DNA from: a phage
Sequence record: PZ154895.1
Strand: one strand, 5' to 3'
Length of the DNA: 64,000 nucleotides
The notes under the pieces are model-generated. The model saw nothing but the letters and a program-made list of their open reading frames with translations. It searched no databases and had not been told where the DNA came from. The translations under genes were made by a program, and so were the position numbers. Shown one piece after another: positions 1 to 64,000 of this stretch. The stretch's first letter is position 1, and every line of letters starts with the position of its first letter.

Positions 1-1
1 C

Positions 2-217
2 AATGCTCCTTTTACTTTCTATAAAGTTCTTACAAATAATGGTAAGATTGAGTATGATCGTCCACTAATTGTATCTCTTGCTAAACGAGCTGGATTCACA
101 TCTCTTAACATTCGTTATCCAGTCATTTTCATTAATGATTCTAGACAAAAGAACATTAAACACTTCAAAGAAACTCTCATTTCACTTGGATATGATAGAG
201 ATATCATAGAAGACTAA
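2..217 (+). CDS. 3' end of a glutaredoxin-like protein (NrdH-like), partial at window edge
   Basis: Frame open from window edge to TAA 215-217; tail ...RYPVIFINDSRQ...LISLGYD resembles glutaredoxin C-terminus; lies upstream of the gene 55 cluster. Confidence 0.4.
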   Translation, partial: NAPFTFYKVLTNNGKIEYDRPLIVSLAKRAGFTSLNIRYPVIFINDSRQKNIKHFKETLISLGYDRDIIED

Positions 218-218
218 G

Positions 219-241
219 ACGGGCCCTCTGGGCCTTTCTTT
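219..241 (+). terminator. GC hairpin (GGGCCC-tct-GGGCC) followed by T-rich run
   Basis: Inverted repeat directly after stop codon, then TTTCTTTCT. Confidence 0.45.
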
Positions 242-313
242 CTCACATTCTGTATATTACCATTCTAACTATCATTCACTTCTTATCATTCCCTAAAATA
301 ATTTCACAAAGTT

Positions 314-343
314 GTTTACAACAAGTTCAAACTGTGGTATTAT
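314..343 (+). promoter_or_regulatory. T4-type early promoter (GTTTACA, 17-18 nt spacer, TGnTATTAT)
   Basis: GTTTACA at 314-320, extended -10 TGGTATTAT at 335-343, about 30 nt before ATG 374. Confidence 0.6.
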
Positions 344-373
344 TAACATATGAATTGCCTTTGAGGATTTGAT

Positions 374-556
374 ATGGTTGTGGTTGATAAAGAAATTAAA
401 AAGGGACAATATTATTTTATTAATGGTAATGTTGTTCGTGTTACTTACGTAAACGGTTTTGAAGTTTATTATCTTATACTCAAGTTACATAAACAGATGA
501 TTTGTGATCGTGCTGTATTTAGTTCAGTTGCTAAGGAAATTAAACTCCATGGGTAA
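374..556 (+). CDS. hypothetical protein, 60 aa
   Basis: ORF directly downstream of early promoter; stop overlaps next start. Confidence 0.4.
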   Translation: MVVVDKEIKKGQYYFINGNVVRVTYVNGFEVYYLILKLHKQMICDRAVFSSVAKEIKLHG

Positions 557-842
557 AACGTATCGTCGTAAAGATTTAAAAGTACGTGATTATGACTATT
601 TTGGAAAGCGCAAAGCTCCTGATGGTGTAAGTCATAAAGATATGGTTGAAAACATTTTTCGCTCTGATAAATGGCGTAGAATGAAAGGCATTGATTCAGA
701 AGTTAAAGATGAGCTAAATCGTCAATTACGTAGTGAAGTAAGAAAGTTGAAAAAATCAGTTTACATTGACGATGATTTTGATTATAATACTTCTCAACGA
801 GTTGCTAAGCGTAAATCAAACGAGTGCTATCGTTACAGCTGA
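549..842 (+). CDS. hypothetical basic protein, 97 aa
   Basis: ATG 549 overlaps stop of upstream ORF; track ORF 504 trimmed to this ATG. Confidence 0.4.
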   Translation: MGKTYRRKDLKVRDYDYFGKRKAPDGVSHKDMVENIFRSDKWRRMKGIDSEVKDELNRQLRSEVRKLKKSVYIDDDFDYNTSQRVAKRKSNECYRYS

Positions 843-849
843 GGAAAAT

Positions 850-981
850 ATGAATATCAAACGAATGCTTTTTAAACAAGGATTATACACTTTAAATGTT
901 GCTCCAAAAGGTGATACGACTAAGTGGTCAATAAATGACTGGATTAAATTCATTGATGAAAACGGTAACTGGAAAATTTAA
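850..981 (+). CDS. hypothetical protein, 43 aa
   Basis: GAGGAAA RBS then ATG 850; track ORF 766 trimmed. Confidence 0.35.
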   Translation: MNIKRMLFKQGLYTLNVAPKGDTTKWSINDWIKFIDENGNWKI

Positions 982-1182
982 ATGAATCCTGAATCTAAAT
1001 TATCGCAACGAATTGCTGAAGCTCGTCGCCAGTTCTTTGAAAATATGATATCTCAAGGTATTGATGACGAAGTTTTTCTAAACTGGTTTTGGAATCACAA
1101 ATATTCAAGTTGCTCAGGAGCAATATTAATATCAGCCGCAATGATGTACGAAGGCTGGAAGGGTGCCAAGAAGTTTAGCTAA
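982..1182 (+). CDS. hypothetical protein, 66 aa
   Basis: TAAATG overlap with upstream ORF; followed by terminator. Confidence 0.4.
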   Translation: MNPESKLSQRIAEARRQFFENMISQGIDDEVFLNWFWNHKYSSCSGAILISAAMMYEGWKGAKKFS

Positions 1183-1200
1183 GGGCTTCGGCCCTTTTTG
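1181..1200 (+). terminator. intrinsic terminator AAGGGC-TTCG-GCCCTT plus T run
   Basis: 6-bp GC stem, UUCG tetraloop, TTTTT. Confidence 0.8.
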
Positions 1201-1234
1201 GATAATAAAATTTTAATGTAATTGAGGATAATGT

Positions 1235-1561
1235 ATGACTATTCAAATTAAAAACGCCATCAATTCTTACGCATATGATAAAGTAGTTTCTTTGCTAGAA
1301 AAAGGCGATATTGTAACTCCTCAAATTTTGGATAAATGGGAAAAAGAGCTTCATCAGACGATGAAACAGAATGATCAGAAAATTGGACGCAATACTGTCC
1401 GTGAATTGTTGGTTCAATATATCTTGTCAGAATTTGATGTTAAAGCTTTTGGTGTAGAATCTAAAGCTTATCAAAAACATGAAATTTCCGATAAAACTAT
1501 TCGTCGTATGAAAAATCAACGCAAGAAAAAATTTGCTGACCTGAAAATTGCTAAGGTATGA
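1235..1561 (+). CDS. hypothetical protein, 108 aa
   Basis: ORF with AGGA RBS; gene-55-proximal small-ORF cluster. Confidence 0.5.
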   Translation: MTIQIKNAINSYAYDKVVSLLEKGDIVTPQILDKWEKELHQTMKQNDQKIGRNTVRELLVQYILSEFDVKAFGVESKAYQKHEISDKTIRRMKNQRKKKFADLKIAKV

Positions 1562-1779
1562 ATATGAACGAAGCTCTTATTAACGATTTGCGTCTTGCCG
1601 GATATGAAGTAAATACAAATGGCATTGGTTTAACTCAAATTGAAGGAAATGGATTCATCCTTGAGTATGAATTTAGCCAATGGTGGTTATACGCTAATTA
1701 TGGCGAATTGATTGAATACGTTGACCAATTTGATTCACTAGATGCAGCTCTTGAAGCGGCTAAGTTGATGAATGTATGA
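1558..1779 (+). CDS. hypothetical protein, 73 aa
   Basis: Start overlaps upstream stop (ATGA). Confidence 0.45.
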   Translation: MNMNEALINDLRLAGYEVNTNGIGLTQIEGNGFILEYEFSQWWLYANYGELIEYVDQFDSLDAALEAAKLMNV

Positions 1780-2045
1780 AATTTATTAATATTTCTATTA
1801 CTATTGAAAATTATGGAATTTTCTATGTTGATCAATACATGAAAATTTCATTTTTCCCAAATAAGACTGGTGTTGGATATTGGGAAAGCCATGTTTCTGA
1901 ATTAAATGAAAGTGAATATGCTAGCACACATGAAAAGTTTTTAGACTTTTTATATCATGCTGATTTAACTAGTCATTATATAGATATTCATGAATTTAAA
2001 AAGATGATGGAGAAAGTGTTCCAAGCATACTGCTTACTTAGATAA
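1776..2045 (+). CDS. hypothetical protein, 89 aa
   Basis: Start overlaps upstream stop (ATGA). Confidence 0.45.
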   Translation: MKFINISITIENYGIFYVDQYMKISFFPNKTGVGYWESHVSELNESEYASTHEKFLDFLYHADLTSHYIDIHEFKKMMEKVFQAYCLLR

Positions 2046-2057
2046 CTGATATCCTCT

Positions 2058-2094
2058 ATGCTTTAAGATAGATCTTCAAATATTATGATATAAT
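2058..2094 (+). promoter_or_regulatory. candidate MotA-dependent middle promoter upstream of gene 55
   Basis: aTGCTTtA MotA-box-like at 2058-2065 and TATTAT/TATAAT about 17-25 nt downstream. Confidence 0.3.
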
Positions 2095-2123
2095 AGATCT
2101 ATGAATTGAGCTAAGAGGTGAAA

Positions 2124-2681
2124 ATGTCAGAAACTAAGCCTAAATATAATTACGTAAACAATAAAGAGCTTTTACAAGCTATTATTGATTGGAAAACAGA
2201 ATTAGCAAATAATAAAGACCCAAATAAAGTAGTTCGTCAGAATGATACTATCGGATTAGCCATTATGCTTATTGCAGAAGGTTTATCTAAACGTTTCAAC
2301 TTTTCAGGATACACCCAGTCTTGGAAACAAGAAATGATTGCAGATGGTATAGAAGCTTCTATTAAAGGACTTCATAATTTTGATGAAACGAAATATAAAA
2401 ACCCACATGCATATATAACTCAAGCTTGTTTTAATGCATTCGTCCAACGTATTAAAAAAGAACGTAAGGAAGTTGCAAAGAAATACAGTTACTTCGTTCA
2501 CAATGTCTATGACAGTCGTGACGACGATATGGTTGCGTTAGTAGATGAAACTTTTATTCAAGACATCTACGATAAAATGACGCATTACGAAGAATCAACC
2601 TATAGAACACCGGGGGCTGAAAAGAAAAGTGTTGTAGACGATTCTCCTAGTTTGGATTTTTTATATGAGGCTAACGATTAA
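2124..2681 (+). CDS. 55: gp55, sigma factor for late transcription
   Basis: 185 aa; [20 protein letters not shown]... matches T4 gp55 as recalled; AAGAGG RBS; track GTG start at 2118 trimmed to ATG. Confidence 0.93.
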
Positions 2682-2883
2682 CCTCTCCGGATTCTTGGAA
2701 GAAATACCTGAAGTTGAAGCTATTCCCTATTTACTTAAAATGTATCTCAGGGAAGTTTTAGCTCTTGACATTGATATTGATCCAGAAAATCCGTATGATA
2801 CCGCTTTTAAATCTAATGGTGTAGAATTAAACTATCGGTATCATTTAACAGATGATGATTTTTATTTTATATTAGAGAAATAA
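2665..2883 (+). CDS. hypothetical protein, 72 aa
   Basis: ORF overlapping 3' end of gene 55. Confidence 0.4.
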
Positions 2884-2884
2884 T

Positions 2885-3202
2885 ATGACTGATAAACCCG
2901 AAATTAATGATGAAGTGGAAAAGCTTATTTCTTCTATTGAAGAAAAGAACCGTCTTGAAGCAGAAAGAAAAGCAAATAAGTTATTGTCTAAAAATAAACG
3001 CGAACTGAACCGTCTTTATAAGCACGCTCAGATTGCAGCTGAAAACAATAATTTCGCTCAATACGAATATGCTATCAAGAAAAGTCGGGATATTCTAAAA
3101 CAGCCATATAACGATGAACTCATTAGTATTCTTTGGAAGACTACTAGATCGCAGATTGAGGATATGATTGATGCTTACACGCGTAAAATTCAAGCGTCTT
3201 AA
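2885..3202 (+). CDS. hypothetical coiled-coil protein, 105 aa
   Basis: ORF starting 1 nt after upstream stop. Confidence 0.5.
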   Translation: MTDKPEINDEVEKLISSIEEKNRLEAERKANKLLSKNKRELNRLYKHAQIAAENNNFAQYEYAIKKSRDILKQPYNDELISILWKTTRSQIEDMIDAYTRKIQAS

Positions 3203-3374
3203 AATTAATGCAGGATTTACTGAATCTTTGAATGGTCATCTTTGCGTGAAAATTTCTGAAAAAGAATACCATGATAGTTCAATTAAAGAAGTTAATCCTC
3301 CTATTGTAAGAGCAGACCCTAATATGAAAGTGTGGGTTGATTCCTATCAAGTCAAAAAATGGTGGCAGCTGTGA
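3168..3374 (+). CDS. hypothetical protein, 68 aa
   Basis: Six-frame ORF overlapping upstream ORF by 35 nt. Confidence 0.3.
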   Translation: MMLTRVKFKRLKINAGFTESLNGHLCVKISEKEYHDSSIKEVNPPIVRADPNMKVWVDSYQVKKWWQL

Positions 3375-3377
3375 AAG

Positions 3378-3551
3378 ATGAACACCCAGACTTCTGAAAT
3401 AGATTATAATAAAATTCGTTCCTCTAAAGTAGAAATGATGAGGCGCTTTAAAGAGTCTCATGATAAAGCTAAAGCAGAAGGAACTATAACACATAAACGT
3501 ATAAAATTTAGAAGCTCTAATGAGCCTCTGTATGGCGTATTATGTGGATAG
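3378..3551 (+). CDS. hypothetical basic protein, 57 aa
   Basis: ATG 3378 to TAG 3549-3551, immediately followed by terminator; not in ORF track (under 60 aa). Confidence 0.3.
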   Translation: MNTQTSEIDYNKIRSSKVEMMRRFKESHDKAKAEGTITHKRIKFRSSNEPLYGVLCG

Positions 3552-3570
3552 GAGCTTCGGCTCCTATATT
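3551..3570 (+). terminator. intrinsic terminator GGAGC-TTCG-GCTCC
   Basis: 5-bp stem, UUCG loop, T/A-rich tail. Confidence 0.6.
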
Positions 3571-3617
3571 GCTTTACAAATTTTTGGTAAAATAAACCAA
3601 AACAATGAGGATATTAA

Positions 3618-4820
3618 ATGAAAGTATGCATTTTTATGGCTCGAGGTCTTGAAGGTTGTGGCGTAACTAAATTTTCTCTTGAGCAACGTGATTGGTTTAT
3701 TAAAAATGGTCATGAAGTAACTTTGGTTTATGCTAAAGATAAATCATTTACTCGTAATTGCGCACATGATTATAAGTCATTTTCAATTCCGGTTTTATTG
3801 GCAAAAGAATACGATAAAACACTTAAGTTGGTAAATGATTGTGATATTCTAATTATCAATTCAGTTCCTGCTACTTCAGTAGAAGAAGACACTATTAATA
3901 ACTATAAAAAAATTATTGATAACATTAAACCTTCAGTTCGTGTTGTAGTTTATCAGCATGACCATTCTTCTCTTTCTTTGCGCCGAAATTTGGGATTAGA
4001 AGAAACTGTTCGTCGAGCTGATGTTATTTTTAGTCATTCTGATAATGGTGATTTTAATAAAGTTCTGATGAAAGAATGGTATCCGGAAACTGTTTCTCTG
4101 TTTGATGATATTGAAGAAGCACCGACCGTATATAACTTTCAGCCTCCTATGGATATTGCGAAGGTTCGATCAACTTACTGGAAAGATGTTTCTGAAATTA
4201 ACATGAATATCAACCGTTGGATTGGTCGTACTACTACATGGAAAGGCTTTTATCAGATGTTTGATTTTCACGAAAAACATCTTAAACCTGCAGGACTAAG
4301 TACTATTATGGAAGGTCTGGAACGTTCTCCAGCGTTCATTCCTATTAAAGAAAAAGGAATTCCATACGAGTATTATCGTCTTCATCAAGTAGACCAAATT
4401 AAAATTGCTCCTAATTTGCCAACGCAAATTCTCGACCGTTATGTAAATAGCGAAATGCTTGAACGCATGAGTAAATCCGGATTTGGTTATCAGCTGAGTA
4501 AATTAGATAAAAAATATCTACAACGTTCTTTAGAATATACTCATCTCGAGCTTGGTGCATGCGGAACAATTCCAGTATTTTGGAAATCTACTGGCGAAAA
4601 TTTAAAATTCCGTGTTGATAATACTCCGTTAATTTCTCATGATAGCGGTATCGTTTGGTTTGATGAAAATGACATGGAATCAACATTTGAGCGTATTAAA
4701 GAACTGTCATCTGACCGAGCTCTTTATGACCGTGAACGCGAAAAAGCTTATGAATTTTTGTATCAGCATCAAGATTCAAGCTTCTGCTTTAAAGAACAGT
4801 TTGACATTATTACAAAATAA
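3618..4820 (+). CDS. a-gt: DNA alpha-glucosyltransferase
   Basis: 400 aa; near-identical along its length to T4 alpha-gt as recalled (ends ...SSFCFKEQFDIITK). Confidence 0.95.
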   Translation: MKVCIFMARGLEGCGVTKFSLEQRDWFIKNGHEVTLVYAKDKSFTRNCAHDYKSFSIPVLLAKEYDKTLKLVNDCDILIINSVPATSVEEDTINNYKKIIDNIKPSVRVVVYQHDHSSLSLRRNLGLEETVRRADVIFSHSDNGDFNKVLMKEWYPETVSLFDDIEEAPTVYNFQPPMDIAKVRSTYWKDVSEINMNINRWIGRTTTWKGFYQMFDFHEKHLKPAGLSTIMEGLERSPAFIPIKEKGIPYEYYRLHQVDQIKIAPNLPTQILDRYVNSEMLERMSKSGFGYQLSKLDKKYLQRSLEYTHLELGACGTIPVFWKSTGENLKFRVDNTPLISHDSGIVWFDENDMESTFERIKELSSDRALYDREREKAYEFLYQHQDSSFCFKEQFDIITK

Positions 4821-4838
4821 AGGGCTTCGGCCCTTTAG
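4821..4838 (+). terminator. intrinsic terminator AGGGC-TTCG-GCCCT
   Basis: Directly after a-gt stop. Confidence 0.75.
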
Positions 4839-4859
4839 CTTTATACGGAGTTTGATATA

Positions 4860-5000
4860 ATGATATTTCTTGGATATGTGATACTTTTTCTAGCGTTTTA
4901 TTTGTTCACCAGAGCATGTTGGATTGGGTTCTTTAGTACTCCAGATGGATTTATTTCAATAATTTTATTTTGCATTTCAATGACGGTTCTTGATATATGA
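4860..5000 (+). CDS. hypothetical small hydrophobic protein, 46 aa
   Basis: GGAG RBS, ATG 4860; single predicted TM helix; not in track. Confidence 0.3.
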   Translation: MIFLGYVILFLAFYLFTRACWIGFFSTPDGFISIILFCISMTVLDI

Positions 5001-5620
5001 AAAAATATATAACTTATTTAACAATATATAGTGGAGATAAACTTCCTCCTTTTTATATTGGATCTACATCTTTAGACAGGCATTTAGCCGGATATCATGG
5101 ATCAGTTTTATCTAAAAAGTATAAGAAAATTTATAATGAAGAACTTTCAAATAACCCACATTTATTTGATTCATGCATTTTAGATGAATTTGATACACGC
5201 GAAGAAGCTATTAAATGCGAGCTATATTATCAACGTTTGCATGATGCGGTTAAAAATCCATTATTCTTTAATATGTCATATGCTGCTCCAAAAGGTTCAT
5301 TTGGAAGAGATATTAAAGGACAAAATCATCCATTATATGGTTCTCATAATTGTAAAGGAAACATACATTCACATGACCCATTAACAGGAAAATCTGCCTT
5401 TTTACCGTATATTCCAGAAGGTTATGTAAAAGGAAGGTCAAATAAATTTAAAGCTTCATCACATAATAAAGGTAAAAAATGGTATAATAACGGAGTTAAG
5501 CAAATGTTATGTCATGAACCTCCTGGTCCTGAATGGACAAAAGGAAAAATTAAAGAACTAGTTTCAAAAGCAGCTAAATTAGGATGGAAAAGACACCATG
5601 AAAATACTAAACTTGGGTGA
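4997..5620 (+). CDS. Seg-like (degenerate GIY-YIG) freestanding endonuclease
   Basis: 207 aa; N-terminal ITYL...PPFYIGST...R..H block and E..YYQ..NP.FFN block; paralogous to ORF 61737-62369. Confidence 0.5.
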   Translation: MKKYITYLTIYSGDKLPPFYIGSTSLDRHLAGYHGSVLSKKYKKIYNEELSNNPHLFDSCILDEFDTREEAIKCELYYQRLHDAVKNPLFFNMSYAAPKGSFGRDIKGQNHPLYGSHNCKGNIHSHDPLTGKSAFLPYIPEGYVKGRSNKFKASSHNKGKKWYNNGVKQMLCHEPPGPEWTKGKIKELVSKAAKLGWKRHHENTKLG

Positions 5621-6617
5621 TTGGCATTTAGGCGTTAAAGCTGATGATGAATGGATTCGCGGTATTCAAATTGATGGAATTAAGCAAGCGATAGAATATT
5701 CTAAGAAAAATGGAATTACTGTATGGATTCAATACGGTGATATTTTTGATGTACGAAAAGCGATCACGCATAAAACTATGGAGTTTGCCCGTGAAATAGT
5801 TCAAATGCTTGATGCCGCTGGAATCACATTACATACTATTGTAGGAAATCACGATCTCCACTATAAAAATGTAATGCATCCAAATGCTTCTACTGAGCTT
5901 TTGGCTAAATATCCTAATGTTAAAGTATATGATAAGCCTACTACAGTAGATTTTGACGGATGTTTGATTGATTTAATTCCTTGGATGTGTGAAGAAAATA
6001 CCGGTGAAATTCTTGAACACATCAAAACTTCATCTGCTTCTTTTTGTGTCGGTCACTGGGAGCTGAATGGATTTTATTTTTATAAAGGAATGAAATCTCA
6101 CGGTCTTGAACCTGATTTCCTTAAGACTTATAAAGAGGTGTGGTCTGGTCACTTCCATACTATCTCTGAGGCTGCTAACGTCAGATATATTGGGACACCA
6201 TGGACACTAACTGCAGGTGACGAGAATGACCCTCGTGGGTTCTGGGTGTTTGATACAGAAACAGAACGAATGGAATTTATTCCAAACAACACTACCTGGC
6301 ATCGTCGAATTCAATATCCATTTAAGGGAAAAATTGACTATAAAGATTTTACAAATCTATCAGTGCGTGTTATAGTAACTGAAGTAGACAAAAATCTAAC
6401 GAAGTTCGAATCTGAACTAGAAAAAGTTGTGCATTCATTACGAGTTGTGTCAAAGATTGATAACTCTGTCGAGTCAGATGATAGTGAAGAAGTTGAAGTT
6501 CAATCTCTTCAGACATTGATGGAAGAATACATTAATGCAATTCCAGACATCACTGATTCTGACCGTGAAGCACTTATTCAATATGCAAATCAGTTATATG
6601 TAGAGGCAACACAATGA
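5598..6617 (+). CDS. 47: gp47 recombination nuclease subunit (SbcD/Mre11-like)
   Basis: 339 aa; phosphoesterase motifs (GDWHLG, GNHD, GHWE, GHFH); synteny with gene 46. Confidence 0.93.
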   Translation: MKILNLGDWHLGVKADDEWIRGIQIDGIKQAIEYSKKNGITVWIQYGDIFDVRKAITHKTMEFAREIVQMLDAAGITLHTIVGNHDLHYKNVMHPNASTELLAKYPNVKVYDKPTTVDFDGCLIDLIPWMCEENTGEILEHIKTSSASFCVGHWELNGFYFYKGMKSHGLEPDFLKTYKEVWSGHFHTISEAANVRYIGTPWTLTAGDENDPRGFWVFDTETERMEFIPNNTTWHRRIQYPFKGKIDYKDFTNLSVRVIVTEVDKNLTKFESELEKVVHSLRVVSKIDNSVESDDSEEVEVQSLQTLMEEYINAIPDITDSDREALIQYANQLYVEATQ

Positions 6618-6877
6618 CTTTTGATGAATTTAAAAATGATATGATGAGTCAGCATTTTGAATGCGAAGTAAAAGATGATATTGGGCATAAAGAAATTATT
6701 GAATATTGGTTTGAACCGCTAGAAGTTGAAGATAATTGTATTAAAAAGGTTACGGTCTGTACTGACTGGGCTGTATCTTTTAACTTCAACATTTTAGATA
6801 ATGACACACCTAAATCATTACAAGATATGGCTGTATCTTGTATTAAGGATGCATACTGTGAAGTTTTCGACATTTGA
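6614..6877 (+). CDS. hypothetical protein, 87 aa
   Basis: ATGA overlap with gene 47 stop. Confidence 0.5.
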   Translation: MTFDEFKNDMMSQHFECEVKDDIGHKEIIEYWFEPLEVEDNCIKKVTVCTDWAVSFNFNILDNDTPKSLQDMAVSCIKDAYCEVFDI

Positions 6878-7064
6878 CATTAACGATGAATTCATAGCAA
6901 ATATTGATTACACCGAAGAAGATTCTAGATATGTTGGAATAATTTATATCACATCAAAAGCAGCACAAGGTGTTGTTTGCATGGCTGAATTTGATGAATA
7001 CTTTTTAGATTATGATGATATGATAGAATGGTCTAAAAGATACATTAAAAGGAATCTTTTGTGA
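6849..7064 (+). CDS. hypothetical protein, 71 aa
   Basis: Track ORF 6801 trimmed to ATG 6849; stop overlaps gene 46 start. Confidence 0.4.
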   Translation: MHTVKFSTFDINDEFIANIDYTEEDSRYVGIIYITSKAAQGVVCMAEFDEYFLDYDDMIEWSKRYIKRNLL

Positions 7065-8749
7065 AGAATTTTAAACTAAACCGAGTTAGGTATCAAAATA
7101 TAATGTCAGTAGGTGGAAATCCTATTGACATTCAACTAGATAAGGTTCAAAAAACTCTTATTACTGGGCGAAATGGTGGTGGTAAGTCTACTATGTTAGA
7201 AGCCATCACATTTGGGCTTTTTGGCAAGCCATTTCGTGATGTAAAGAAAGGTCAATTAATAAACAGCACAAATAAGAAAGAACTTTTAGTTGAACTGTGG
7301 ATGGAATATGATGAGAAAAAGTACTATATCAAAAGAGGACAAAAACCAAACGTTTTCGAAATCACCGTTAACGGTACACGTCTTAATGAATCTGCCAGCA
7401 GTAAAGATTTCCAAGCAGAATTTGAACAGCTTATCGGAATGTCATATGCCAGTTTCAAGCAGATTGTTGTCCTTGGTACAGCAGGGTATACCCCTTTCAT
7501 GGGTTTGTCGACCCCTGCGCGAAGAAAGCTTGTGGAAGACCTGCTCGAGGTAGGAACATTAGCTGAAATGGATAAGCTTAATAAAGCACTAATACGTGAA
7601 TTAAATTCACAAAACCAAGTGCTTGATGTTAAAAAAGATAGTATTATCCAACAAATTAAAATATATAATGATAACGTTGAACGCCAGAAAAAATTAACTG
7701 GTGATAACCTTACTCGTCTGCAGAACATGTATGATGATTTGGCAAAAGAAGCTAGAACGTTAAAATCGGAAATAGAAGAAGCTAATGAAAGATTAGTTAA
7801 TATTGTTTTGGATGAAGACCCGACTGATGCATTTAATAAAATCGGTCAAGAAGCATTTTTAATTAAATCAAAAATTGACTCGTATAATAAAGTCATTAAT
7901 ATGTATCACGAAGGTGGATTATGTCCAACCTGTTTGTCACAATTAAGTTCCGGTGATAAAGTTGTTTCTAAAATTAAAGATAAAGTTTCTGAATGCACGC
8001 ATTCATTTGAACAGCTTTCAACACATCGTGATAATTTAAAAGTTCTTGTTGATGAATACCGAGATAATATTAAAACCCAGCAGACGTTGGCAAATGATAT
8101 TCGCAATAAAAAGCAATCCTTAATCACGACGGTAGATAAAGCTAAAAAAGTTAAAGCGGCTATAGAAAAAGCATCATCTGAGTTTATTGACCATGCTGAT
8201 GAAATAGCACTGCTTCAAGAAGAACTTGATAAAATTGTTAAGACAAAAACTAATTTAGTAATGGAAAAATACCACAGAGGAATTTTGACTGATATGCTCA
8301 AAGATTCTGGTATTAAAGGTGCTATTATTAAAAAGTACATTCCATTATTTAATAAGCAGATTAACCATTATCTTAAAATAATGGAAGCGGATTATGTGTT
8401 TACATTAGATGAAGAATTTAATGAAACAATTAAATCCCGTGGTCGTGAAGATTTTAGTTATGCTTCATTTAGTCAAGGTGAAAAAGCACGAATTGATATT
8501 GCTCTTTTATTTACTTGGCGTGATATTGCTGAAAAAGTTTCAGGTGTTAAAATAAGCTGTTTATTTCTTGATGAAGTATATGACGGTGCATTTGATGCTG
8601 AAGGTATTAAAAATGTAGCTAAAATTTTAGATGGTTTGAAGGATACCAACTTCTTCATAATTTCGCATAAAGACCATGACCCACAAGAATATGGTCAGCA
8701 TATTCAGATGGAAAAAGTTGGTAGATTTAGTTTAGCTAAGATTAGCTAG
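7061..8749 (+). CDS. 46: gp46 recombination nuclease subunit (SbcC/Rad50-like ATPase)
   Basis: 562 aa, GTG start; Walker A GRNGGGKST, zinc hook CPTC, coiled coil, Walker B LFLDE. Confidence 0.93.
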   Translation: MKNFKLNRVRYQNIMSVGGNPIDIQLDKVQKTLITGRNGGGKSTMLEAITFGLFGKPFRDVKKGQLINSTNKKELLVELWMEYDEKKYYIKRGQKPNVFEITVNGTRLNESASSKDFQAEFEQLIGMSYASFKQIVVLGTAGYTPFMGLSTPARRKLVEDLLEVGTLAEMDKLNKALIRELNSQNQVLDVKKDSIIQQIKIYNDNVERQKKLTGDNLTRLQNMYDDLAKEARTLKSEIEEANERLVNIVLDEDPTDAFNKIGQEAFLIKSKIDSYNKVINMYHEGGLCPTCLSQLSSGDKVVSKIKDKVSECTHSFEQLSTHRDNLKVLVDEYRDNIKTQQTLANDIRNKKQSLITTVDKAKKVKAAIEKASSEFIDHADEIALLQEELDKIVKTKTNLVMEKYHRGILTDMLKDSGIKGAIIKKYIPLFNKQINHYLKIMEADYVFTLDEEFNETIKSRGREDFSYASFSQGEKARIDIALLFTWRDIAEKVSGVKISCLFLDEVYDGAFDAEGIKNVAKILDGLKDTNFFIISHKDHDPQEYGQHIQMEKVGRFSLAKIS

Positions 8750-9458
8750 GTTTATATTTACAGTTATCATTATGCCATCTTGATAAATTTCCGAAAGTGG
8801 TAACTTTACCACAATGGACGCAAGTACCAGTCTTTTCAGTTTTCTTGCGTCCATTTGGATTTTTCTTGCAGAAATTTCTATGCGCTGCGATAACGCATTT
8901 CTTGCCTATCATTCCACAGAATTCGCAGGATGTTTCTTCAAGAACGATTGCTTTAAGCCCGTTTGAGATATTATTTCTGTGTTCTTTAGACATTGGTGGT
9001 CTAACTTTAGGATTAGGGTGATTTGGACAGTTATCAAAATGCCAACGATTCATATTCCCGCTTAATCCAGACTTACCGCAATGAGGACAAGTTAGTCTTG
9101 CTTTATTAGCTACTGCATCAGACATTTTCTTTCGTGTCTCCTGGGAGAATTCTTTGTTCTTTTCTATTTCCCAGAGTTTACGACGAATCCAACCGAAAGT
9201 TTTATTGTTGCGTTTAGCGTATTTCGTGGAAACTGTCATCATGTTAGCAGCATAGACTAATTTTGGTTCAGAAGGATAAATTTTTACTAAAAGTTGATGA
9301 GCTACATAGTGCTCTTCTGGCGTTAAATCTACTAAGTTTGAAGCATCATCACTACCGTTTAAACAGCGTGGTATAATGTGATGAGATTCAGTATAGCAAT
9401 CAAGTTTTCGAGATTTAGCATTAGAGATTAACTTTTCATAAATTAGTTTATAATTCAT
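8742..9458 (-). CDS. HNH homing endonuclease with three C-terminal CxxC...W..DNC zinc-finger repeats
   Basis: 238 aa; HNH motif ESHHIIPRCLNGSDDASNLVDLTPEEHYVAH; opposite strand to flanking genes. Confidence 0.7.
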   Translation of the reverse strand: MNYKLIYEKLISNAKSRKLDCYTESHHIIPRCLNGSDDASNLVDLTPEEHYVAHQLLVKIYPSEPKLVYAANMMTVSTKYAKRNNKTFGWIRRKLWEIEKNKEFSQETRKKMSDAVANKARLTCPHCGKSGLSGNMNRWHFDNCPNHPNPKVRPPMSKEHRNNISNGLKAIVLEETSCEFCGMIGKKCVIAAHRNFCKKNPNGRKKTEKTGTCVHCGKVTTFGNLSRWHNDNCKYKPS

Positions 9459-9509
9459 AACATATCCTTTTGATACAGCGAGTGATAAACATATTTATAC
9501 GGAGGAACT

Positions 9510-9701
9510 GTGGCAGAATATTTAACTGGACAGCATCTATTAACTATTCCTGAAATAAAACGATATATTCTGAGAAATAATTTTTCTAATGAAGAGCATA
9601 TAGTTACTGAATCTATGCTTAAGAATGCATTTAAATCAGAATATACGAAAATAATGTCCAACAGGAATGAAGCTTGGACTGTTACTGATTATTATGACTA
9701 A
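9510..9701 (+). CDS. hypothetical protein, 63 aa
   Basis: ORF with GGAGGAA RBS. Confidence 0.45.
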   Translation: MAEYLTGQHLLTIPEIKRYILRNNFSNEEHIVTESMLKNAFKSEYTKIMSNRNEAWTVTDYYD

Positions 9702-9710
9702 AGGTGTATT

Positions 9711-10100
9711 ATGACTAAAATTACTGTGAATTATACTGTTGATGTAAAAGATATTCAGCCAAAACACGTGCGTTCTGAATCAAATCCGCAAAACCAAAAT
9801 AAAATTCGTCGAGCATGGGTTTTGTCTCTTTCTGATAACGCAATGGAAGTTATTCAGAATAAAATTAAATCTGCACCTGCTCGTCATGCGTATTATGAAG
9901 CTATCGATCGTGAAGTGAGTGATAAATGGATTGAACTAATGCGCAAACATACGACAGAATCTCTAAATGCTGGCGCTAAATTTATTATGACTTCATGCGG
10001 TGAACGCCTTGAAGATGATTATTGCGGTAATGCAGATGAACGTCTAATTGTTGCTGCTCAAATTGTTGCGGAAACAATTGCTGCTGATTTTAATCGTTAA
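9711..10100 (+). CDS. rpbA: RNA polymerase binding protein RpbA (by position and size)
   Basis: 129 aa ORF directly upstream of gene 45, as in T4. Confidence 0.6.
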
Positions 10101-10124
10101 TTGCTTTATTAAATTAGTTATAAA
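10101..10124 (+). promoter_or_regulatory. MotA-dependent middle promoter of gene 45
   Basis: MotA box tTGCTTtA at 10101-10108, -10 TATAAA at 10119-10124. Confidence 0.55.
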
Positions 10125-10155
10125 ATTAAATCTCATTTGAATTGAAGGAAATTAC

Positions 10156-10842
10156 ATGAAACTGTCTAAAGATACTACTGCTCTGCTTAAAAATTTCGCT
10201 ACTATTAACTCCGGTATTATGCTTAAATCCGGTCAATTTATTATGACTCGCGCAGTTAATGGTACAACTTATGCAGAAGCAAATATTTCTGACACTATTG
10301 ATTTTGATGTAGCAATTTACGATTTGAACGGTTTTCTCGGTATTCTGTCTCTAGTTAATGACGATGCAGAAATTTCCCAGTCAGAAGATGGAAATATTAA
10401 AATTGCTGATGCCCGTTCAACAATTTTTTGGCCAGCAGCCGATCCGAGTACAGTAGTTGCTCCTAATAAACCAATTCCATTCCCGGTAGCATCTGTTGTT
10501 ACTGAAATTAAAGCTGAAGACCTTCAACAACTGTTGCGTGTATCTCGCGGTCTGCAGATTGATACAATTGCTATCACAGTAAAAGAAGGTAAAATCGTAA
10601 TTAACGGTTTTAATAAAGTAGAAGATTCTGCTTTGACCCGTGTTAAATATTCTTTGACTCTTGGTGATTATGATGGTGAAAATACATTTAATTTCATTAT
10701 CAATATGGCAAATATGAAAATGCAACCAGGAAATTATAAACTTCTGCTCTGGGCAAAAGGTAAACAAGGCGCTGCTAAATTTGAAGGTGAACATGCGAAT
10801 TATGTAGTAGCTCTTGAAGCTGATTCTACCCACGATTTTTAA
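10156..10842 (+). CDS. 45: gp45 sliding clamp
   Basis: 228 aa; MKLSKDTTALLKNFATINSGIMLKSGQF... matches T4 gp45. Confidence 0.95.
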   Translation: MKLSKDTTALLKNFATINSGIMLKSGQFIMTRAVNGTTYAEANISDTIDFDVAIYDLNGFLGILSLVNDDAEISQSEDGNIKIADARSTIFWPAADPSTVVAPNKPIPFPVASVVTEIKAEDLQQLLRVSRGLQIDTIAITVKEGKIVINGFNKVEDSALTRVKYSLTLGDYDGENTFNFIINMANMKMQPGNYKLLLWAKGKQGAAKFEGEHANYVVALEADSTHDF

Positions 10843-10844
10843 TA

Positions 10845-10862
10845 AAGGGCTTCGGCCCTTTA
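10845..10862 (+). terminator. intrinsic terminator AAGGGC-TTCG-GCCCTT
   Basis: Directly after gene 45 stop. Confidence 0.75.
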
Positions 10863-10893
10863 TAATTTACACTAAAACTTGAATGAGGAAATT

Positions 10894-11853
10894 ATGATTA
10901 CTGTAAATGAAAAAGAACACATTCTTGAACAGAAATATCGTCCATCTACTATCGATGAATGTATTCTTCCCGCCTTTGATAAAGAAACCTTTAAATCTAT
11001 TACAAGTAAAGGTAAGATTCCACATATTATTCTTCATTCTCCTTCTCCAGGAACAGGTAAAACAACTGTAGCAAAAGCATTGTGTCATGATGTAAATGCT
11101 GATATGATGTTTGTGAATGGGTCAGATTGTAAAATTGATTTCGTTCGTGGTCCTTTGACTAATTTTGCTAGTGCAGCTTCATTTGATGGTCGTCAAAAAG
11201 TAATTGTTATTGATGAATTTGACCGTTCAGGGTTAGCAGAGTCTCAGCGACATCTTCGTTCCTTTATGGAAGCTTATAGTTCAAACTGTAGTATTATTAT
11301 TACTGCTAACAATATTGATGGTATTATTAAACCGCTTCAGTCACGCTGCCGAGTTATTACGTTCGGTCAACCGACCGATGAAGATAAAATTGAAATGATG
11401 AAGCAGATGATTCGTCGATTGACTGAAATCTGTAAGCATGAAGGAATTGCTATAGCTGATATGAAAGTTGTAGCAGCTTTGGTTAAAAAGAATTTTCCTG
11501 ATTTTCGTAAAACTATTGGTGAGCTCGATAGTTATTCATCTAAAGGTGTTTTGGATGCTGGTATTTTATCACTGGTTACTAACGATCGTGGTGCTATTGA
11601 TGATGTTCTTGAGTCTCTCAAAAATAAAGATGTTAAACAGCTCAGAGCTTTAGCACCAAAATATGCAGCTGATTATTCGTGGTTCGTTGGTAAACTTGCC
11701 GAAGAAATCTATACACGTGTAACTCCGCAAAGTATTATTCGTATGTATGAAATTGTTGGTGAAAATAACCAGTATCATGGAATTGCGGCTAATACGGAAT
11801 TACATTTAGCATATCTTTTCATTCAATTAGCATGCGAAATGCAGTGGAAGTGA
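10894..11853 (+). CDS. 44: gp44 clamp-loader ATPase subunit
   Basis: 319 aa from MITVNEKEH...; Walker A GTGKTT; track TTG start trimmed to ATG. Confidence 0.93.
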
Positions 11854-11854
11854 T

Positions 11855-12418
11855 ATGAGCTTATTTGAAGATGATATTCAATTAAACGAGCATCAAGTTG
11901 CTTGGTATTCAAAAGATTGGACAGCTGTCCAATCTGCTGCTGATTCTTTCAAGGAAAAAGCTGAAAATGAATTTTTTGAAATAATTGGGGCTATCAATAA
12001 TAAAACTAAATGCTCTATTGCTCAAAAAGATTATTCAAAATACATGGTTGAGAATGCATTATCACAATTTCCTGAATGCATGCCAGCTGTATATGCTATG
12101 AATTTAATTGGATCAGGTTTAAGCGATGAAGCCCATTTTAATTACCTGATGGCTGCTGTTCCTCGGGGTAAAAGATATGGTAAATGGGCAAAACTGGTCG
12201 AAGATTCTACTGAAGTATTGATTATTAAGTTACTTGCTAAGCGGTATCAAGTTAATACAAATGATGCAATTAACTATAAATCAATTCTTACTAAAAATGG
12301 AAAACTTCCTTTAGTATTAAAAGAACTAAAAGGTTTAGTCACGGATGATTTTTTGAAAGAAGTGACTAAGAACGTAAAAGAACAGAAACAACTCAAAAAA
12401 CTAGCATTGGAATGGTAA
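11855..12418 (+). CDS. 62: gp62 clamp-loader subunit
   Basis: 187 aa; position between 44 and regA. Confidence 0.9.
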
Positions 12419-12419
12419 A

Positions 12420-12788
12420 ATGATTGAAATTACTCTTAAAAAACCTGAAGATTTTCTGAAAGTAAAAGAAACTTTGACTCGCATGGGAATTGCTAATAAT
12501 AAAGATAAAGTTCTGTATCAGTCCTGTCATATTCTTCAGAAAAAAGGACTATACTATATCGTTCATTTTAAAGAAATGCTTCGTATGGATGGTCGCCAGG
12601 TTGAAATGACAGAAGAAGATGAAGTTCGTCGTGATTCGATTGCATGGCTGTTAGAAGATTGGGGGCTGATTGAAATCGTTCCTGGTCAAAGAACTTTTAT
12701 GAAAGATTTAACCAATAACTTCCGAGTTATTTCTTTTAAACAAAAACATGAATGGAAACTCGTTCCAAAATATACGATTGGTAATTAA
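12420..12788 (+). CDS. regA: RegA translational repressor
   Basis: 122 aa; MIEITLKKPEDFLKVKETLTRMGIA... matches T4 RegA. Confidence 0.9.
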   Translation: MIEITLKKPEDFLKVKETLTRMGIANNKDKVLYQSCHILQKKGLYYIVHFKEMLRMDGRQVEMTEEDEVRRDSIAWLLEDWGLIEIVPGQRTFMKDLTNNFRVISFKQKHEWKLVPKYTIGN

Positions 12789-12789
12789 T

Positions 12790-13011
12790 ATGACTGCTAT
12801 AACCCCGCAAGAATACATGGCGTCTCTTAAAGAAAAATATAATCTTTCTGCAACAGAAACACTTTTTGATTTACCAGAAAATCTCCAACTAAAATTTCAG
12901 GTAGAATTTCAAAAATTAGTTCACCCAGAACAAAAACACTTTACCGCAGTGGTTAAGTCAATTAATGCAGATGGATTGACAATTTTTCACCGACAAATGG
13001 TATTAATTTAA
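12790..13011 (+). CDS. hypothetical protein, 73 aa
   Basis: Track ORF 12748 trimmed to ATG 12790. Confidence 0.45.
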   Translation: MTAITPQEYMASLKEKYNLSATETLFDLPENLQLKFQVEFQKLVHPEQKHFTAVVKSINADGLTIFHRQMVLI

Positions 13012-13014
13012 GCA

Positions 13015-13035
13015 AGGGGCTTCGGCCCCTTATTT
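13015..13035 (+). terminator. intrinsic terminator AGGGGC-TTCG-GCCCCT
   Basis: 6-bp stem, UUCG loop, TATTT. Confidence 0.7.
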
Positions 13036-13089
13036 AGAGTATAATATATCAAGAGCCTAATAACTCGGGCTATAAACTAAGGAATATCT

Positions 13090-15786
13090 ATGAAAGAATT
13101 TTATATCTCTATCGAAACAGTCGGAAATAATATTGTTGAGCGTTATATTGATGAAAACGGAAAGGAACGTACTCGTGAAGTAGAATATCTTCCGACTATG
13201 TTTAGGCATTGTAAGGAAGAGTCAAAGTACAAAGACATTTACGGTAAAAATTGCGCTCCTCAAAAATTTCCATCAATGAAAGATGCACGAGACTGGATGA
13301 AGCGAATGGAAGACATCGGTCTCGAAGCTCTTGGTATGAACGATTTTAAACTCGCTTATATCAGTGATACATATGGTTCAGAAATTGTTTATGACCGAAA
13401 ATTTGTTCGTGTAGCTAACTGTGACATTGAGGTTACTGGCGATAAATTTCCTGACCCAATGAAAGCAGAATATGAAATTGATGCTATCACTCATTATGAT
13501 TCAATTGACGACCGTTTTTACGTCTTTGATTTGTTGAATTCAATGTACGGTTCAGTATCAAAATGGGATGCAAAGTTAGCTGCTAAACTTGACTGTGAAG
13601 GTGGTGATGAAGTTCCTCAAGAAATTCTTGACCGAGTAATTTATATGCCATTTGATAATGAGCGTGATATGCTCATGGAATATATTAATCTCTGGGAACA
13701 GAAACGACCTGCTATTTTTACTGGTTGGAATATTGAGGGATTTGACGTTCCGTATATCATGAATCGCGTTAAAATGGTTCTTGGTGAACGTAGTATGAAA
13801 CGCTTCTCTCCAATCGGTCGAGTAAAATCTAAACTAATTCAAAATATGTACGGTAGCAAAGAAATTTATTCTATTGATGGCGTATCTATTCTTGATTATT
13901 TAGATTTGTACAAGAAATTCGCATTTACTAATTTGCCATCATTCTCTTTGGAATCAGTTGCTCAACATGAAACCAAAAAAGGTAAATTGCCGTACGATGG
14001 TCCTATTAATAAACTTCGTGAGACTAATCATCAACGATACATTAGTTATAACATTATTGACGTAGAATCAGTTCAAGCAATTGATAAAATTCGTGGGTTT
14101 ATCGATCTAGTTTTAAGTATGTCTTATTATGCTAAAATGCCTTTTTCTGGTGTAATGAGTCCTATTAAAACTTGGGATGCTATTATTTTTAACTCACTGA
14201 AAAGTGAACATAAGGTTATTCCTCAACAAGGTTCGCACGTTAAGCAGAGTTTTCCAGGCGCATTTGTGTTTGAACCTAAACCGATTGCCCGTCGATACAT
14301 TATGAGTTTTGACTTGACATCTCTGTATCCTAGCATTATTCGTCAGGTTAACATTAGTCCTGAGACTATTCGTGGACAGTTTAAAGTTCATCCAATTCAT
14401 GAATATATCGCAGGAACAGCTCCTAAGCCAAGTGATGAATATTCTTGTTCTCCGAATGGATGGATGTATGATAAGCACCAAGAAGGTATCATTCCAAAGG
14501 AAATCGCTAAAGTATTTTTCCAGCGTAAAGATTGGAAAAAGAAAATGTTCGCCGAAGAAATGAATGCCGAAGCTATTAAAAAGATTATTATGAAAGGTGC
14601 AGGGTCTTGCTCAACTAAGCCAGAAGTTGAACGATATGTTAAGTTCAGTGATGATTTCTTAAATGAATTATCGAATTACACCGAATCTGTTCTTAATAGT
14701 CTGATCGAAGAATGTGAAAAAGCAGCTACACTTGCTAACACAAATCAGCTGAACCGTAAAATTCTTATCAACAGTCTTTATGGTGCTCTTGGTAATATTC
14801 ATTTCCGTTACTATGATTTGCGAAATGCTACTGCTATCACAATTTTTGGTCAAGTTGGTATTCAGTGGATTGCTCGTAAAATTAATGAATATCTGAATAA
14901 AGTGTGTGGAACTGATGGTGAAGATTTCATCGCAGCAGGTGATACTGATTCGGTATATGTTTGTGTAGATAAAGTAATTGAAAAAGTAGGTCTTGACCGC
15001 TTTAAAGAACAAAATGATTTAGTTGAATTCATGAATCAGTTTGGTAAGAAAAAGATGGAACCTATGATTGATGTTGCATATCGTGAGTTATGTGATTATA
15101 TGAATAACCGCGAGCATCTGATGCATATGGACCGTGAAGCTATTTCTTGCCCTCCACTCGGTTCAAAGGGTGTTGGTGGATTTTGGAAAGCGAAAAAACG
15201 TTATGCTCTGAACGTTTATGATATGGAAGATAAGCGATTTGCTGAACCACATCTAAAAATCATGGGTATGGAAACTCAACAGAGTTCAACACCAAAAGCA
15301 GTGCAAGAAGCTCTCGAAGAAAGTATTCGTCGTATTCTTCAGGAAGGTGAAGAGTCTGTCCAAGAATACTATAAGAACTTTGAGAAAGAATACCGTCAAC
15401 TTGACTATAAAGTTATTGCTGAAGTAAAAACCGCGAACGATATAGCAAAATATGACGATAAGGGTTGGCCAGGATTTAAATGTCCGTTCCATATTCGTGG
15501 TGTGCTAACTTATCGTCGAGCTGTTAGCGGTTTAGGTGTAGCTCCAATTTTGGATGGAAATAAGGTAATGGTTCTTCCGTTACGTGAGGGAAATCCATTT
15601 GGTGACAAGTGTATTGCTTGGCCGTCGGGCACAGAACTTCCAAAAGAAATTCGTTCTGATGTACTGTCTTGGATTGACTACTCAACTTTGTTCCAAAAAT
15701 CGTTTGTTAAACCGCTTGCGGGCATGTGTGAATCGGCAGGTATGGACTATGAGGAAAAAGCTTCGTTAGACTTCCTGTTTGGCTGA
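13090..15786 (+). CDS. 43: gp43 DNA polymerase (family B, proofreading)
   Basis: 898 aa, same length as T4 gp43; MKEFYISIETVGNNIVERYIDENGKER...; no intein or intron. Confidence 0.97.
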   Translation: MKEFYISIETVGNNIVERYIDENGKERTREVEYLPTMFRHCKEESKYKDIYGKNCAPQKFPSMKDARDWMKRMEDIGLEALGMNDFKLAYISDTYGSEIVYDRKFVRVANCDIEVTGDKFPDPMKAEYEIDAITHYDSIDDRFYVFDLLNSMYGSVSKWDAKLAAKLDCEGGDEVPQEILDRVIYMPFDNERDMLMEYINLWEQKRPAIFTGWNIEGFDVPYIMNRVKMVLGERSMKRFSPIGRVKSKLIQNMYGSKEIYSIDGVSILDYLDLYKKFAFTNLPSFSLESVAQHETKKGKLPYDGPINKLRETNHQRYISYNIIDVESVQAIDKIRGFIDLVLSMSYYAKMPFSGVMSPIKTWDAIIFNSLKSEHKVIPQQGSHVKQSFPGAFVFEPKPIARRYIMSFDLTSLYPSIIRQVNISPETIRGQFKVHPIHEYIAGTAPKPSDEYSCSPNGWMYDKHQEGIIPKEIAKVFFQRKDWKKKMFAEEMNAEAIKKIIMKGAGSCSTKPEVERYVKFSDDFLNELSNYTESVLNSLIEECEKAATLANTNQLNRKILINSLYGALGNIHFRYYDLRNATAITIFGQVGIQWIARKINEYLNKVCGTDGEDFIAAGDTDSVYVCVDKVIEKVGLDRFKEQNDLVEFMNQFGKKKMEPMIDVAYRELCDYMNNREHLMHMDREAISCPPLGSKGVGGFWKAKKRYALNVYDMEDKRFAEPHLKIMGMETQQSSTPKAVQEALEESIRRILQEGEESVQEYYKNFEKEYRQLDYKVIAEVKTANDIAKYDDKGWPGFKCPFHIRGVLTYRRAVSGLGVAPILDGNKVMVLPLREGNPFGDKCIAWPSGTELPKEIRSDVLSWIDYSTLFQKSFVKPLAGMCESAGMDYEEKASLDFLFG

Positions 15787-15799
15787 TAGAATAAATCTA

Positions 15800-15820
15800 G
15801 GGACCTCCGGGTCCCTTTTT
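15800..15820 (+). terminator. intrinsic terminator GGGACC-TCCG-GGTCCC-TTTTT
   Basis: Directly after gene 43. Confidence 0.8.
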
Positions 15821-15903
15821 CATACAAGTAATATAAATCTATACTTAGGAAAAATAGATGATTCTAGGTCCTGTAAATTCATTAAAAATTTTTTCACAAA
15901 ACT

Positions 15904-15933
15904 GTTTACATCCCCGTTCTTCCATGGTACTAT
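15904..15933 (+). promoter_or_regulatory. T4-type early promoter cassette
   Basis: GTTTAC 15904-15909, 18 nt, TGGTACTAT; near-identical copy at 63326-63366. Confidence 0.6.
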
Positions 15934-15967
15934 ACAACTATCAACTGATATGGATTTGGAGAATAAA

Positions 15968-16204
15968 ATGAAAATTGTTTATGGTTGTTTAGCAGTGTGT
16001 TTAGTTGCATTAGCAACTGTTCCATTTATTGATATTGAAAATGACACTCAGAATGTGATTGAATCTAATACTATTATTCACATGAATGGTAAAGTATCAA
16101 CAAAAATTGATGATAATCTTCATATGAATACTAATGGAACGTTGGGTGTTCAATTAGGTAATACCTGTGTAAGCACTACTGGAGTAATTACTACTTGTAT
16201 TTGA
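15968..16204 (+). CDS. hypothetical secreted or membrane protein, 78 aa
   Basis: TTGGAGAATAAAATG leader; N-terminal hydrophobic signal-like segment. Confidence 0.45.
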   Translation: MKIVYGCLAVCLVALATVPFIDIENDTQNVIESNTIIHMNGKVSTKIDDNLHMNTNGTLGVQLGNTCVSTTGVITTCI

Positions 16205-16214
16205 GGAAATTATT

Positions 16215-16595
16215 ATGAAAATCGCTATTTTGGTTATTGCATTAGGTCTTACTGGCTGTGTAGCTCAAGGACCAGTAGTAAATCAGTCTGATGTAGGAAA
16301 AATTGTAAACTGTTCAAGCAAATTTTATAATCCTAACGTCAAGTGTTATAAAGAAGCTCCAAAACAGACAGTAGAACAAATGCAGGCGAATTTTGACGAA
16401 GCTATTCGTCCAGATGAATCTGCTCAAGCATATCGTAATTCAGATGTGATTACACGTGAAGAAAAAATTGAAAACTACTGTGCTGAACTTTGGGCAAATT
16501 GGGCTAATAATTACCAATGGCGTACCGGTAAAAATGCTCCGATGGAGTATGTAGTAAATTCTTATAATTCATGCGTAAAAAATTTGACTAAGTGA
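16215..16595 (+). CDS. putative lipoprotein, 126 aa
   Basis: Signal peptide with lipobox LTGC; next to imm. Confidence 0.55.
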   Translation: MKIAILVIALGLTGCVAQGPVVNQSDVGKIVNCSSKFYNPNVKCYKEAPKQTVEQMQANFDEAIRPDESAQAYRNSDVITREEKIENYCAELWANWANNYQWRTGKNAPMEYVVNSYNSCVKNLTK

Positions 16596-16602
16596 GGAAA
16601 AC

Positions 16603-16854
16603 ATGGAAACTTTAGTAGCAGGTTCAATTTTTATGGTTTTAGTTTCAGGCGTGTTGGCTATTATTATATACATGCTTCCATGGTTCATCGCCTTGATGCG
16701 TGGGTCAAAATCGACAGTAGGAATCTTTTTCACATCTTTACTGTTTAACTGGTCAATCATTGGTTGGTTTATTACATTTATTTGGTCAATTGCAGGTGAA
16801 ACTAAAAAATCTGTACAGCAAAATCAAGTAATTATCATCAGAGAGAAGGAATGA
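16603..16854 (+). CDS. imm: Imm superinfection immunity membrane protein (by size and position)
   Basis: 83 aa, two hydrophobic helices, between genes 43 and 42 as in T4. Confidence 0.6.
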   Translation: METLVAGSIFMVLVSGVLAIIIYMLPWFIALMRGSKSTVGIFFTSLLFNWSIIGWFITFIWSIAGETKKSVQQNQVIIIREKE

Positions 16855-17000
16855 AAAGCAAAATTTTAGCAGTATTGCTTTTAATCTTGATGATTATAAT
16901 AAGTATATACTATAGCGTAACAGTTCCTTGTATGATTCCAACGCTTATTATAGGGTGGAGTTTATTACTGTTACAAGTTAAATATGAATGCATCAATTGA
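16851..17000 (+). CDS. hypothetical small membrane protein, 49 aa
   Basis: ATGA overlap with imm stop; hydrophobic; not in track. Confidence 0.3.
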   Translation: MKSKILAVLLLILMIIISIYYSVTVPCMIPTLIIGWSLLLLQVKYECIN

Positions 17001-17007
17001 GGTTTAA

Positions 17008-17748
17008 ATGATTAACGATTATATGACAGTTGAAGAAATCCGTCTTGATTTGGGTCTTGCATTAAAGGAAAAAGATTTCGTAATTGATAAAACCGGTGTT
17101 AAAACTATTGAAATTATTGGTGCATCATTTGTAGCAGATGAACCTTTTATTTTTGGCGCTCTTAATGATGAATACATTCAACGTGAACTTGAATGGTATA
17201 AGTCTCAAAGTCTGTTTGTTAAAGATATTCCAGGTGAAACGCCGAAGATTTGGCAGCAGGTAGCATCTTCTAAAGGCGAAATTAACTCGAATTATGGTTG
17301 GGCCATCTGGTCAGAAGATAACTATGCCCAGTATGATATGTGTTTAGCTGAACTTGGTCAAAATCCTGATTCTCGACGCGGTATCATGATTTATACTCGT
17401 CCATCCATGCAGTTTGACTACAATAAAGATGGTATGTCAGATTTCATGTGTACGAATACAGTACAGTACCTGATTCGTGATAAGAAAGTCAATGCAGTAG
17501 TAAGCATGCGTTCAAATGACGTAGTCTTCGGATTCCGTAATGATTATGCGTGGCAAAAATACGTACTAGATAAATTAGTATCTGATTTGAATGCAGGTGA
17601 TTCAACTCGTCAGTATAAAGCAGGTTCCATTATATGGAATGTCGGGAGCCTTCATGTGTATTCCCGTCATTTTTATTTGGTTGACCATTGGTGGAAAACT
17701 GGCGAAACTCATATTGCGAAAAAAGATTATAACGGTGAGTGGAAATGA
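17008..17748 (+). CDS. 42: gp42 dCMP hydroxymethylase
   Basis: 246 aa; closely matches T4 gp42 as recalled. Confidence 0.95.
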   Translation: MINDYMTVEEIRLDLGLALKEKDFVIDKTGVKTIEIIGASFVADEPFIFGALNDEYIQRELEWYKSQSLFVKDIPGETPKIWQQVASSKGEINSNYGWAIWSEDNYAQYDMCLAELGQNPDSRRGIMIYTRPSMQFDYNKDGMSDFMCTNTVQYLIRDKKVNAVVSMRSNDVVFGFRNDYAWQKYVLDKLVSDLNAGDSTRQYKAGSIIWNVGSLHVYSRHFYLVDHWWKTGETHIAKKDYNGEWK

Positions 17749-18587
17749 TTCAATTCGTAATTCCAAGCTATCAACGCGGAGGGGCAGTTTCTGCCCTTGA
17801 TATGTTTCCGACTGATTATGAACCTCATATTGTAGTACGTGAACACGAAGAAAAAGCTTATTATGACGCTTACGGGTCTAGAGCTAAAATTATAACTATT
17901 CCTGATGATGTTAATGGAATTGCTGGTACTCGTAAAGCAATTACTGATATGTATGCAGGTCAACGAATCTGGATGATTGATGATGATACTACTATTCGTA
18001 TGAGTTCAATGCGAAAGAAAGATGATCGTCGCTGTGTAGATAAAATTAATCAATTAACTCGTGAACAGTTCTATGAATTGATTCAATACGTGGAAGATGC
18101 CATGGATTGCGGGTATTATCACGGCCATGCTCGTCTACCTATTTTTAAAATTACTTCATCTTGGGGTAATTATCGTGAAAATTCATACGGATTCACGAAT
18201 ACCTGGTATGATTTAGGAAAACTTACAACAGAACAAATTGGGTATGGAAAAATTGATTTATGCGAAGATATGTATGCATTTCTCAATTTAATTAATCAAG
18301 GTTATCCGCATTTGGCCTTGTTCAAATATCTAGTTGTATCTGGAAAAGCGCAAGCTCCTGGCGGATGTAGTTCAATTCGTAGTAATTCAAAACATAATAG
18401 AGCTCTTGAGCAAATCAATAGAGAGTTTCCAGAGCAAGCTCGTTGGAAAACTTCTAATATTGAAAAACGAAAATCGTTGGGTGAAGAAGACGAGCCATTA
18501 AAGGTTCTTCGCATGTGTGTTTCGCGCAAAGAAAAGTCAGAAGCATTTCATAAGTTTAATGCTATTCATCCAATAGCAGTTGATTAA
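17745..18587 (+). CDS. putative DNA-modifying glycosyltransferase (GT-A-like, DxD motif) occupying the beta-gt slot
   Basis: 280 aa; WMIDDDTTIRM acidic motif; ATGA overlap with gp42; too short and dissimilar to T4 beta-gt (351 aa). Confidence 0.6.
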   Translation: MIQFVIPSYQRGGAVSALDMFPTDYEPHIVVREHEEKAYYDAYGSRAKIITIPDDVNGIAGTRKAITDMYAGQRIWMIDDDTTIRMSSMRKKDDRRCVDKINQLTREQFYELIQYVEDAMDCGYYHGHARLPIFKITSSWGNYRENSYGFTNTWYDLGKLTTEQIGYGKIDLCEDMYAFLNLINQGYPHLALFKYLVVSGKAQAPGGCSSIRSNSKHNRALEQINREFPEQARWKTSNIEKRKSLGEEDEPLKVLRMCVSRKEKSEAFHKFNAIHPIAVD

Positions 18588-18611
18588 TGCCTAAATTTAT
18601 TGTGTTATAAT
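18587..18611 (+). promoter_or_regulatory. candidate middle promoter for uvsX
   Basis: Partial MotA box aTGCcTaA and extended -10 TGTGTTATAAT. Confidence 0.35.
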
Positions 18612-18664
18612 TACCCTATCTTTAACCAGTGAGGAAAATATAATGATGCCTATGGAAAAAATGA

Positions 18665-19846
18665 ATGTCTATTGCAGATTTAAAATCCCGTTTGATTAAA
18701 GCTTCCACTTCTAAAATGACTGCTGAACTGACTACATCTAAATTCTTTAATGAAAAGGATGTAATCCGTACAAAAATCCCAATGCTTAATATCGCTATTT
18801 CCGGTGCGATTGATGGTGGAATGCAGTCTGGTTTAACCATTTTTGCAGGTCCTTCTAAACACTTTAAATCAAATATGTCTTTGACTATGGTTGCGGCGTA
18901 TTTGAACAAATATCCTGATGCGGTTTGTTTATTCTATGATAGCGAATTTGGTATTACTCCAGCTTATTTGCGATCCATGGGAGTTGACCCGGAACGAGTA
19001 ATTCATACACCAATTCAGTCAGTTGAACAGCTGAAAATTGATATGGTGAATCAGCTTGAAGCTATTGAGCGCGGTGAAAAGGTTATTGTATTCATCGACT
19101 CAATCGGTAATATGGCTTCTAAGAAAGAAACGGAAGATGCCTTGAATGAAAAATCTGTGGCAGATATGACTCGTGCTAAATCACTGAAGTCATTATTCCG
19201 TATTGTTACTCCTTATTTTAGTATCAAAAACATTCCATGTGTTGCGGTTAACCATACAATTGAAACAATTGAAATGTTTAGTAAAACCGTGATGACAGGT
19301 GGTACAGGCGTAATGTATTCGGCTGATACTGTATTCATTATCGGTAAGCGTCAGATTAAAGATGGTTCTGATCTTCAGGGGTATCAATTTGTTCTAAATG
19401 TAGAAAAATCTCGTACCGTCAAAGAAAAAAGTAAATTCTTTATTGATGTTAAATTTGACGGTGGTATCGATCCTTATTCTGGATTGTTAGATATGGCTCT
19501 TGAATTAGGATTTGTAGTAAAACCTAAAAATGGCTGGTATGCTCGTGAATTTCTTGATGAAGAAACCGGCGAGATGATTCGCGAAGAAAAATCTTGGCGC
19601 GCAAAAGATACCAACTGTACTACATTCTGGGGTCCTTTATTTAAGCATCAACCATTCCGAGATGCTATTAAACGCGCTTATCAGTTGGGTGCTATTGATA
19701 GTAATGAAATTGTTGAAGCTGAAGTTGATGAATTAATTAACTCAAAGGTTGAAAAATTTAAATCTCCAGAAAGTAAAAGTAAATCAGCAGCTGATTTAGA
19801 AACTGACCTAGATCAGTTAAGTGATATGGAAGAATTTAATGAATAA
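18665..19846 (+). CDS. uvsX: UvsX recombinase (RecA-like)
   Basis: 393 aa; MSIADLKSRLIKAST... and C-terminal half match T4 UvsX. Confidence 0.95.
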   Translation: MSIADLKSRLIKASTSKMTAELTTSKFFNEKDVIRTKIPMLNIAISGAIDGGMQSGLTIFAGPSKHFKSNMSLTMVAAYLNKYPDAVCLFYDSEFGITPAYLRSMGVDPERVIHTPIQSVEQLKIDMVNQLEAIERGEKVIVFIDSIGNMASKKETEDALNEKSVADMTRAKSLKSLFRIVTPYFSIKNIPCVAVNHTIETIEMFSKTVMTGGTGVMYSADTVFIIGKRQIKDGSDLQGYQFVLNVEKSRTVKEKSKFFIDVKFDGGIDPYSGLLDMALELGFVVKPKNGWYAREFLDEETGEMIREEKSWRAKDTNCTTFWGPLFKHQPFRDAIKRAYQLGAIDSNEIVEAEVDELINSKVEKFKSPESKSKSAADLETDLDQLSDMEEFNE

Positions 19847-20183
19847 AGATGATTTGGATTTAGATCTAGAAATTATCGACGAATCCCCCTCTTCGGAGGG
19901 GGAAGAAGAAAGAAAAGAACGTCTTTTTAATGAATCTCTTAAGATAATTAAATCTGCCATGGAAAATGTTATCCAGGAGATTGTCATTAAACTAGAAGAC
20001 GGTTCTACACACATTGTGTATGTGACAAAATTAGATTGGGTTGATGGAAAAGTCGTAATGGACTTTGCTGTTCTTGACCAAGAAAGAAAAGCTGAGTTAG
20101 CTCCTCATGTAGAAAAATGTATTACAATGCAACTACAAGATGCATTTAATAAAAGGTCAAAGAAAAAATTTAAATTCTTTTAA
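19839..20183 (+). CDS. 40: gp40 head vertex assembly chaperone (by position)
   Basis: 114 aa from ATG 19839 overlapping uvsX stop; track GTG start 19821 trimmed. Confidence 0.6.
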   Translation: MNKDDLDLDLEIIDESPSSEGEEERKERLFNESLKIIKSAMENVIQEIVIKLEDGSTHIVYVTKLDWVDGKVVMDFAVLDQERKAELAPHVEKCITMQLQDAFNKRSKKKFKFF

Positions 20184-20192
20184 GGAGTAAGT

Positions 20193-21620
20193 GTGGTAGA
20201 AATTATTCTTTCTCATCTCATATTTGATCAAGCTTATTTTTCAAAAGTTTGGCCATATATGGATTCAGAATATTTTGAAAGTGGTCCAGCTAAAAATACA
20301 TTCAAATTAATTAAATCTCATGTTAATGAATACCATAGCGTTCCATCTATTAATGCGTTAAATGTTGCATTAGAAAATAGTTCATTTACTGAAACAGAAT
20401 ATTCTGGTGTAAAAACACTTATTTCAAAACTGGCCGATTCTCCGGAAGACCATAGCTGGTTAGTAAAAGAAACAGAAAAATATATTCAGCAAAGGGCGAT
20501 GTTTAACGCCACATCTAAAATAATTGAAATTCAAACTAATGCTGAGCTTCCTCCGGAAAAACGAAATAAGAAAATGCCAGATGTAGGTGCTATTCCTGAC
20601 ATCATGCGCCAAGCATTATCAATTTCATTTGATAGCTACGTTGGTCATGATTGGATGGATGACTACGAAGCACGTTGGCTATCTTATATGAATAAAGCTC
20701 GTAAGGTTCCATTTAAACTCAAAATTCTAAATAAAATTACTAAAGGCGGAGCTGAGACTGGAACACTGAACGTTTTAATGGCTGGTGTTAACGTTGGTAA
20801 GTCATTAGGATTGTGTTCATTGGCAGCAGATTATTTGCAGCTCGGACACAATGTTCTTTACATTTCCATGGAAATGGCAGAAGAAGTCTGCGCTAAGCGT
20901 ATTGACGCTAACATGCTCGATGTTTCTCTTGATGACATTGATGATGGGCATATTTCTTACGCTGAATATAAAGGAAAAATGGAAAAATGGCGTGAGAAAT
21001 CTACTCTTGGACGTTTAATCGTTAAACAGTATCCTACTGGTGGAGCAGACGCTAATACATTTCGGTCGCTTTTAAATGAATTAAAGCTCAAGAAGAATTT
21101 TGTTCCAACAATCATTATTGTTGACTATCTGGGTATTTGTAAATCTTGCCGCATTAGAGTTTATTCAGAAAATAGTTACACAACTGTTAAAGCCATCGCA
21201 GAAGAATTGCGTGCTCTGGCTGTTGAAACCGAAACTGTTCTTTGGACTGCAGCACAGGTTGGTAAGCAAGCTTGGGATTCTTCTGATGTTAACATGAGCG
21301 ATATTGCAGAATCTGCCGGTCTTCCAGCAACAGCCGATTTTATGCTTGCGGTCATTGAAACCGAGGAGTTAGCAGCTGCTGAACAACAACTCATTAAGCA
21401 AATCAAATCACGATACGGTGATAAGAATAAATGGAATAAGTTTTTGATGGGTGTTCAAAAAGGAAATCAGAAATGGGTAGAAATTGAACAAGATTCTACT
21501 CCAACTGAAGTGAACGAAGTAGCAGGTTCACAGCAGATTCAGGCTGAACAGAATCGCTATCAAAGAAACGAATCCGCTCGAGCTCAGTTAGATGCTTTGG
21601 CAAATGAATTAAAATTTTAG
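20193..21620 (+). CDS. 41: gp41 replicative DNA helicase (DnaB-like)
   Basis: 475 aa, GTG start; MVEIILSHLIFDQAYFSKVW... matches T4 gp41; Walker A GVNVGKS. Confidence 0.95.
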   Translation: MVEIILSHLIFDQAYFSKVWPYMDSEYFESGPAKNTFKLIKSHVNEYHSVPSINALNVALENSSFTETEYSGVKTLISKLADSPEDHSWLVKETEKYIQQRAMFNATSKIIEIQTNAELPPEKRNKKMPDVGAIPDIMRQALSISFDSYVGHDWMDDYEARWLSYMNKARKVPFKLKILNKITKGGAETGTLNVLMAGVNVGKSLGLCSLAADYLQLGHNVLYISMEMAEEVCAKRIDANMLDVSLDDIDDGHISYAEYKGKMEKWREKSTLGRLIVKQYPTGGADANTFRSLLNELKLKKNFVPTIIIVDYLGICKSCRIRVYSENSYTTVKAIAEELRALAVETETVLWTAAQVGKQAWDSSDVNMSDIAESAGLPATADFMLAVIETEELAAAEQQLIKQIKSRYGDKNKWNKFLMGVQKGNQKWVEIEQDSTPTEVNEVAGSQQIQAEQNRYQRNESARAQLDALANELKF

Positions 21621-21657
21621 TTTACAAGCCGACAAGACTATGGTATAGTAGTCTTGT
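21620..21657 (+). promoter_or_regulatory. early promoter with inverted repeat around the -10
   Basis: Stop TAG fused to GTTTAC (21620-21625); -10 TATAGT 21644-21649 inside stem ACAAGACTA/TAGTCTTGT (21632-21657). Confidence 0.55.
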
Positions 21658-21678
21658 TGGTTAAATGAGGAGATTTTT

Positions 21679-21861
21679 ATGGAATTGGTAAAGGTAGTTT
21701 TTATGGGGTGGTTTAAGAATGAAAGCATGTTTACTAAAGAAATCACAATGATGAAAGATGACGTTCAATGGGCTACTACTCAATATGCTGAAGTTAATAA
21801 AGCGCTAGTTAAAGCTTTCATTGATGACAAGAAAGTATGCGAAGTGGATTGCCGAGGATAA
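21679..21861 (+). CDS. dmd: Dmd antitoxin (discriminator of mRNA degradation)
   Basis: 60 aa; MELVKVVFMGWFKNESMFTKEI... matches T4 Dmd as recalled. Confidence 0.8.
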   Translation: MELVKVVFMGWFKNESMFTKEITMMKDDVQWATTQYAEVNKALVKAFIDDKKVCEVDCRG

Positions 21862-21862
21862 T

Positions 21863-22120
21863 ATGCATATTGTTTTATTTAAACCTACTCCGTATAACGT
21901 CAGGAAAAATACTCAATTCAAAGCACTTATCGCAGATACGTGGGAATTGGTATTAGATATTCCAGCAGAAGAAAGCCCTCCATTTGGTCGAGTGGAATTT
22001 ATTAAGTTTGCTGTGCGCCCTACGAAGCGACAGATTCGTCAATGCAAAAGATACTTTCGTAAAATCGTCAAGTTAGAGAAACAGTTTGTAACATGTGATT
22101 ATACAGAAGTTTTAAAATAG
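21863..22120 (+). CDS. hypothetical protein, 85 aa (61.4 position)
   Basis: ATG 2 nt after dmd stop; track ORF 21821 trimmed. Confidence 0.45.
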   Translation: MHIVLFKPTPYNVRKNTQFKALIADTWELVLDIPAEESPPFGRVEFIKFAVRPTKRQIRQCKRYFRKIVKLEKQFVTCDYTEVLK

Positions 22121-22122
22121 TA

Positions 22123-22164
22123 GTTTACAAGCTGATAGAGTTGTGTTATAGTAATTCTATCAGC
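22123..22164 (+). promoter_or_regulatory. early promoter with inverted repeat around the -10
   Basis: TAG-GTTTAC fusion; -10 TATAGT 22147-22152 between GCTGATAGA and TCTATCAGC. Confidence 0.55.
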
Positions 22165-22183
22165 TAATCGCGGAGAAAAGAAA

Positions 22184-22438
22184 ATGATGCTAGTTAATAG
22201 AGAATATCAGTTTAAATCAGAAGAAGATTTGGAAAAATTCGCGAGTGGTTGTGAACTGAATAGACGCACAGCTAAAGTCATAGGATTAAAACCCTTTACA
22301 GTTCTAGATTGTGAAGTTTCTAAATTCCGCAGAGGGTGTTCTATTAGCAGTCATGCTCTGGTTGATGGGAACACATTTTTCTTTGTTTTTAGCGTCAGAG
22401 AACTTTTATTGATTAACGAACTTGAGGAAATAAAATAG
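22184..22438 (+). CDS. hypothetical protein, 84 aa
   Basis: ORF downstream of early promoter. Confidence 0.45.
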   Translation: MMLVNREYQFKSEEDLEKFASGCELNRRTAKVIGLKPFTVLDCEVSKFRRGCSISSHALVDGNTFFFVFSVRELLLINELEEIK

Positions 22439-22502
22439 TTTACTTTTGTTTTAAACATGTTATTATAGACCTATCAAAACAAACGAGTAAATGGAGAATA
22501 AA

Positions 22503-22682
22503 ATGTCTAAAGTATCAGGTTATCAATTATTAACACAAGAACAACGTTCAGAGATGGATTCTTTACAAGAACGGTGTCAGCATAGAAATAACGCACTTGA
22601 TTCATTTTTATTAATTGAATATGAAAACTTGTGCTCTAGACTTGAAAAAGAATATGTTCATCAACATGGAGGAGAAGAATGA
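22503..22682 (+). CDS. hypothetical protein, 59 aa
   Basis: GGAGAATAAAATG leader; track ORF 22491 trimmed. Confidence 0.4.
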   Translation: MSKVSGYQLLTQEQRSEMDSLQERCQHRNNALDSFLLIEYENLCSRLEKEYVHQHGGEE

Positions 22683-22730
22683 AACTGAAATCACCAATTA
22701 TTGTAATTTGTCTGTTTGCTTCTACTAGTG

Positions 22731-22760
22731 TTTACTTTTGTTGAAAATTGAGATACTATA
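22731..22760 (+). promoter_or_regulatory. early promoter upstream of sp
   Basis: GTTTAC 22731-22736, 18 nt, TACTAT 22755-22760. Confidence 0.5.
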
Positions 22761-22785
22761 AACATAAACTACTGAGGAGATTATC

Positions 22786-23079
22786 ATGAAAAAATTTATC
22801 TTTGCTGCAATTTTTGCTTTATCTTCTTGCGCTGCTCAGCCTACTATGGCAGGCTATGATAAAGATTTGTGTGAGTGGTCTATGACTGCAGATCAGACTG
22901 AAGTTGAAACTCAAATTGAAGCCGATATTATGAATATCGTTGAGCGTGATCGTCCTGAAATGAAAGCTGAAGTGCAAAAACAACTTAAGTCTGGTGGTGT
23001 AATGCAGTATAATTATGTTCTGTATTGCGATAAAAACTTTAATAATAAAAATATCATCGCTGAAGTGGTAGGTGAGTAA
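22786..23079 (+). CDS. sp: Spackle (Sp) periplasmic superinfection-exclusion protein
   Basis: 97 aa with N-terminal signal peptide; sequence and position between dmd and 61 match T4 sp. Confidence 0.75.
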   Translation: MKKFIFAAIFALSSCAAQPTMAGYDKDLCEWSMTADQTEVETQIEADIMNIVERDRPEMKAEVQKQLKSGGVMQYNYVLYCDKNFNNKNIIAEVVGE

Positions 23080-23091
23080 ATAGAGGTTAGT

Positions 23092-23448
23092 ATGTATAGT
23101 TCTGAATTTTCATATTTAAAAATGGAAAAAATTTCATACGATTTCATAGATGAAAAGATTTATTACAGTTTCCATGAACCACGTTTTAATAGTGAAGTTG
23201 GGTTTATTGTAGTAAAAGACAATTTCATTTTAAAAATATATTCGGCATTAAAGGATTTTCACTACGAAAATATTAACCTAAAATTTGATAAAGAAAACGT
23301 TCGTAATTGCGCAGTAACAATTACAGGAAATAAAGGTACATGCGTTATGCTATCTGATGAAATTAATGATTTGTTAAATGATGCCGAAAAGGTTGCTATT
23401 CCATCGATTGATGACCAAATTTTTAATGCTTTTATGAATAGAGGTTAA
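23092..23448 (+). CDS. hypothetical protein, 118 aa
   Basis: ORF with RBS between sp and 61. Confidence 0.5.
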   Translation: MYSSEFSYLKMEKISYDFIDEKIYYSFHEPRFNSEVGFIVVKDNFILKIYSALKDFHYENINLKFDKENVRNCAVTITGNKGTCVMLSDEINDLLNDAEKVAIPSIDDQIFNAFMNRG

Positions 23449-23449
23449 T

Positions 23450-23614
23450 ATGAAAACATATAAAGAATTTATCAAAGAAGATATGGTAGCTGGAGATTCG
23501 GGTGGTAATCCTGAAAATATCTCTACTGGAACAACGTCAGGCGCTGTAGTAAATAAAGGTCCTGAACAGATTCCTAAAAAGAAAAAAGAGGAATCTAAAG
23601 AAAAAGAAGAGTAA
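23450..23614 (+). CDS. hypothetical Lys/Glu-rich protein, 54 aa
   Basis: ATG 23450 to TAA 23612-23614, 2 nt before gene 61; not in track. Confidence 0.35.
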   Translation: MKTYKEFIKEDMVAGDSGGNPENISTGTTSGAVVNKGPEQIPKKKKEESKEKEE

Positions 23615-23616
23615 AA

Positions 23617-24645
23617 ATGTCATCAATACCTTGGATTGATAATGAGTTTGCATATCGTGCATTAGCTCATTTACCTAAATTCACACAAGTAAATAATAGT
23701 TCAACTTTTAAATTACGGTTTAGATGCCCTGTTTGTGGAGATTCAAAAACCGACCAAAATAAAGCCCGTGGATGGTATTATGGCGATAATAATGAAGGAA
23801 ATATTCATTGTTATAACTGCAACTATCATGCACCAATCGGAATATATTTAAAGGAGTTTGAACCCGATTTATATCGTGAGTATATCTTTGAAATAAGAAA
23901 AGAAAAAGGTAAAAGTCGTCCAGTAGAAAAACCTAAAGAACTTCCTAAACAACCTGAGAAGAAAATAATTAAATCTCTTCCGTCATGCATTAGATTAGAT
24001 AAATTGGCGGAAGACCATCCAATTATAAAATATGTAAAAGCTCGCTGTATTCCAAAGGATAAATGGAAATATCTTTGGTTTACAACCGAATGGCCTAAAT
24101 TAGTTAATAGCATAGCACCAGGAACATACAAAAAGGAAATACCTGAGCCTCGTCTTGTTATTCCAATTTATAATGCTAATGGAAAAGCTGAGTCTTTTCA
24201 AGGACGTGCATTAAAGAAAGATGCTCCTCAAAAATATATCACCATCAAAGCTTATCCTGAAGCAACAAAAATCTATGGCGTTGAACGAGTTAAAGATGGT
24301 GATGTATATGTTCTAGAAGGACCTATAGATTCACTTTTTATTGAAAATGGTATAGCTATTACGGGCGGTCAATTAGACCTAGAAATTGTTCCATTTAAAG
24401 ATAGACGTGTGTGGGTTTTGGATAATGAACCTCGTCATCCTGACACTATTAAACGAATGACTAAATTAGTTGATGCAGGAGAAAGGGTTATGTTTTGGGA
24501 CAAATCTCCCTGGAAATCAAAAGATGTTAATGATATGATTAGAAAGGAAGGTGCAACCCCTGAACAAATTATGGAATATATGAAAAATAATATTGCCCAG
24601 GGGTTGATGGCTAAAATGCGGCTATCTAAATATGCTAAGATTTAA
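23617..24645 (+). CDS. 61: gp61 DNA primase
   Basis: 342 aa; zinc ribbon CPVCGDS...CYNC; length equals T4 gp61. Confidence 0.95.
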   Translation: MSSIPWIDNEFAYRALAHLPKFTQVNNSSTFKLRFRCPVCGDSKTDQNKARGWYYGDNNEGNIHCYNCNYHAPIGIYLKEFEPDLYREYIFEIRKEKGKSRPVEKPKELPKQPEKKIIKSLPSCIRLDKLAEDHPIIKYVKARCIPKDKWKYLWFTTEWPKLVNSIAPGTYKKEIPEPRLVIPIYNANGKAESFQGRALKKDAPQKYITIKAYPEATKIYGVERVKDGDVYVLEGPIDSLFIENGIAITGGQLDLEIVPFKDRRVWVLDNEPRHPDTIKRMTKLVDAGERVMFWDKSPWKSKDVNDMIRKEGATPEQIMEYMKNNIAQGLMAKMRLSKYAKI

Positions 24646-24842
24646 ATTAACCCAACTAAAGCAAATGCTAAATCTACGAATGTATCAAGAGTAATTACTG
24701 GAATATTAACACCATGAGCAATAGCAATTGGTGATAAAACAAAATTCCAAAGTAAAATTCCTACCATAGCAGAAATAGTAAAAGCTATACGTTTTTTATT
24801 ACCTTTTATGGCATTAACAAGTGCCATTAATTTTTGTACCAT
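24642..24842 (-). CDS. hypothetical small membrane protein, 66 aa (antisense to flanking genes)
   Basis: Strong TAAGGAGG RBS 4 nt before ATG on - strand; two hydrophobic segments. Confidence 0.4.
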   Translation of the reverse strand: MVQKLMALVNAIKGNKKRIAFTISAMVGILLWNFVLSPIAIAHGVNIPVITLDTFVDLAFALVGLI

Positions 24843-24854
24843 ATGTCCTCCTTA

Positions 24855-24879
24855 TTGCTTTATATATTTATTGTATAAT
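24855..24879 (+). promoter_or_regulatory. MotA-dependent middle promoter of gene 56
   Basis: MotA box TTGCTTTA 24855-24862, -10 TATAAT 24874-24879. Confidence 0.55.
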
Positions 24880-24913
24880 TAATCTACTAACCCATGAATT
24901 GAAAGGAAAAATA

Positions 24914-25432
24914 ATGGCATACTTTAATGAATGTTCACAACTGATCGAAGGCGCTGATAAAGCTCAAAATGAATACTGGGATATTCTCGGTGATGAAAAA
25001 GACCCACTACAGGTTATGCTTGATATGCAGAAATCTTTGCAGGTTCGTTTAGCTAAAGATAAACCTGAATATAACCGTCATCCTGATGATTTGGCTACTG
25101 CAGGCGAAGTTGTTGATTGGCTGCGTAATCAAAAAGATTATATTGACGATGAATTCCGTGAACTTCTGACTTCTCTTGGCGGCATGAGCAATGGTGAAAA
25201 AGATGCATCTGCTGTATGGAAGCCTTGGAAAGCTCAACATGGTGAACGCCGTGAAACTCTAATTACTGATTTGTCTCCGCAAGATCAGTTGGAAATTAAA
25301 TTCGAAATGATTGATATTCTTCATTTCGTTCTGAACATGTTCCAAGGTCTTGGTCTTACGGCTGAAGAAATCTTTAAACTTTATTATCTGAAAAATGCTG
25401 AAAACTTCGCTCGTCAAGACCGAGGTTATTGA
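24914..25432 (+). CDS. 56: gp56 dCTPase/dUTPase
   Basis: 172 aa from MAYFNECSQLIEGADKAQNEYWDILGDEKDPLQVMLDMQ...; matches T4 gp56; track start trimmed. Confidence 0.9.
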   Translation: MAYFNECSQLIEGADKAQNEYWDILGDEKDPLQVMLDMQKSLQVRLAKDKPEYNRHPDDLATAGEVVDWLRNQKDYIDDEFRELLTSLGGMSNGEKDASAVWKPWKAQHGERRETLITDLSPQDQLEIKFEMIDILHFVLNMFQGLGLTAEEIFKLYYLKNAENFARQDRGY

Positions 25433-25632
25433 TGGCTCGTTTAAATAAACGCCAGCTTAAGAAAGCCCGCAAGAAACGTATTGACCAGCTATTTAAAAAT
25501 TATGATAAGGAGCTCGTATGTGAGCTCTTATCTAATCAGCTCCGCAAAGCTCACACAATTAAAACTGGACATATACCAGGTAAGTGGGTGCATGAAGAAG
25601 CCTTAAAATTAATTATAGAGCATTCAAAATGA
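25429..25632 (+). CDS. hypothetical basic protein, 67 aa
   Basis: ATGA overlap with gene 56 stop. Confidence 0.45.
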   Translation: MMARLNKRQLKKARKKRIDQLFKNYDKELVCELLSNQLRKAHTIKTGHIPGKWVHEEALKLIIEHSK

Positions 25633-25838
25633 AATTTGATTTTTATGCATGGCAAAAAGCCGGTAGACCTGCTAGTCGAGCATTTGGTTCTGATGGATAT
25701 AATATTAGAGCCCATTGGAAGTTTAATGCTCCAGCCGATTATTCTCCGGTAATTATTAATGGTGATGTTGTTATATTAACTAAAATTGGATATTTTAACG
25801 TTCCGCGAGAATTTATTATAAATAATCATGTAATTTAA
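25629..25838 (+). CDS. hypothetical protein, 69 aa
   Basis: ATGA overlap with upstream ORF. Confidence 0.45.
   Translation: MKFDFYAWQKAGRPASRAFGSDGYNIRAHWKFNAPADYSPVIINGDVVILTKIGYFNVPREFIINNHVI
25817..25824 (+). promoter_or_regulatory. late promoter TATAAATA for soc
   Basis: Exact TATAAATA about 30 nt upstream of soc ATG. Confidence 0.65.
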
Positions 25839-25854
25839 ATAAAAGGAGAATTAC

Positions 25855-26100
25855 ATGGCTAGTACTCGCGGTTATGTTAATATCAAAACGTTTGAGCAGA
25901 AATTAGATGGAAATAAGAAAATTGAAGGAAAGGAAATTTCTGTAGCTTTCCCTCTTTATTCTGATGTTCACAAAATTTCTGGCGCTCATTACCAGACATT
26001 CCCTTCAGAAAAAGCAGCATATTCTACAGTATATGAAGAAAATCAACGTACTGAATGGATTACTGCAAACGAAGATTTGTGGAAAGTAACTGGTGAATAA
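25855..26100 (+). CDS. soc: Soc small outer capsid protein
   Basis: 81 aa; MASTRGYVNIKTFEQKLDGNKKIEGKEISVAFPLYSD... matches T4 Soc. Confidence 0.9.
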   Translation: MASTRGYVNIKTFEQKLDGNKKIEGKEISVAFPLYSDVHKISGAHYQTFPSEKAAYSTVYEENQRTEWITANEDLWKVTGE

Positions 26101-26105
26101 ATTCA

Positions 26106-26130
26106 AGGACTCCTCCGGGAGTCCTTTTTT
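26106..26130 (+). terminator. intrinsic terminator GGACTCC-TCCG-GGAGTCC-TTTTTT
   Basis: Directly after soc. Confidence 0.8.
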
Positions 26131-26196
26131 CATTTTACTGGTTTACTTTCCAAAATGAGTATGGTATAATAGAATTATCTTATAGAGGAGAGCACT

Positions 26197-26403
26197 ATGT
26201 TAAATCGTTGGATTAAACCAAATGAAGATTTAGATATTATCATTTCACGGCATGTAATGAAGAAATATGAACTGCAGCCATGGTCTACAGAAGTTGTTGT
26301 GCATTCATTTATGATGTACGCAGATGGTTCTGTCGAATTTAATGCAGAGATTCGATATGATTATGGCGAGAAGCAAGTTGAATTCAAGAGAGGCTTTTTG
26401 TAA
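26197..26403 (+). CDS. hypothetical protein, 68 aa
   Basis: ORF with AGGAG RBS. Confidence 0.45.
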   Translation: MLNRWIKPNEDLDIIISRHVMKKYELQPWSTEVVVHSFMMYADGSVEFNAEIRYDYGEKQVEFKRGFL

Positions 26404-26744
26404 TGTTTATCTTTAATTGGTTTAAAAGCTTCTTTACAGATTTTTTCTCTACAACTCCTGGAGAAGGTGTAGTTCCTATTTCAAACGACTACCTTCCTTT
26501 AACTGTAGTTGAATATGTTTATATGGGAGATGGAACAGTAGAAGCAGTTACTATGACTTATGAAGAAGCCCAAGAATATTATAAAAATCCTTGGCGCTGG
26601 TCAACACCTACTACATCATCTAATACGCAGAATACACAGTCTAGTTCTGATTCATATGACACTAATGTTCCTGTTCATGTATGGACGGGCGATTCGTGTG
26701 GAAGTTCTTGCGATTCTAGTTGTTCATCTACATCTTGTGATTGA
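26403..26744 (+). CDS. hypothetical protein with Ser/Cys-rich C-terminal tail, 113 aa
   Basis: Tail ...[19 protein letters not shown]; start overlaps upstream stop. Confidence 0.45.
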
Positions 26745-27238
26745 GGAAAATTATGGAAGCGATTTTGTTTGAAATGTATATTAGCAGTGATAGCATGGCG
26801 TTTGCTAAAGATATTCCAATTACAGTAGCAGTAATGATTGATAAAAGATATGATAATAACATGTATCTAGTAGAAGATTTTATTTCAATGCCAGTTCCAG
26901 AAGATGTTGAAATAAAACTTAAAAAGATCGGAATTATTGAAACTGTACGAAATTCTCCATTTATGTCAATTCAAGCATTTACTAAATCTAACTATATTGA
27001 TGTTGCTGAATCATATTATAACAATAAACCATTGCCATTATATTCATATGATTCAATATATGACTGGAAAATAGATAAGGGAAATAAATTTATAATTACA
27101 GAAGAAAATGCACTATCATATTTTATTACCTCTTTATGGAATAATTTAAATCCAAATTTACTCAAAATTCATAAATTTGACGATGCTCCTACTGTTGTTT
27201 TAGGTAAAACAAATGAAAGTTCTGAAGAAAATGCTTGA
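26741..27238 (+). CDS. hypothetical protein, 165 aa (mrh position)
   Basis: ORF in soc-to-modB interval. Confidence 0.5.
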
Positions 27239-27416
27239 ATGGTTCAGTAGACCAAACTCAATGTACATTGACGATGGTTGGGTTGAACAAGCAAATAAAG
27301 AAATGCAGAACGAATCAGAAGAATGGATGAAATCAATGATTAGCGTTGAGAAAGAAAAGAAATTAGAACGCTCAGCGCTTAAATTGATGAGAGACATCTA
27401 TGGGGATAAATCATGA
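27213..27416 (+). CDS. hypothetical protein, 67 aa
   Basis: Six-frame ORF overlapping upstream ORF 3' end. Confidence 0.35.
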
Positions 27417-27577
27417 ACAAAGATATAACGTTAGAAGAGGCTAAAGCTAAAGCAAATGAAGCATTGGATTTGCTTCTTAAAATTGGCAGTAAAATGATGG
27501 AAGAAAATGAGAAATATATCCAGGAAAACAAAATTCCTGACGGCCCATTAGTAGGCAAGAGGAAATCACATGATTGA
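27413..27577 (+). CDS. hypothetical protein, 54 aa
   Basis: ATGA overlap both ends; not in track. Confidence 0.35.
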
Positions 27578-28040
27578 AGTAGCAAAACATTATTCAATAG
27601 AATTTATGTCTAAAGAAGGTAAATCAGTAAATACACTTGATAAAAAGTGCTCATTAATTATTCCTTTAGCAGAAAATCCGGATATTTTAATTAAAGATAT
27701 AAAAGAAAGAAAATATCCAGAAAATGTTATTCTAATTATAAAGCATACTGAAGATATTTTGCAGAATACTGATTCACCATTTTCTTCTTCTGAAGCTTTA
27801 ACTATTAAAGGCTATAAAAGAGCTCATGAATATGGTCTTTTTGACCTGTTTGAAGACGATAAAGTTAAATTAGCGAGTCAACCTTCTAAAAGTAAAACAT
27901 TCATTATTGAAGATATTAAAGATATAAATGCATTTGTTAAGATGGTCTGGGCTCATTTTGATGTTGGACTGCGCTGGAGAATGTCCGAAGAAGAAAGAAA
28001 AATTATTGAAGCTAATCGTTATTTTGGTTTTTATCGCTAG
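27570..28040 (+). CDS. hypothetical protein, 156 aa
   Basis: ORF with GAGGAAA RBS. Confidence 0.5.
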
Positions 28041-28048
28041 GAATTAAT

Positions 28049-28231
28049 ATGGATTTATTTGAGATGTTAGAAGATAATCATTCTACGAATATCCAGAATG
28101 ATTCTAGTGATTATAAGAAAGAGTACCGTATAGTATTACAGAATTATGGAATTGAAGCCCCAGATGCTCTTCTAGAAGAACTAGCTTCATACCATCTTGA
28201 CCCTCCGCCCTGGGCTCCCTGGGCAAAATAA
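28049..28231 (+). CDS. hypothetical acidic protein, 60 aa
   Basis: ORF upstream of mod promoter. Confidence 0.4.
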   Translation: MDLFEMLEDNHSTNIQNDSSDYKKEYRIVLQNYGIEAPDALLEELASYHLDPPPWAPWAK

Positions 28232-28242
28232 TTCACAAAGTT

Positions 28243-28272
28243 GTTTACTTTCCTTCCTAACAATGATATGAT
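28243..28272 (+). promoter_or_regulatory. early promoter upstream of modB
   Basis: CACAAAGTTGTTTAC cassette (as at 301-320), 18 nt, TATGAT. Confidence 0.5.
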
Positions 28273-28298
28273 AGCTTCTGAAGTATATGGAGGCTATC

Positions 28299-28922
28299 AT
28301 GATTATTAATCTTGCAGATGTTGAACAATTATCTATAAAAGCTGAAAGCGTTGATTTTCAATATGATATGTATAAAAAAGTCTGTGAAAAATTTACTGAC
28401 TTTGAACAGTCAGTTCTTTGGCAATGTATGGAAGCCAAAAAGAATGAAGCTCTTCATCGGCAGTTGAATAAAATCGTTAAAAAGCATTTAACTAAATCGC
28501 CTTATCAGTTATATCGTGGTATATCAAAATCGACAAAAGAACTCATTAAAGATTTACAAGTTGGAGAAGTGTTTTCAACGAACAGAGTAGATTCATTTAC
28601 TACTAGTTTGCATACAGCGTGTTCTTTTTCTTATGCTGAATATTTCACTGAAACAATACTTCGCTTAAAAACTGATAAAGCTTTTAATTACTCTGACCAT
28701 ATCAGCGATATTATACTTTCTTCTCCTAATACTGAGTTTAAGTATACATATGAAGATACTGATGGATTAGATTCAGAACGTACTGATAACTTAATGATGA
28801 TTGTGCGTGAACAAGAATGGATGATTCCAATTGGAAAGTATAAAATAACTTCTATTTCAAAAGAAAAATTACACGATTCATTTGGAACATTTAAAGTGTA
28901 TGATATTGAGGTAGTTGAATGA
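28299..28922 (+). CDS. modB: ADP-ribosyltransferase ModB (by position, size and motifs)
   Basis: 207 aa; ART-like Arg / S-T-S / EQEWMIP motifs; tandem with paralogue. Confidence 0.6.
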   Translation: MIINLADVEQLSIKAESVDFQYDMYKKVCEKFTDFEQSVLWQCMEAKKNEALHRQLNKIVKKHLTKSPYQLYRGISKSTKELIKDLQVGEVFSTNRVDSFTTSLHTACSFSYAEYFTETILRLKTDKAFNYSDHISDIILSSPNTEFKYTYEDTDGLDSERTDNLMMIVREQEWMIPIGKYKITSISKEKLHDSFGTFKVYDIEVVE

Positions 28923-29521
28923 AATATTCAGCAATGCAATTAAAAGATTTTAAAATCAAATCAATGGATGCATCGGTGCGTGCTTCTATTCGTGAAGAAT
29001 TACTTTCTGAAGGATTTAATTTATCTGAAATTGAACTTTTAATTCATTGTATTACTAATAAGCCAGACGATCATTCTTGGTTAAATGAAATAATCAAATC
29101 TCGTTTGGTTCCAAACGATAAACCTCTTTGGAGAGGTGTTCCAGTTGAGACTAAGCAGGCGTTAAATCAAGGAATTGATATTATTACATTTGATAAAGTA
29201 GTATCAGCTTCATATGATAAAAATATAGCTCTACATTTTGCTTCTGGATTAGAATACAATACGCAAGTTATTTTTGAATTCAAAGCTCCTATGGTATTTA
29301 ATTTTCAGGAGTATGCTATAAAAGCTCTACGTTGTAAAGAATATAGTCCGAGTTTTAAATTTCCGGATAGCCATCGTTATCGTAATATGGAATTAGTTTC
29401 AGATGAACAGGAAGTAATGATACCAGCTGGAAGTGTATTTAGAATTGCGGATAGATATGAGTATAAAAAGTATTCAACATACACTATCTATACTCTTGAC
29501 TTTGAAGGATTTAATCTATAA
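28919..29521 (+). CDS. modA: ADP-ribosyltransferase ModA (by position, size and motifs)
   Basis: 200 aa; LWRG...EQEVMIPAGSVF motifs; ATGA overlap with modB. Confidence 0.6.
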   Translation: MKYSAMQLKDFKIKSMDASVRASIREELLSEGFNLSEIELLIHCITNKPDDHSWLNEIIKSRLVPNDKPLWRGVPVETKQALNQGIDIITFDKVVSASYDKNIALHFASGLEYNTQVIFEFKAPMVFNFQEYAIKALRCKEYSPSFKFPDSHRYRNMELVSDEQEVMIPAGSVFRIADRYEYKKYSTYTIYTLDFEGFNL

Positions 29522-29577
29522 TGGAAGGACTTAGATTCATTATACCATGAAAGTTTTAAAGCATTTTTCATAAAGTT

Positions 29578-29607
29578 GTTTACAAGCTAAAGTAAAAATG
29601 ATATAGT
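29578..29607 (+). promoter_or_regulatory. early promoter upstream of srd
   Basis: GTTTAC 29578-29583, 18 nt, TATAGT. Confidence 0.5.
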
Positions 29608-29636
29608 ATAAGTAGTTAACCGTCCGTGAGAAAAAT

Positions 29637-30383
29637 ATGAAACTGTCTAATAATCAAATTCGTAAAATTACACGTCGTTTAGAGCACACTCAGGCATCTG
29701 CCAAAAGACGTTCTAAAGATTTTAACTTAGACTTCAATTACATTAAGAACATTTTAGATCAGAAAGTTTGCGCTTACTCGGGAGAACCTTTTGATAATCG
29801 TATTGAAGGAGAGAAATTATCATTAGAACGTTTTGATAATAATGTTGGATACATTAAAGGGAATGTTATTGCAGTAAAGAAAAAGTATAATACATTTCGT
29901 TCTGATTATACTTTAGAAGAGTTGATTGAAAAGCGTGATTTATTTGCTTTGCGAATTGGTCGTTCATCTGCGAAAAAAGTTCATAAACTAAATTTAGATG
30001 AAAAGAAATGGGCTAAAATCAAAAAGACTTATAATCAAATTAAAGCTATACAGAAAAAACGTGAAAACCGAATTGAGCACATTTCTCAGCTTTCTAAATC
30101 AAAACAAACTTCTGACGTTAAGCTAACGATTATAGCACTCAAAGCTCGTATTGATGGTTCTCGTATAGCAGAAGGCGCTGAAGTTGTTAAATTGAACGTT
30201 CTTCTTAAAGGCTCGGATTGGAAAACTGTGAAAAAGCTGTCAGAAGCAGAAATGCAATATGATATGTGTGATAAAATTATTCAAGGTGTAGAGCGGTATC
30301 AAAACTTGTCTTTTATTGATAAACTTAAACTGAAAAGAGGATACCCGCTAAATTGTTCAATTTTTAAACTTATCCGAGGATAA
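29637..30383 (+). CDS. srd: Srd (sigma-70-related anti-sigma-like protein), by position and size
   Basis: 248 aa basic protein between modA and dda as in T4. Confidence 0.55.
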   Translation: MKLSNNQIRKITRRLEHTQASAKRRSKDFNLDFNYIKNILDQKVCAYSGEPFDNRIEGEKLSLERFDNNVGYIKGNVIAVKKKYNTFRSDYTLEELIEKRDLFALRIGRSSAKKVHKLNLDEKKWAKIKKTYNQIKAIQKKRENRIEHISQLSKSKQTSDVKLTIIALKARIDGSRIAEGAEVVKLNVLLKGSDWKTVKKLSEAEMQYDMCDKIIQGVERYQNLSFIDKLKLKRGYPLNCSIFKLIRG

Positions 30384-30384
30384 T

Positions 30385-30696
30385 ATGTTTTATGTATATG
30401 CGATAGTGTATAGAGATAAAGATGGATTTGCGGTGCCTGTTCCTCTTGATGAACATCGTCCTGCTGTATTTTTTGAAAGGGAGATTGCTGATAAAGTATT
30501 TACTACTCTTAAAGAGCAGTATCGACTAGCTTTAGGTATGGGAATTCCGAGATTAGTTGAGACTCCACGCAAGTTTTGGTTTAATAAAATAGAAGTTAAA
30601 CATGTTAAGCCTGATGTAGACACACAAAGATTATATCAGCGAATTTTAGATACTGGGCGTATTGTTAGTATACCAATTGCAGGGAATTTACGATGA
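30385..30696 (+). CDS. hypothetical protein, 103 aa (dda.1 position)
   Basis: ORF abutting dda start. Confidence 0.5.
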   Translation: MFYVYAIVYRDKDGFAVPVPLDEHRPAVFFEREIADKVFTTLKEQYRLALGMGIPRLVETPRKFWFNKIEVKHVKPDVDTQRLYQRILDTGRIVSIPIAGNLR

Positions 30697-32012
30697 CATT
30701 TGATGATTTGACAGAAGGCCAGAAAAATGCCTTTAACATCGTTATGAGGGCTATTAAAGAAAAGAAACATCATGTAACTATTAATGGACCTGCTGGTACT
30801 GGTAAGACTACTCTTACTAAGTTCATCATTGAAGCCTTAATATCTACGGGCGAAACTGGCATTATTTTAGCAGCTCCTACACATGCAGCTAAAAAGATTC
30901 TTTCAAAACTATCAGGAAAAGAAGCAAGTACTATTCACAGTATTCTTAAAATTAACCCAGTAACATACGAAGAAAACGTTCTTTTTGAACAAAAAGAAGT
31001 ACCGGATTTAGCTAAATGCAGAGTATTAATCTGCGACGAAGTGTCAATGTATGATAGAAAGCTATTTAAAATTCTGCTTTCAACTATCCCGCCATGGTGT
31101 ACTATAATTGGAATAGGTGATAATAAGCAAATTAGACCTGTTGACCCAGGAGAAAACACTGCTTATATTAGTCCATTCTTTACGCACAAAGACTTTTATC
31201 AGTGTGAACTCACTGAAGTTAAACGCAGTAATGCTCCTATTATTGATGTAGCTACTGATGTTCGTAACGGTAAGTGGATTTATGATAAAATTGTTGACGG
31301 ACATGGAGTACGTGGATTTACTGGTGATACCGCTTTACGCGATTTTATGGTAAATTATTTTTCAATCGTCAAATCACTAGATGATTTGTTTGAAAATCGT
31401 GTAATGGCATTTACGAATAAATCTGTTGATAAGTTAAATAGCATTATTCGTAAAAAGATTTTTGAAACTGATAAAGATTTTATTGTCGGTGAAATTATTG
31501 TAATGCAGGAACCATTAATTAAAACATATAAAATTGATGGAAAGCCTGTGTCAGAAATTATTTTTAATAACGGACAATTAGTTCGTATTATAGAAGCAGA
31601 ATATACATCAACATTTGTTAAAGCTCGTGGTGTTTCTGGAGAATATCTAATTCGTCATTGGGATTTAACAGTAGAAACTTACGGCGATGATGAATATTAT
31701 CGTGAAAAGATTAAAATAATTTCATCTGATGAAGAGCTGTATAAGTTTAACTTATTTTTAGGTAAAACTGCAGAAACTTACAAAAATTGGAATAAAGGTG
31801 GAAAAGCTCCGTGGAGTGATTTTTGGGATGCTAAATCACAGTTTAGTAAAGTGAAAGCACTTCCTGCATCAACATTCCACAAAGCTCAGGGCATGTCTGT
31901 AGACCGTGCTTTCATCTATACGCCTTGTATTCATTATGCAGACGCTGAACTAGCTCAGCAGCTTCTTTATGTTGGTGTAACACGTGGTCGTTATGATGTG
32001 TTTTATGTATGA
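30693..32012 (+). CDS. dda: Dda DNA helicase (SF1B)
   Basis: 439 aa; MTFDDLTEGQKNAFNIVM...; Walker A GPAGTGKTT; matches T4 Dda. Confidence 0.95.
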   Translation: MTFDDLTEGQKNAFNIVMRAIKEKKHHVTINGPAGTGKTTLTKFIIEALISTGETGIILAAPTHAAKKILSKLSGKEASTIHSILKINPVTYEENVLFEQKEVPDLAKCRVLICDEVSMYDRKLFKILLSTIPPWCTIIGIGDNKQIRPVDPGENTAYISPFFTHKDFYQCELTEVKRSNAPIIDVATDVRNGKWIYDKIVDGHGVRGFTGDTALRDFMVNYFSIVKSLDDLFENRVMAFTNKSVDKLNSIIRKKIFETDKDFIVGEIIVMQEPLIKTYKIDGKPVSEIIFNNGQLVRIIEAEYTSTFVKARGVSGEYLIRHWDLTVETYGDDEYYREKIKIISSDEELYKFNLFLGKTAETYKNWNKGGKAPWSDFWDAKSQFSKVKALPASTFHKAQGMSVDRAFIYTPCIHYADAELAQQLLYVGVTRGRYDVFYV

Positions 32013-32018
32013 TTAAAT

Positions 32019-32279
32019 TTGAGGAAGCTATTCGTGGAAATAACTAAAGACCAGTTTTATCTACTTCAAGATAAAGTGAGCGAAATTTATGAAATAGCTT
32101 ATAGTAAAAATCGCAAAAATGTGAAAATTGAATCAGGCAAGTTAATGCTTCAATTGGAAGAAATTGAACGAGATTTGATTGCGTTAGAATTCTTTTGCGG
32201 TGAAGTGAAAACTGTTACAATCAGTGATTATGTTTTAGGTGAAATTAGTCATCTTTATAAGGCGATTATTAATGATTGA
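32019..32279 (+). CDS. hypothetical protein, 86 aa
   Basis: ORF after dda. Confidence 0.45.
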   Translation: MRKLFVEITKDQFYLLQDKVSEIYEIAYSKNRKNVKIESGKLMLQLEEIERDLIALEFFCGEVKTVTISDYVLGEISHLYKAIIND

Positions 32280-32514
32280 ATTAAGTTTGCATCAGTTTAA
32301 ATCTCTTATGACAAATGTTAAAGCTGTCATTGAGGAAAATCCAGGACCTGATAATGTTACTATTCGCGAAAAAGCTTCAAAGATAGTATACAGTCTTGAA
32401 GAGATACAAAAAGATATTGAATCTATGGAAAAATTTATTGATGAGCCCATTAATAAAGTTTATATCCAAGATTATACTGTAGGTCAAATTCGCGATTTAG
32501 CGAGGAAAATTTAA
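32272..32514 (+). CDS. hypothetical protein, 80 aa
   Basis: ATG 32272 overlapping upstream stop; paralogue-like of previous ORF (both end ...KDI/RDL). Confidence 0.45.
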   Translation: MIELSLHQFKSLMTNVKAVIEENPGPDNVTIREKASKIVYSLEEIQKDIESMEKFIDEPINKVYIQDYTVGQIRDLARKI

Positions 32515-33197
32515 TGTTTGATTTTATTATAGATTTTGAAACAATGGGAAGCGGTGAAAAGGCAGCTGTTATTGATTTGGCTGTTATTGCCTTTGACCCT
32601 AATCCAGAAGTAGTTGAAACATTTGATGAATTAGTTTCACGCGGCATTAAAATCAAGTTTGATTTAAAAAGCCAAAAAGGACATCGTCTTTTTACTAAAA
32701 GCACTATCGAATGGTGGAAAAATCAGTCTCCCGAAGCTCGAAAAAATATTGCACCATCAGATGAAGATGTAAGCACCATCGATGGTATTGTAAAATTTAA
32801 TGATTACATCAATGCACATAACATCGATCCTTGGAAATCTCAAGGCTGGTGCCGTGGAATGTCGTTTGATTTTCCAATTTTAGTCGATCTCATTCGCGAT
32901 ATTCAACGTCTTAATGGCGTTTCTGAGAATGAACTTGACACATTTAAGTTAGAACCATGTAAATTCTGGAATCAGCGTGATATTCGTACCAGAATTGAAG
33001 CACTTCTCCTTGTTCGTGATATGACCACGTGTCCTCTTCCAAAGGGAACTTTAGATGGATTCGTTGCACATGATTCTATTCATGACTGTGCGAAAGACAT
33101 CCTGATGATGAAGTATGCTTTGCGGTATGCTATGGGTCTTGAAGATGCTCCGTCAGAGGAAGAGTGCGATCCTCTATCTCTTCCAACAAAACGATAA
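32514..33197 (+). CDS. dexA: DexA exonuclease A (DnaQ-like 3'-5' exonuclease)
   Basis: 227 aa; MFDFIIDFETMG... DEDD-type motifs; length equals T4 DexA. Confidence 0.9.
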   Translation: MFDFIIDFETMGSGEKAAVIDLAVIAFDPNPEVVETFDELVSRGIKIKFDLKSQKGHRLFTKSTIEWWKNQSPEARKNIAPSDEDVSTIDGIVKFNDYINAHNIDPWKSQGWCRGMSFDFPILVDLIRDIQRLNGVSENELDTFKLEPCKFWNQRDIRTRIEALLLVRDMTTCPLPKGTLDGFVAHDSIHDCAKDILMMKYALRYAMGLEDAPSEEECDPLSLPTKR

Positions 33198-33203
33198 AAA
33201 GTT

Positions 33204-33233
33204 GTTTACTTCCTCGGTTAGTTGTGGTATTAT
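33204..33233 (+). promoter_or_regulatory. early promoter
   Basis: GTTTAC 33204-33209, 18 nt, TGTGGTATTAT. Confidence 0.5.
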
Positions 33234-33260
33234 AACACCATAGCTACTGAGGATAATAAA

Positions 33261-33761
33261 ATGAAAATTTATCGTGTTGAATCATCGTTTAGTATTCTTG
33301 ATTATGAAGATGCTATAACAATACGTCGAAATCTTTGTGTTCAAATAACGCCGTACAGGAGTATAATAGATTCATGGAGCGAAGAGTGGCTATTACACGT
33401 AGGTTATGACAGACCTAATTTTATGCATCATAGCGATAATAATAAAAGAATTCCTTTACCGCACGAAGATAAACTATTAGTTAAAAACGCTAATATAGTA
33501 ATTAATACTAAGTTCAAGAAAGATTATGTTGGAGTAGAATATCATATTCCAGGATGGTTTATAGCTCTTTATCATTTTGCTTTCGCTAGCGAATATGATA
33601 TGATGAGATGGTTCACACGAGAAGAGCGGGAAGAATTATCTTCTAAAGGATTTTATCTCGCTGTATACGAAGTTCCTGAAGATGAAGTTATCATTGGCGG
33701 GCACCAAGTAATGTTCCGCAAATCGCATGCTGAACTCATAGATTTTATTGAAATGAGATAA
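33261..33761 (+). CDS. hypothetical protein, 166 aa
   Basis: GGATAATAAAATG leader. Confidence 0.5.
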   Translation: MKIYRVESSFSILDYEDAITIRRNLCVQITPYRSIIDSWSEEWLLHVGYDRPNFMHHSDNNKRIPLPHEDKLLVKNANIVINTKFKKDYVGVEYHIPGWFIALYHFAFASEYDMMRWFTREEREELSSKGFYLAVYEVPEDEVIIGGHQVMFRKSHAELIDFIEMR

Positions 33762-33763
33762 TT

Positions 33764-34306
33764 ATGAAATTTAATTATAATCCTGAATACATACCAAATC
33801 CGGTAGCTAAACTGATTGATTTTGATGTTGTAAGCACTTATGTATGCCCTGTTAAACCATTGGAAATTAAGGAACCTACTATGACTACCGCTATTGAAAT
33901 CGGCAAAACCTACAAACTGGTTGAACCTGAAATTAAAACTAATGCCTTGATTTCCGGCCATAAAACTCTGACTGATGTTTTTGGTGAAGGCGAATTTACT
34001 GTTGAAGACTTTGAAAAAAGTAAATGGTTTACTAAATCTTATATTGTCCACGGTCGTCGTTTAGACAATAACAAAATAGAGAAAATCCTGGTTTATGAAG
34101 CAGAGTTCATCCTGTTCCAAGAAGTTGAAGAACAAGACCCTACAGACCTTCTAACTCGTGCGGTAGCTATCAAGACTCCATTTATTTCAGTCTGTGGTTG
34201 GGTAACAGACCAATGGATTGAAGATGGCGTTGAACTTCTGAACGTTGTTCATGCAGGTGATTTTAGCGTAGTACCTCGTAGTGCAGTGGTAGCTATTTTG
34301 AATTAA
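33764..34306 (+). CDS. hypothetical protein, 180 aa; paralogue of downstream MotB-like ORF
   Basis: C-terminal TDQWIEDGVELLNVV shared with ORF 34383-34880 (TDQWVEDGVKLYNAV). Confidence 0.5.
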   Translation: MKFNYNPEYIPNPVAKLIDFDVVSTYVCPVKPLEIKEPTMTTAIEIGKTYKLVEPEIKTNALISGHKTLTDVFGEGEFTVEDFEKSKWFTKSYIVHGRRLDNNKIEKILVYEAEFILFQEVEEQDPTDLLTRAVAIKTPFISVCGWVTDQWIEDGVELLNVVHAGDFSVVPRSAVVAILN

Positions 34307-34308
34307 TA

Positions 34309-34344
34309 GTTTACAAACTCTTGGGACCAGAGTATAATGGTCCC
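34309..34344 (+). promoter_or_regulatory. early promoter with inverted repeat around the -10
   Basis: TAG-GTTTAC fusion; TATAAT 34333-34338 inside GGGACCA/TGGTCCC stem. Confidence 0.55.
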
Positions 34345-34382
34345 GCGGAGTATAAAATCTTTTTAACAAGTGAGAGATAACT

Positions 34383-34880
34383 ATGATTATTAATATTGGT
34401 GAAATTGCTCGTGTATCTGATAAATCCCGTTCTAAAGCAGCAGGAAAATTGGTCGAAATTGTAAGCATTCAGCTTAAACATGGTGTTAAAGATGAAGATT
34501 CTGAAGTAAAAGTGCGTATCATTCCTAAAGATGGAAAGTCTAAACCTCAGTTTGGCTATGTTCGTGCGAAATTTCTTGAGTCTGCGTTTTTGAAAGCTGT
34601 TCCTGCTAAAGGAATTGAAACGATTGATACTTCGCATGTAGGTGTAGACTTTAAGTGGAAACTCGGTCAGGCTATTAAGTTCGTTGCTCCTTATGAATTC
34701 GAATTTACTGAAGATGAGGAAGGGGTTGTTCAAAAACATCGTACTCGTGCTATGTGTGCATACATTACTGATCAATGGGTAGAAGATGGTGTTAAGCTAT
34801 ACAACGCGGTATTTTTAGGAACATACAAAGTCATTCCTGAAAGTTGGATTAAACACTATAGCAAAGCTCGCTGTGCATAA
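34383..34880 (+). CDS. motB: MotB-like protein (by position and size)
   Basis: 165 aa between dexA and gene 39 blocks. Confidence 0.45.
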   Translation: MIINIGEIARVSDKSRSKAAGKLVEIVSIQLKHGVKDEDSEVKVRIIPKDGKSKPQFGYVRAKFLESAFLKAVPAKGIETIDTSHVGVDFKWKLGQAIKFVAPYEFEFTEDEEGVVQKHRTRAMCAYITDQWVEDGVKLYNAVFLGTYKVIPESWIKHYSKARCA

Positions 34881-34977
34881 AGTTTAAAATTTTTTCATAA
34901 AACTATATACATCAGTAGTTGATTATGGTACTATATCAATATCAACTACTGATACAGAAAACAACTTGGAGAATAAA

Positions 34978-35247
34978 ATGGAAAACTTAATTATCATCGA
35001 GCAATCTTTCAACGATTATGGTATGGCTTACGGTTATCGTGCGATAATGGAAGATTCTTGTGGATGTGTTATCGATATTGCTGAATGTAAAGATTTACTG
35101 CAGCTTTTGAAGATTGTTCGTAAAAATTGGGATTGTGAAAACATTAAAGTTCGTGTTGTAACGGAAGAAGAAACTGTTTTTCATGATGTAAAATTTGCCA
35201 AAGGTGCTGCTACTCTTCTGAAACGCATCGCTCCACTGTTCAATTAA
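34978..35247 (+). CDS. hypothetical protein, 89 aa
   Basis: TTGGAGAATAAAATG leader; track ORF trimmed. Confidence 0.45.
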   Translation: MENLIIIEQSFNDYGMAYGYRAIMEDSCGCVIDIAECKDLLQLLKIVRKNWDCENIKVRVVTEEETVFHDVKFAKGAATLLKRIAPLFN

Positions 35248-35260
35248 TGAGGAAATTGTA

Positions 35261-35476
35261 ATGAAACGTAAAATTGTTCAGAACTGCACTAATGACGAAT
35301 TTGAAGATGTATTATTCGATCCAGATTTGGTAGTAGTTCAAAAGGAACACACCATTAAGTTTACTCACTTGACTTCGGTTTATGTTTATGAAAAGGTTGG
35401 TGATAAACAGCCAATTTACGGTGTATTTCGTGAAATTACTGAAGATGGCACAACTTACTGGAAGGAAATTTATTAA
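35261..35476 (+). CDS. hypothetical protein, 71 aa
   Basis: GAGGAAA RBS. Confidence 0.45.
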
Positions 35477-35895
35477 TGGCTATTAGATTTGAAGTTAATA
35501 AATGGTATCAATTTAAAAATAAACAAGCTCAAGAAAATTTTATTAAAGACCATACTGATAACGGAATCTATGCACGACGTTTAGGTATGTATCCTTTTAA
35601 AATTTTAGATGTGGACGCTCTTGGGCGTCCTATTAAAATTTTGTCATCTACTGGAAATTTAGTACTATCTTCTGGTAAAGATGTTTTGGATGAAGACTTT
35701 ATTTGGCTTTCAAAAAGTGAAGCTGGGTTCTTTGATGAAGTGGAAAATCCATATCAGGCTGCTGAAGAACAAGAGCAGGAAGAGCAAGAACAAATAGAAG
35801 ATTTCACAGAATTCCCGGTAATGAAAGTTACTATTGAAAATAATGAACAGGCATGGTCCTTGTATCAGATGTTGAAAGCACATTTTAAGGAATAA
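35476..35895 (+). CDS. hypothetical protein with acidic [10 protein letters not shown] tract, 139 aa
   Basis: ORF with start overlapping upstream stop. Confidence 0.45.
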
Positions 35896-35897
35896 TT

Positions 35898-36074
35898 ATG
35901 CCAATGTATGATTATAAATGCCAATCCGAAGATTGTGGGCATGAATATGAAAAAATTAAAAAGATTTCTGAACGAGAAAATGATGTTTGCCCTAAATGTC
36001 ATCGTTTGTCTACTCGTCGGCCTTCTGCTCCTAAGCATGTGAATGGTGGATTTTACGACTTACTTAAAGGGTGA
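35898..36074 (+). CDS. small zinc-ribbon protein (CxxC-N-CxxC), 58 aa
   Basis: MPMYDYKCQSEDCGHEYE...CPKCH; not in track. Confidence 0.45.
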   Translation: MPMYDYKCQSEDCGHEYEKIKKISERENDVCPKCHRLSTRRPSAPKHVNGGFYDLLKG

Positions 36075-36076
36075 TT

Positions 36077-36448
36077 ATGTTTAAAATCGGTAAGAAATAT
36101 CGTGTTCGCGAAGGTGAAGAAAAGAAATATCTACTTTCTGCTAGTAATAGGAATAGTTCTATTAATGCTGTAATATTGACTAGTGAATTTATCGTTGAAG
36201 ATATGAAAGGTCATAATGTTACAATGATTAGTACAGCATCTGGAAATGATGGAAAAGTTCTTCATAGTCTGCGGAGTAGTGTTCTAATTTATGATGAAGA
36301 ATTTGACTTCTTCAAAGAAGTTTCCGAAGATTTTGATTTTGAATGCACTATCACTATGAAATCTGGCGACCCTCTTTCTTTTACAGTTAAAGATGAAAGA
36401 AGTCGCTTGAGAATTATTAGTCTTCTTCAAGCCATTAAATTTGAGTGA
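36077..36448 (+). CDS. hypothetical protein, 123 aa
   Basis: Track ORF 36071 trimmed to ATG. Confidence 0.45.
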   Translation: MFKIGKKYRVREGEEKKYLLSASNRNSSINAVILTSEFIVEDMKGHNVTMISTASGNDGKVLHSLRSSVLIYDEEFDFFKEVSEDFDFECTITMKSGDPLSFTVKDERSRLRIISLLQAIKFE

Positions 36449-36713
36449 AATTATGAAATATGTTAATCGTTCTATCGCGGCAATAGTATTAGCAGTATCT
36501 TTAGTAGGATGTACTGATGCTGATAATGCAACCAAAGTTCTGTCTTCAAGTGGTTTTACTAATATTGAAATCACTGGATATAATTGGTTCGGTTGCTCTG
36601 AAAATGATTTCCAACATACTGGATTTCGTGCTATTGGACCTACCGGGCAGAAAGTAGAAGGAACAGTATGTTCTGGTCTTTTCTTCAAGGATTCGACTAT
36701 CCGTTTTAAATAA
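36441..36713 (+). CDS. putative lipoprotein, 90 aa
   Basis: Signal peptide with lipobox LVGC. Confidence 0.5.
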   Translation: MSEIMKYVNRSIAAIVLAVSLVGCTDADNATKVLSSSGFTNIEITGYNWFGCSENDFQHTGFRAIGPTGQKVEGTVCSGLFFKDSTIRFK

Positions 36714-36732
36714 AAGGCCTTCGGGCCTTTAG
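36714..36732 (+). terminator. intrinsic terminator AAGGCC-TTCG-GGCCTT
   Basis: Directly after lipoprotein ORF. Confidence 0.75.
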
Positions 36733-36782
36733 CTTTATGATTACCGGAGTATAATATTCCCGAAACCAAACGAGGATAAGTG

Positions 36783-38600
36783 ATGATTAAGAATGAAATT
36801 AAAATTCTGAGCGATATTGAACATATCAAAAAGCGTAGCGGCATGTACATTGGTTCTTCTGCTAATGAAATGCATGAGCGCTTTCTGTTTGGTAAATGGG
36901 AAAGTGTTCAGTATGTACCTGGTCTTGTTAAGCTTATTGATGAAATTATCGATAACTCAGTAGATGAAGGTATTCGTACTAAGTTTAAATTCGCAAATAA
37001 AATTAATGTTACTATTAAAAACAATCAAGTAACAGTTGAAGATAACGGTCGTGGTATTCCGCAGGCGATGGTTAAAACACCTACTGGTGAAGAAATTCCT
37101 GGTCCAGTTGCTGCATGGACTATTCCAAAAGCAGGTGGTAACTTCGGTGATGATAAAGAACGCGTCACTGGTGGTATGAACGGTGTTGGTTCTAGTTTAA
37201 CTAACATTTTTTCTGTGATGTTTGTCGGTGAAACTGGTGATGGTCAAAATAATATTGTAGTTCGTTGTTCAAACGGCATGGAAAATAAATCGTGGGAAGA
37301 TATTCCTGGAAAATGGAAAGGAACTCGCGTTACTTTCATTCCTGATTTTATGTCATTTGAAACTAATGAGCTATCTCAAGTTTATCTTGACATTACACTG
37401 GATCGTCTCCAGACACTTGCAGTAGTTTATCCTGATATTCAATTTACATTTAATGGTAAAAAGGTTCAGGGTAATTTTAAGAAATATGCACGCCAATATG
37501 ATGAACATGCTATTGTTCAAGAACAAGAAAATTGTTCTATTGCGGTCGGTCGTTCACCTGATGGTTTTCGTCAATTAACATACGTCAATAACATTCATAC
37601 TAAGAATGGTGGCCATCATATTGACTGTGTTATGGATGATATTTGTGAAGACCTTATTCCACAAATCAAACGTAAATTCAAAATTGATGTAACTAAAGCA
37701 CGTGTTAAAGAATGCTTGACTATCGTTATGTTTGTTCGTGATATGAAAAACATGCGATTTGATTCTCAAACTAAAGAGCGTTTGACTTCTCCATTTGGTG
37801 AAATCCGTAGTCATATTCAGCTTGATGCTAAAAAGATTTCACGTGCTATTTTGAATAATGAAGCAATTTTAATGCCAATTATTGAAGCTGCATTGGCTCG
37901 TAAATTGGCGGCAGAAAAAGCAGCTGAAACTAAAGCAGCTAAAAAGGCCTCTAAAGCTAAGGTTCATAAACATATTAAAGCGAATCTTTGTGGTAAAGAT
38001 GCTGACACTACTCTTTTCTTGACTGAGGGTGATTCTGCTATCGGATATCTTATTGATGTTCGTGATAAAGAACTTCATGGCGGTTATCCATTGCGTGGTA
38101 AAGTTCTCAACAGTTGGGGTATGTCATATGCTGATATGCTTAAAAACAAAGAACTGTTTGATATTTGCGCAATCACTGGATTAGTTCTTGGTGAAAAAGC
38201 CGAAAACTTGAATTATCATAATATTGCTATTATGACTGATGCTGACCATGATGGTCTAGGAAGCATTTATCCTTCTCTGCTCGGATTTTTTAGTAATTGG
38301 CCAGAATTGTTTGAACAAGGAAGAATTCGCTTTGTCAAAACTCCTGTAATCATCGCTCAGGTCGGTAAAAAACAAGAATGGTTTTATACAGTCGCTGAAT
38401 ATGAGAGTGCCAAAGATGCTCTACCTAAACATAGCATCCGTTATATTAAAGGACTTGGCTCTTTGGAAAAATCTGAATATCGTGAGATGATTCAAAATCC
38501 AGTATATGATGTTGTTAAACTTCCTGAGAATTGGAAAGAGCTTTTTGAAATGCTCATGGGAGATAATGCTGACCTTCGTAAAGAATGGATGAGCCAGTAG
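36783..38600 (+). CDS. 39: gp39 topoisomerase II large subunit, uninterrupted (GyrB-like, includes the part encoded by gene 60 in T4)
   Basis: 605 aa single ORF; GHKL ATPase and TOPRIM motifs; C-terminus ...MGDNADLRKEWMSQ. Confidence 0.93.
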   Translation: MIKNEIKILSDIEHIKKRSGMYIGSSANEMHERFLFGKWESVQYVPGLVKLIDEIIDNSVDEGIRTKFKFANKINVTIKNNQVTVEDNGRGIPQAMVKTPTGEEIPGPVAAWTIPKAGGNFGDDKERVTGGMNGVGSSLTNIFSVMFVGETGDGQNNIVVRCSNGMENKSWEDIPGKWKGTRVTFIPDFMSFETNELSQVYLDITLDRLQTLAVVYPDIQFTFNGKKVQGNFKKYARQYDEHAIVQEQENCSIAVGRSPDGFRQLTYVNNIHTKNGGHHIDCVMDDICEDLIPQIKRKFKIDVTKARVKECLTIVMFVRDMKNMRFDSQTKERLTSPFGEIRSHIQLDAKKISRAILNNEAILMPIIEAALARKLAAEKAAETKAAKKASKAKVHKHIKANLCGKDADTTLFLTEGDSAIGYLIDVRDKELHGGYPLRGKVLNSWGMSYADMLKNKELFDICAITGLVLGEKAENLNYHNIAIMTDADHDGLGSIYPSLLGFFSNWPELFEQGRIRFVKTPVIIAQVGKKQEWFYTVAEYESAKDALPKHSIRYIKGLGSLEKSEYREMIQNPVYDVVKLPENWKELFEMLMGDNADLRKEWMSQ

Positions 38601-38629
38601 TTTACTTTACCACAAGGATGTGGTATAAT
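38600..38629 (+). promoter_or_regulatory. early promoter
   Basis: TAG-GTTTAC fusion with gene 39 stop; 18 nt; TGTGGTATAAT. Confidence 0.55.
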
Positions 38630-38654
38630 TAATTGGGTAAATGAGGATATTGAA

Positions 38655-38858
38655 ATGAAATCATATAGAGTAAATTTAGAACTTTTTGATAAAGCAGTTC
38701 ATCGAGAATATAGAATCATTCAACGCTTTTTCGATATGGGAGAAGCCGAAGAGTTTAAAAACCGCTTTAAGGACATTAGAGATAAAATTCAATCCGACAC
38801 TGCAACTAAAGATGAACTACTAGAAGTTGCTGAAGTTATTAAACGCAATATGAATTAA
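38655..38858 (+). CDS. hypothetical protein, 67 aa
   Basis: ORF directly upstream of rIIA. Confidence 0.45.
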
Positions 38859-38868
38859 TGAGGAAATT

Positions 38869-41046
38869 ATGATTATCACCACTGAAAAAGAAACAATTCT
38901 TGGTAATGGTTCTAAATCAAAAGCATTTAGCATCGCAGCAAATCCTAAAGTATTTAAAATTCTATCATCTGATTTGTATACAAACAAGATTCGTGCAGTA
39001 GTCCGTGAATTGATTACCAACATGATTGATGCCCATGCTCTCAATGGAAATCCTGAAAAATTTATCATTCAAGTTCCAGGACGATTAGATCCGCGATTTG
39101 TTTGTCGAGATTTTGGTCCGGGTATGAGCGATTTTGATATTCAGGGTGATGATAATTCTCCTGGGTTGTATAATTCATACTTTAGTTCATCTAAGGCTGA
39201 ATCTAACGATTTCATTGGCGGATTTGGTTTAGGTTCTAAATCCCCGTTTAGTTATACTGATACATTCAGTATTACTTCATATCATAAAGGCGAAATTCGC
39301 GGTTATGTAGCTTACATGGATGGTGACGGTCCGCAAATTAAACCTACATTCGTAAAAGAAATGGGTCCAAATGATAAAACTGGTATTGAAATCGTAGTTC
39401 CAGTTGAAGAAAAAGATTTTAGAAACTTTGCTTATGAAGTTTCTTATATCATGCGACCATTCAAAGATTTAGCTATCATTAACGGTCTTGACCGCGAAAT
39501 TGATTATTTTCCGGATTTTGATGATTATTACGGCGTAAATCCAGAAAGATACTGGCCAGATCGCGGTGGATTGTATGCTATCTATGGCGGCATTGTTTAT
39601 CCTATCGAAGGTGTTATTAGAGATCGTAACTGGTTAAGCATCCGCAATGAAGTGAATTACATTAAGTTTCCAATGGGTTCACTTGATATTGCTCCATCAC
39701 GCGAAGCTCTTTCATTAGATGATCGTACTCGTAAAAATATTATTGAGCGTGTTAAAGAGCTTAGTGAAAAGGCATTCAATGAAGATGTAAAACGATTTAA
39801 AGAATCTACATCTCCTCGTCATACATACCGTGAATTGATGAAGATGGGATATTCTGCTCGAGATTATATGATTAGTAATTCAGTCAAATTTACGACTAAA
39901 AATCTGTCATATAAGAAGATGCAGAGCATGTTTGAACCTGATAGTAAACTATGCAATGCAGGAGTTGTGTATGAAGTAAATCTTGACCCTCGACTGAAAC
40001 GCATTAAGCACAGCCATGAAACTTCAGCCGTTGCATCAAGTTATCGTCTGTTTGGTATTAATACGACAAAAATTAATATTGTTATTGATAATATTAAAAA
40101 TCGTGTTAATATTGTCCGTGGATTAGCACGTGCATTAGATGATAGCGAATTTAATAACACCTTAAATATTCATCACAATGAACGCCTTTTGTTTATTAAT
40201 CCGGAAGTAGAATCACAGATTGATTTGCTTCCTGATATTATGGCAATGTTTGAAAGTGATGAAGTTAACATTCATTATTTGTCAGAAATTGAGGCTTTAG
40301 TTAAAAGTTATATTCCAAAGGCAGTAAAAAGTACAGCTCCTCGTCCTAAAACTGCTACTGCATTTAAGTTTGAAATTAAAGACGGGCGTTGGGAAAAAGA
40401 GGAACTGTTTACACTTACGTCAGAAGCAGATGAAATTACTGGTTATGTAGCATACATGCATCGTTCTGATATTTTCTCTATGGATGGTACTACATCGCTT
40501 TGTCATCCATCTACGAATATTTTGATTCGTATGGCTAATCTTATTGGCATTAATGAATTTTATGTTATTCGTCCGCTTTTACAGAAAAAGGTAAAAGAAC
40601 TTGGTCAGTGCCAATGTATTTTTGAAACTCTACGTGATTTATATGTAGATGCTTTTGACGATGTAGATTATGATAAGTATGTAGGTTATTCAAGTTCAGC
40701 TCAGCGATATATTGATAAAATTATTAAGTATCCTGAACTTGATTTTATGATGAAATATTTCAGTACAGATGAAGTTTCCGAAGAATATACTCGCCTTGGT
40801 AATATGGTTAGTTCATTGCGGGGCGTATATTTCAATGGTGGAAAAGATACCATCGGTCATGACATCTGGACCGTAACTAATCTTTTTGATGAATTATCAC
40901 GTAATGCTTCAAAAAACAGTGATAAAATGGTTGCTGAGTTTACCAAGAAATTCCGTATTGTTTCCGACTTCATCGGTTATCGCAATTCTTTAAGTGATGA
41001 TGAAGTTTCCCAAATCGCTAAAACTATGAAGGCCCTTGCGGCCTAA
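38869..41046 (+). CDS. rIIA: rIIA protein
   Basis: 725 aa; [20 protein letters not shown]... matches T4 rIIA; same length. Confidence 0.95.
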
Positions 41047-41057
41047 TAAGGAAAATT

Positions 41058-41996
41058 ATGTACAATATTAAATGCCTGACCAAAAACGAACAAGCTGAAA
41101 TTGTCAAACTGTATTCAAGTGGTAATTACACCCAACAGGAATTGGCTGATTGGCAAGGTGTATCGGTTGATACAATCCGTCGTGTTTTGAAAAATGCTGA
41201 AGAAGCTGAGCGCTCCAAAGTTACCATTAACGGTGACATTACAGTTGAAGTTAAGAGCGATGTAGCTATTGCTCCAGTTGCTAAATCTGACATTATTTGG
41301 AATGCATCTAAAAAATTCATTTCAATTACTGTTGACGGTGTAACTTATAACGCAACTCCTAATACTCATTCAAACTTCCAAGAAATTCTTAATCTGCTTG
41401 TTGCAGATAAATTGGAAGAAGCAGCGCAAAAAATTAACGTTCGTCGCGCTGTTGAAAAATATATTTCCGGCGATGTTCGAATTGAAGGTGGAAGCTTGTT
41501 CTATCAAAACATTGAATTGCGGTCTGGTTTAGTTGATCGTATTCTCGATTCGATGGAAAAAGGCGAAAACTTTGAATTTTATTTTCCGTTCTTGGAAAAT
41601 CTGCTGGAAAACCCAAGCCAAAAAGCGGTATCTCGACTCTTTGATTTCTTGGTAGCAAACGATATTGAAATTACAGAAGACGGCTACTTCTATGCTTGGA
41701 AAGTAGTTCGCAGCAATTACTTTGACTGTCACTCAAATACCTTTGATAACAGTCCTGGTAAAGTAGTTAAAATGCCACGTACTCGTGTAAATGACGATGA
41801 TACACAAACTTGTTCTCGTGGTCTGCATGTGTGTTCTAAATCTTATATTCGTCACTTTGGCAGTTCAACCAGCCGAGTTGTAAAAGTTAAAGTACATCCT
41901 CGCGATGTAGTATCAATTCCGATTGATTACAACGATGCTAAAATGCGTACCTGCCAATATGAAGTAGTCGAAGACGTTACTGAACAATTTAAATAA
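41058..41996 (+). CDS. rIIB: rIIB protein
   Basis: 312 aa; MYNIKCLTKNEQAEIVKLYSSGNYTQQELADWQGVSVDTIRRV... matches T4 rIIB. Confidence 0.95.
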   Translation: MYNIKCLTKNEQAEIVKLYSSGNYTQQELADWQGVSVDTIRRVLKNAEEAERSKVTINGDITVEVKSDVAIAPVAKSDIIWNASKKFISITVDGVTYNATPNTHSNFQEILNLLVADKLEEAAQKINVRRAVEKYISGDVRIEGGSLFYQNIELRSGLVDRILDSMEKGENFEFYFPFLENLLENPSQKAVSRLFDFLVANDIEITEDGYFYAWKVVRSNYFDCHSNTFDNSPGKVVKMPRTRVNDDDTQTCSRGLHVCSKSYIRHFGSSTSRVVKVKVHPRDVVSIPIDYNDAKMRTCQYEVVEDVTEQFK

Positions 41997-42012
41997 GGGC
42001 TTCGGCCCTTAT
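41995..42012 (+). terminator. intrinsic terminator AAGGGC-TTCG-GCCCTT
   Basis: Directly after rIIB. Confidence 0.75.
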
Positions 42013-42028
42013 CACATTAAGGAAAATT

Positions 42029-42223
42029 ATGTTAGGTTATCAAGCACGAGTAAAAGAAGAATACGATCAATTAATGCTCAAAATTAATGCACTGAGCAAA
42101 TTTTTAGAAAGCGCAAAGTTTCTAACAGTTAGCGCAGTTGAGCAAGAACTGCTACTTTCGCAGTTTATCTCAATGAAATCTTATGCTGAATGTCTAGAGA
42201 AAAGAATTGCACAATTCAAGTAA
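42029..42223 (+). CDS. hypothetical protein, 64 aa
   Basis: ORF between two terminators. Confidence 0.45.
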   Translation: MLGYQARVKEEYDQLMLKINALSKFLESAKFLTVSAVEQELLLSQFISMKSYAECLEKRIAQFK

Positions 42224-42227
42224 AATA

Positions 42228-42246
42228 AAGGGCTTCGGCCCTTTTG
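42228..42246 (+). terminator. intrinsic terminator AAGGGC-TTCG-GCCCTT-TTG
   Basis: 6-bp stem, UUCG loop, T run. Confidence 0.8.
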
Positions 42247-42309
42247 TTTTAAGGGAAGTTATGATTTATTATATGAATATCAGTAATTCCGACGTGAAAG
42301 GAAAGTTTA

Positions 42310-42867
42310 ATGCAGAAAACAAATCCGGGTTTACAGAGACTATTTCAGATTCCGACATTTATCCTATCGAACGGTGACTTGACTAGTGAAATGAAGGTCA
42401 AAATTGCTGATACAGCAAGATACTCTTTAAAACAAAATCCTAATCAGGATAAAGCAGAAGTCATCGAAAGATGCCGTATCGCTGTGTATGCAGAGTTTTT
42501 TGTAGCAGATTGGCTGAGCGGGTATGTTAACAAAGGCCAAGAGGATGTTAATGACCCGTATACATACGCATGGGATGTATTGGCGCATCCAAGATATTGC
42601 GGGCTTCGTGTAGAAGTTAAGACACACCAAACTGACTCACGTTGGATTTCTGTAACAACCGGATGCAGCGGAGAGTATCCATATGGTTCTGGAATAAATC
42701 TAGGGCCCATTCTAAATCATCAAGTCGCTGACTGTATAATTATATTCAACACTAAAGAAATTCATCCAGGTGTCATCCAGTACACTCCGAAGTTCATCGG
42801 TGACAGAGAAGACCTTCGTAAGGTTGTAAGAAAAAGCAACTACAACGGATGGTATCTTTCCATTTAA
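42310..42867 (+). CDS. denB: DenB endonuclease IV (by size and position)
   Basis: 185 aa ORF next to rIIB, as in T4. Confidence 0.75.
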   Translation: MQKTNPGLQRLFQIPTFILSNGDLTSEMKVKIADTARYSLKQNPNQDKAEVIERCRIAVYAEFFVADWLSGYVNKGQEDVNDPYTYAWDVLAHPRYCGLRVEVKTHQTDSRWISVTTGCSGEYPYGSGINLGPILNHQVADCIIIFNTKEIHPGVIQYTPKFIGDREDLRKVVRKSNYNGWYLSI

Positions 42868-42885
42868 AAAAAATTTCACAAAACA

Positions 42886-42915
42886 GTTTACATACCACAA
42901 GGACTGTGGTACTAT
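42886..42915 (+). promoter_or_regulatory. early promoter cassette
   Basis: GTTTAC 42886-42891, 18 nt, TGGTACTATAC. Confidence 0.55.
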
Positions 42916-42942
42916 ACAACTATCAGCTACGGAGGAGTAAAA

Positions 42943-43206
42943 ATGAAATTTAAATTTTATTACGCTAAACATAAAATTACCGGTGAATTTATTGCATTTA
43001 CGACTTCAACTACAGGTGAAGGAGATATTTTTACTGCAGTATTTTTATCAAAATGGGAATCAGATCAACCTTACTTATCATCACGTGAAGATCTCCAACG
43101 ATTAGTTAATGGAGAATATAATGATTCATGGTCATATTTAGTCCATGATTGTGTTAAAAAGGCAATAAAACAAAAACACCTGGAAATCGTTGAGATTGAA
43201 CTATGA
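42943..43206 (+). CDS. hypothetical protein, 87 aa
   Basis: GGAGGAG RBS. Confidence 0.45.
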   Translation: MKFKFYYAKHKITGEFIAFTTSTTGEGDIFTAVFLSKWESDQPYLSSREDLQRLVNGEYNDSWSYLVHDCVKKAIKQKHLEIVEIEL

Positions 43207-43391
43207 GTTCACTGTGGTGGTGTTTTGTTTGGTTAATTAGTATTCCAGTAATTTGTTTAACATTTACTTTTGTGATGAGGTTATTATGAAAATTTTGAAT
43301 TCTGTACTTATTGCTTGTGCGTGGTGGGTTGTGCAAGTTTCAGCGGTAGTAGTTGGTATTCACATTTATTACGAATATTTTTAAAAAAGTT

Positions 43392-43421
43392 GTTTACAAG
43401 ACTGTTCTTCCGTGGTACTAT
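43392..43421 (+). promoter_or_regulatory. early promoter cassette
   Basis: GTTTAC 43392-43397, 18 nt, TGGTACTAT. Confidence 0.55.
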
Positions 43422-43449
43422 TACCCTATCAACTACGGAGGAACAGAAA

Positions 43450-43563
43450 ATGAAAAAGATTGTTAAAGCTATATGGAATGTAGTTATAATACTAATAGTT
43501 TTGAGTATATTCCCAATCGTTTTAATGATTGATGTATTAAACGTTTACTTTGGATTTATGTGA
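43450..43563 (+). CDS. hypothetical small membrane peptide, 37 aa
   Basis: GGAGGAA RBS; single TM helix; track ORF 43315 trimmed. Confidence 0.3.
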   Translation: MKKIVKAIWNVVIILIVLSIFPIVLMIDVLNVYFGFM

Positions 43564-43570
43564 GGAAAAT

Positions 43571-43768
43571 ATGAAGCGTAAACGCAGTGCTTTTACATTT
43601 ATTGAATGGTTTTTCGATAATATTTTTCCGGCTTTATTCATTTTCATGCTGATTTTTGCCTTAGGTTCAGTTGTAGTTGGAATCTATTTGATGACAGTAG
43701 TCGGAATTGATATTCGTCAAAATGGTTTAAAATCTGTGGTTGAAACAATTTGGAATGGTGTAAAATAA
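43571..43768 (+). CDS. hypothetical small membrane protein, 65 aa
   Basis: GAGGAAA RBS; hydrophobic core. Confidence 0.4.
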   Translation: MKRKRSAFTFIEWFFDNIFPALFIFMLIFALGSVVVGIYLMTVVGIDIRQNGLKSVVETIWNGVK

Positions 43769-43871
43769 GCATTTGGTTTTATATTCTTATGTTTTACATT
43801 GGTGCAAATTTTCCATATTGGATGGGATGGTCAACAACTGCATTTGGATTTTATACTCCTTGAGGTGAATT

Positions 43872-44087
43872 ATGAAAAGTTTTAAAGATGTAAAAGTTGG
43901 TGAAATTTTTTGTTTAGATAACGGTGATCAGTTAATTCGTATTTCACCTCTTAAGAGCACTAGCGAGAAACCGACAGTTAACGCTACTTTAGCAAATAAC
44001 AGTAATGAACGTTTCTGTATTGAAAATGATACTGAAACTTATACCGTAGAAGAGTTCTGGGAATTGAGCGTCGACTGCGACGATTAA
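43872..44087 (+). CDS. hypothetical protein, 71 aa
   Basis: ORF with GAGG RBS. Confidence 0.45.
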   Translation: MKSFKDVKVGEIFCLDNGDQLIRISPLKSTSEKPTVNATLANNSNERFCIENDTETYTVEEFWELSVDCDD

Positions 44088-44146
44088 TTTATCGGCCGTA
44101 TGTATTCATGCGGCCTTGGAGTAGAAAATAATTAGAGGAAATTAAT

Positions 44147-44605
44147 ATGAAATATATGACTGTTACTGATCTGAACAATGCAGGCGCTACTGTTATTGGT
44201 ACAATCAAGGGTGGTGAATGGTTTTTAGGAACTCCGCATAAAGATATTTTATCTAAACCTGGATTTTACTTTTTAGTAAGTAAATTAGATGGTCGTCCAT
44301 TTAGTAATCCATGTGTGTCTGCACGATTTTATGTAGGTAATCAGCGTTCTAAGCAAGGATTCAGTGCAGTTCTAAGTCATATTCGTCAACGTCGGTCTCA
44401 GCTTGCACGTACTATTGCAAATAACAATGTTCCATACACAGTATTTTATCTGCCTGCTTCTAAGATGAAACCTCTGACGACGGGATTTGGTAAAGGTCAG
44501 TTAGCTTTGGCGTTTACTCGTAATCATCATTCTGAGTATCAAACACTTGAAGAAATGAATCGTATGTTGGCTGATAACTTTAAATTCGTTTTGCAGGCAT
44601 ATTAA
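44147..44605 (+). CDS. ndd: Ndd nucleoid disruption protein (by size and position)
   Basis: 152 aa, immediately upstream of stp as in T4. Confidence 0.8.
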
Positions 44606-44685
44606 TGAGTAATTTCCACAACGAACACGTGATGCAGTTCTATCGTAACAATCTTAAAACCAAAGGCGTCTTCGGACGCCAGTGA
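44605..44685 (+). CDS. stp: Stp peptide (activator of host PrrC anticodon nuclease)
   Basis: 26 aa [26 protein letters not shown] matching T4 Stp as recalled; TAATG overlap with ndd. Confidence 0.75.
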
Positions 44686-44692
44686 GGAAAAT

Positions 44693-44851
44693 ATGAATAT
44701 CGCAAAATTATTAGGAGTTATTTCATTTATTTGTTGGATAGTAGCATGTGTTTTAACTATCTGTATTGATGCCAGCAGTGTGTTTTCGCAAGCTTTAGCT
44801 CAGGGTATGTGTGCATATTTAACATTTGTGTTGTTATCTACTAATGATTAA
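44693..44851 (+). CDS. ac: small membrane protein at the ac (acridine sensitivity) position
   Basis: 52 aa hydrophobic ORF between stp and gene 52. Confidence 0.45.
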   Translation: MNIAKLLGVISFICWIVACVLTICIDASSVFSQALAQGMCAYLTFVLLSTND

Positions 44852-44984
44852 GAAAATCTTGGGCTATTCATTAGCCCTTGCTATTTTATTGATAGCATTA
44901 TATTACGGAATAATGTTCGGATTAATTCAAGTCGTGCTTTTCATTTCCGATGTTATTATGGCACTACATTCACTAGTATGGTAA
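44844..44984 (+). CDS. hypothetical small membrane protein, 46 aa
   Basis: Hydrophobic ORF overlapping ac stop; not in track. Confidence 0.3.
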   Translation: MIKKILGYSLALAILLIALYYGIMFGLIQVVLFISDVIMALHSLVW

Positions 44985-44988
44985 ATTT

Positions 44989-46317
44989 ATGCAACTGAAT
45001 AATCGCGATTTAAAAAGTATCATTGATAATGAAGCATTGGCTTATGCTATGTACACGGTTGAAAATCGTGCTATTCCAAATATGATTGATGGATTTAAGC
45101 CAGTCCAACGATTTGTTATTGCTCGAGCTCTTGATTTGGCGCGAGGAAATAAAGATAAGTTTCACAAACTTGCTTCTATTGCAGGTGGTGTAGCGGACCT
45201 TGGATATCATCATGGTGAAAACTCTGCGCAAGACGCGGGGGCTTTGATGGCTAATACTTGGAATAATAACTTTCCTTTGTTAGATGGTCAAGGAAACTTT
45301 GGTTCTCGTACCGTTCAAAAAGCAGCGGCAAGTCGTTATATTTTTGCTCGTGTAAGTAAAAATTTCTATAGCGTATATAAAGATACTGAATATGCTCCGG
45401 TACATCAAGATAAAGAACACATTCCTCCTGCTTTCTATTTGCCTATTATTCCTACTGTTCTTCTTAATGGTGTTTCCGGTATTGCAACTGGTTATGCAAC
45501 TTACATTCTTCCTCATAGTGTTTCTTCTGTCAAGAAAGCTGTATTGCAAGCTCTTCAAGGAAAGAAAGTAACTAAACCGAAGGTAGAATTCCCAGAATTT
45601 CGCGGTGAAGTCGTTGAAATTGACGGTCAATATGAAATTCGTGGAACGTACAAGTTTACTTCACGAACTCAAATGCATATCACTGAGATTCCGTATAAGT
45701 ATGATCGTGAAACTTATGTGAGTAAAATCTTAGACCCGCTTGAAGATAAAGGCTTCATTACGTGGGATGATGCTTGCGGTGAGCATGGTTTTGGCTTTAA
45801 AGTTAAATTCCGCAAAGAATATTCTTTGAGCGATAACGAAGAAGAACGCCATGCAAAAATCATGAAAGACTTCGGGTTGATTGAGCGTCGTTCCCAAAAT
45901 ATTACAGTCATCAACGAGAAAGGAAAGTTACAAGTTTACGATAACGTAGTTGATTTAATTAAAGACTTCGTTGAAGTTCGTAAAACTTATGTCCAAAAAC
46001 GAATTGATAACAAAATCAAAGAAACTGAATCAGCATTTCGTTTAGCCTTTGCCAAGGCGCATTTCATTAAGAAAGTAATTTCAGGTGAAATTGTTGTGCA
46101 GGGTAAAACTCGTAAAGAACTGACCGAAGAACTTTCTAAAATTGAGATGTATTCTTCTTATGTTGATAAACTAGTCGGAATGAATATTTTTCATATGACT
46201 TCCGACGAAGCAAAGAAACTTGCTGAAGAAGCTAAAGCTAAGAAAGAAGAAAACGAATATTGGAAAACTACTGATGTAGTTACAGAATACACCAAAGATT
46301 TAGAGGAAATCAAATGA
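44989..46317 (+). CDS. 52: gp52 topoisomerase II medium subunit (GyrA-like)
   Basis: 442 aa; ...IDGFKPVQRFVIARA... active-site region. Confidence 0.93.
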   Translation: MQLNNRDLKSIIDNEALAYAMYTVENRAIPNMIDGFKPVQRFVIARALDLARGNKDKFHKLASIAGGVADLGYHHGENSAQDAGALMANTWNNNFPLLDGQGNFGSRTVQKAAASRYIFARVSKNFYSVYKDTEYAPVHQDKEHIPPAFYLPIIPTVLLNGVSGIATGYATYILPHSVSSVKKAVLQALQGKKVTKPKVEFPEFRGEVVEIDGQYEIRGTYKFTSRTQMHITEIPYKYDRETYVSKILDPLEDKGFITWDDACGEHGFGFKVKFRKEYSLSDNEEERHAKIMKDFGLIERRSQNITVINEKGKLQVYDNVVDLIKDFVEVRKTYVQKRIDNKIKETESAFRLAFAKAHFIKKVISGEIVVQGKTRKELTEELSKIEMYSSYVDKLVGMNIFHMTSDEAKKLAEEAKAKKEENEYWKTTDVVTEYTKDLEEIK

Positions 46318-46463
46318 GTCCATTTATAGGTATTACAAGCGCTGCATTAGTATCCGGTGGCATTTTACTGGCGGGTTTAGGTGTTGTTCCAGCTGTAGCA
46401 GGAGGTCTTCTTGCGTTCGGCATTCAACGTGTTATCATGACAGTTATCACAGTCATGCAGTAA
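46314..46463 (+). CDS. hypothetical small membrane protein, 49 aa
   Basis: ATGA overlap with gene 52; Gly/Ala-rich hydrophobic; not in track. Confidence 0.35.
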   Translation: MSPFIGITSAALVSGGILLAGLGVVPAVAGGLLAFGIQRVIMTVITVMQ

Positions 46464-46468
46464 TTTTA

Positions 46469-46490
46469 GGGAGAGCCGAGGCTCTCCCTT
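46469..46490 (+). terminator. intrinsic terminator GGGAGAGC-CGAG-GCTCTCCC
   Basis: 8-bp stem then TT. Confidence 0.6.
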
Positions 46491-46553
46491 CCAAAGCATA
46501 CTGTGGTACTATACAACTATCAACTACTGATACAGAATTACGGAGATTAGAAA

Positions 46554-47189
46554 ATGTCTAAAGTAACTTACATCATCAAAGCTTCTAACGATGTTCTGAA
46601 TGAAAAAACTGCTGCGATTTTAATTACCATTGCTAAGAAAGATTTCATTACAGCTGCAGAAGTTCGTGAGGTGCATCCAGATTTAGGTAACGCAGTAGTT
46701 AATAGTAATATTGGGGTATTGATTAAAAAAGGCCTGGTGGAGAAATCTGGTGATGGATTAATCATTACAGGTGAAGCTCAGGATATTATTTCAAATGCAG
46801 CAACTTTATACGCACAGGAAAACGCTCCTGAACTGCTGAAAAAACGAGCAACTCGTAAAGCTCGTGAGATTACTTCTGATATGGAAGAAGATAAAGACTT
46901 CATGTTAAAACTTTTAGATGAAAATGGATTTGTTCTTAAAAAGGTTGAAACTTATCGTAGTAACTATCTCGCTATTTTAGAAAAACGCACTCACGGAATT
47001 CGCAATTTTGAAATTAACAACAATGGAAATATGCGAATTTTTGGATACAAAATGATGGAACATCATATTCAGAAATTTACTGATATCGGAATGTCATGTA
47101 AAATCGCTAAAAACGGTAATGTGTATCTTGACATTAAACGCTCAGCAGAAAACATTGAAGCTGTAATCACCGTGGCATCTGAACTGTGA
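46554..47189 (+). CDS. motA: MotA middle-transcription activator
   Basis: 211 aa; MSKVTYIIKASNDVLNEKTAAILITIAKKDFITAAEVREVHPDLGNAVVNSNIGVLIKKG... matches T4 MotA. Confidence 0.95.
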   Translation: MSKVTYIIKASNDVLNEKTAAILITIAKKDFITAAEVREVHPDLGNAVVNSNIGVLIKKGLVEKSGDGLIITGEAQDIISNAATLYAQENAPELLKKRATRKAREITSDMEEDKDFMLKLLDENGFVLKKVETYRSNYLAILEKRTHGIRNFEINNNGNMRIFGYKMMEHHIQKFTDIGMSCKIAKNGNVYLDIKRSAENIEAVITVASEL

Positions 47190-47199
47190 GGAATAAATA

Positions 47200-47529
47200 A
47201 TGAACAAGTTAGAAATTATTAATGAACTTCGTCGCTGTGCAGAACCCACTCAAGAGGGGTGGGACATCTGGTACCACGGGGCTTATCTTGGAACCATCGT
47301 AAAGATTAAGACCGGTAAATACATGATTATTCGTGAAAGTAAAGATGCTCCAGTAGGTATTCGCAATAATTTCATGGCAGCGATAAGTTCCTTTACGGAT
47401 TCAGCTTACGAAATTTACCTTGCTGATTATAAAGAATTCCAGGAATCTCAACCGGTTATTCGTTCAATTGGTGTTAACAAAGCTCAACAGAAAACTTTGT
47501 GGCAGCGTATTAAAGGATGGTTTAAATGA
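47200..47529 (+). CDS. hypothetical protein, 109 aa
   Basis: ORF after motA. Confidence 0.45.
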
Positions 47530-47987
47530 ACCCATTTATCAATCGTTTAAAAATGCTGAATGTTCCTTTATCTCGTGAAACTCCAGAAAGTCTTGTTGAA
47601 AAATTTAAAGCGCATGGTTATAAATGCACAGAAGAAGATATTCTGAAAGAAGTTCCTGAAATTTGTTGGCAGACTGCATATTGGGATGAAAACCAAAAGT
47701 ATCAACGACGAATTGTCTGTGCAGCCAACCGTTTTAAATTAAAAGATGGACGAACTCTTGTTATTCCAGGTGCTCGTCATTATTCTAAAGATATGGCAGA
47801 AGTTTTAGATGTAGTTAAACCTCAATTAGTTACTCAACAAGTTTGTGATGATGACCAAGGGTTTATTGACCAATATAGTAATTATTGGACACGTGAAGAA
47901 GCAATGATTATTGCAACTTACGCTGGACAAGTACGTATTGAACGTGGTGGTAGTGAAAAAGAACTTTACTCCGAGGACCTTTACTAA
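47526..47987 (+). CDS. hypothetical protein, 153 aa
   Basis: ATGA overlap. Confidence 0.5.
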
Positions 47988-48283
47988 TGAATATTAAAAA
48001 GTTTCAAATTGATGGAATTATGAATCAAATCCAGGCATTGGAATATGCCAATAAAATGATGTCAACCAAATGGGGAATTTATGCCAATGAACCGGCATTT
48101 CAGTTCTGTAATATGGAATTCACTAAAAAGCTCGTAGGAAAAGATTATGTATGTCCATTTAGTTCCCCAATAAATGGAATGCTAAAACCTGCTTTACGCG
48201 ATCTTTATATTGCGATGAACGAAGAGATGATAAAAGAGCTAAAACGTCAACTGAAGGTGATTCAATTTGGCCAGGGAAATTAA
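47987..48283 (+). CDS. hypothetical protein, 98 aa
   Basis: TAATG overlap. Confidence 0.45.
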   Translation: MNIKKFQIDGIMNQIQALEYANKMMSTKWGIYANEPAFQFCNMEFTKKLVGKDYVCPFSSPINGMLKPALRDLYIAMNEEMIKELKRQLKVIQFGQGN

Positions 48284-48485
48284 TTCAAAATCCGATTATT
48301 TTAATTCTCTCAATGATAAAGATAAAAATCTAATACGACATTTTATCGTTGAGATGGGATATACTGACACGCGTGATTTAAGAGAACATATATTTGAATG
48401 TGGTGTAGCTAAAAAGTTTTCATTCACATGCAAATGTTTAAGAGAGGTAATTCAACATTATGAACAATTTAGTCGCAAAACATAA
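48267..48485 (+). CDS. hypothetical protein, 72 aa (TTG start, doubtful)
   Basis: Six-frame ORF with alternative start only. Confidence 0.3.
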   Translation: MAREINSKSDYFNSLNDKDKNLIRHFIVEMGYTDTRDLREHIFECGVAKKFSFTCKCLREVIQHYEQFSRKT

Positions 48486-48568
48486 TTTTAATAAAGCTTC
48501 TGTTCATAAAGATAAGAAGAAAGCGTTTAAAGAATCTAATCGCAAACAGAAACATAAGGGGAAGGTCT

Positions 48569-48847
48569 ATGATTATTGATTCTCAATCTGTGGTTCAATA
48601 CACAATCAAAATTGATATTCTAGAAAAGCTATATAAGTTTCTACCAAATTTATACCACTCAATTGTTAATGAATTAGTTGAAGAACTACATCTTGAGAAT
48701 AATGATTTCTTGGTTGGAACTTATAAAGACCTCTCAAAAGCAGGGTATTTTTACGTAATTCCAGCTCCAGGAAAAAGTATTGATGATGTATTAAAAACTA
48801 TAATGATTTACGTCCATGATTACGAAATTGAAGACTATTTCGAATGA
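48569..48847 (+). CDS. arn: Arn anti-restriction (McrBC inhibitor, DNA mimic), by size and position
   Basis: 92 aa acidic protein upstream of asiA. Confidence 0.55.
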   Translation: MIIDSQSVVQYTIKIDILEKLYKFLPNLYHSIVNELVEELHLENNDFLVGTYKDLSKAGYFYVIPAPGKSIDDVLKTIMIYVHDYEIEDYFE

Positions 48848-48996
48848 GTCATAATCTTGAAAAGGTAATCGAGCATAATGTAGCTCAGGAACGCGAGTCG
48901 TTCAAGGAATTCGTAGAAAAAATTTTTGAAGAAAATAACACAGACCAGTTTACAAATCAAGCGTCTGATGATATTATAATAAAGTCAACTAATTGA
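48844..48996 (+). CDS. hypothetical protein, 50 aa
   Basis: ATGA overlap with arn; not in track. Confidence 0.35.
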   Translation: MSHNLEKVIEHNVAQERESFKEFVEKIFEENNTDQFTNQASDDIIIKSTN

Positions 48997-49008
48997 GTGG
49001 TATAGTTA

Positions 49009-49281
49009 ATGAATAAAAACATTGATACAGTTCGTGAAATTATTACTGTTGCGTCTATTTTGATTAAATTTTCCAGAGAAGATATTGTTGAGAATCGTGC
49101 TAATTTTATTGCATTTCTGAATGAGATTGGAGTAACGCATGAAGGTAGAAAGTTAAATCAGAATTCATTCCGTAAAATTGTTTCTGAATTAACTCAAGAA
49201 GATAAGAAAACCCTCATCGACGAATTCAACGAGGGTTTTGAGGGTGTATATCGATATCTAGAGATGTATACAAACAAATAA
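49009..49281 (+). CDS. asiA: AsiA anti-sigma-70 factor
   Basis: 90 aa; MNKNIDTVREIITVASILIKFSREDIVENRANFIAFLNEIG... matches T4 AsiA. Confidence 0.9.
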   Translation: MNKNIDTVREIITVASILIKFSREDIVENRANFIAFLNEIGVTHEGRKLNQNSFRKIVSELTQEDKKTLIDEFNEGFEGVYRYLEMYTNK

Positions 49282-49938
49282 TTATTTAGCCCTTCCTAAT
49301 ATTCTGGCCGCCTGAGCACATATTGATTCAAGGCGGTCATTACTTATATGATCATTTCTATACCAGTACATGGTTATTGTTCCAGCATAGATATTATCCA
49401 AATTGAAATATGGACAACTGTACATGTAATTTATTTCGGGAGTAGGCTTTTTAGTTGGTAAAAAAGCAAATTTTGAATTGGAATAATAGTGACGTCCATT
49501 TAAATGAACTGTATATTCATCCATAGTTTTATCAACAGGATATCCTCCAAGTGATTTTTCAGTTATTGTTGAAGGTAATCTTCCTTCGTATGCTATAATA
49601 TCAACAAAATAGTTTAAGTTTTTAGGGCGGAAAGAATACACCGCACTAAAGTCTGCCTCAGATGATATATGAACTATCTGGAGTTGTTCCAGGGCGACAG
49701 ATTCAAAGCGTGCAGTTCTTTCCTTTTCAATAATTTCACTGTATGTTTCATACTTTGATTGCTTATAGTACTCAAAGAAACTATCTCCCCTATACCAAAC
49801 AATCGCCATCATAAATAAAAGAATTACGACAGCTACTCGGGAAGCAAGAACTTTCCCGGTAGCGTTATCTTTGAACAAGCGATCTAGAACACCAAATAGA
49901 ATATCAGAGGGCGAAAATGATATTCTAGGTGCTGCCAT
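49282..49938 (-). CDS. t: holin T
   Basis: 218 aa; MAAPRISFSPSDILFGVLDRLFKDNATGKV... matches T4 holin; single N-terminal TM. Confidence 0.93.
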   Translation of the reverse strand: MAAPRISFSPSDILFGVLDRLFKDNATGKVLASRVAVVILLFMMAIVWYRGDSFFEYYKQSKYETYSEIIEKERTARFESVALEQLQIVHISSEADFSAVYSFRPKNLNYFVDIIAYEGRLPSTITEKSLGGYPVDKTMDEYTVHLNGRHYYSNSKFAFLPTKKPTPEINYMYSCPYFNLDNIYAGTITMYWYRNDHISNDRLESICAQAARILGRAK

Positions 49939-49956
49939 AGACCCTCCTTTTTAAGA

Positions 49957-49964
49957 TATTTATA
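49957..49964 (-). promoter_or_regulatory. late promoter TATAAATA for t
   Basis: Exact TATAAATA on - strand 18 nt upstream of t ATG. Confidence 0.6.
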
Positions 49965-50511
49965 CGTAATGCTTGAATAAACGCTTATACCAAGGCTTCC
50001 GTTCTTTTTCAGGCCATGCAGGGAATTCACCACCTAAATGCTCATGCTTTTCTAAAAGAGCAAAGAACCGTTTAAGGTTTTGATGATAGAATTTTTCCTT
50101 TTTATTTGCAGCTGAAGCTTCGATCATATTACTCAATACTTGAAATTCTTTATATAATTCTTCAATTTTTCTATTACGAATTAAAACCCGTTTATATGTT
50201 TCATCTTCTTTCCAACCATCATCAGTCCATATGTCAAATTCGCCGGGTTCATCAAAAGTTATACCAACTGGGCTTCCAATGTCATTTATAAAAATTTCTT
50301 CTTTATTAAAAGTCCATGCTCGTTTGCCGCGATGGTCTTCTTCATAAATCCAATCCTGAATACGTTCATCAAATACAACCGCGTATCCTTCTTTAGGTTC
50401 TAAAGGTTTTTTAATTGTTGAATGAGCAGGAAGACCAAGACCTTTAATCGGTTTGTAATTTTCTTCTTTGTAAAATTCTTTTGTGTCAAAATAATAATGA
50501 TAGATTTTCAT
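49960..50511 (-). CDS. 38: gp38 tail-fibre assembly chaperone (T4 type)
   Basis: 183 aa, same length as T4 gp38; downstream of gene 37. Confidence 0.85.
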   Translation of the reverse strand: MKIYHYYFDTKEFYKEENYKPIKGLGLPAHSTIKKPLEPKEGYAVVFDERIQDWIYEEDHRGKRAWTFNKEEIFINDIGSPVGITFDEPGEFDIWTDDGWKEDETYKRVLIRNRKIEELYKEFQVLSNMIEASAANKKEKFYHQNLKRFFALLEKHEHLGGEFPAWPEKERKPWYKRLFKHYV

Positions 50512-50540
50512 ATTTAGAAGGGGCCGAAGCCCCTCTCCTT
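50512..50540 (-). promoter_or_regulatory. gene 38 translation initiation region: SD and AUG separated by a stable hairpin
   Basis: - strand reads AAGGAG-AGGGGC-UUCG-GCCCCU-UCUAAAU-AUG; SD overlaps gene 37 stop. Confidence 0.6.
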
Positions 50541-53500
50541 ATGCTAAACGAACGATATAGTTAAAAGCAATGTTTTTAACCGTGTTTTCTGTATTACCTG
50601 TACTATTTACAGTGATAGTATGACCATGCGAACCAATCGCTACCGTGTGGGTATGAGCACCAATACCTACAGAGTGGGAATGGTTACCATCACCGCTTGT
50701 AGTACCAGACCATGTGTGTGTATGGTTACCAGTTGTGTTAGTGTTAGGGAACTTATTGTCTCTTCTGTCAAGCCAGTCAAGTGTTCTAGGTAGACTGTTA
50801 CCAATGGTTGTATAACCGTACAAAGCATCACCGCCGTTAACTAATAGTAGACCTAAGTGATGAGCGTGGTTACCAGCAGCACTTGTTGTACCACTTACAG
50901 AGTGAGTGTGAGCACCAGTACTATTAGTGTTCTTCGTACCATAGTCAAAGCTTGATGTGGTTTTAGTGCCTAAGTCAGTACTTGAAGCAGATGCACTATG
51001 GCTATGAGCCTTAACACCATCTTCTTCTGTGCTCAAAACAGCACGACCACTTGGTTTACCTTTGATAGTTTGCCCGCGCATATCTGGAATAACACCGCTA
51101 GGATATGCAACAGCTAGCTTTGGATATGCAGACTTATCAAAGGTCTGACCTTCCATAATAGCGTAACCGTTAGGAGGAGTATCTGTAGGCCATGGAATTG
51201 GAGCTCCAATAGGATAACTTGAAACAATATCAGTTTTAAGTGATTCAATTGTACTGTTTAAGTTAGCAAAATTACCAGAACCACCAGTAATATTACCATC
51301 AGTGCCAAGAGTGGCAGCGCCGGCAATAATTTTACCTGCCGCGCGGAAATCGCCTGTGCGACGGAATTCCCAACTCAAATCTACGCCATTGGTGCTAGTT
51401 CCCTGGTGATAATGGACGCGGAAGTCTCCCTGAGAAATCAAGGTACCAATAGAATAAGTACTATCTCCTTGAACGTAACGTTGCTTCAAAATTGGAATAT
51501 AAGTACTATTATCACCACGGTCGATATTCATATAGAACGGTGCACGAACATTTTCGTTATTCTGTGAAGCAAACGAACCAGCACCTGCCGGGCGAACAGA
51601 GTTAGTGCATTCAACATCAATATAAGACGAGTGGCCTATTTGCATGCGGAAATTAGGGCTTAATCTGGTATTAGAAGTTATCACAACAAGTTTACTATCA
51701 TTATCAATAGTAACCATATTGCCGCCTAATCCATCGTCGCCTAATGTAACCGAATGACGCATTTGTACCATACCATTATTAAGACTAATACTTAATGGGC
51801 GGAGATTACTTATTCCACCACTTTCACCAGCATCTTTAGGAGTCGGGATAATATGTAATGCTGCTTCTGAACGACGGAAAATAGCACCGTATTCAGCATT
51901 CCAAATTCTCAATGCATCAGCTGTTCCACCAATTTTTACTTGGCCTGTAATAGAAGAACCCCCAGTTAAATTAAGCCCATTGCTCATTGTAACTGCGCCG
52001 ACTAAAGTGCTCAATCCATTAACTTTAAGATTTCCTGCAGTGCTAATAGAGCCGTTAGCATTAACTGGTCCATTGAACTGGGTTACAACGGGCCCAACAG
52101 TTTCAGAACCTTCTGGGCGCTGGCGTTGTGAATAAAAATAATAACCTTGTGAATCATATACTTCAAATACAGTTTCTCTAATACCGGGAACTGAGTTAAA
52201 GGCATTACCCCATGCTTTAATTGAAACAGTATTTTTATTCTGTCCGTTACGAGTGCCTGCATCCCAGTTAATAGTTTTGGTACCATCTACACCGGAAGGA
52301 GCTTTAAACGATAAAGCATTAGTATTATCATCACCATTTAAAAACAAGCCCGTACGCATAGAAATACGTTGGGTTGAGTCAAATGTACCATCTGCTCTAA
52401 TAGCAACTCTATTAGACCCAGTTTTAATATCTAAAATACCTGGCTCAACAAGAAGTCCATCGCCCATGCTAACAGACATACGACCCGTGCCACGGAAATA
52501 GTGATACATTTTAGAATTACTGTTATAACCGATATGAGTTTGCCCATCACCGTTATTATTGCCATCAACATCAGTACGTGCAGTAAACATTGCTTGGTTG
52601 TTATTTGGGAAAACCCAAGTAGAACCGGAATCTCGACTATAACCAACCATCAATTTTTTAGTACTGTTAATACCATTATTAATAATAGTCGCCGCAGAAA
52701 TACCGTTAGCCATCAGGTCATAAACGCCATCACGGACCCATTTAATACCGGTGTCATTATCACCAATTGCAATACCGATAGAAATGGCAGAATCTAAAGG
52801 ATAACGTCCATTTGCACCGTTATCAGGAAGACCTACTGAAATAGATTTACCTGCAGTAATACGACCGGAGATATCAAACGCCCATAGGAAAGATTCCGGG
52901 CCTACGCCTGTCCACCAAGAAATTTCTTGTGGCTTACCTTTTCGGCAATCGGCAATTTCATGGAAAATACTTGCTGCACTTGATGCACGCAATTTACGCA
53001 AATAGTTTAAACCATTAGTGGTATTATCAGAACCATCAGCCGGTGGGTTATAAACCCAAGTAGGTAAAGAAACCCAATCATACCCGATGTTGGCGTTAGC
53101 GACAAATGTTTTTGTACTGAAATTAATATTTTTAGTAACAATTTCAGGCCCGGTGATAATACCATTAGCGGAGTTAATATTGCCTGACGCAGAAATATTA
53201 CCGGCACGAACTTCAATACTACCGGAATCTACGATGAAATTACCATTTCTATTAAAAGTCCAGTATTTTGAATCACCAGATTCATTGATATATTGAATTT
53301 TAAAACTTCCTTCATTTACTAACGTACCAACAGAAAAAGTTCCATCTTTATAGCGTTGTTTAATTAGCGGATGGTATTCTGAAGTAGAAGTAGTTGAACT
53401 CAAATCGGTAAAGATAGGAGCTTTATTTTTATGTTGGTTTGCCCAAGCACCATTACCCGCGGTTTTAGGCAGGAATTCAATATATTTACCAGCATAAACA

Positions 53501-53742
53501 AACTGGTTTCCATTAAGATTATATGTTCCATTTTGTAAATAATCACCAGTTTGAGTGATATTTCCACTGATATTACCGCCAGCGGAAATGCTTAAGTCGA
53601 TGATATTTCCTGAATCATCTTTAGTAAAAATTGTTCTATCTTTTAAGTTTATAGCCAATTCACCTTCGGCTAATACTGAAGCAGCAGGACGTGCACCTGC
53701 GGTTTTGCTTCTTTTAAATTGTATTTGTTTTAAAGTAGCCAT
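50539..53742 (-). CDS. 37: gp37 long tail fibre distal subunit (receptor-binding)
   Basis: 1067 aa; C-terminal HxH repeats and ...NYIVRLA end as in T4 gp37. Confidence 0.95.
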
Positions 53743-53750
53743 AAGTCCTC

Positions 53751-54413
53751 TTAATAATAGCCGAAATCTTGAACAGAATCCTTAATTACGATTTGGTCAA
53801 ATCGTGGAACGTGTGAAGGTTGAGATGCAGGATTCTGCGAGAAAAAGTTTGGTGCTGTTAAGTTACCCGTCATAGTGTCGCCAGATCGTAACACTCTAGA
53901 GTTCGCATTTGCCGTAACAGTATTTATTGCTCCATCAACATAGTCCTTTCTAGTAAGGTCATTTGCTGATACAGGAGAAACTGCATTACTTCTTATTTGA
54001 CCTACTGCTGTCACAACGCCTTTTGTACTAATATCACCATTACGTGCATTAATTACAACAGTTCGGTCTGCTGAACCTTGTGATGATTTAAAACCAATAC
54101 CATTCCACGAAACGATGTCAATATTTGCCATAGCAAAAGTAGCTGCATCACCGTTACCTGGATAAACACCGCACTGTTGACTACTACCTATAGTAGGAAC
54201 ATGTACTCCTCCATTAAATCGAACAGTCGCGGCATAAGTACCACCATTAGCTTTAGAAACGAAATCGTTATCAGCAGCTTGTGGTTTATTGTATTCTGAA
54301 TATATTTTAAATGATTTATAGAGTACATCGTCACCGGCTGGATTCAATGGAAAATTTCCTTGATGCCAAATGACAGAGCCTCCAGTTGTTGAACCTACTT
54401 TTAAATCAGCCAT
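53751..54413 (-). CDS. 36: gp36 long tail fibre hinge/distal connector
   Basis: 220 aa; position between 35 and 37. Confidence 0.9.
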
Positions 54414-54436
54414 TGTATGCCCCTTTATTTTAATAG

Positions 54437-54444
54437 TATTTATA
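54437..54444 (-). promoter_or_regulatory. late promoter TATAAATA for gene 36
   Basis: Exact TATAAATA on - strand about 24 nt upstream of gene 36 ATG. Confidence 0.6.
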
Positions 54445-54470
54445 AAGAAAAAGGGAACCCGAAGGCTCCC
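54445..54470 (-). terminator. intrinsic terminator after gene 35 (GGGAGCC-UUCG-GGUUCCC plus U run)
   Basis: 7-bp stem with one G-U pair, UUCG loop, UUUUUCUUU on - strand. Confidence 0.6.
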
Positions 54471-54475
54471 TCAAT

Positions 54476-55591
54476 TTATACTTCTCTAAATTCTTGCCCA
54501 AACACTTTACCAGTTTTAGACGATGCTTGCGTAGGAAGTACCATTATATCCGGAGGTGAAGCAGATTCACAGATATAATTAACACGAATGCCGTTGACGC
54601 CAAATTCAGCAGGTTTCGAAATACCTCCATTTCTTGACACTTCAGAAAAGCTTAAATTTCTCATGCCACCTTGACCAGCTTGTGCTGTTCTTTGTGCATA
54701 TATCGTAAATCCCACAGCGTTTTCTGGAACAACTACATAATCTTCCTTTAATTCCCAAGACCCAGCTTGTCCGGTAAACTCAGCTTGTGTTGAAGAAATA
54801 TATCCATTTGATGCGTTATAAAAACGGATAGATATATTTGTGGTTCCAAGCGCAAGTAAATCGGCATCAGCATATAACTGAGCTTTAAGATAAAGAACAT
54901 CGCCAGGAATTAAATTATAATCAGAGAGTTTACTTATAGCAGCTGAAGTTGGCAATCGCGCAATTTCGTTATTAGTTCCACCAACCGCTGACATAAATTG
55001 CTCGATGCTTTCATATGTTCTTTTAGGAAATCCCGTAGCTCCAACGTCTTCTAAACTGTCAAATACAACATCTAAAATAGTTTGATAGTCATCTGTGCTT
55101 TTTCTATTACTTAGTTTAACGTGTTCTAATGCAATAGCTCTTTTAGAAGAAGTGTAAAAAGCAGCATATGATACGTCAAATCTTGACAATATAGAATCAG
55201 ATGGAAAAGCAGACGTTCCTGCGGTTCTTAGCCAAGATACTACTTCAGGAGGAAAATTAACCTTTCCGTTAGTTAATATAGCAACAAGTCTATTATTCGC
55301 CAAAGAATTCATGAAACTAACAAAAGCAGCTGATGTAGTATCATTTGAAGTCGAAAAAGCATATGACTTACTATCAACTAATGCTCCGGTGGAAGGGTCA
55401 AAAACTCTTAAATGAAGACCCGCGCTAAATGTTTGACTTCCAACCGGATTATCTTGAAATTTAACGTATGGTCCTGCAGTAGAAAGCGGGCAAGAACCCG
55501 CTATACTTATTTTGTATCTTACTGAATTACTTTCCGATAAAAATGGCGTTTGGACATATCCTTGTCCAAACTCTGCCATAAATTTTTCCAT
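54476..55591 (-). CDS. 35: gp35 long tail fibre hinge
   Basis: 371 aa; position after gene 34. Confidence 0.9.
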   Translation of the reverse strand: MEKFMAEFGQGYVQTPFLSESNSVRYKISIAGSCPLSTAGPYVKFQDNPVGSQTFSAGLHLRVFDPSTGALVDSKSYAFSTSNDTTSAAFVSFMNSLANNRLVAILTNGKVNFPPEVVSWLRTAGTSAFPSDSILSRFDVSYAAFYTSSKRAIALEHVKLSNRKSTDDYQTILDVVFDSLEDVGATGFPKRTYESIEQFMSAVGGTNNEIARLPTSAAISKLSDYNLIPGDVLYLKAQLYADADLLALGTTNISIRFYNASNGYISSTQAEFTGQAGSWELKEDYVVVPENAVGFTIYAQRTAQAGQGGMRNLSFSEVSRNGGISKPAEFGVNGIRVNYICESASPPDIMVLPTQASSKTGKVFGQEFREV

Positions 55592-55599
55592 AATACCTC

Positions 55600-58500
55600 T
55601 TATTCAATCCATTCAAATTTAACAGATTTATTCACTGGGTCAGGAATAATGCGAACATTACCAATTCGTAAGAAATCACGAATAGTAAGATTCCCTATTG
55701 TAGCATTATCAGATGGCAAAGCACCGATATCAGACGGCTGAGGAGGGTTACCTCCATCAAATACCTGAACAAAACTCGACCAAGAATTTTTGGTTTTCTG
55801 CCATGTACGTGTCCAGCGAGTGGTACGTGCTTCTGGAGTCGTTGGATAAGTAATCCAATCTTGGTAAAGCGAATCAAGTGTGTTACCAAACTGGGTCAAT
55901 GTACCAGGAGATTTAACCTCTTCTCCGCGTTCTAAGTATGGAAGTCCAGTCACTTCATTAGTTTTTTCAACCATTTTAAAATAACCTGGGAACTGGTTAT
56001 AAGTAGCTGAATCATTAATGTCAATTGACCAGAATCCTACAGTATCAGATGTTGGCGCTCGGGTGTATAGGTCAGCAGTTTTAGTGCCCTGAGAACGAAT
56101 TCTCGAGTTAACAGTTAAACCACCTGAATTTATAGTAGCACCTTTGGCAATGATTAAGCTTTCACCAATCGTTACTTGACCGGACTGATTATTAATAGCT
56201 AAAGGGCGTAATCCATTAAATCCACCAGTCTGATCGCCCGATGCAGTGAGCATAAAATATGTGCTGCCGCCATCATTCCTGATAAAGAATCCATAATTAC
56301 CACTTATTGCTCTAAAAGCATTCGATGACTTGCTGATGAATTCACCATTAGCAGTAACTGAACTACCAAATGTTGCAACGCCGTTCGCGTTCAAAGAACC
56401 CGAAGCATTGACATTTATCGGCATCACAGTACCATTGATACTAAACGTTATATTCCCAGCTTTATTACGTTGAGAATAAAAGTGATTAGACGTTTCATCA
56501 CCAACTTCAAATACAGTAGAACGTGTTGTATCTGAACCGCCACCAAACTGATTTCCCCAAACTCTGATAGTCATCGTCTGTACTGGGTTAGTTCCAGTTT
56601 GAGGTCCTTTCTCAAAAATCAGACGAGTTGCCGTTCCAGTATTAGAAATAGTTAATGTGCTGTTTGCCGAAACTGATCCGCCAAACGTAGCAGTACTAGA
56701 TGATACAAGAGGGGCACTCAGATTCGTTTGCTGGGTTAATGTTAGTGAACCATTAACCGTCTGTGCAATATCCCTACGAATGAACTGGGATGAATCTAGA
56801 CCATCCAATAAATTTGTGTCAGCGGCTTTTGCTTTTAACGGCAAATAATTTGCTAATACACGGTTTAATTCATATGGTGATACTGCATAGCTATTTTTCT
56901 CATATAACTCTAAGTCCTGCGTAGAACCAGCTGTATCATTACCAACGAATGTAATTGAACCAGATGAAGTTTTAACAAAGCCTCTTATCGCAGTAGTAGC
57001 TGCCCAAGTAGGTTCACTCTGCACAATCCATTTTAAATTTTTTGGAGATACAGCAGTATTTGCTGACGTTCCAGTTACAGTTTCAGACTGAGTTGCAACT
57101 TTAATAACACCTTCTTGCGATTCGGTAGATTTAGTACCTAAAAGCTTTTTAGGAGTTATTAAAACATTATCCAATGTTCCTGCAGCAGCTTCAACCTGTG
57201 TAGCCACACGAAGTGTACCACGCTGTGTCTCATTTGCTTCAAGAATATTAAGGGTATAATGGTCCCAGAGAGTTCCTGATTCAACTAATCCAGATAGAGC
57301 AACAACAGAAGTACGATCAGTACTATTAAATCTAGTTTTAATTTTTAATGGTGTAGAGATACGAGTATCGTCGACGCCTGCGTCGAATTCAACTTGTGTA
57401 GCAATTTCAGCTACACCACTTAAACTTTCAGTTGCTTTACGGTCATTTAAAGTTTTAGGAGTGACTGCACGAGTATAATCAGTTCCTGTATTAACTTCAC
57501 TTTGCGTAGCAATTTCAATTAAACCAATTCTTCCATCAGTTGATGTCTTTTTATGTAACGTTTCTGGCGTTACAACAGCATTTGCCCATCCTTCTTGACT
57601 CTGTCCAGCAATTACTTCACTTTCAACTGCTAAAATTACTGCACCTTGCTGTGTTGGAGTAGCTTTATACTGATCCAAAGCTTTAGGCGAAACGACTAAA
57701 TTATTAGTGTTTTTATTATAAACGTTTGTACCATTTAATTCACGGCTAGAAGCTGGAGTAGCTCCTGCAGTAGATACAAAGGTTACAATACCAGATAATG
57801 ATTCAGAACCTTGACGAGCTTGAAGCTTTTTAGGAGTGATGATTGTAGTATCATCAGTACCTGCATTAGTTTCCTGCTGCGTAGCAATTTCAGCGACACC
57901 TCTACGAGTTTCTGTAGCAGTTCTTTCATTCAGCTTTTTAGGAGTAATGATAATATCATCAGCAAAAGAGAATGTGGTGTTCTGATTTACTTGAGCAGTG
58001 GTTGCTATTCTTGCGATACCTCTACGAGTTTCTGTAGCAGTACGGTTAGCTAATGTTTCTGGAGTAATTGCTAATTCTTTTTGCGGAGAATTTTCTAAAT
58101 CGACATTAGCTTGAGCTTGTGTAGCTAAAGCAATTACGCCTAATCTTGCTCTAGTAGAATTATTTAAAGAATCGACTCTTTCAACCGTTGGAACGTTTTG
58201 TTGTACAACCCAGTATTTTCCGTCAGAATCTTCTATATAAGCAAGTTGTAAAACCGGAACATAATTGGTTTCGCCGTTAAAAACTAATTCTTGAACAGTC
58301 ACCCATTCAGCTTCAGGTGGATATTCTGAACGTTTTGGGAATTGCAGCAATTGAACTGAAGAAGCAATTTTATCTTCACCGGCAGCTTTGATTTTAACTG
58401 TTTGTCCTTTTCTCATGTAATTCATGGAAATTTTAACAGTATCACCAATGGAAATATCGGTTGGAAGCTGAAGTTCAATTGTTTGGGCTGTTCCGTTATT

Positions 58501-59469
58501 CGCACCAAATACCATAACTTCTTCATTTGGACGAATATTAGAATTAGTTGTTATAATGCGTAAACGTGCTTTACTATCCCCGTCAAACAGTCTCCATAAT
58601 TTTTCATTATCATCATACATCAAGAAACCATCAATCGATGTACGGCCTTCAATAGAATGAGTTCCATCTTCTTGTATTGAAGTAGTTTCATCGTATGTAG
58701 TAACAATTGTATGATAAAGAGGATTTAATTTATCCAAATCGACGAAATTAATAATATCGCCGTGATTAGCAAATCTCGGAAGTTTAATATTTATCGGTGC
58801 AGCAGAAGTAAATCTACGTACGATAAAATCATTAGATTGCGCTTGATAAGTATTCGCTGGTGTTACAACTACAGCTTCTCTACTATAATCAGCTACATAC
58901 ATTTGCCACAGACGATTACTAAAAATTAAAACTAACTGCGACTTTGGATGAGTCATTAGTACTGAACGTACTTGTTCGCCTCTAAAGTTTACAATACTTT
59001 GCACTGGAGCTACAATTAAAACTTGATTAACTCCAGGTTTTCCTCCAATATCTTGGAGAACGATAGTATCACCGTCAATTGGAGTAGATGGTAAAGTAAA
59101 TGTAATATCATTACCAGCTGCAGTGTTAACTGAAATAGCTTCACCGGATTTTAATTGATATGAACCAGATGAAACTGTAATCCAGTTAGCATCAGTACGT
59201 AATGCTCTCCAGCGCCCGCTATTAAAAGCTCCTGCCGGTTTTGGAATATCATTTATAGCAGCCCAAAAGCGGTTATCATAAATGATTACAAAATCTTTTA
59301 AATATCCACGAGTTGGATCATATTGTTGAACTGTGTTTTCTTGAATTAGGTAATCAACGTTAACACCGTCAGTTCCTACGGTACGATCAGCTAAAGCTAC
59401 GTTGATTATTTTATCGCCACCTGCGTCCAGACCATCTTCTGCTCTGAACTTTCTTTTAATCTCGGCCAT
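55600..59469 (-). CDS. 34: gp34 long tail fibre proximal subunit
   Basis: 1289 aa, same length as T4 gp34; MAEIKRKFRAEDGLDAGGDKIINVALADRTVGTDGVNVDYL... Confidence 0.95.
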   Translation of the reverse strand: MAEIKRKFRAEDGLDAGGDKIINVALADRTVGTDGVNVDYLIQENTVQQYDPTRGYLKDFVIIYDNRFWAAINDIPKPAGAFNSGRWRALRTDANWITVSSGSYQLKSGEAISVNTAAGNDITFTLPSTPIDGDTIVLQDIGGKPGVNQVLIVAPVQSIVNFRGEQVRSVLMTHPKSQLVLIFSNRLWQMYVADYSREAVVVTPANTYQAQSNDFIVRRFTSAAPINIKLPRFANHGDIINFVDLDKLNPLYHTIVTTYDETTSIQEDGTHSIEGRTSIDGFLMYDDNEKLWRLFDGDSKARLRIITTNSNIRPNEEVMVFGANNGTAQTIELQLPTDISIGDTVKISMNYMRKGQTVKIKAAGEDKIASSVQLLQFPKRSEYPPEAEWVTVQELVFNGETNYVPVLQLAYIEDSDGKYWVVQQNVPTVERVDSLNNSTRARLGVIALATQAQANVDLENSPQKELAITPETLANRTATETRRGIARIATTAQVNQNTTFSFADDIIITPKKLNERTATETRRGVAEIATQQETNAGTDDTTIITPKKLQARQGSESLSGIVTFVSTAGATPASSRELNGTNVYNKNTNNLVVSPKALDQYKATPTQQGAVILAVESEVIAGQSQEGWANAVVTPETLHKKTSTDGRIGLIEIATQSEVNTGTDYTRAVTPKTLNDRKATESLSGVAEIATQVEFDAGVDDTRISTPLKIKTRFNSTDRTSVVALSGLVESGTLWDHYTLNILEANETQRGTLRVATQVEAAAGTLDNVLITPKKLLGTKSTESQEGVIKVATQSETVTGTSANTAVSPKNLKWIVQSEPTWAATTAIRGFVKTSSGSITFVGNDTAGSTQDLELYEKNSYAVSPYELNRVLANYLPLKAKAADTNLLDGLDSSQFIRRDIAQTVNGSLTLTQQTNLSAPLVSSSTATFGGSVSANSTLTISNTGTATRLIFEKGPQTGTNPVQTMTIRVWGNQFGGGSDTTRSTVFEVGDETSNHFYSQRNKAGNITFSINGTVMPINVNASGSLNANGVATFGSSVTANGEFISKSSNAFRAISGNYGFFIRNDGGSTYFMLTASGDQTGGFNGLRPLAINNQSGQVTIGESLIIAKGATINSGGLTVNSRIRSQGTKTADLYTRAPTSDTVGFWSIDINDSATYNQFPGYFKMVEKTNEVTGLPYLERGEEVKSPGTLTQFGNTLDSLYQDWITYPTTPEARTTRWTRTWQKTKNSWSSFVQVFDGGNPPQPSDIGALPSDNATIGNLTIRDFLRIGNVRIIPDPVNKSVKFEWIE

Positions 59470-59503
59470 TCTCCCGGGCTCCTATTGTGTTTTCAATAAT
59501 AAG

Positions 59504-59511
59504 TATTTATA
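59504..59511 (-). promoter_or_regulatory. late promoter TATAAATA for gene 34
   Basis: Exact TATAAATA on - strand 34 nt upstream of gene 34 ATG. Confidence 0.6.
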
Positions 59512-59514
59512 CTT

Positions 59515-59544
59515 GTTTACTTTAAGATTCGGATGGTATATAAT
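59515..59544 (+). promoter_or_regulatory. early promoter for rnh (divergent from gene 34 late promoter)
   Basis: GTTTAC 59515-59520, 18 nt, TGGTATATAAT. Confidence 0.6.
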
Positions 59545-59573
59545 AGAAATCTCACTAATTGAACGAGGTTCAT

Positions 59574-60491
59574 ATGGATTTAGAAATGATGCTGGATGAA
59601 GATTACAAAGAAGGAATCTGCTTAATTGATTTTAGTCAAATTGCGCTTTCAACTGCTCTAGTAAACTTCCCAGATAAAGAAAAAATTAATTTATCAATGG
59701 TTCGTCATTTGATATTGAACTCAATTAAGTTTAATGTCAAAAAAGCAAAAACTCTTGGATACACTAAAATTGTACTGTGTATTGATAACGCGAAATCTGG
59801 ATACTGGCGTCGTGATTTCGCGTACTATTACAAGAAAAACCGTGGAAAAGCACGAGAAGAATCTACTTGGGATTGGGAAGGTTATTTTGAATCCAGTCAT
59901 AAAGTTATAGATGAATTGAAAGCTTATATGCCATACATCGTTATGGATATTGATAAGTATGAAGCAGATGACCATATTGCTGTTCTTGTTAAAAAGTTCT
60001 CCTTAGAAGGACATAAGATTTTAATCATTTCGTCGGATGGTGACTTTACTCAACTTCACAAATACCCAAATGTTAAGCAATGGTCACCGATGCACAAGAA
60101 ATGGGTTAAAATTAAAAGCGGTTCTGCTGAAATTGACTGTATGACTAAAATCCTTAAAGGTGACAAAAAGGATAACGTTGCTTCAGTTAAAGTACGATCT
60201 GACTTTTGGTTTACCAGAGTTGAAGGTGAACGAACTCCTTCAATGAAAACCTCTATTGTTGAAGCTATTGCTAATGACCGTGAGCAAGCTAAGGTGCTTC
60301 TCACTGAATCTGAATATAATCGGTATAAAGAAAATTTAGTTCTAATTGATTTTGATTATATTCCTGATAATATTGCTTCAAACATTGTGAATTACTATAA
60401 TTCATATAAATTACCACCGCGCGGCAAAATTTATTCATATTTTGTAAAAGCGGGTCTTTCTAAATTAACTAATAGCATTAATGAATTTTGA
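59574..60491 (+). CDS. rnh: RNase H (5'-3' exonuclease, FEN-1 family)
   Basis: 305 aa from MDLEMMLDEDYKEGICLIDF...; matches T4 RNase H; track start trimmed. Confidence 0.93.
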   Translation: MDLEMMLDEDYKEGICLIDFSQIALSTALVNFPDKEKINLSMVRHLILNSIKFNVKKAKTLGYTKIVLCIDNAKSGYWRRDFAYYYKKNRGKAREESTWDWEGYFESSHKVIDELKAYMPYIVMDIDKYEADDHIAVLVKKFSLEGHKILIISSDGDFTQLHKYPNVKQWSPMHKKWVKIKSGSAEIDCMTKILKGDKKDNVASVKVRSDFWFTRVEGERTPSMKTSIVEAIANDREQAKVLLTESEYNRYKENLVLIDFDYIPDNIASNIVNYYNSYKLPPRGKIYSYFVKAGLSKLTNSINEF

Positions 60492-60499
60492 GGTGAATA

Positions 60500-60769
60500 A
60501 TGGCTAAAAAAGAAATGATTGAATTTGATGAAGCTATCCATGGCGAAGACTTAGCTAAATTTATTAAAGAAGCATCTGATCATAAACTGAAAATTTCTGG
60601 TTATAATGAATTGATTAAAGATATTCGAATTCGTGCCAAAGATGAACTTGGCGTTGATGGTAAGATGTTTAATCGTCTGTTAGCTTTGTATCATAAAGAT
60701 AACCGTGATGTGTTTGAAGCTGAAACCGAAGAGGTAGTTGAACTTTATGACACAGTTTTCTCTAAATGA
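60500..60769 (+). CDS. dsbA: DsbA double-stranded DNA binding protein (late transcription)
   Basis: 89 aa; MAKKEMIEFDEAIHGEDLAKFIKE...; position between rnh and 33. Confidence 0.85.
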   Translation: MAKKEMIEFDEAIHGEDLAKFIKEASDHKLKISGYNELIKDIRIRAKDELGVDGKMFNRLLALYHKDNRDVFEAETEEVVELYDTVFSK

Positions 60770-61085
60770 TATTCGTCCGGTCGATGAGACCGGTCTTTCA
60801 GAAAAAGAACTTTCAATTAAGAAAGAAAAGGATGAAATAGCAAAACTTCTTGACCGTCAAGAAAATGGATTTATTATTGAAAAAATGGTAGAAGAATTTG
60901 GAATGAGTTATCTTGAAGCTACAACAGCATTCTTGGAAGAAAATTCTATTCCTGAAACTCAATTTGCTAAATTTATTCCTTCGGGTATAATTGAAAAAAT
61001 TCAGTCAGAAGCTATCGACGAAAATCTTTTACGTCCTTCTGTTGTTCGTTGTGAAAAAACTAATACATTAGATTTTCTACTATGA
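60747..61085 (+). CDS. 33: gp33 late transcription co-activator
   Basis: 112 aa from MTQFSLNDIRPVDETGLSEKEL...; track start trimmed. Confidence 0.88.
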   Translation: MTQFSLNDIRPVDETGLSEKELSIKKEKDEIAKLLDRQENGFIIEKMVEEFGMSYLEATTAFLEENSIPETQFAKFIPSGIIEKIQSEAIDENLLRPSVVRCEKTNTLDFLL

Positions 61086-61735
61086 TTAAACTCCGCATGC
61101 CTGCTGGTGGTGAAAGATACATTGATGGTAAATCAGTTTATAAATTATACTTAATGATAAAACAACATATGAATGGAAAGTATGATGTAATTAAGTATAA
61201 TTGGTGCATGCGGGTGTCTGATGCCGCTTATCAAAAGCGAATGGATAAGTATTTTTTCCAGAAGTTATCAGAAAAATATAAATTAAAGGAACTTGCTTTA
61301 ATCTTTATAAGCAATCTTGTTGCTAACCAAGATGCTTGGATTGGTGACATCTCTGACGCTGATGCACTTGTGTTTTATCGTGAATATATCGGACGCTTAA
61401 AGCAAATTAAATTTAAGTTTGAAGAAGATATTCGCAACATTTATTATTTTAGTAAAAAAGTTGAAGTTTCTGCTTTTAAAGAAATTTTTGAATATAATCC
61501 AAAAGTTCAATCAAGTTATATTTTTAAACTACTTCAATCGAATATAATTTCGTTTGAGACGTTTATCTTGCTTGATTCGTTTTTAAATATAATTGATAAA
61601 CATGATGAACAGACTGATAATTTAGTCTGGAATAATTATTCTATAAAGTTAAAAGCTTATAGAAAAATTTTAAATATTGATTCACAGAAAGCTAAAAGTG
61701 TTTTCATTGAAACTGTGAAATCCTGTAAGTATTAA
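61082..61735 (+). CDS. 59: gp59 helicase loader
   Basis: 217 aa; MIKLRMPAGGERYIDGKSVYKLYLMIKQHMNGKYDVIKYNW... Confidence 0.93.
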   Translation: MIKLRMPAGGERYIDGKSVYKLYLMIKQHMNGKYDVIKYNWCMRVSDAAYQKRMDKYFFQKLSEKYKLKELALIFISNLVANQDAWIGDISDADALVFYREYIGRLKQIKFKFEEDIRNIYYFSKKVEVSAFKEIFEYNPKVQSSYIFKLLQSNIISFETFILLDSFLNIIDKHDEQTDNLVWNNYSIKLKAYRKILNIDSQKAKSVFIETVKSCKY

Positions 61736-61736
61736 T

Positions 61737-62369
61737 ATGAATATAGTATATTGGTTTACATTTGAAGACCGTGTCAAAAATAAGACTCCGCCGTACTACT
61801 ATATCGGCAGTAAATTAAATTGCTCATTTGAGAATGGAATAATATATGACTCTTCCGGAAAGGAATACTGGAGCTCATGTAAACAAAAAAGATTTTTGAA
61901 TGCGGTAATGCTTCAAAAACCGAGCGTTAAAATAATTCAAATTGATGATGACTTGGATGTTATTGAAGCAGAACGAAAATACCAACTTGAAGTAAATGCC
62001 AGAGATAATCCAGACTATTTCAATCTGGTATATGCTGGTGGTGGATTTGGTGTGAGTGGTGAAACTCATCCAGCCAAAGACCCGGAAGTTAGAGAGCATA
62101 TGAGATTGGCTAATTATATGAACCGTGACGATTTTAGACCTTGGAAAACATCACGAGCTAATATAGAGTCTTGGAAATTATCTCATATTGCTTACGAGAA
62201 TTATGTGTTATTATTATCCTCTAATCTGTACGGTAAAACTCCTGGATGGCGAAGAGTTAGAGGTAATATAAATATAACTGATGCAACTGCTAAATCGATG
62301 GTAAAGTATTTCAACTCAGGTTGGATACCTCTCGAAGACCCAGAGTATTGCGAATTATGCCAGCTATGA
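61737..62369 (+). CDS. Seg-like (degenerate GIY-YIG) freestanding endonuclease at the segG position
   Basis: 210 aa between 59 and 32; IVYWF...PPYYYIGSK and EAERKYQLEVNARDNPDYFN blocks; paralogue of ORF 4997-5620. Confidence 0.5.
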   Translation: MNIVYWFTFEDRVKNKTPPYYYIGSKLNCSFENGIIYDSSGKEYWSSCKQKRFLNAVMLQKPSVKIIQIDDDLDVIEAERKYQLEVNARDNPDYFNLVYAGGGFGVSGETHPAKDPEVREHMRLANYMNRDDFRPWKTSRANIESWKLSHIAYENYVLLLSSNLYGKTPGWRRVRGNINITDATAKSMVKYFNSGWIPLEDPEYCELCQL

Positions 62370-62424
62370 GGTAAAGTGTCATAGCACCAACTGTTAATTA
62401 AATTAAATTAAAAAGGAAATAAAA

Positions 62425-63381
62425 ATGTTTAAACGTAAATCTACTGCTGAACTCGCTGCACAAATGGCTAAACTGGCTGGAAATAAAGGTGGTTTTTCTT
62501 CTGAAGATAAAGGCGAGTGGAAACTGAAACTCGATAATGCGGGTAACGGTCAAGCAGTAATTCGTTTTCTTCCGTCTAAAAATGATGAACAAGCACCATT
62601 CGCACTTCTTGTAAATCACGGTTTCAAGAAAAATGGTAAATGGTATATTGAAACATGCTCATCTACCTACGGTGATTACGATTCTTGCCCAGTATGTCAG
62701 TACATCAGTAAAAATGATTTGTACAACACTGACAATAAAGAGTACAGTCTTGTTAAACGTAAAACTTCTTACTGGGCTAACATTCTTGTTGTAAAAGACC
62801 CGGCTGCTCCAGAAAATGAAGGTAAAGTATTTAAATACCGTTTTGGTAAGAAAATCTGGGATAAAATCAATGCAATGATTGCAGTTGATGTTGAAATGGG
62901 TGAAACTCCGGTTGATGTAACTTGTCCGTGGGAAGGTGCTAACTTTGTACTGAAAGTTAAACAAGTTTCTGGTTTTAGTAACTACGACGAATCTAAATTC
63001 CTGAATCAATCTGCGATTCCAAACATTGATGATGAATCTTTCCAGAAAGAACTGTTCGAACAAATGGTTGACCTTTCTGAAATGACTTCTAAAGATAAAT
63101 TCAAATCGTTTGAAGAACTGAGCACTAAGTTCAGTCAAGTTATGGGAACTGCTGCTATGGGTGGTGCCGCAGCAACTGCCGCTAAGAAAGCCGATAAAGT
63201 TGCTGATGATTTGGATGCATTCAATGTTGATGACTTCAAAACAAAAACTGAAGATGATTTTATGAGCTCAAGCTCTGGCAGTTCATCTAGTGCTGATGAC
63301 ACGGACCTGGATGACCTTTTGAATGGCTGTTTACATCCTTGTCCTTCCGTGGTACTATACAACTATCGGCAATACTGCTGA
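62425..63381 (+). CDS. 32: gp32 single-stranded DNA binding protein with non-canonical C-terminal tail
   Basis: 318 aa; matches T4 gp32 through ...[18 protein letters not shown], then 18 extra residues [18 protein letters not shown] read through an early-promoter cassette. Confidence 0.88.
63329..63358 (+). promoter_or_regulatory. early promoter cassette embedded in the 3' end of the gene 32 ORF
   Basis: GTTTAC 63329-63334, 18 nt, TGGTACTATAC; near-identical to cassette at 15901-15945. Confidence 0.55.
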
Positions 63382-63401
63382 TGATTAAAGAGGAAAATAA
63401 T

Positions 63402-63629
63402 ATGGCTAAAGTTGATATTGACATCGTTGATTTTGAATATATTGAAGAAATTATTCGTAATCGTTATCCTGAACTTAGTATCACAAGCGTGCAAGATTCT
63501 AAGTTTTGGAGTATTCAAATCGTTATTAAAGGTCCTCTTGAAGACCTCACCCTCTTTATGGCTAATGAATATTGTGATGGCATGGATTCTGAAGACGCAG
63601 AATTTTACATGGGACTGATTGAACAATAA
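63402..63629 (+). CDS. hypothetical acidic protein, 75 aa
   Basis: GAGGAAAATAATATG leader; track ORF 63339 trimmed. Confidence 0.45.
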
Positions 63630-63665
63630 TTATCAAGGGGCTATTACAGCCCCGTTAAAATGAGG

Positions 63666-64000
63666 AAAATCAAAAATGGAAATCGGCAAAAAATATGAGT
63701 TAAATCCACACCGTATTAAATCTTTCATTGATATTAGTTCATCAAATGCTAGTATGGTCGGCATCATTCAAGAAAATGGTGGTTGGTTTGAAGTTAAATC
63801 AATATCAAGTTTAGATGGCTTTGATTATGTAACCGAAATCATTTGTGCTAACGGTGAAATCTATAATGATGATGGTATGGGTGATGATTATTTTGAACTT
63901 AGTGAAGAAGAGTTTTATTGTTTCCGCGAATATAAAGAACCGACTTCTGAAGAGGATGAAGTTAAAGACAAGGTTTCTGGCGTAACAAAAATTCACTGCA
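63666..64000 (+). CDS. hypothetical protein, 5' part (runs off window end)
   Basis: GAGGAAA RBS, ATG 63666, open to window end. Confidence 0.45.

Follow-up and report, generated by a model that had tools for sequence, protein, structure and literature searches.

An apparent 77-bp deletion that carries gene 32 into the frd.3 early promoter of a Tequatrovirus segment

The stretch of phage DNA analysed here, which we call the window, comprises 64,000 nucleotides of sequence record PZ154895.1. As a whole it is a new mosaic, with BYEP01 as its best match (96% over 20 kb). The locus of interest contains the genes 59, segG, 32, frd.3 and frd.2 in the order usual for T4, which is also that of the annotations of EC128, fPS-2 and T2, and its features are collected in Table 1 together with a related unit located elsewhere in the window. 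The gene lying between 59 and 32 corresponds in position to a gene annotated as 'homing endonuclease' in EC128; its ORF has no match in Pfam at E<=0.001, and a protein identical to it is encoded on three Logan contigs. The A/T-rich leader upstream of gene 32 is what we take to be the translational operator of that gene, as established for T4. A search of Rfam over 61-64 kb returned no match. Predicted Frd.3 proteins are often given an upstream start that brings them to 82-99 aa (homologues P0122-P0140; 63339-63629 in the window), and these starts fall inside the promoter or the leader, so that the lengths of Frd.3 in the databases are inconsistent.

Table 1. Features of the gene 32/frd.3 locus and of the sister unit downstream of gene 43, in window coordinates
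Feature	Position	Strand	Evidence and remarks
Sister terminator and early-promoter unit downstream of gene 43	15800..15942	+	Sequence, pattern match; intact
Gene 59 (helicase loader)	61082..61735	+	Pfam T4_Gp59_N, T4_Gp59_C
SegG-like homing-endonuclease gene, 210 aa, between genes 59 and 32	61737..62369	+	EC128 annotation
Gene 32 5' leader, presumed translational operator region, A/T-rich	62370..62424	+	Sequence; same as in relatives
Gene 32 (gp32, ssDNA-binding protein), variant ORF	62425..63381	+	ORF list; 318 aa; coordinates include the stop codon
18 non-native codons, from the frd.3 promoter region	63325..63378	+	Translation
Apparent deletion junction AATG/GCTG	63325..63326	+	Alignments; 77 bp of relatives missing here
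frd.3 early promoter core	63329..63358	+	-35 GTTTAC 63329-34, TGn 63350-52, -10 TACTAT 63353-58
Tandem stops TGA TGA closing the extended gp32 ORF	63379..63384	+	Sequence; second TGA (63382-63384) directly adjoins the first; frd.3 ATG 20 nt further on
frd.3 Shine-Dalgarno region AAGAGGAAA	63387..63395	+	Sequence; conserved in all aligned relatives
frd.3, 75 aa	63402..63629	+	Pfam PF05798 Phage_FRD3, E=3.5e-39, full length

The product of gene 32 is 99% identical to a 302-aa gp32 cluster (P0003) that is common in T2-like Tequatroviruses, and its DNA-binding core matches the full profile of Pfam PF08804 (E=2.1e-66, residues 40-240). The translation begins MFKRKST..., so that the basic KRKST motif of N-terminal cooperativity is present, as are the zinc ligands His64, Cys77, Cys87 and Cys90 (...NHGFKK...ETCSS...DSCPVCQ...; the numbering is shifted by +1 in the 302-aa type). 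The variant keeps intact the N-terminal motif for cooperativity, the core that binds DNA, the helix bound by Dda (residues 248-270) and the acidic stretch. In the translation, residues 1-300 are native, through Asn300 (...DLDDLLN), and residues 301-318 are read-through. The original prediction for this DNA held that the frame follows T4 gp32 and then runs on for 18 residues to the TGA at 63379-63381, which the ORF and the sequence bear out, and it gave the T4 protein as ending in ...DDLLNDL, which is indeed the C-terminal end of T4 gp32 in nr (P0005) and of all intact relatives. It also described the acidic C-terminus as replaced. That description is right about the new tail and goes too far for the rest, since the acidic stretch is kept and the only native residues lost are the last two, Asp-Leu. 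The tail codons cross the promoter from GTTTAC (63329-34) to TGg TACTAT (63350-58) ACAACTATC, and the 18 residues that they encode have a computed net charge of about +0.8 and include three Cys. For the whole variant protein we computed a mass of 35.4 kDa and a charge of -9.4, compared with 33.5 kDa and -11.4 for the restored wild type.

Two substitutions in the native part of the protein were also observed. Residue 82 (62665-62670), within the zinc-binding subdomain, is Tyr (CSSTHGDYD to CSSTYGDYD), and 117 of the 118 homologue representatives have His there; Leu61 stands where others have Ile. We considered H82Y as a compensatory change and rejected it, because Logan contig L011 has Tyr82 together with a normal C-terminal end. 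The same contig shares Leu61 as well, so both substitutions are unlinked to the deletion.

The origin of the extension is suggested by alignments (A1-A3) with EC128, fPS-2, T2, LH2 and EP01. At the junction the window reads TTGAATG/GCTGTTTAC (here and below the slash marks the breakpoint), where the relatives carry 76-78 more bases, 77 in the case of EC128. The distance between common anchors is 301 nt in the intact arrangement and 224 nt in the window. The missing segment consists of GAC CTT TAA (Asp, Leu, stop), a 22-nt spacer, the terminator GGGGACC-CTAGA-GGTCCCC-T6 and the A/T-rich sequence ATTTCAAAAATTTTTTCACAAA. Its right breakpoint lies 3 nt upstream of the -35 hexamer, and its left breakpoint lies in unique gene 32 coding sequence without homology to any cassette; inspection of the sequence at 63325/63326 revealed no microhomology. 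Relative to every close relative, therefore, the cause of the gp32 extension appears to be a single clean deletion of 77 bp, as judged from the alignments, and the event was to all appearances homology-independent and confined to one terminator-promoter unit. The earlier suggestion that a small deletion took the native stop agrees with this gap.

A consensus scan of 62300-63700 found no terminator on the + strand of the window, and the same scan found the EC128 terminator (L001 1757-1775). The pattern of the gene 32 terminator is absent anywhere in the window, and the sole hairpin after frd.3 (63634-63655) has no T run. The promoter was retained: the promoter scan reported TTTACA-17-TACTAT with TG, with an equivalent site in intact EC128, and all elements of an early-promoter core (-35 GTTTAC, a spacer of 17-18 nt, TGn, -10 TAnnnT) are found at 63329-63358. 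T4 early promoters belong to the UP/-35/TGn/-10 class (Hinton review, PMC2988021). In the window no UP-like A/T-rich element is found at -40 to -60, where gene 32 coding sequence now lies. The annotation of fPS-2 gives a terminator at this locus, followed by a 'predicted early promoter'. The promoter that is translated in the window is thus the early promoter belonging to frd.3, which has not moved and is found at the same place in all relatives.

The unit downstream of gene 43 has the same layout, with a hairpin GGGACCTCCGGGTCCC-T5, an A/T-rich stretch and then GTTTAC...TGGTACTATACAACTATC. A 39-nt pattern that we derived from the sequence of the 63329 region, with four positions set to N, has exactly two matches in the window, at 15904-15942 and 63329-63367, while none would be expected (100 shuffles). 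The original prediction had pointed to the resemblance between the extra codons and the cassette at 15901-15945, and the two segments (63326-63370 at the gene 32 locus) are identical at 38 of 45 positions. With two highly similar promoter modules in the window, it might be supposed that the junction arose by homologous recombination between repeated terminator/early-promoter cassettes (PeSLs), for example with the 15.9-kb copy, and PeSLs have been reported to mediate indels in T4-like phages (PMC2839356, PMC4122927). We consider this highly improbable. The genes flanking the junction (59, segG and 32 on one side, frd.3 and frd.2 on the other) are in standard order; the promoter that was kept is the local variant ATCCTTGTCCTTCCGTGG, identical to that of LH2 at this locus and unlike the 15.9-kb copy; and the left breakpoint, as described above, lies outside any cassette homology. 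We did not find the combination of breakpoints in two homologous cassettes with a change in gene content that marks cassette recombination of the PeSL type. The original prediction had offered recombination at a promoter cassette as one cause, and this proposal fails, because the promoter is resident in all relatives, the deletion lies within one unit and there is no microhomology. On the sequence comparison, the 15.9-kb copy is a sister promoter with no visible part in the deletion.

Two further causes were considered and rejected. The first is a break induced by SegG: deletions also occur in alleles without segG, and Liu et al. 2003 reportedly placed the SegG cut towards the 5' end of gene 32, at a distance of 332 bp from the point where segG is inserted. 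The second is simple slippage on folded single-stranded DNA. When the intact region was folded as ssDNA, a long-range stem formed between gene 32 (GGAC/GGATG) and the promoter spacer (CATCC/GTCC), which fits the junction of phage EO1 (see below), and a second stem paired CTTTTGAA with TTCACAAAG close to the breakpoints of the window. The geometry does not account for the deletions, and the repeat is missing from alleles that have the EP01-type spacer. A concatenated query of predicted slippage products (GGACC onto the terminator arm, a deltaPR201-type product and a 12-nt GACCTTT repeat deletion) gave mostly gapped matches to intact records, which swamped it.

We searched for the same junction in several collections. 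An 80-nt query across the junction was not matched as a single block by any of 499 related phage records, and none of them matches the junction 54-mer. Exact searches with a 26-mer spanning the junction were empty in IMG/VR, GTDB genomes and JGI metagenomes, and a look-up of the exact 318-aa variant protein found it not to be on record. The gapped pattern GATGACACGGACC-N(0-30)-GGTACTATACAAC returned nothing from IMG/VR or from the metagenomes; only one contig of IMG/VR contains even the intact motif, so that this result says little. A query specific for the fusion retrieved plain Frd.3 proteins only. A short C-terminal protein query against a word index retrieved one chimeric 102-aa ENA protein and missed even normal gp32, so that we give its negative outcome no weight. 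The ENA protein (P0001, from a contig of 613 bp) consists of a membrane-protein-like N-terminal part and gp32 residues about 245-286, and its source is probably a chimeric metagenome contig. The original prediction had allowed that reference T-even phages might carry the extension as their normal allele, and none carries it. The nearest relative found is Logan contig L011, which is 98.97% identical over 1749 nt; its gp32 has one difference in the first 300 residues and ends normally, with ...NDL-TAA and the terminator. Because the junction is absent elsewhere and this closest sequence has the normal end, we infer that the deletion is recent and lies on a terminal branch.

That the junction is unique across all collections searched would also be expected if the deletion were not in the phage, that is, if it had arisen through faulty assembly or consensus calling, through a minority variant that the assembler had fixed, or through editing after sequencing. 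The locus contains a strong G+C-rich hairpin within A/T-rich DNA, and in at least one deposited relative, BYEP02 (L018, about 1250-1410), a suspicious 77-bp tandem duplication accompanies a frameshifted gene 32, so that faulty assemblies of this locus do occur. On inspection, however, the breakpoints share no k-mer or repeat that could mislead an assembler, and a search of the rest of the window did not turn up the missing 77 bp. At 15.8 kb the window has an undamaged hairpin terminator, and large genes run without interruption, for example as ORFs of 898, 725 and 605 aa. Comparable deletions, moreover, are found in 8 independent phages from different laboratories, and one junction is common to four diverged phages. 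An artefact of any of these kinds seems to us quite improbable; a sequencing or assembly error is possible, and is not the explanation we favour.

The duplication in BYEP02 (TGATGACACGGACC...GGGGACCCTAGAGGT) comprises the end of gene 32 and most of the terminator, the gene 32 ORF of that record is 176 aa long, and the duplication may be an assembly problem.

The comparable deletions came to light when the 499 records were queried with an intact 251-nt reference: in 480 records at least 80% of the reference is covered, which leaves 19 deviant ones. Of these 19 we characterised about 13, and other deletions at the gene 32/frd.3 junction were found in 13 GenBank records, from at least 8 phages and with six junction types. 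Class A (CrRp10, phiC600P9, vB_Eco-B1.1 and GEP001) has the junction ACGGACC/CCAAAGCATACTG and encodes an in-frame gp32-Frd.3 fusion of 392 aa, and IME537 (ACGGACC/CATTTTTTTTTTTCAC) encodes a gp32-Frd.3 fusion of 402 aa. The gp32 product is 310 aa long in EO1 (ACGGACCT/CCTTGTCC), 311 aa in TB004 (ACGGACC/ACCAAAGC) and 301 aa in ZN18 (ACGGACC/TATTCC), where it ends in ...DDTDLFQKIFS. In ZCEC15 (GATGATTT/TGCCAC) it is 277 aa long and without the whole acidic region, and it ends in the tail frame of the window, ...VLYNYRQYC. For phiC600P9, the records MZ681930.1 and MT630408.1 apparently differ at the base beside the junction (GGACCT and GGACCC, giving Leu and Pro), judging from which junction 54-mer each record matched.

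In all six junction types the terminator and the native C-terminal end of gp32 are gone. Each allele has also lost some or the whole of the early promoter of frd.3, and in each the gp32 frame continues into the promoter region; the fusion alleles lack the whole LDDLLNDL tip and the terminator, and class A lacks the -35 region as well. None of the alleles found removes the terminator alone. The appended peptides occupy all three reading frames, so that what the alleles have in common is a loss and not a gain. Five of the six types have their left breakpoint right after ACGGACC(T), at gene 32 codons 293-295 (L005-L008, L014, L015, L016, L019); their right breakpoints differ, with little or no microhomology, and the GGACC of the shared left breakpoint recurs as the left arm of the stem in the terminator. 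The shared breakpoint points to a mutational hotspot. In the window the left breakpoint is 19-20 nt downstream of this site, which marks its deletion as a separate kind of event. Gene 32 and frd.3 do not form a continuous frame in the window: the ORF stops at TGA 63379-81, and the frame of frd.3 is the +1 alternative.

The fused coding sequences of class A diverge by 1.4-6.1% among the four phages, which were isolated in China, Poland and France. Class A is an allele present in natural populations and did not result from a single error. The gp32-Frd.3 fusion ORFs (locus positions 397-1575 in class A, L005-L008, and 450-1658 in IME537, L014) are present in five deposited phages, two of them in RefSeq, and are annotated merely as single-strand DNA-binding protein. 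The paper on CrRp10 does not mention the fusion, and in our literature search we found no paper that names frd.3 together with gene 32. Judged by its sequence, the window allele looks like a real, new variant in a small and previously unremarked class of natural lesions of the gene 32 tip and terminator.

Among 118 gp32 cluster representatives, which span 58-99% identity and several host genera, 114 have the motif (D/E/G)L(D/N)xLLxx(L/M/F) at the C-terminal end or within 1-2 residues of it, and we therefore regard LDxLLxxL as a conserved terminal motif. The other four comprise two construct-like sequences, one truncated protein and a gp32-Frd.3 fusion. The window departs from this pattern, in that DLDDLLN is followed by 18 foreign residues. 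Structural work places the contacts of Dda at gp32 residues 248-270 and not at the tip, and residues 273-301, which are invisible in the Dda complex, have been proposed to regulate ssDNA binding (PMC11551737). Lesions at the tip have measured effects: gp32 1-295 and the protein of T4 strain deltaPR201, which lacks residues 292-296, have about 3-fold higher affinity for ssDNA and 1.5-2-fold higher affinity for dsDNA and associate 4-6-fold faster, far short of the effect of a full deletion of the C-domain, and both proteins, when purified, are intermediate in their DNA binding (PMC5892887).

In the window protein, LDDLLNDL-COOH would be shortened to LDDLLN and covered by an uncharged, Cys-containing 18-mer, with the loss of one acidic residue. 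The function of the tip would probably be weakened in part, by a change no larger than that in gp32 1-295 or deltaPR201, and the phage should stay viable. We consider the effect compatible with viability because LDDLLN is kept, a single Asp is lost and the added 18-mer is nearly neutral. That lesions of this kind can be tolerated is indicated by the 13 records with other deletions, by the divergence of class A, by the existence of the T4 deltaPR201 strain, by the intermediate DNA binding of the purified deltaPR201 and 1-295 proteins and by the location of the Dda site outside the tip. Burying the tip could nevertheless be more harmful than we assume, given its conservation in 114 of 118 representatives down to 58% identity, and three added Cys beside a zinc-binding protein could have unforeseen effects.

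It is also conceivable that the deletion was selected and not merely tolerated, the loss of the tip, the terminator or both being of help on the isolation host. One possible route is tuning of ssDNA affinity; another is evasion of a defence system by which gp32 is sensed or poisoned. The window allele would then belong to a large number of repeated escapes. This account overlaps the one we prefer and differs from it only on selection. In at least seven independent junctions, the window included, the terminator has gone together with the native end of gp32; no junction found lacks the terminator alone, and the loss is common to alleles that append peptides in all three frames or fuse Frd.3. The class A allele has persisted and diverged. 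In addition, gp32 is a known trigger or target of the host system AbpAB (PMC10732053) and of P2 Tin (Mosig et al. 1997, cited in PMC8987985). On the other hand, tsP7, the allele that escapes AbpAB, carries a missense change (PMC10732053). The left breakpoint after ACGGACC(T), common to five of the six junction types in the databases, points to a mutational hotspot and not to selection, and the isolation hosts of the deletion phages are diverse. The window, for its part, retains most of the motif (LDDLLN), and the motif is strongly conserved overall. We judge selection of the deletion to be somewhat unlikely.

A broader form of this idea takes the gene 32/frd.3 junction as a recurrent target, where deletions with breakpoints focused after ACGGACC strip a near-universal tip together with the terminator, and where the loss is conditionally advantageous, for example as an escape from a host or prophage system that acts via the tip. 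We offer this tentatively and think it unlikely. If tip loss were advantageous, the persistence of gp32-Frd.3 fusions in four diverged phages would hint at a link between Frd.3 and the replication machinery.

The explanation that we consider probable is that this Tequatrovirus segment has undergone a single, recent, homology-independent deletion of 77 bp, one of several independent deletions at this junction, with the following effects. The deletion would have taken the last two codons and the TAA of gene 32, the spacer, the rho-independent terminator and the A/T-rich upstream element, and the gp32 frame now runs through the -35/TGn/-10 core for 18 codons to TGA-TGA. Without the terminator, middle and late transcripts of gene 32 would extend into frd.3, frd.2, frd.1 and frd, and frd.3 is the first gene that such read-through meets. 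The frd.3 early promoter, deprived of its UP contacts, would probably be weaker. Ribosomes that finish gp32 would stop just before the Shine-Dalgarno of frd.3 and may couple translation of Frd.3 to that of the abundant gp32. The extended ORF ends 5 nt before the Shine-Dalgarno and 20 nt before the ATG, a spacing that favours such coupling.

The lesion concerns a textbook ssDNA-binding protein, whose C-terminal domain is held to organise the replication and recombination machinery of T4. The window allele, which buries the tip, and the at least six alleles that delete the tip or fuse Frd.3 to the protein form a natural allelic series that could be used to study the role of the last eight residues of gp32 in vivo. 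Their recurrence exposes a fragile site within the core region of T4-like genomes, and annotation pipelines call the gp32-Frd.3 fusion ORFs plain gp32 with the fusion unnoted. If the deletions are selected, they would reveal an unrecognised host pressure on the tip of an SSB; if they are neutral, they are a modest note on natural variation.

Several known systems can be compared with the window allele. The tip of bacterial SSB (SSB-Ct, ...DDDIPF) is a short, conserved acidic and hydrophobic C-terminal motif joined to the core by a flexible linker. By analogy, the gp32 tip LDxLLxxL shows the same kind of conservation, though there is no homology between the two. Among the natural alleles, all junctions differ from that of the window; five types lose the whole of LDDLLNDL, whereas the window keeps LDDLLN and the -35 hexamer, and ZCEC15 shares with the window the tail ending ...VLYNYRQYC. 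The deltaPR201 and 1-295 proteins (Hurley et al. 1993; Pant et al. 2018, PMC5892887) resemble the window protein in having a small lesion at the extreme acidic C-terminal end and an untouched N-domain and core, and the purified proteins keep cooperative ssDNA binding. Their lesions, however, are in-frame and leave the stop codon, the terminator and the downstream promoter intact, whereas the window protein has lost only two residues and gained 18 foreign ones, and the deletion has taken transcription signals as well. The cassettes known as PeSLs (Arbiol et al. 2010, PMC2839356; Comeau et al. 2014, PMC4122927) resemble the locus in that a stem-loop terminator is directly followed by a conserved early promoter, and in that the window contains a second, near-identical promoter module. 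PeSL events, however, exchange one cassette with another so that entire genes are swapped or deleted, whereas the deletion in the window falls within a single cassette and extends into a core gene.
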